Shown: positions 1 through 42,579 of the stretch, one piece after another
Layout: each line of letters starts with the position of its first letter
How positions within the stretch are numbered: position 1 is the first letter of the stretch
Source of the DNA: Hydrurus foetidus
Taxonomy: Eukaryota
Direction of reading: 5' to 3'
Assembly (NCBI GenBank): GCA_900617105.1
Contig: UYFQ01000626.1
Coordinates: 1-42,579, forward strand
Length of the DNA stretch: 42,579 bases
Position numbers and translations under genes: made by a program
The notes under the pieces: generated by a model
The model's database searches: none
Told to the model about the DNA's origin: nothing
The model's input: only the letters and a program-made list of their open reading frames with translations

Positions 1-1
1 T

Positions 2-3000
2 AACGACCGGTCCAACCGCGACAACGACCGCAAAGACAATCGCGACACCGATCGCAACGAAAACCGCGATACTCGCGACATCAAAGACCGCGGGTACAAA
101 GGAAAAAGTGAGTCCAAAATTCCGTATGCGGAAAATATCTCAGAAAATCGTATTTTGCCAAACATGCAAATGCTTTTATCAACAATCCTACCTAACGAGA
201 TTGATGATTACTTACAAGTAACAATATATCTTCCTCAGACCCAATCCCCGGCTACCGCTTTGGCGACCGAGTTGACAGCCGCGACCGCGACTCCAACCGC
301 AAAGACGACTCGCGCCAAGCGGAAAAAGACAAAGACAAAGATCGCCGCGATCGAGACCGGTCCCCACCCAAATCTTCCTCCAGCTATGGACCAAAATAGC
401 GGCATGGCCGCCCTAGCCCAAATCGACACCGGATGTCAAGTTGGGGACGTAATCAATCGTAGAGTCCTTCGGGGCCTACGTGGTGAACCCCAACTCCGCA
501 CCACCGACTCTCCCATATGGATGTGTTCGGGTCTAAATAATCAATGTATTGAATCCACTGCTGTCCTTGATATTGTTGTATCATTTAACAAAAACGGTTT
601 AAAATACACTTTTTCTCTTCCGGTGCGAATTGCAGAAGATTCCAAAGTCGACCTAATCTTAGGATTAGAGACTATAAAAAAACTAAATTTGGTTAAAATT
701 ATTCCGGAATTCTTCCAATCTCCGGAAAATATCCAAAATGAAAAAATTCACTCATTACAAAAACTGAATCAATCCACAAACATGGTATTAAACCACGTGG
801 ATGTTCCACTCATGCTAGAAGCAGAGTCGGACACAGTTACGAGTATTACAAGTCCAACCTTACCTCCGGTTATAACTAGCCGAGAGGGGATAAAACCCTC
901 AGACACAGACAGTCGATGGCAAGACGACCTGGTGGCTCGAGGTGCTTGTACAAGCAAGACATGCACTCCTTCATGTGGGTGTCCCACTAGCTTAGCTGCG
1001 GCAGCGGCTAGGCTAGATTCTGATGAGTTCATTTTGCACTCTACGGTCGAGGCAGCAGTTTTGTTGTCACCTCCCCGACAAAATGATTTAGGTGTAACAA
1101 CCGACAGGAGTCCGGAATTAGCTACTCCTACTCCCTCATCCAAGGCACCAGCCCAAACACGTGGTTTAGTTGCTGCTCTACTCCGGGAGCGTGAAGAACT
1201 CCCAGAGGTTCAACCCTTCGGACCCGAAGAGATTGACTACAAGTCGAAGGATACCTTCGCTCCTTTCCAAGACAATCCAACAGAGGACAAAATGTACCTC
1301 ATCGATCTTATACAAATCGATGGTACCCCTGAACAACAAGCTAAAATTAGAGCAATTTGTGTCAAACACATAAAGCTATTCAACAACAAACTCGGACCAG
1401 AGCCCGCGCGAATTCCCCCCTTTGGACTACCCGTACGGGATCCAGAGTGGAAAGTTTTCAAAAACCGCGTAGCACCACGACCAACGTCTACACGAAAACA
1501 AGTCGAAATCCGAAAACAAGTTGAAACTATGCTTGAACAGGGTATAATAGTCAAATCAGAGGCATCATACTATTCGCAAGTAACACTCGCGGCAAAGCCA
1601 GACGGTTCATACCGATTCTGTATAGACTATCGTCACCTCAACGACGCAACGGAATCAGCAAGCTGGCCAATCCCTAATATTAAACAAATGTTAGCGAGAT
1701 TAGGATCACAAAAAGCAGACACATTCGGTGTAATAGACCTCACAGCAGGATATCACCAAGCACCGTTAACTCTAAGTACACGTGTGTATACAGCTTTCAT
1801 AACATTTATGGGCATCTACCACTTTACCCGATTACCTTTCGGACCCAAAAGAGCCCCCTCATATTTCCAAGAAATGATGGCCTCAATAGTTCTTTTAGGA
1901 CTAATATACCAAATCTGTGAAGTATACCTCGACGACATCATCGTTTATGGTAATGGATTTGATCAATTCTGCGAGCGATTAGAAATACTTTTTCAACGCC
2001 TAGAAAACAAAAACATTTCACTAAAAGCCGCAAAGCTCAAGCTAAATGTGCGAATCGTTGAATATGTCGGTAGACAAATATCTAAAGAAGGTATAACTAT
2101 GAGTTCCAAAAAAATAAGAGGTGTGACCGACTTTCCTATGCCACGAAAGACGACTGAACTTAGATCGTTCCTCGGACTCACCAATTATTTTCGGGATCAT
2201 GTACCAAATCACTCCAACGTGGTAGCACCACTGCACAAAATCATAGATCACGCCGCGAAAAAGCAAACAATGCTAATCTGGACAGATGACGCCGCAAATT
2301 CTTTTCAAAAGATAAAAGATCTAATTGCAAAGAGTCCTTTATTATATTTCATACACGATACAGCGCCGATTACCCTCATGACCGATGCGTCAGATTACGG
2401 GATCGGCGGCTATTTGTATCAAGAAGTCGACGGAGAAAAACAACTCGTCGCTCTCGTAAGCAAGTCTCTTACCAAGACTCAACTGAAATGGTCAGTGATA
2501 CAAAAAGAAGCCTTCGCGCTATATTATTGCTGTACTTATCTCGACGCACTGCTGCGAGACCGTAAATTCACAATCCTAACAGACCACAAAAATCTTACGT
2601 TCCTAGAAAAGGATAAAAACGAGATGGTCGGCAGATGGCGTATGGCCCTGCAGGAACTAGAATATACGATAGGGTACATCCCGGGAAAACAAAATGAAAT
2701 TGCTGACGCAATGTCTCGCCTATGTAAAACAGAATGCCTCCTAAAACAGGAATAATAGCAGCAATTCTGACACACAAACCAATAACGACAGAGCAATATA
2801 ACCTAATTGCAACGTGCCACAACACAATAGTCGGACATGGTGGTGTACAACGCACACTGCGTAATTTAAAAAAACAAATAACATATGGCTGGGAATGCGT
2901 GACGCAGTAAAAACATTCATTAAAAATTGTCCGTGTTGCCAAAAGATGTCGGCAATGAAATATCCCATCAACGCATACCGGTACACAACCTCAACATACA

Positions 3001-4082
3001 AACCAATGGAATGCCTTAACATAGACTTCATTGGTCCATTTCCCGATAAAGGATATATCCTTGTTATGATCGACACCTTCTCAAGGTTTGTCGAACTCTA
3101 CGCAACACCTGATGCAACAGCCAAATCAGCGTGCACAGCACTTGTAGAACACGTGGGACGCTACGGCTCACCATGTATACTTCGATCAGATAATGGACCC
3201 CACTTCGCAAGCCACATCATAGATGAGTTTGTGAAGATTGTTGGAACAACACACAACAAAATATTACCATACTGTTCAGAAGAAAACGCTATCGTCGAGC
3301 GAATCAACAAAGAAATCAATCGCCATATAACCGCGTACGCATACGAACGCGCAACTACGGAAAACTACGCGGAAATATTACCGTTTGTACAAAGAATACT
3401 AAATTCAACCGTAAATGACCGGATGAAAGTGTCTCCAGCACAACTCATCTATGGCAACGCGATCGACCTCGACGCAAACATCCTCCTCCCGAGAGATGAA
3501 ATTGATTTAGATTTCGACTCACTCACACGGTCAACTGATAAAATGTTAACGTTGCAAGATGAACTCATCGAAATCACCGCACGTCTACTCAAAGAATCCG
3601 ACGACTTGCACAATGCACAACAACTTCCCAACGTCACACAGTTCGGAGTCGACACATTTGTACTTGTCCAACAAAGAACATCACCAGAAACGCGCATGCA
3701 CACACTGTGGCGCGGCCCAATGCGAGTTGTCAGCCACAACTTCGCAGAGTATACATTACTCGATCTGGTAACACACAAAGAAAAGTTGTACCACATGACC
3801 CAACTCAAACCGTTTCACTTTGATCCTACGCATGTCGATCCAACTGACATCGCTCGTAGAGATTATCTAGAATTCTTCATAGAGGAAATCCTAGAAATGA
3901 AAGGAAACATAAGAGCATACAAATCACTCACATTTCATGTGAAATGGCTCAACTACACCCATGAACACAACACATGGGAACCGTGGACACACATGCGTAA
4001 AGCGCAAAAAGTACATGAGTTCTTAATCAAAAAGAACCTCAAACACTTAATACCACGCGAATTCATCGCAAACTACCGTTAA
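2..4082 (+). CDS. pol: Gypsy Gag C-terminus plus Pol polyprotein (protease, RT, RNase H, integrase, chromodomain), two apparent single-base frameshifts
   Basis: Frame is open from position 2 (NDRSNRDNDRKD...) into ORF 155-2755: IDTG protease, YLDD RT, TDASDYGIGG RNase H. Bridging frame 2731-2875 carries CHNTIVGHGG. ORF 2895-4082 has CPCC, IDF/SDNG/IVER (DDE), WRGPM and chromodomain FFIEEIL..VKWLNY..NTWEP. Shifts at A-runs near 2725 and 2870. Confidence 0.93.
108..238 (+). other. Putative retainable intron at the gypsy gag/pol junction
   Basis: GTGAGT donor at 108, TCTTCCTCAG acceptor ending 238, CTAAC (192-196) and GTAAC (218-222) branch candidates; AT-rich between GC-rich flanks; 131 nt, stop-free in the pol frame. 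Confidence 0.7.
239..399 (+). CDS. gag: Putative terminal gag exon (Arg/Asp-rich tail) overlapping pol in another frame
   Basis: Spliced reading (N)PIPGYRFGDRVDSRDRDSNRKDDSRQAEKDKDKDRRDRDRSPPKSSSSYGPK-TAG continues the R/D/N-rich composition of the upstream Gag. Confidence 0.7.
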
Positions 4083-4274
4083 CCGGTAAAATAAAATAAA
4101 AATTGATTAACTAAATCATAAAGATTCCTCCTAAATTGGATCCTCAGGGATTTTAGGGAGGTTTATTCAGTAAGGAACTTTCAGTTCTCAGTCTGAAATA
4201 GTTATTCAATAAGTTAGTTACTTACTCATAGTTAGTATTTTGATGATGAATTTTGTCATTTAGTACACCCCTTT

Positions 4275-4287
4275 AGAGAGAGAGGGG
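4275..4287 (+). promoter_or_regulatory. Polypurine tract of the gypsy element
   Basis: AGAGAGAGAGGGG, 3 nt before TGTGAC at 4291. Confidence 0.85.
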
Positions 4288-4290
4288 CAC

Positions 4291-4495
4291 TGTGACCCGC
4301 ACACCCGTACGGGCTGTACGGGTACAGGCGTACGTTCGGACCGGATCGAGGACGATCCGATCCATCCGATTCATTGCCATGATACCTGCTGTGTTTACCT
4401 GTAAGCTAACCACATTGTTTCCATCGCAATAGCTCTCCCAGCTTCCTTTCCCTTACTCCCGCTCCCAGCCGTCCCGCTCCCAACGCCCAGATCCT
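4291..4495 (+). repeat. Start of the gypsy 3' LTR, interrupted
   Basis: Begins with TG just after the PPT; short hairpin ACCCGTAC/GTACGGGT (4303-4323); no matching GTCACA end seen before copia gag sequence starts. Confidence 0.65.
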
Positions 4496-4500
4496 GGCAA

Positions 4501-5318
4501 GGCCACACCGATGCAAATTTCATGGTATCAACAAAATGGAAGCGAGCATTGGAGCTATATGATAGAAATATACTTACTTTGAGAGAAGACCGAAAGCAAA
4601 TCTTCGGACTCATGCTAGGTCAGATTAGCGAAGCGTCGAAAGCGACGATTCGAGAAGCTGAAACGGGCCTTGCAGCCATGACTGCAGAGGACCCGCTTCT
4701 AATGTTGAGAGCTATAATCCTGACCCACCTCTCTGACCCGAGGTTGGGCGCCGATCAAAATCTATTGAGAGTCCGAATGGCTTACGAGACAGTCAAGATG
4801 GAGCAGAATGACGTGCTGAAGTACTACTATCAACGCTTTAAAGCGTTGAAATCCGGATACGAGGACACGATGCGGGCACTAGGGGTCATGCCCGAGTTCA
4901 ACGAGGCCATGACCGCACATAATGAACTTCTAACAGGGATGAAGTTCATGAACGGCCTGAACTCCGGTTACCGTCACTACGTAGAATACTACGAGCACGG
5001 ACTCAAGGATGGCCAGACACACTCGAGGATGCATACATCGAGATGGCTAAGGTCACTCCGAAGAAATCAGCAGCAGCAACACCACCCAACCAGACCAACG
5101 TTTTCGCCACGAAAACGGCTGGCGGTGAGAAAACTACTGATGCTGGTAAAGGGAAGGCTAGTGGGAACGGGGACAGAGGGAAGGGTGGGCGTACGTCGTA
5201 CGGCACCCGTCCCGGAAATTGCAATAAGTGCGGTGAAGCCGGACACTACTCCTATGAGTGTACGGCCAAGGATAGCCAAGCGGGTGCATCAGCACCCAGT
5301 GGAAAATCGGTAAACTAA
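4501..5318 (+). CDS. gag: Copia A Gag (partial), one apparent frameshift near 5008
   Basis: FGLMLGQISEAS aligns with copia B YGVILGQMSEAS; zinc knuckle CNKCGEAGHYSYEC in ORF 5043-5318. Confidence 0.88.
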
Positions 5319-8300
5319 GTAAGATACATTATTCCTCACCTGTACACTCACCCACACCTACACCTGTACATACACCTGCACTTACATCCACACACACACC
5401 TATACATACACTCACCGATCCTCCATGTTTGGCTGATTCCACTAGCGGAATTGAAACATGTGATCATATTGTTTTTAGTGCCAATACATGCAATATATAT
5501 AACATGATTAGAAGTAGACACATTCTGCTTGACACATGTGCTGGTGAGTCGGTTTTCAACGACTCATCCCTGCTGTATAATGTCGAACACGCACCCACAC
5601 CTATGATTGTTAGCGGGGTGAATCCGAAAGGAAAACCGCTGATAATCAAGAAACGTGGGGTGTCGGCGTTCGGCAACGTGTACTATAGCCCTGACTGTGC
5701 TGGTAACATATTGTCTTTTGGTAATGCTGTACGTGACTGTACTGATGTTAAGTACTTACATGACTATGATTGTTACATAGTGCAAGACGTCAGCGGAAAA
5801 TATTTTTATAGATTCTCACGAGATGAGGCTATGAATATATACCAATGTAATCTTGACACTATGGTAACAGAATGCATGCCAATGTTAGTTACGACAGTAG
5901 AGCAGAATAAAAAGAAGTATACAGTAAGAGAAGTCAGAGACGCGTCGTTAGCTAGAGACTATCAGCGTAGACTAGGATACGCTAGCGCAGCACAGACTAT
6001 TAAGTTGATATCCCAAGGGAATTTGACTAATAGCAAAGTGACTGCGCGAGACGTACATAGAGCCATTGATATATGGGGACCGGACGTGGGATCCCTTAAG
6101 GGGAAGACCACTAGTCACCAGGCCAAGTTAGAAGAGAAGTTACCATTGATAGGTATAGAGTACAAGACAGAACAAATCATGTACGTAGATATAATGTTCG
6201 TCAACCAGGTACCATATCTAGTATCAGTTGTTCAGCCCATCGAGTTCCTATACGTTAGCAAGTTAGCTAACCGAGAGCATAAGAGCATATGGAACAGCCT
6301 AAAGACTTCATTAGCAAGCATGGTAAAGTACAGATTCAGAGTTAAGATGATCCGAGTAGACGGCGAGGGTGCAATCAATACAGAATGGTTTCACAACAAA
6401 GTCGGCTTAAGAGGTATAGTACTAGACGTTACCGGAGCCGGAGAAGCCGTAGCCGTAGTCGAGCGTAAGATACGACACATAAAGGAGAGAGTAAGATCAG
6501 TAGTCAATTCTCTACCGTTCTCATTGAATGAGAAATTAGAAGTGTGGTTAGTTAAGTATGCAGTCAGTAGAATTGTATTAGCACCCACACGTAACTCACT
6601 TAATCACATCAGTCCACGAGAGAAATTAACTGGAAGAAAGTTAGACGTAGATAAGGAGATTAAACATGGTTTTGGTGATTATGTCCAAGTGCATAATGAT
6701 GTCATTGATAACTCTACCAAACCAAGAACAGCCGGGGCCATAGCACTTATGAGCTCCGGTAATCTAGAAGGTTCATGGTACTACATGCTGTTAGCTAACG
6801 AACGTATTGTAAAACGTACTAAAGCGACTGTACTACCTATGCCTGATGAAGTGATATTACACTTGAATGTATTAGCTTCAAAGAGAAAAACTGCCAATGT
6901 TAAACAGCCTGTATTTGAGAATAGTAGTCACATTGTATTCGATGATGATGACGATGTTGAAGATGATAGTGCTTACATTGGTGATGTTGAATATGAAACT
7001 GTCGATGAAAATGCTAACGCAGATTACACCGATGAGATTATTGAAGATAACGATCACAATGATAACGAAACACATCTTGAATCACAACTCGATATGTCTG
7101 ATGAAAATCACCCACCCACATTAGATGAGTATGTAGATGACACACTATATGTGAGTGACACTACATACGACAATGACGAACTATATTATGATGACACACA
7201 TGATGACACACATGTACCCCAACCTAAATATGATCAAGCACTGATAGATGACATATTTGGCATAAGTGATGATGAAGATGACTTTGCTGATGTAACTGTA
7301 CACACTGAAGTATTCACACCACCTGCCACCATAATTGAAACCGCATATGACCCACCCGTTGTAAACTCACCCGTGTTACGTAGAAGTGGTAGAAATCACC
7401 AACTTGGTAAATGGGATAAGAAATATGTTGGTAATCTGTTCTACAACCACACTCACCTGTACAAAATGACTGTTAATGAGGGAATTAATAAGTTAGGGGT
7501 GATAGCTGTTGATTCCATTACATCTGAATTGAAACAAATGTGTGATAAGAATGTTTGGGAAGGTGTAACTTACGAATCCCTCACCCCACAACAAAAACGC
7601 ACCATTATACCTAGTAGCATGTTCTTGAAAGAAAAGTATACTGCTGATGGTATGTTTGAAAAACTGAAATCTAGACTAGTAGCCGGTGGGCACTTACAAG
7701 ATAGAGATGTTTATAACAATGGCGCCTCACCTACTGCTAGCACATCTAGTGTATTCATGCTGACTGCAATTGCTGCTAGACAGAAGCGTGCTGTCGCCAC
7801 TGTTGACTTCCCCGGTGCATTCCTGAATAGTGATATGCCGCTGACCGGCGACCATGTTGTATACATGCGTCTGAATAAACAACTGACTGCTGCACTAATT
7901 AAGATTGATGCAACATATAACAAATACCTGAATAACAATGGAACATGTATTGTTAAACTTAAGAAAGCTTTATATGGATGCGTTGAATCTGCTAAACTAT
8001 GGTATGATAAGCTATCCAGTGATTTGATCAAATTCAATTATACTGCTAATGAATATGACATATGCGTATTCAACCGAACTGAATCGGATAACACACAAAC
8101 ATCACTCGTAATTCATGTTGATGATATGATAATTACTGCTTCAAGTGAATCTCGCGTTGATGATGTTATAAAACAAATTGAAACTATATATCCCGGTCTA
8201 ACCAAACACAGAGGAAAAGTTTTAAATTACATAGGCATGACTTTCGACTTCAGCAAGGAAAGCTGTGTTAAAATGACTATGGAAGGCTTCGTACAAGACC

Positions 8301-9186
8301 TCATTGAGGGGTGTAAGGATATGCCGGGCACGGCAAACACACCCGCACGAGCCAATCTATTCACTATACCTGATGAATCCGACTCACCCTTACCTGATAA
8401 TCTGCGTGAGCGTTTTCACTCTATTACAGCGAAGCTACTCTACCTGAGTAAGAGGACGAGGCCAGACATTCTGACTGCCGTAGCGTTCCTGACAAAGAGA
8501 GTGCTGAGGCCCCAAAGGGACGACTACGACAAGCTGACCCGTACGATACAGTACATACGGGGTAGTCAGCATACGGGTATAACATTTGAAGTATATGAAC
8601 CTATTCATGTTATTGCATATATCGATGCATCCTTTGCCATACATCCCGATATGAAAAGTCACACAGGCAGCGTAATCACCCTTGGGAAGGGAGCGATCTA
8701 CGCCAAGAGCGGTACTCAGCGCCTCATGACAAAGTCCAGCACGGAGGCCGAGCTAGTCGCACTCAGCGACTCCGCCAACCAAGTTCTGTGGACCAGGAAC
8801 TTCCTGGAGTGCCAGGGACACCCTCAACCTCCCGCCTTAGTGTATCAAGACAATCAGTCTACGATACAGCTCATACGTAACGGTCGCTCGAACAGCGAAC
8901 GTACGCGGCACGTTGATATACGGTATTTTTCCTGCACGACAGAATCAGTACAGGCGATGTAGACATTGTGTACCTACCTACTACTGACATGATTGCAGAC
9001 ATTCTAACCAAGCCACTGCAGGGTGAATTGTTCAAGAAGCTCAGGAAGGAGCTGCTCAACACTTCACCACCTACCCTCACGTACGCAGATGGATGCAAGA
9101 CTGAGGACCGTACGGACTCCGCACCGACACCCGTACGCACCAATTTCAACCCACGATTTCCATATTTTACGTCCAAGAAGAACTAA
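5309..9186 (+). CDS. pol: Copia A Pol (protease, integrase, RT, RNase H), apparent frameshift in the T-run near 8928
   Basis: LLDTCA protease; YVDIMF/RVDGE/VVERK integrase; KSRLVAGG, LKKALYG, IHVDD RT; YIDAS, STEAE, YQDN, MIADILTK RNase H; frame open back across the gag stop. Confidence 0.93.
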
Positions 9187-9265
9187 TACCCACCGACGAA
9201 GAATCCATCCGACATGCTACCCCCCTCCATCTTACCCTTCTACAACGCCGCTGTCCGCTTCAGCT

Positions 9266-9401
9266 GAAGACTGAACACTCAAGACCCCAAGACTCCGTCA
9301 TTCCTACTGCCCCCACATCCGACTCTACTACCCCATCAGCGCGCGTCATGACGAAGACTGACCACTCAAGACACCAAGACTCCATCATTCCTGCTGCCCC
9401 C
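9266..9401 (+). repeat. 49-bp direct repeat pair in the copia A 3' UTR
   Basis: 9266-9314 and 9353-9401, 4 mismatches, 87-bp period. Confidence 0.85.
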
Positions 9402-9814
9402 CTCCATCACTTTTCTTCTACCCCATCAAGTGCGACTCAAGAAAACCCTGACAGAGACATAAAGAGCGAGGACCGTGGACCCAGACCCAAGACCCGATTC
9501 CGGAATCAGATAGTATAACAAGTCAGAAAATTATTTTAAGTGTAATCTTTTGCGTGTTACATAAAGTCTTTTTAGAATTGTTTAACTCTATGCTCATTCG
9601 GATCAGTCAGACCTTATGATACTAATATTACCCTGCATGCAATAAATTATCTAACGTCACAATTAAGGTCAACCCCACCATTACCCTACTTCCCTACAAT
9701 ATAAAATCATGTTATGATACACCATTTGTGAAGCTTCAAGTAAACGGAGCATTTTTGAATTCTATTGCGTTTTCATTCGCGTACACCAACCCGACGACTC
9801 ACGCCATAGGCGTG

Positions 9815-10179
9815 TGTCGGAATAACTAATGAGCTAAGTAACCGTATAAGTTATTACGTATGTACATTTGATGACGTTTCGTACGTCGTGTGCCGTGTGG
9901 TGGTCGCTACTCCACCGGTCCAGGTTCCTTTAACCCAGGAACATCAAAAAGACGAAAGTGCAACATGTTTGACTGTGCGGGACAGCGCGATCTTTTCGCC
10001 TGTCTCCATGAACGATGTAAGCGATGTTGCATCGTTAATTACCTTAATACTCACACCAGCAGAGCTTTCGCCTTGAGCCCGGGAAAGTTGCTAGCGCACG
10101 TGTTGAACCTGCAGAAGGAGCGCGTACCCAGGAAGGATATAGTTTTCCATTCAGTGGAAACTGATCCTTAGTTACGACA
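9815..10179 (+). repeat. Copia A 3' LTR (365 bp)
   Basis: Starts TGTCGGAATAACTAA after CATAGGCGTG (compare CATGGGGGTG before the copia B 3' LTR); ends TTAGTTACGACA, giving TGTCG...CGACA inverted termini; no second copy available to confirm. Confidence 0.72.
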
Positions 10180-10338
10180 CAATTCACGGGAACGCTAAAA
10201 AGTTTCCCATATAATTTTCTGCCATAAAACATGCGGAAAAAGGGAAACTTTCCCATAAAAAGGGGTAGTTTAGGGTAAATTTCGGACCTTACCATAAAAT
10301 AATTATATCGGAAAACTTTTCAGCGTTCCCGTGAATTG
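10180..10338. mobile_element. MITE-like element with ~37-bp imperfect terminal inverted repeats
   Basis: CAATTCACGGGAACGCT...AGCGTTCCCGTGAATTG followed by TA; non-coding core. Confidence 0.75.
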
Positions 10339-10341
10339 TAG

Positions 10342-10440
10342 CCTAATTCCTACAATGTCGAAAGACCTTACACGGGTACTATTTCGTAAAAGTTACGCAA
10401 TAATACCCGTGTAAGGTTTTTCGACAGTGTAGGAATTAGG
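10342..10440. repeat. 99-bp near-perfect palindrome (foldback/MITE-like)
   Basis: 48-bp arms CCTAATTCCTACA...TGTAGGAATTAGG with 4 mismatches and a 3-nt loop. Confidence 0.88.
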
Positions 10441-11101
10441 GTCAAGGTCAAGGTCTACGAACTCATTATGGCGTAACCCCAGGTCAAGGATTCGTCACTG
10501 AGCCAAAATTCAGTCATCCGGTGAAGGTTACTCTGTGCTGATTGCTGCCATTGCTCCCGATATGCTAAGAATCAGTGTATTACTCAATCGCTGTGTGCAA
10601 CATATTATGAGATATTATGGTACATCGTGAGGTTTCAATAGTAGCATAAGTGCATACACAGTGATGAGTGCGGCATCCATGCGGATGGAATGGTCTTAAT
10701 CAGCGATGCCTCAATTAAAATTTTTGGTGCTCAGTAGTTTTGAGTTGATTTGTGGCCGATCAAAGTACAAGAATACGTATACTTCAGTGGATCCACCATG
10801 GGCTCTTCTCTATCTCTATGAGAACTTCTATCAGTGATTATTTTGTGACGTACTACATTCCTCTGCTTATTTGTGCAAGATTGAGGAGGTACATCGTTCT
10901 TAAGACTTACCACTCGTTCTAAAAGTTAGCTTGATATCAAGCTGTTTAACTCTTATCTTCATCCTCTGGAGACAAAATTACAAGATGTAAAATTAATTAT
11001 CACAAAACAATTGGAAATTAGACAGATATGTATAGATGTAAGAAATGCGCTCTGTGGTGATCATTGCTTTATCTCAAAAGAACTATCAGCATTGAGGCTG
11101 C

Positions 11102-11878
11102 TCAGGGGGGACCTCCTAACAGCTCGAGCAGAACAAGACCCAGTTCCTCTGTGCTATGCACCATGTGAGAGAAAGCTGGCTTGACTGTCTCCATGGGATG
11201 ACTGCCCCACGTTACACCAACGCTCGGCATACCAGCATTTGCTGCTGCTTGACCATCGCTTGGGGAGTCGCCGACATAAATACAGCAAGAAGGATCAATT
11301 TGCAGTGTGTTACAAAGCTGTAGCAGACCGTCACCACTAGGCTTCGCAGCTGGCACCTCGTCAGCACCCAAGCCGATCACAAAATCATCCGTCACACCAT
11401 TCACCAGTAACACTGCCCTGACGTATGCACCACACGCATTTGATAATGCAGCTTGGCGGAGAGTAGGATGCTCTCTGAAAAGTAACTTTAGCACCTCTGG
11501 TATGCCAACGTAAAATGCTGCTGTCTCCATTGATACAAGTTTGACGTAAAGTTCGTCAAACTGATTTCCCAATGCAACGCCACAAACATCGTCGGGATCA
11601 CCAGTGCAGTGCCAAGCCAGTCGACGTGGGGTTGTCAGCTTTGTCCCCATGTGGTAAGCCTCCTCGCAAATCTCTGGCAGCCCGTTCGCTCTCATTACAG
11701 CATTTGTACTATCAAAGCCCAGTTGAGTAGAGTATGCCAAGGTTCCATCAACATCCCACAGGACTGCTCTTAAATTTGGAATATTAGGCATTGTAGCTGT
11801 TAAGCACGTAGCCCCACGGCTAAGCATCAAAACCGCCGCTATAAGAGCATGGCTCGCTCGCGTAAGAAGTAGATGCAT
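11102..11878 (-). CDS. HAD-superfamily hydrolase, phosphoglycolate-phosphatase-like, intronless
   Basis: Motif I WDVDGTL, II LSN, III AKP, IV VGDSPSD; ATG at 11878 chosen, alternatives at 11827 and 11791. Confidence 0.92.
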   Translation of the reverse strand: MHLLLTRASHALIAAVLMLSRGATCLTATMPNIPNLRAVLWDVDGTLAYSTQLGFDSTNAVMRANGLPEICEEAYHMGTKLTTPRRLAWHCTGDPDDVCGVALGNQFDELYVKLVSMETAAFYVGIPEVLKLLFREHPTLRQAALSNACGAYVRAVLLVNGVTDDFVIGLGADEVPAAKPSGDGLLQLCNTLQIDPSCCIYVGDSPSDGQAAANAGMPSVGVTWGSHPMETVKPAFSHMVHSTEELGLVLLELLGGPP

Positions 11879-12012
11879 TTCATGAGAGTTGTTATGCAAC
11901 TCAAATTCCAAGTTATTTGCTGCACTCCGCTCTTTGCAAAAGTTTTGAGAGGGGCAACAACAACAACCTATGCCAGTTTACTGTTACTCTCTATACTCGA
12001 CAACGGGGGTAG

Positions 12013-12108
12013 TTTCAGTCTTCAGCATTCAGGACGCAGCCTGTCAGCTTTCAACAGTCAGCATTCAGCTTTCAGCTTTCAGCACTCTGCATTCTGCATT
12101 CAGCATTA
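12013..12108. repeat. Degenerate 7-bp tandem repeat (TTCAGCW)
   Basis: Repeated TTCAGCA/TTCAGCT/TCTGCAT units between the divergent HAD and actin-like genes. Confidence 0.7.
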
Positions 12109-12308
12109 TATTATTCAACTGATGAGAAGAATATCCGCATTGTCCTGAAGTCGGGGTAGGAGAGCACAGTTTTCGATTAAGAAGTTCAACTTGGCGGAGA
12201 CTTTCAGACATGCGGAAGTGCATGGATCGTGTTCGAAAGAGGATTTCGTTTTAGGAGGACATTCTTTAGCCGGAGAATTCAGAAAATACTAAACCGTTCG
12301 TCTGTAGT

Positions 12309-15300
12309 ATGAATGATGAGGTAGTCATTGTTGTCGATCCAGGCAGTTCATCAGTAAAAGCTGGGTATAGCGGTGATGATGTGCCCGTATCAGTTTTTCC
12401 ATCATGTTCTTCAAAGATCAAGTCTCGTCTGGAATCGATCGAATTTGACGATTCGTTTGGAGGTCAAGAAGATTACTTTCATCCTATCCATCGTGGTGTT
12501 GTGACTGATTGGGACAGTATCGAAAAACTCTGGTACAAGATTTTTGAGGAGCTCGGGGTTAAAGATACTGAAACCATGTCCATCATGCTTGCTGAGGTCA
12601 GTTCCTGATTTCAATATGAGTGACTCGGATTGATATGGCTGGCTACTTTTACAAACTGTACGGTTTACTTGATTCGATTCTTACTTCTGTCTTGGGAGCG
12701 CCACTGTGACATCATTTATTTTGCTAAGTCTACTGGATGCAACGTCGTTCTGTGCTGATTGCCGCCATTGAGACCCTGATCCTGGAGGGTACTTACCATT
12801 CGTCTCGCAACATGTTATGACCGTCGAGATAGTGAGATTCCAACATTTGAAATAGTAGCACACTTGTAAACACGGTGATGTGTGCAACAACTGTACGGAT
12901 AGCACCAAACGTCCTCTGGCCAAAGTTTTGTTATGTCTTGACAATGTTACTTCTCCTATTAATCCTACGAAATTTGTCCTATGTTTCGACAGCCCTTGAA
13001 GTCCTCTGTGTCCGACCGCTCCAAGTGGGCAGAGATTCTCTTCGAGACCTTCAGAGCGCCCTCGATATGCATCGGGAACTCTTCCGCCCTCACGATGTTC
13101 GCATCGGGACGCACCACAGGTGTGAAGCAGCAGAGTAAAGTTGATAATGTGGATTGTGAGAATGGGCGGCACATCTAACATATTTGCGAGAGAAATCTGT
13201 CTGTCTGTCTGCCTGTCTGTCTGTCTGCCTGTCTGTCTGTCTGTCTGTCTGTCTGCCTTTCAACGCTGTTCATGTTTTCGGATTCTACAGATCTATCGCG
13301 ACATGGCATCCTTTCATTCACTGGCTCAATGGAGACTAGACAATAGCCTCCTATGATAGTGACTTACTCATCAAGATGAACGAACAACATGCGTGTTCAA
13401 TCGCACTAAATTGCATTGCAGGCATCGCTGTGGAGTGCGGGGCAGGAGTAACTTCAAGGTACATTCTGCTCTACTCTGTTCAGCCCTATTTCGCTCTCAA
13501 TAATTCAACATGGGAAACAAGATTTCATGGGGATGCTCTTTAACTAGCCATTTATTACCCAGCCGTTTCCTCTCCACCCTATTCTTCCTCTTTTCCTTTC
13601 TTCTCCTTTCCTTTCTGCCCAGTCTCTGTTTTCCCTGGACTGCTTCATTCTTCTCCTTTCTTCTCCTTTTCTTTTCTTCCTGCCCTGTCTCTGTTTTCCC
13701 TGGACTGCTTCATTCTTCTCCGCATGAACCACGATCCTATTTCTTTGCTTGCATATCATGTACTAACGGAATGAGATAGTGTGCGTGACTTCCTCTCGCA
13801 CTGCCCACTACTCTTTAGTAAAATTAGTCAATTAGAAATTACTAAATTACCCTTCTTCCTCCTCCTCCTTCTCCTCCTTCCCCTCCTCCTCCCCGTTACC
13901 TATGCACCATCGCGCTACTCTGCTTAATCGCTCTGTGTTCTGCACTGCTCTGCTCTATCTTCGCAGTGTTCCAATATTTGAAGGGTTACCGCTGCGACAC
14001 GCAGCCGTGTTTGCTGATATTGGTGGCCGGGACATTACGGCCAATTTACGTGCGAAACTTGCTGAGCACAACTTTGACATCAGTCATTTTGACTGCAAGA
14101 TATTGAAGGAAAAGCACTGCTTTATAGGAGCCAGACCTCTCCCTCTTTCTCTCCCTCTTTCTGTGTCTGTGTCTGTGTCTCCAGGGAAAGGGGGACAGCG
14201 GCACAGCGTCTCTGAGGAGGTTTCTTCCTTCTTCCTCCCCGACGGGGAAGAAGTGCCCCTCAAAAAACACTGTGAGTCACCCCGTTCTCTTACTTGCTAT
14301 CTTTATGACAGCCTCCCTCGCTGACTGACTGTGAGCTTGGGTGGCCCCCCCCCTCCTTCCTTCCTCCCCTCACATCGCTCCTCTCTCTCCTTATTACTTA
14401 ACACTTTTCAGTGTTCTCTGACTGCGCTGAATCTCTGCTGGTGAACGACAAGGACGCCCCCTCCACCGGGATCGTGAATCAAGTTCTGGAATCCCTCTCT
14501 CTCTGTGACGAGTCCATCAAGAGGGACCTCATGCAGAACGTGGTCCTGTCGGGGGGCACCTCTCTCCTACCAGGTCAGAAACATGCCACACTATTCAGCA
14601 CAGTGCACTGAATGTCACTTTACACCACTGCATATCATGTCCCACGTGCTTGCTCATCTGAAAGATAGCAGCACATAGCATCACACACTCACGTATCATA
14701 TTTACGCGGTACAGTACGTCACTGTTTTCGAAGGGACCCCAGACCGATCATCTCATCAACTCCCTCTCTGCCTCTTTTATTCAGAGACATGTGCATACAC
14801 GTTCATCGATTTTTTTACAGACAAATCAGTTTTTACCAATAACCGATCTCACACAAATGCACACACTCTGTTGCCTCCAATTACACCCTAGGACTGGGAG
14901 ACCGATTACACGCAGAACTCGCCCCATATACAGACTCGACATGGGCAGACGGCAACAGTAACAACAGCAACAGCTATATGTCCATCCCGCACTCAAACAG
15001 CAACTACAACTTTAAGTACGCACACACCAACGAGTTCAGAGTATATCCCAGCACACTCAACAGGTCAGTTCTATGTTCTATGTGATGTGATGTGCTGTAA
15101 ACTGTGACGAGCATTTCTATTCTATCTATATCTCCTCGATTGCCCTTCCTTTCCGCCGCTCCGTCTCCTACCAAATATTTTCCTGACCGTTCCTCAGATG
15201 GGTCCATCTCACTGTAAACTTCTCGTCACCTCACCTCACTTCCTGTTAGGGAGCCTGGGTACACATTCCAGCGCAAGTTCGGTCCTTGGATCGGAGGGAG

Positions 15301-15400
15301 CATCATCGGCAGTCTGGAGTCGCACAGCGAGCTGAAGATATCCAGACAGGAGTGGGAGGAAGGCGCAGAGAGCTCTCTCTGGCAGACCAAGTGCTTCTGA
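12309..15400 (+). CDS. Divergent actin-related protein; exons 12309-12596, 12993-13119, 13422-13458, 13967-14271, 14412-14573, 14892-15063, 15250-15400
   Basis: VVDPGSSSVKAGYSGDD, PIHRGVVTDWD, LFETF, ASGRTTG, VPIFEG, NVVLSGGTSL, WIGGSI, terminal KCF-TGA; all introns GT-AG and phase-consistent. Confidence 0.92.
13196..13256. repeat. (TCTG)n microsatellite in intron
   Basis: Direct reading. Confidence 0.9.
13614..13721. repeat. ~42-bp intronic duplication
   Basis: GTCTCTGTTTTCCCTGGACTGCTTCATTCTTCTCC occurs twice, ~65 bp apart. Confidence 0.85.
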
Positions 15401-16605
15401 ATGCTGCTGCTTGTTGGTGGGGAAGAAACTGTGTATAGTGCAGTGCAGTGCAGTGCAGTGGTTGATGAGTGTGATGGTGATCAACGCCACTCTATCTCCA
15501 TGTCTATCTCCATCCTTATCTCTGTCTCTATCTCTATGTTTACAAGAAGAACGAACGGTCCAGCTGGCGTACAATGCAGTACGTGTGTAAGCACTACATG
15601 GTTTCTGATTCACATCAAATCAGTGGCCATCTCTGACGGAATCGATGTGGAATCTGTCGGACTAAGATCCATGCTGCAGGCATCAGCTGTGAGCTGTGAC
15701 TGACATCCTTATAAGCTGGGGGATATTCAGGTTAAAGCGTATGAAATCGTTCAAGCTGAAGAGAATTGAGTCATGTCCATCTTACTCTATGATATGGTGC
15801 ATGAATATTGGTATGGATAAGCTGTAAATGGCATGAAAGATCATTACTCCAGATAGATAGACACCAATAGTGCACCGCACCAACCGTCTGTCCATCTTGA
15901 TTACCATCTTGATTACCATCTTATAACGAGGTAGCGTGACTGAATGAGTACTGCGATTAAACGGAAGTAGTACAAGGCCGTGAATCCGCATTGAGCGGCT
16001 GCACTGCAATATGCATTGCCTGGTGTAGTCACGATAGATGCGGTGTAACCCTATGTGATCTCGTCATCCTTTCTATTGAGCAGTGATGCATTAATATCGC
16101 TTATTTACATTAATTGCAGCATGCCATGGTAAAATACAGAGTATGTTACATAGCATGCGATTTGGGATCGTTACTGAACGTAACATGATGGAGAGGAAGG
16201 AATATCCGGTCGAGCTGTATCACCACCAATAATTTGGTTTCGAGAGCATCAGAGTACTTGAGAGATTGACCATGACTGAATTGCACCGACATCGTGTGTA
16301 TTGTGAAGATACCATTTCTATGATACACACCACTTGCTCTGCAGAAGAGAGTCCAGTCGTCAGCTTCGAGAGAGCGGAACTTGAACCCTTCCTACTGCCG
16401 ACCCCATTCACAGAACGGAACGAGAAACGTCACTGTTCTTCGCGAAACGCACTCACCCATCCCATCCCATCACACTGTTTGTTGGAGGTCACTTGGATGG
16501 AATCTCTATCCCAGCTGATATATAGGAAGATCTAATCAATTCTGCTACTTTACTGGTGGTATTTCGGGTCGCTCTTCTCTGAGAAGGTCCTTAGGAGCAG
16601 CTACG

Positions 16606-19600
16606 ATGAATACGAGGATGAATCGCCGTTTGCTTACCACTAGCGCCATGACTGCAGGTGTCGTCTACATCTTGGCCGATGAAAATCGGAAATTGAAAGC
16701 ATATCATACAGCTCAAGCTTCATATCGCATCAGCAATCTTGTAACGACTGTTGGGACGATTATTTTCGACTATGGATACGCAATGACATTCAACAGCGGC
16801 AATGGCACAGTAAATGTTAGACATTCCCAGCTTTCAAACGATATCATGAGGCTGCAACAGAAACAAGAAGATCTGACAATAAAGCAAATGAAATCCACTG
16901 ATGCTGTAGAAATCGCAGATTTACTTCGGCAGATAGCGCTCACAAGGGTAGAACTTGACAGTACTTCCGAAGAAATTGGGACCCTTAACGCAGAAAATGA
17001 TAGCTTTCAACCTTTCAAAGTTGTTCACAATCGGAGTGCGATAAGATTGCGTGACATGTGTGCCCAGAATCTAGGGGTCTACATAAAGCTAGGGCAGCAT
17101 ATAGCTATGCTCGATCATGTATTTCCCGAGGAATATCACAACCACTTGTCCAGTTTGTTAGCTAGAACACCGCAGTCTTCGTATGAATCTGTAAGGAGGT
17201 AAGCAGCTGGATGTTTGGCAGACATCACGGAAAGCATCAGTTTTTTCTCAACTATTGATGAGGACTAGTGAGGGGTTTGTTGATTCCAACTCTGATTTGA
17301 TTCCGAAATTCGCTTGTACTTCCAGAGTCATCAAAAAAGATTTGGGAGAATATCCCGAGGATTTATTTTTAAACTTCGAGAAGAAACCGATAGCATCAGG
17401 TAGGAGACGAGCAGTTTATTTCATCAATCCGATATATTTGATTGAAAGTTACTATTGTCGCAGCCTCTCTGGCCCAGGTGCACATCGCCTACAGCAAGGA
17501 CGGTAAGCACAAGTACGCTGTTAAGGTCCAGCACGAAGGACTGCTGGACAACGCTAATGTACGTACCACACACAACATAGCACTTGTGTGATATACTCTA
17601 CTGTTTGATACTTCACTGTAGAATCGAAGTGCATGTTTCAGAGTTAGTGCTTCATATCGTGCCATGGACTCTCCTATACTTCTCTTCACTACAGTTTTAT
17701 AATTTTCTGCTCCTCTCCCCTCTGCTCTGCTTCTAATTGGACTGAAGCTCCGATAGCACTGTCACCCTATAGTGCTAATTCCCACTTAATCCATGCATAT
17801 CCTATCGCATCGCATCTTACATACAAGGGCGACATGGCTACTATAACGTATCTCATTCTGCTGGTGTACCGACTGTTCCCCTCTGCGGACTACCGGTGGC
17901 TCACTAACGAAATGAACACAAACCTTCCACTGGAATTGGACTTCAAAGTGGAGGTCAGTCGGCTGAGCGATACACAATTCTTCGTCCTTTGATGCAGCCA
18001 ACATCATTCATCTATTCTGATGCATGTTTTTATGAAACATCAAAATAATCGACGTGGATGGGGATGGCTGTCCATGAACCGTGATTGAGAGAAATTAATG
18101 ATCAACGGAAATATTTGCGTTCTTACCTCACATGCAGGCAAAGAATCTAGAGAGATGTCGGTCATTGATGCACAAGATGATCGAGTCGGGGGACATTGCG
18201 GTGCCTGCCCTGTACCCAGGTGATGCGACATACATTAGACAGATAAAGTGAGATCAGATGATTGAGATGGGATCAGATTAGAATAGAATAGAATAGATTA
18301 GATTAGATTAGATTAGATTAGATTAGATTAGATGGACTCAGAGTAGCGAGATTAAACCATTTGTCCACCTGCTGCACTTGCATTCTCTTATCGTACGTCT
18401 TCCTATCCTATCTTCTCATCTTATTTCCTCTCCTCCATGCACTTGTCTCCTCTCCTCTCCTCTATACTACTCATCAGAGTTGTCTTCTAGCCGCGTGCTC
18501 ACGATGGGTTTCGAGGAGGGCAGCTACGTGACTGACAAGTCGGCCATAGAGCGACTCGGGCTCAACACGTCGGAAGTATCTTCAGTCGTGTCCAAGATAT
18601 TCTGTGAACAAATGTAAGTCCAACACAACACAGTGCAGAATATGACGTGATGTCATATAGTATTTTACCAGACATTGATATCTGATATTATATGATATGG
18701 AGTGTCACAATGCAGTGTTATGCTGTGCTGTGACGCTTGCGCTGGATGCCCGAGTGTTGGAATCATGGACTGATCACCTGATTAGTCACTTCGTTCTATT
18801 CCCATAATGCAGGTACAGACACGGCTTCGTACATTGCGGTACGTACGTACGTCTTCGTCTTTCCTGCTGCTACTCTTTCTGACGATGAGGATGACGATGA
18901 GGATGAGGATGAGGATGATTGTCGCACCCAGTCTATTTCTCAGTGCAGTGGCGAGGCTCTTCACATTGTCCATCGGGCATCATCACCATTTTATTCTGGA
19001 AACACTGAACACCTAAAAAGTGACGTGACTCACGAAGCATAAGGACAATGTGCCGTATCGCATTACACTGTATCACGTCAAATCGCCGTATTTTATGTAT
19101 TTTTTAAATCATATTACGTTACATTTGATTTCTTAGACCCGCATGAAGCGAATCTGCTGGTACGGTCCCACCCCTTTCGAAAGGGTCATCCACAAGTGGT
19201 GCTGCTGGACCACGGACTGTACAAAGGTAAGAATGTACATATGTACGTACGTGTGCATGTGACTGACAGATAGTAGATAGTCACAACATCCACATATCGA
19301 GGGCGTTTTATCGCACCCTATTGTATCGTACTTACATCGAACATTGCACTAACGCGCTACACTATGAGAGTGCACTGTATAGCGTCAACCGTCAGTTCAT
19401 GTTGATAATCTTGCGACATCAACAGCCCTCCCGCTTGATGGGTGGCAAAGCGGTCTAATTGCACCTAGACGCTTCATATCACATTGCATCTGATGAAATG
19501 AAGATGACCACTTCAGTGGCCCAAAATACACACACTGATGTTCATCTGATGCTACGTCTGTAATTTCAGAGCTCGGAGATGATTTTCGTAGAGCCTATTC

Positions 19601-21556
19601 TCGGCTGTGGAGAGGTCTCATCATGGCGGATGAAAATATCATCAAGTGAGAAGAGACGAGTAGGCTGTCTGTGTGACTGAGTGATGCACTCATTCACATT
19701 AGCGCGCACAGATGAGATGAGTAGAGGACCACTCCTATCCCATCATTTCTCGTGAATCTGTCTGATGTTTGTTAAGTACGCATTGCAATTCAGAATGTCT
19801 CTCTGCTAGTCCTTTCATTTGGCGAGGTACATTCTATTCCATTCGATAGTCGTACGCTTACCACTGAGTACTTGTTCTAGAGAGGAGTGTCAGAAGATGA
19901 AGAGTGGAGCCGCCTACACCCTGCTCGCTGCCATGCTAACCATGCGCCCTTGGGACGACGTGGTTAGCAAAGACGTGGAGAGGTGCATATATAAAATGAC
20001 ATAACATGTGGTGCAGTGCTGGCTGGTTTCTCTTGCTCCTCTCTCGTCTACATACTCTCTACAGTCCCTTTTTCAACCTCCCTTCCCTTCTGGTGTATTG
20101 CTTCTCAACTCTCCTTCCTGGCGGATTGGTTAACTCTCTCATGCATCCCCCCTTTCCGATCTATTCCAGACTGAAGAGCAAGAACACGAAGGGAGAAGCT
20201 GTCATGCTGCGAGCGTACGCCAAGAAATATTTCCCAGACATCCTGAGCATGCTGGTAAATCTTCTGATCTTTTCTTACCTTATACTGTCTGATATTCAAT
20301 CATTGTTATATCATATCTCATCTGATCTCATCTTGTCTCGTCTCATATTGCTGACTGTTACGGGAAATCATTTTTGTCAGTCAATCGTCACCATTATTAT
20401 TTAAATTGTTGATAAATCAATCGTAGGGAGTGCTTCCTTCCGAGCTGCTGCTGCTCTTGAAGACCAACGACTGTCTGCGACATATCGACAAGCAGCTCGG
20501 AACACCTGTAAACTCCGCCGCTGGTAATCAACAAAATGAATGAAGGAATGACTGAATGACTGACTCATACGCTGGCTCATCGGCTGCAGCGCATCAGTGC
20601 ACGTCAATTGTTTGACATGATTACAATGCCTACGGCTTTCATCATACGGATATTGTTTGATTGACCCACTTGATTCACTCACTCACCCTCTCTCTCTCTC
20701 TCTCGTCCCCCTTCTGCTCCTGCATCCTCACTCTAATCCTGTCTCCTTTTTTGCCTCTTCTCATCACGTGTGGCAGTTGTCGGAGCCACCATCGCTGAGG
20801 TCTGTTTCTGGGAAGACGTTCAGGTGAGAGTCAAATGAGCACACACAGAAGGACAAATAATGTTGTTACGCTATCCTTTGAATCTTCGGCGCTGTTGACG
20901 TCTCACTCACTCATCTAGTCACTCATCCAGTCAGTCAGTCGATCAAGCTTACACATATGTGATTGTTTGACAGAGTGCTCGCCCACCATTATCTTGGCAG
21001 TAGTGCGGTTTATTTTTCACATGTGCAGCAACCTAGCGAAAGCATTAACCATCCCCGTACTTACTTCTCTCCTCCCACACCCTATCTAAACTTCTCAGGG
21101 CAAGAATGTTCTTCAGTGGGGCCCTGCTTTCATGGAGTGGTGGTCCCTGACCGTACGAGTTAAAGGGTATGCCTGTGTGTCTGTCTTTGTATCTATCTGC
21201 CTGTCCGTTTATCACTGCGTGCGATAGACTGCAATCACTGGCTCGGACTGGAAGTGACTATGGTTTCCTTTCTCGTCCCATCTCTCACTACAACCATGTT
21301 CCTGCGAAAGACATGCACAAACAGTTTCACTAGTTTTTTACAGTGAAATGCACTCTATATCTGCACTACACACATATTTTACTGATGTTCCTTCACTCGT
21401 ATCTTTTTTCACTGGAACACTAGGCTGGGTTTCATTTCTTATTTACTGACCCTCGGCCCTCGCCTTCAAGAACTGTCCCGCTCCATCAACCGCAGGATAT
21501 ATTCTTTGTTCTCCCCATTCTTCGCACTGTTCTCCGCCGCTACAGTCAAGAATTGA
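16606..21556 (+). CDS. ABC1/UbiB (ADCK1/5-like) atypical kinase; exons 16606-17198, 17326-17399, 17464-17558, 17828-17953, 18138-18219, 18478-18613, 18813-18838, 19137-19226, 19570-19645, 19881-19982, 20170-20254, 20427-20523, 20777-20823, 21099-21166, 21424-21556
   Basis: GVYIKLGQH (KxGQ), PIASASLAQVH, AVKVQH, LPLELDF, HGFVHCDPHEAN, VLLDHGLY, LLLLLKTNDCLRH; GT-AG introns including a 26-nt microexon. Confidence 0.93.
18275..18333. repeat. (GATTA/GAATA)n microsatellite in intron
   Basis: Direct reading. Confidence 0.9.
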
Positions 21557-22395
21557 CGCTTACCTGTTGCCTCATGTTTACTCTTTTTCCATCTTTGAAT
21601 ACTAAGCTTCAATGAAAGGATTCTTTGCCTCAATTCGATTCAATTCTTTTCTTCTCGATCGGACCATCGTCATCCATCTTGTTGAAACAATTACTGGTGT
21701 ATCATCATTCAGCAAGATGCCTCGAACAATTTTGTGGAGTATTGATGCTTCGATAATTCGGATAGCCAGTCAGTCAGCCTCTAACAGTATTTATCAGTGA
21801 CGAGATGCAGTGCAATGCAGCTCATGAGGGTTGTGGTGACATGCATCTAGTGCTGATCACAAGTCCTCTAAGAGCTTCAATCCATGCTTGACAGTAGCGA
21901 TATATGCATGTCGAATCTGTGTACAACACGCAAGTGACTCTTCATAAGGACCGTCAGAAATCTCCAGAATTGATTCAATTTTATTTATTTTCAATTAGAG
22001 TGCGAGATTGCATTTTGGTCCCGAGGTGTTGGGAGGGAGGAAAGACGTGTTGTCGAGTCATGTACTGTGCTGTGCGACTTCACGAGAATTCCAATCGATG
22101 GGAAGTGTGTGTGTTATTGTGTCTGTGTGTTTCTTGTACGGGATAGAATAGAAAAGAATTGACTTGTAAAGGGGCAAGGAAGAAAGAGGGAGAGCAAGGT
22201 AGAGAGAGAGGAAGAGTCATTTGGTGTCCCTCAGGGAGAAGGAGGGACAGCAGAGCAGAGCAGTGTGTGAGATAAGTAGTTGAAAAGTGCAAATATGACA
22301 GTAGTTACATTGGAATCGTTGGATCGGATCGGATTGGACTGGACGGATACCGGCTGAAGGAGAAGGGGTGACTGCCATCAAGCCTATCAATCACT

Positions 22396-36385: not shown

Positions 36386-36544
36386 CTGTGCCGGTCACAA
36401 CTAAACGGTGCCGCAAAAAAAAATTTGCGGTATATTCGTGTTTTTGACCGCAGAATCAAAGTAACAGTTATTTTGACCTCCGTCAAAAACACGAAAAAAC
36501 CTCCCCTCAAAATAAGTTCTCCCGTTTAGTTATGACCGGCAGAA
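36386..36544. mobile_element. MITE-like element with nested inverted repeats
   Basis: TGCCGGTCACAACTAAACGG (36389-36408) pairs with CCGTTTAGTTATGACCGGCA (36522-36541); inner TTCGTGTTTTTGAC/GTCAAAAACACGAA; preceded by TA. Confidence 0.78.
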
Positions 36545-36545
36545 T

Positions 36546-36824
36546 TGTTGTGATATCCGGATTAGACTAGGATCCTGTACCCTGTGTGATGTATGATTGT
36601 TTTCATGCACGGGTGTACGTACATTCAGCAATAACATTGACCGCAACCCTCGCACTCATGTTATGCTACCTAGATGTAATCGACAGCATGTCACTGTCGT
36701 TTAATCCAACTTACCGAATACAACGTCTTCTTCTCTTTTGAGCAAGCGTTGCTAGCAGTCGGAAGTGCAGGGATCGTTTGGGAACTCGGAAGAAATTCCG
36801 TGTAAATCGCCCAGATTTCCAACA
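36546..36824 (+). repeat. Copia B 5' LTR
   Basis: TGTTG...CAACA; 3 substitutions versus 42301-42579. Confidence 0.95.
36691..36703 (+). promoter_or_regulatory. Predicted initiator/TSS (TCA, +1 = A36693) and 11-nt self-primer ACTGTCGTTTA
   Basis: TCACT initiator-like context; 36693-36703 is exactly complementary to 36825-36835. Confidence 0.6.
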
Positions 36825-36835
36825 TAAACGACAGT
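36825..36835 (+). promoter_or_regulatory. Non-tRNA primer-binding site TAAACGACAGT
   Basis: Directly abuts the LTR end, lacks TGG, reverse complement of an LTR-internal 11-mer. Confidence 0.75.
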
Positions 36836-36879
36836 CATCCTTAGATAGATTAGCTAGAAGTTGCAAAAGCTTTGCAAGG

Positions 36880-38062
36880 ATGAGAGGACGAGGCGATGGA
36901 AGATTCCAGTCCCGTGGCGGGGGCAGGGGTCGATATGGTAGGGGGCAAGGCGAGCCCCATAAACCCATAGTAAAAGGTAGGAAGCCCGAGGTAGGTGCTT
37001 ACCTGGATCTGCCACGAGGCCAAGCGGCAGATCCGGAAGCCGTGTTGAAATGGCTTGAATGTTTTAGAGTATATATGTATAGTACTTATGAATCTTCTGT
37101 TAAAGAAATCATTGGTATAGATGGGGTCCTCACGATTACGAAGAATTCGTGGAACCAGACGACCCGCCGGAGGAGCCGGCATGGTCGCCATAGAGAGATG
37201 GAAAACAGCACGTAAGAAATATGCTGCTAATATTGAATTACATAAAAAAGACTGTGCAAAATTGTATGGTGTAATATTAGGTCAGATGTCGGAGGCCTCA
37301 ATCACAAGGGTGAACGAGATGCCGGCAGGCAAGCGAGCTATAGAGGACTGTGATCCTCTAGAGGTGTTGACATGTGTGGTTGCTACACACATGAACAACA
37401 AAAGGTATGGAGATGTATATAATATGACTACAGCGATTAGAAACTTTTACAATAATAAAATGTATCAAAACGAGGATCTAGCTGCATATTTTAGTAGGTG
37501 TAGGACGCTTCTATTTGTCAAGAGCGAGTCATACAGGATCGCCGACGAAGAAGAGCCCATCCACACAGATGAGTTCCATGCTGTATTATTTGTAACTGGA
37601 CTTAATTCAAACTATTTAGAATATATCAATACGTTTAAAAATAAGGTTCGGCCATGGCCGCAGACCATGGCCGATGCCAACCAGGACGCGGCCAACTTCC
37701 TTATGGGAAGGCCCGTCCACGGAGGAGCTCCCCCGAACTCGGAGAAGCGAAACGTTTTCGCGGCCAGTCGGGGTGGGAGAGCGGGTTCAGCCGGGAGAGG
37801 CGGCAGAGGCCGTGGCAGCGGAGATAGCGGAGCTGAGAAGGGAGGATTCGACACCCCCGGCAGCGAGAGCAGTAGGAGGGCAGGCACTCCCTATAGGGAT
37901 AGGGAGGCCACCCCACAGAAGGAGAGAGGTGGTGCCGTACAGGAGTACGGTACCCGTTACGGAAGCTGCAACAACTGCGGGGAGGAGGGCCACTATAGTT
38001 ACGAGTGTAAGAAGCCCCCGAGGAAGAACGCACCTGCGCGTCACACTTCCTCGGAAAAGTAA
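36880..38062 (+). CDS. gag: Copia B Gag with RG/RGG-rich segments and zinc knuckle; apparent frameshifts near 37130 and 37170
   Basis: MRGRGDGRFQSRGGGRGR start; CNNCGEEGHYSYEC; homologous to copia A Gag. Confidence 0.9.
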
Positions 38063-41000
38063 GTCCCTTATATGCTTTTTTACCTGATTCACTAGCTAAG
38101 GATGTAAATGTTCCGTGTGGGGAAACCGGACTGCATGACGTATTTGCAACGTCGACCGGTTACCCTGCGTTTGTGCCATTGTTAGATAAAGCATGCAGCT
38201 TGGAGAATTTTTGTCCACTGAACAGTAAAAATTGTGGGGGTGACCCTGTGATTTTTAGTGCGAATGTATATACACACAGTTCCACATTTACAGAGAGACA
38301 AGTGTTGTTAGATACATGTGCAGCAGAGTCAGTATTTTGTAGTGGAGATTTATTTTATAGTATTATGCCGTCCGCTACCCCGATGATTATTAATGGAGTA
38401 AACCCTCAGGGGAACCCTTGATAATCACGGAGTGTGGCGAGACGGACTTCGGAACAGTTTACTACGATAGCAATTGTATAGCAAATATATTATCCTTCGG
38501 TAACATAGTCAGCTCGAGCGAGTCAGTTAGCTATGACAGTGACCAGGATTGTTACAAAGTTAGGATGATTAAGTTAGGACCTGTATATAGATTTGTCCAT
38601 GATCAGTCTACGAACATATATCTATGCGACTTAGACAGAAATGTCAGTTACAAGAATGTATCGTTCGATAAATCGATCATGGTCATGACAGTTAAGGATA
38701 AGAAGAAACTGTATACAGCTAGACAAGTTAAGTCAGCAGAGTTAGCTAGAGAGTATCAGAGAAAGTTAGGTTACGCCAGCCCAGGACAGTTAATTAAATT
38801 AATAGGTCAGGGGAAATTAGATAAGAGTGACATAACAGCGCAAGATGTAGTTAGAGCATTAGATATTTTTGGACCAGATTTGGGTTCCCTTAAGGGGAAA
38901 ACAACTAGTCACAAAACTGAGTTAGAGGAAGAGATGCCAGTAGTAGATAGGCAGTTCCTGAACCAGGTTATGTACATAGATTTGATGTTTGTGAACTCGA
39001 TACCCTATCTAGTCACAGTTACAAATCCCTTAGAATATGTGATGATATGTAAACTCTCACGCAAAAATAAGTCTTCCCTATGGATGAACTTAGAGAGCAA
39101 CATACATCACATTACTAAGTATGGATTTAAGATAACTATGATAAGAATAGACGGAGAGTCGGCAGTTAACACTATAAGTTTTGAGAGTAAGCTAGCCGCA
39201 CTAGGTATTATATTAGACAGTACTGGAGCAGGAGAAGCAGTAGCTGTAGTTGAGAGGAAGATCAGAGTGATAAAGGAACGTGTTCGTGCCATCATTAACA
39301 CGGTACCTTTCTCACTGAGTGAGCTACTAGAAAGTTGGTTACTTAGATATGTTGTGAACAGATTAAATTTAGTACCAACTAGAAACAGTGTAGCTTACGT
39401 CAGCCCCAGAGAGAAATTATACGGTAGAAAGATTAACGTAAATAAGGAGCTGAAACACGGTTTCGGTGATTACGTACAAGTACATACCGACTCCGTGGAC
39501 AACTCGACTAAACCCAGATCACAGGCAGCAATAGCATTAGTTAGTGCAGGCAACCTAGAAGGGTCATGGTATTATCTGCTGTTAGCTAACTTAAAAGTAG
39601 TGAAGAGGACAAAGGCCACTAGCCTACCCATGACAGATGATGTGATCAGCTACCTCGATAAGTTAGCATCTGAGAGGAAATTAAATATGTCAGTTAATGT
39701 TAAGCAACCTATTTTCGAACAGAGTAACCAAATCCTCGAAGACGATGGAAATGATTACTCCAACGATGAATTTGAGTTGCCGACACCTGACATGATAACA
39801 CCGTATAGTTACCCTACAGAAGACGAATTTGTGCATCATGAGATAGCAAATAATTTTGACTCATACGATGGCAATTCTGATGTAGCTTACGAATCAGAGT
39901 TCGAACAATTAACAGAATACATACCAAATGATATATACGTTAATGAAGGAGAGGATGTAGTGTATGACGATACACCAACTGACCCCGATGCATTAATGAA
40001 CGATATATTTGGTGTAGACAGTGATGATGAGGTAGATACCCCCACCACAGAAAATAGCAAGTCAGAGGAAATTCTAGATAAACAACCCAGACGTAGTGCT
40101 AGAAACCATCAACCAGGTAGATGGAACAAGAGATTAGTAGGTTTAAGTATACCTAGCTACAAAGATTCAGTTATGTGTAAGTACATGATGAACATGACCG
40201 TAACAGAAGGAGTACAGAAATTAGGCGAGATAGCCGTAGATTCCATTAAAAAAGAGTTACAACAGATGTGTGACAAGAATGTGTGGGAGGCAGTTCACCT
40301 CAACAGTCTTAGTTACAATCAGAGGAAAAGTATCATAACCAGCAGTATGTTTTTAAAAGATAAGTATACAGCAGATGGTAAATTTGATAAGCTAAAATCT
40401 AGACTTGTGGCAGGAGGTCACTTACAAGATAGAAACATATATGATAACGGTTCATCACCAACTGTTAGCACCACTAGCGTATTTATTGTTGCTGCAATTG
40501 CTGCTAGTGAAAATCGAGCGGTCGCTACGATCGATTTTCCTGGTGCATTCCTCAACAGTGATATGCCACTAGACGGTGACCATGCAGTGCTGATGAGACT
40601 GAATAAATATTTGACTAACATATTAGTTAGCATTGACAAGTCCTATCAGAAGTGTGTAAATGAGAAAGGAACAGTAGTAGTTAAGCTTAAGAAAGCATTA
40701 TATGGATGCGTAGAGTCAGCTAAGTTATGGTACGATAAAATATCATCAGACTTAACACAGTTAGGCTATAAGGTAAATCCATCAGACATATGTGTATTCA
40801 ATAGGACTGAGCTAGATTCCACTCAGACTACTTTAGTTATCCATGTTGATGATATGATGATCAGCAGTAGGGATGAGAAGCGTATAGATAGTATAATTTC
40901 AGAGATAGAAAACTATACCCAGGCCTGACTAAGAGTAGAGGCAGAGTGTTGAATTATATAGGTATGACTTTTAACTTTGAGCAGTTAGGCAGAGTTGTCA

Positions 41001-41791
41001 TATCCATGGAAGGTTTCATAAAAGACTTGTTAGACGATTGCATAGAGATTGTGGGGGTGTCTAGAACACCTGCCGACGATAATCTATTCAAGATCGATCT
41101 TAACAGTCCTTTATTGAAAGATAAAGAACGTGAGAGATTCCACTCACTAACAGCTAAGTTGTTATATTTAAGTAAGAGAACCAGACCAGACATACTGACA
41201 TGTATAGCATATCTAACTAAAAGAGTCTTAGAACCTAGAACCGACGACTGGAATAAGTTAGCGCATACTATACGGTATATCAGAGAGACCAGAGCTACGC
41301 CGCTGACCCTAGAGGTAGATACTCCGGTTAAGGTTATAGCCTATATAGATGCATCATACGCTGTACATGCAGATAAGAAGAGTCACACTGGCTGTATTAT
41401 AACACTAGGTAAGGGAGCAATATATGGTAAGAGTTCCACTCAGAAATTAAATACTACGTCTAGCACAGAGGCAGAACTAGTAGCTATGACTGAAGCAGGT
41501 AATCAGGTTTTATGGACTAGGAATTTCCTTATCCATCAAGAGTATGAGGTAGGTCCAGCTTTAATTTACCAAGATAACCTATCCACAATTCAGTTAGTTA
41601 AGAACGGTAGGTCCAACAGTGAAAGAACTAGACACATAGACATCAAGTTTTTCTTCCTGCATGACCGAATTAAATCAGACCATATTATTGTAACCTACAA
41701 GAGTACTAAAGAAATGATTGCAGATTTGCTGACCAAGCCACTGCAGGGGAAGCTATTCCAAGAGCTACGTGACCAAGTGCTCAATGTATAA
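38056..41791 (+). CDS. pol: Copia B Pol; apparent frameshifts near 38414 and 40910
   Basis: LLDTCA; YIDLMF/RIDGE/VVERK; KSRLVAGG, LKKALYG, IHVDD; YIDAS, STEAE, YQDN, MIADLLTK. Confidence 0.94.
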
Positions 41792-42291
41792 AGAAATTCA
41801 GGGAGTTATTTATTGATTTTGACTTACCCACTTATAGCGCTTTTTCCAGATAAATTACAAAATAAAAATAAAAATCTGATTTCGCTTTAAATCAACATTT
41901 GTTTGATAGGACCGCGAGGGACATCGATGCACCGCTTTTGCGACATCGAATGTCGACGTTTTAGCGGATTTAAGGGCACCAACATCGGTTGGATCGAACT
42001 CGAGACCGGTCACCAGCTGAGGCTTTTTGACGGTTTAGAAATAGTTTTTCTCGAGTAATACTTACCCGCTAATCCAACCACCCATGTTTTATTTTACACC
42101 ACATCACGACGCAACTTGTCAATATTAAAAAATTCCGTGAAAATATTTTTTAAGAAAATTTACTGTTTACCATACCCTAACACTAAGTTCCCTATCTGAG
42201 TGTTGTGTGAAACATTATGAACAATAACCAATAAGTATACTATATAAGCATATGCTAATTAACATATTCACTTATTCAAACAATAACCATC

Positions 42292-42300
42292 ATGGGGGTG
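42292..42300 (+). promoter_or_regulatory. Short polypurine tract of copia B
   Basis: ATGGGGGTG immediately before the 3' LTR. Confidence 0.7.
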
Positions 42301-42579
42301 TGTTGTGATATCCGGATTAGACTAGGATCTTGTACCCTGTGTGATGTATGATTGTTTTCATGCACGGGTGTACGTACATTCAGCGATAACATTGACCGCA
42401 ACCCTCGCACTCATGTTATGCTACCTAGATGTAATCGACAGCATGTCACTGTCGTTTAATCCAACTTACCGAATAGAACGTCTTCTTCTCTTTTGAGCAA
42501 GCGTTGCTAGCAGTCGGAAGTGCAGGGATCGTTTGGGAACTCGGAAGAAATTCCGTGTAAATCGCCCAGATTTCCAACA
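42301..42579 (+). repeat. Copia B 3' LTR
   Basis: Direct repeat of 36546-36824. Confidence 0.95.

What the first reader, a model, noticed from the sequence alone, without database searches (positions are those of the whole stretch)
36693..36835. Ty1/copia element with a Tf1-style self-priming PBS instead of a tRNA PBS
Seen: the 5' LTR ends CAACA at 36824 and is followed with no spacer by TAAACGACAGT (36825-36835). This lacks the TGG expected for pairing with a tRNA CCA end and does not resemble the half-tRNA-iMet PBS. It is the exact reverse complement of ACTGTCGTTTA (36693-36703) inside the LTR. Pairing is exactly 11 nt with mismatches on both sides, and the first A sits in a TCA initiator-like context. 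Rough chance expectation is 279/4^11, about 7e-5. Known: S. pombe Tf1, a Ty3/gypsy element, primes minus-strand synthesis with the first 11 nt of its own mRNA, released by RNase H. Inference: this copia lineage reached the same tRNA-independent priming; I know of no well-characterised copia example.
Basis: partly seen in the sequence, partly recalled or inferred. Interest (0 to 1): 0.92.

Follow-up and report, generated by a model that had tools for sequence, protein, structure and literature searches.

The report
Self-priming copia jumping gene, golden alga
A broken copia-type jumping gene, likely from a golden alga, has a primer site that pairs exactly with a stretch of its own terminal repeat instead of a tRNA end, and dozens of distant relatives keep this pairing with different letters, so the lineage likely starts copying itself with the front end of its own RNA.

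Summary
Observation confirmed. The 279-bp LTR ends at 36824 and the next 11 bases are the exact complement of 36693-36703 (27 of 200,000 shuffles). Of 53 related metagenomic loci with LTR and primer site assembled, 48 have a perfect self-match of 10 nt or more just after the LTR. The other five have 9 nt (2), 15 nt after an atypical LTR end (1) or 15 nt with one mismatch (2). Among 42 non-redundant elements, 36 primer sites differ, none has TGG, and in 35 pairing stops at an initiator-like C|A. The lineage includes a diatom element; this host looks chrysophyte. Tf1-like self-priming is the best explanation (0.85); start site and RNase H cut are inferred, not shown. I found no paper on this algal lineage. 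This scan noted the same trait before in diatom genomes; this window adds a likely non-diatom host, in a clade with mostly 9-12 nt matches. The copy itself is frameshifted.

The parts
36546..36824 (+). 5' LTR, 279 bp, TG...CA
   Evidence: 3' boundary also table 7
36691..36693 (+). TCA initiator-like motif; predicted transcription start at or one base after its A
   Evidence: same register in 35 of 42 non-redundant elements; motif from PMC4686930 and PMC3599244 passages; start site not measured
36693..36703 (+). predicted self-primer (first 11 nt of the RNA), exact complement of the primer site
36771..36820 (+). predicted U5 stem-loop just before the primer site
   Evidence: prediction only; not conserved as a measurable duplex across relatives
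36825..36835 (+). primer-binding site, no TGG, flush with the LTR end
36880..38062 (+). gag with CCHC zinc knuckle, frameshifted near 37134-37163
38035..41791 (+). pol (PR-IN-RT-RH), separate frame from gag, frameshifted near 38410 and 40913
42292..42300 (+). short G-rich polypurine tract abutting the 3' LTR; the same G-rich motif abuts TG in most relatives
42301..42579 (+). 3' LTR, ends at the window edge; carries the second copy of the 11-mer at 42448-42458

Best explanation
This is a frameshifted Ty1/copia retrotransposon whose primer site pairs exactly with 11 bases inside its own LTR, and it likely primes reverse transcription with the 5' end of its own RNA, as Tf1 does. Shown: the LTR limits, the exact pairing, its persistence with changed letters across a deep lineage, and that pairing stops at an initiator-like TCA. 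Inferred: (1) transcription starts at the A of that TCA or one base later, so the 10-11 paired bases are the RNA's 5' end; (2) the RNA loops back and pairs with the primer site, enclosing 121 bases; (3) the element's RNase H cuts after the paired stretch and frees a 3'-OH, by analogy with Tf1; (4) RT extends it across U5 and R; (5) plus-strand synthesis copies the primer back into the primer site, which would explain why the two sequences change together in pure Watson-Crick register. This copy cannot encode intact proteins and could only be moved in trans.
For: Exact 11-nt match, p about 1e-4. Folding from 36693 gives this helix in both the minimum-energy and the centroid structure, z -2.43. 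Relatives at 29-49% integrase identity to this element: 48 of 53 testable loci pass the published criterion of 10 or more perfect bases within 0-5 nt of the LTR end (criterion from PMC6317226). Region-matched shuffles had mean best matches of 1.4-9.2 nt. The 42 non-redundant elements fall in 21 clusters at 50% identity and have 36 different first-9 primer-site sequences; none has TGG. Near-sister compensatory changes: L038 vs L042 (one A-U to G-C swap), L056 vs L058, L024 vs L025. C|A lies at the 5' end of the pairing in 35 of 42 (TCA in 29), against 49 of 414 for chance inverted matches in the same regions and a majority in 17 of 21 clusters. Three loci examined afterwards all passed (10, 15, 14 nt; two with TCA). 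Tf1 mechanism from review passages (PMC7175516).
Against: No transcript start, cleavage product or cDNA was observed; all runs found are contigs and the one attempt to lay RNA runs gave no result. The Tf1 'pretzel' flanking duplexes are not general: U5-side duplex 0 of 42 at p<=0.05, downstream duplex 6 of 42, of which 3 are in one clade; this copy p=0.053 for the joint duplex. Seven of 42 lack C|A at the end of the pairing. Three relatives pair over 25-33 nt, longer than a Tf1-type primer. L009 and L012 (9 nt) are individually weak (9 and 13 of 150 shuffles). Loci are assembled metagenome contigs, some chimeric (L001, L056), and LTR limits in single-LTR circles were set by motif.
Confidence: 0.85

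Rival explanations
1. The primer is element-derived but is not the capped 5' end folded back in cis. It comes from a second RNA copy in the particle, from the copy of the same 11-mer in the 3' R region, or from a small RNA processed from the LTR.
For: The 11-mer also lies in the 3' LTR (42448-42458). Loop length varies from 72 to 436 nt and the Tf1 flanking duplexes are not conserved. This would also explain covariation.
Against: Pairing stops at an initiator-like C|A in 35 of 42, which a 5'-end primer predicts and a 3'-R or small-RNA primer does not. The cis helix is the predicted ground state.
Confidence: 0.08
2. The helix is a structural or regulatory fold of the leader (packaging, translation, dimerisation), and priming uses something else, as proposed for the PBS-less fungal GalEa elements.
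For: Fungal GalEa copia lack a PBS and carry a conserved hairpin of unknown role (PMC5445492 passages). Matches of 25-33 nt in L033, L051 and L064 look more like hairpins than primers.
Against: The 3' arm starts within 0-3 nt of the LTR-terminal motif in 48 of 53 loci, exactly where minus-strand synthesis must start. No tRNA site is left at that place.
Confidence: 0.05
3. A host tRNA fragment primes and the LTR match is chance or a by-product. The 11-mer contains CU-GUC-GU, which could be read as a tRNA-Asp anticodon loop (my reading of the sequence; no such tRNA was found).
For: Half-tRNA priming exists in copia (Osser, Bryco, Bianca). No host genome is held, so host tRNAs could not be searched; the window has none.
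Against: 36 different AU-rich primer sites each match their own LTR. Rfam finds nothing at 36300-37200.
Confidence: 0.02

Closest known systems
Tf1/Tf2 of Schizosaccharomyces pombe and the Tf1/sushi group (Ty3/gypsy chromoviruses)
   Same: Primer site flush with the LTR end and complementary to LTR sequence; 11 nt here as in Tf1 (PMC7175516 passage).
   Different: Other superfamily (copia domain order, RVT_2). The three-duplex 'pretzel' described for Tf1 (PMC10085805 passage) is not conserved across these relatives. Match length varies by clade. Tf1 is proven by experiment; this is not.
TAR lineage of plant Ty1/copia (Houba, Osr-1)
   Same: Copia with predicted self-priming by the same sequence criterion; 89% of 203 elements (PMC6317226 passages and Additional file 5).
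   Different: TAR is a green-plant lineage, 79% single ORF. Here the host looks chrysophyte, gag and pol are separate, and six intact or long relatives hit no Pfam copia family other than RVT_2 (30-82 bits) and zinc knuckles. I infer a distant lineage; no tree with TAR could be built.
CoDi elements of diatoms (Maumus 2009, PMC2806351; copia branch 1 of Llorens 2009, PMC2774666)
   Same: The only relative with a species name is a Fragilaria crotonensis protein, 36% identical over the integrase region. It sits in a 100%-supported clade with loci that have 14-16 nt self-matches.
   Different: This element lies in a separate 99%-supported clade of 16 rows with mostly 9-12 nt matches. The passages and section read from the two papers do not describe priming; the Maumus supplement could not be read.
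Fungal GalEa copia with a Conserved Hairpin Site (PMC5445492)
   Same: Copia without a tRNA primer site.
   Different: There the authors found no LTR sequence complementary to the site; here the complement is inside the LTR.

Membership tests
Ty1/copia | pol order PR-IN-RT-RH with copia-type RT | tested here: met
   RVT_2 hit; motif order in intact relative P0002; window maps to it at 63-87% identity
Ty1/copia | paired TG...CA LTRs and polypurine tract | tested here: met
Ty1/copia | target-site duplication | not testable with these tools
   window ends on the last LTR base; no genome held
Tf1/sushi group | Ty3/gypsy chromovirus (RT-RH-IN order, chromodomain) | tested here: not met
   copia order, no chromodomain hit
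Tf1/sushi group | primer site complementary to own LTR, no tRNA site | tested here: met
Tf1/sushi group | complement is the first bases of the mRNA | tested here: inconclusive
   initiator-like register in 35 of 42; no start-site data (one search gave no result)
Tf1/sushi group | three-duplex pretzel around the primer site | tested here: inconclusive
   this copy p=0.053; U5 side 0 of 42, downstream side 6 of 42
Tf1/sushi group | RNase H cleavage releases the primer | not testable with these tools
   needs biochemistry
TAR (plant copia) | 10 bp or more of LTR complement starting 0-5 bp after the LTR | tested here: met
TAR (plant copia) | green-plant host | tested here: not met
   neighbouring host gene: best named homolog Ochromonas, 70%; one gene only
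TAR (plant copia) | RT/RH/INT phylogeny inside the TAR clade | not testable with these tools
   reference FASTA of PMC6317226 too large to read; no named plant copia among fetched proteins
CoDi (CoDiI / CoDiII) | RT phylogeny with named CoDi families | not testable with these tools
   no CoDi-labelled references; only one Fragilaria protein
CoDi (CoDiI / CoDiII) | diatom host | tested here: not met
   host gene closest to chrysophytes among named hits; the Atlas's nearest eukaryotic cluster was mostly diatom, a weaker signal
fungal GalEa | palindromic hairpin site with no complement in the LTR | tested here: not met
   complement lies in the LTR

The most novel reading that the evidence does not exclude
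A whole deep branch of algal copia elements, spanning diatoms, golden algae and other aquatic eukaryotes, primes itself. It would be a third origin of self-priming, independent of Tf1/sushi and plant TAR, or a survival of an ancestral state. It uses primers of clade-specific length (about 10-11 or 14-16 nt, possibly up to 25-33), fixed by an initiator at one end and the LTR end at the other, without the Tf1 pretzel.
Probability: 0.6. Interest if true: 0.72.

Novelty: new variant of a known kind. Interest (0 to 1): 0.58.

Why it matters
Self-priming is proven only for Tf1-type gypsy elements and merely predicted for one plant copia lineage. A large, old algal copia lineage with the same signature shows that escape from tRNA priming is not rare. 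It gives dozens of natural compensatory variants and two primer-length classes with which to ask what an RNase H needs to cut an RNA-RNA duplex. It bears on the proposal that tRNA priming came late in LTR evolution (PMC3601003 passage). In practice, annotation tools that require a tRNA site will miss or mis-score these elements, and elements without a tRNA site should escape silencing by tRNA fragments (inference).

Tried and rejected
No whole genome is held, so no copy census, target-site duplication or host tRNA search was possible. Viral contigs gave no relatives in 4 scans. Genome contigs gave 2 loci filed under bacterial genome assemblies; L078 has an integrase identical to that of a metagenome locus, so I treat them as binning contaminants. 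Transcript start: all 24 runs listed are contigs; contigs cannot show a start, and the RNA lay gave no result. Small word shares in RNA runs were not used as evidence. Tf1 pretzel as a lineage feature: not supported. tRNA or Rfam family at the locus: none. A fixed 11-nt primer for the lineage: rejected. L020's 10-nt hit is a local hairpin 33 nt apart with no recognisable LTR and was not counted. Rows dropped before the 42-element count: 8 near-identical twins (L001, L007, L017, L023, L026, L046, L067, L076), the second LTR of L056, truncated L057 and the 5 untestable loci. The careful tree did not finish; the quick tree is reported. A splice-site search at the gag-pol junction found no consistent donor in relatives. 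PMC1563812 is not held.

Full report
Observation. The window ends in a 6.0-kb LTR element. Its LTRs are 36546-36824 and 42301-42579, 279 bp with 3 differences and TG...CA ends. The 11 bases after the 5' LTR (36825-36835) are the exact reverse complement of 36693-36703, with no pairing at a 12th base. Dinucleotide shuffles of the LTR gave such a match in 27 of 200,000 trials, or 150 of 200,000 with start offsets 0-4. The window stops on the last LTR base, but contigs of a public run leave the sequence right after 36824 (5 contigs), so the 11-mer is outside the LTR. Pfam finds a zinc knuckle in gag and RVT_2 in pol. Against intact relatives the order is PR-IN-RT-RH, and this copy has one frameshift in gag and two in pol. 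It is a defective Ty1/copia.

Host and relatives. No genome is held. A HAD hydrolase at 11102-11977 has an Ochromonas protein as its best named homolog (70%; Mallomonas 57%), so the host is likely a chrysophyte; this rests on one gene, and the Atlas's nearest eukaryotic cluster was mostly diatom. Runs holding the element are largely freshwater biofilm, sediment and glacier metagenomes by their records (4 were laid). Pol homologs number 105, nearly all metagenomic; the only one with a species name is from the diatom Fragilaria crotonensis, 36%. Four gag homologs at 53-62% identity have N-terminal extensions that read through the LTR. They show the same peptide across the primer site, and two of them also across the 11-mer, so close families keep both sequences (inferred from protein).

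Covariation. An integrase alignment pulled 77 metagenome loci and 2 genome-collection loci. Many are circles with one LTR. I applied one rule: the longest perfect complement starting 0-5 nt after any ACA, between the polypurine tract and gag, against 150 shuffles of the same region. It was run on 55 loci and, without shuffles, on 3 more afterwards. The other 21 of 79 lack the region (14 too short; 7 lack one arm). Five of the 58 were untestable (L020, L028, L040, L043, L072: no complete LTR recognised). Of the 53 testable loci, 48 have 10 or more perfect bases. L009 and L012 have 9. L050 has 15 after an LTR that ends in ACT, which the rule missed. L066 and L067 (one family) have 15 with one mismatch. 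After removing twins, 42 elements including this one remain; they form 39 clusters at 90% and 21 at 50% integrase identity and have 36 different first-9 primer-site sequences. None has TGG. Close pairs show compensatory changes: L038 and L042 differ by one A-U to G-C swap on both arms; L056 and L058, and L024 and L025, differ likewise.

Where the pairing stops. In 35 of 42 elements the 5' end of the LTR arm falls at a C|A, 29 times TCA. Chance inverted matches in the same regions do so in 49 of 414 cases, and 17 of 21 clusters show it by majority. TCAH is reported as an initiator-like motif in a diatom, with +1 after the A (PMC4686930, passages), and YCAYTYY in an oomycete (PMC3599244, passages). 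This is independent, indirect support that the arm is the RNA's 5' end, to within one base. Counting from that A, lengths cluster at 10-11 (13 elements) and 14-16 (19 elements). In the quick integrase tree this element lies in a 99%-supported clade of 16 rows with mostly 9-12 nt matches (one of 14, one of 18); the Fragilaria protein lies in a separate 100%-supported clade with 14-16 nt matches (deep forks are weak, midpoint root).

Mechanism. Folding an RNA that starts at 36693 closes the 11-bp helix in both the minimum-energy and centroid structures (z -2.43; 5 of 200 shuffles as good), with a stem-loop just before the primer site. In Tf1 the first 11 bases pair with the primer site and RNase H cuts between bases 11 and 12 (PMC7175516, passage). 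I infer the same here. Copying of the primer during plus-strand synthesis would regenerate the primer site from the LTR and explain strict covariation; this step is from general knowledge of LTR replication, not from a call. Tf1 also needs two flanking duplexes (PMC10085805, passage). These are not general here: 0 of 42 on the U5 side and 6 of 42 downstream at p<=0.05, and p=0.053 for the joint duplex in this copy. Unexplained: L033, L051 and L064 pair over 33, 25 and 28 nt. Not shown: the start site, the cut, or any cDNA. The RNA lay gave no result.

What is known. Neumann et al. 2019 (PMC6317226; passages, section 10 and Additional file 5 read) predict self-priming for the plant copia lineage TAR (89% of 203) and cite an earlier proposal for Houba and Osr-1. 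So this is not the first copia with the signature. TAR is a green-plant lineage, mostly single-ORF. This element has separate gag and pol frames and a likely chrysophyte host, and its relatives score weakly on RVT_2 and hit no other copia Pfam domain apart from zinc knuckles. I infer an independent lineage near the diatom CoDi elements, but could not build a tree with named TAR or CoDi references; the REXdb FASTA was too large and the CoDi supplement unreadable, and either may bear on this. Fungal GalEa lack a primer site but also lack an LTR complement (PMC5445492, passages). Literature searches for self-priming with copia, diatom or stramenopile terms (listings, with passages from PMC2806351, PMC2774666 and PMC3601003) found no description for this algal lineage; subscription journals are not covered. 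This scan's notes already hold 32 findings with these words in at least 6 genomes; most of those shown are described as diatom or diatom-type. None matched this sequence or the word chrysophyte. I consulted them after my own covariation result.

Verdict. The feature is real, lineage-wide and best explained by Tf1-like self-priming (0.85). It is a new variant of a known kind: known mechanism, predicted precedent in plant copia, new lineage with unusually strong comparative support. Interest 0.58.

Noticed in passing
window 36387-36542: A 155-bp element with terminal inverted repeats (18 of 19 matching) ends 3 bp before the 5' LTR; it is high-copy in the runs laid, probably a MITE.
   Followed up: partly
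window 4510-10150: A second copia of the same clade (61% integrase identity), truncated in gag. Its 3' LTR starts at 9815 and holds a C|A-started 11-mer at 10031-10041 that resembles the arms of the short class; its primer site is not in the window.
   Followed up: partly
window 1-4534: 3' part of a Ty3/gypsy chromovirus (RT, RNase H, integrase, chromodomain) with a likely 3' LTR at 4291-4534, apparently inserted into the gag of the second copia.
   Followed up: no
window 38035-38260: gag and pol overlap in different frames. A GTAAGT at 38059 and a TTTTTAG ending 38258 would fuse them in frame if spliced; a -1 frameshift is the alternative. In L009, L012 and L013 an ATG follows the gag stop within three codons in the same frame.
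   Followed up: partly
L050 (LTR after RNase H end at 4933): LTR with AG...CT ends instead of TG...CA, still with a 15-nt self-match. L022, L024 and L031 appear to end in CAATA.
   Followed up: partly
L033, L051, L064: Perfect LTR-primer site matches of 33, 25 and 28 nt, much longer than in other relatives; unexplained.
   Followed up: no
L078, L079: Copia elements of this algal lineage filed in bacterial genome assemblies, probably binning contamination.
   Followed up: no
window 11102-11977 (-) and 25188-26087 (-): Host genes: HAD-family hydrolase and a Ufd2-core ubiquitin elongation factor fragment, among microsatellite-rich introns.
   Followed up: partly
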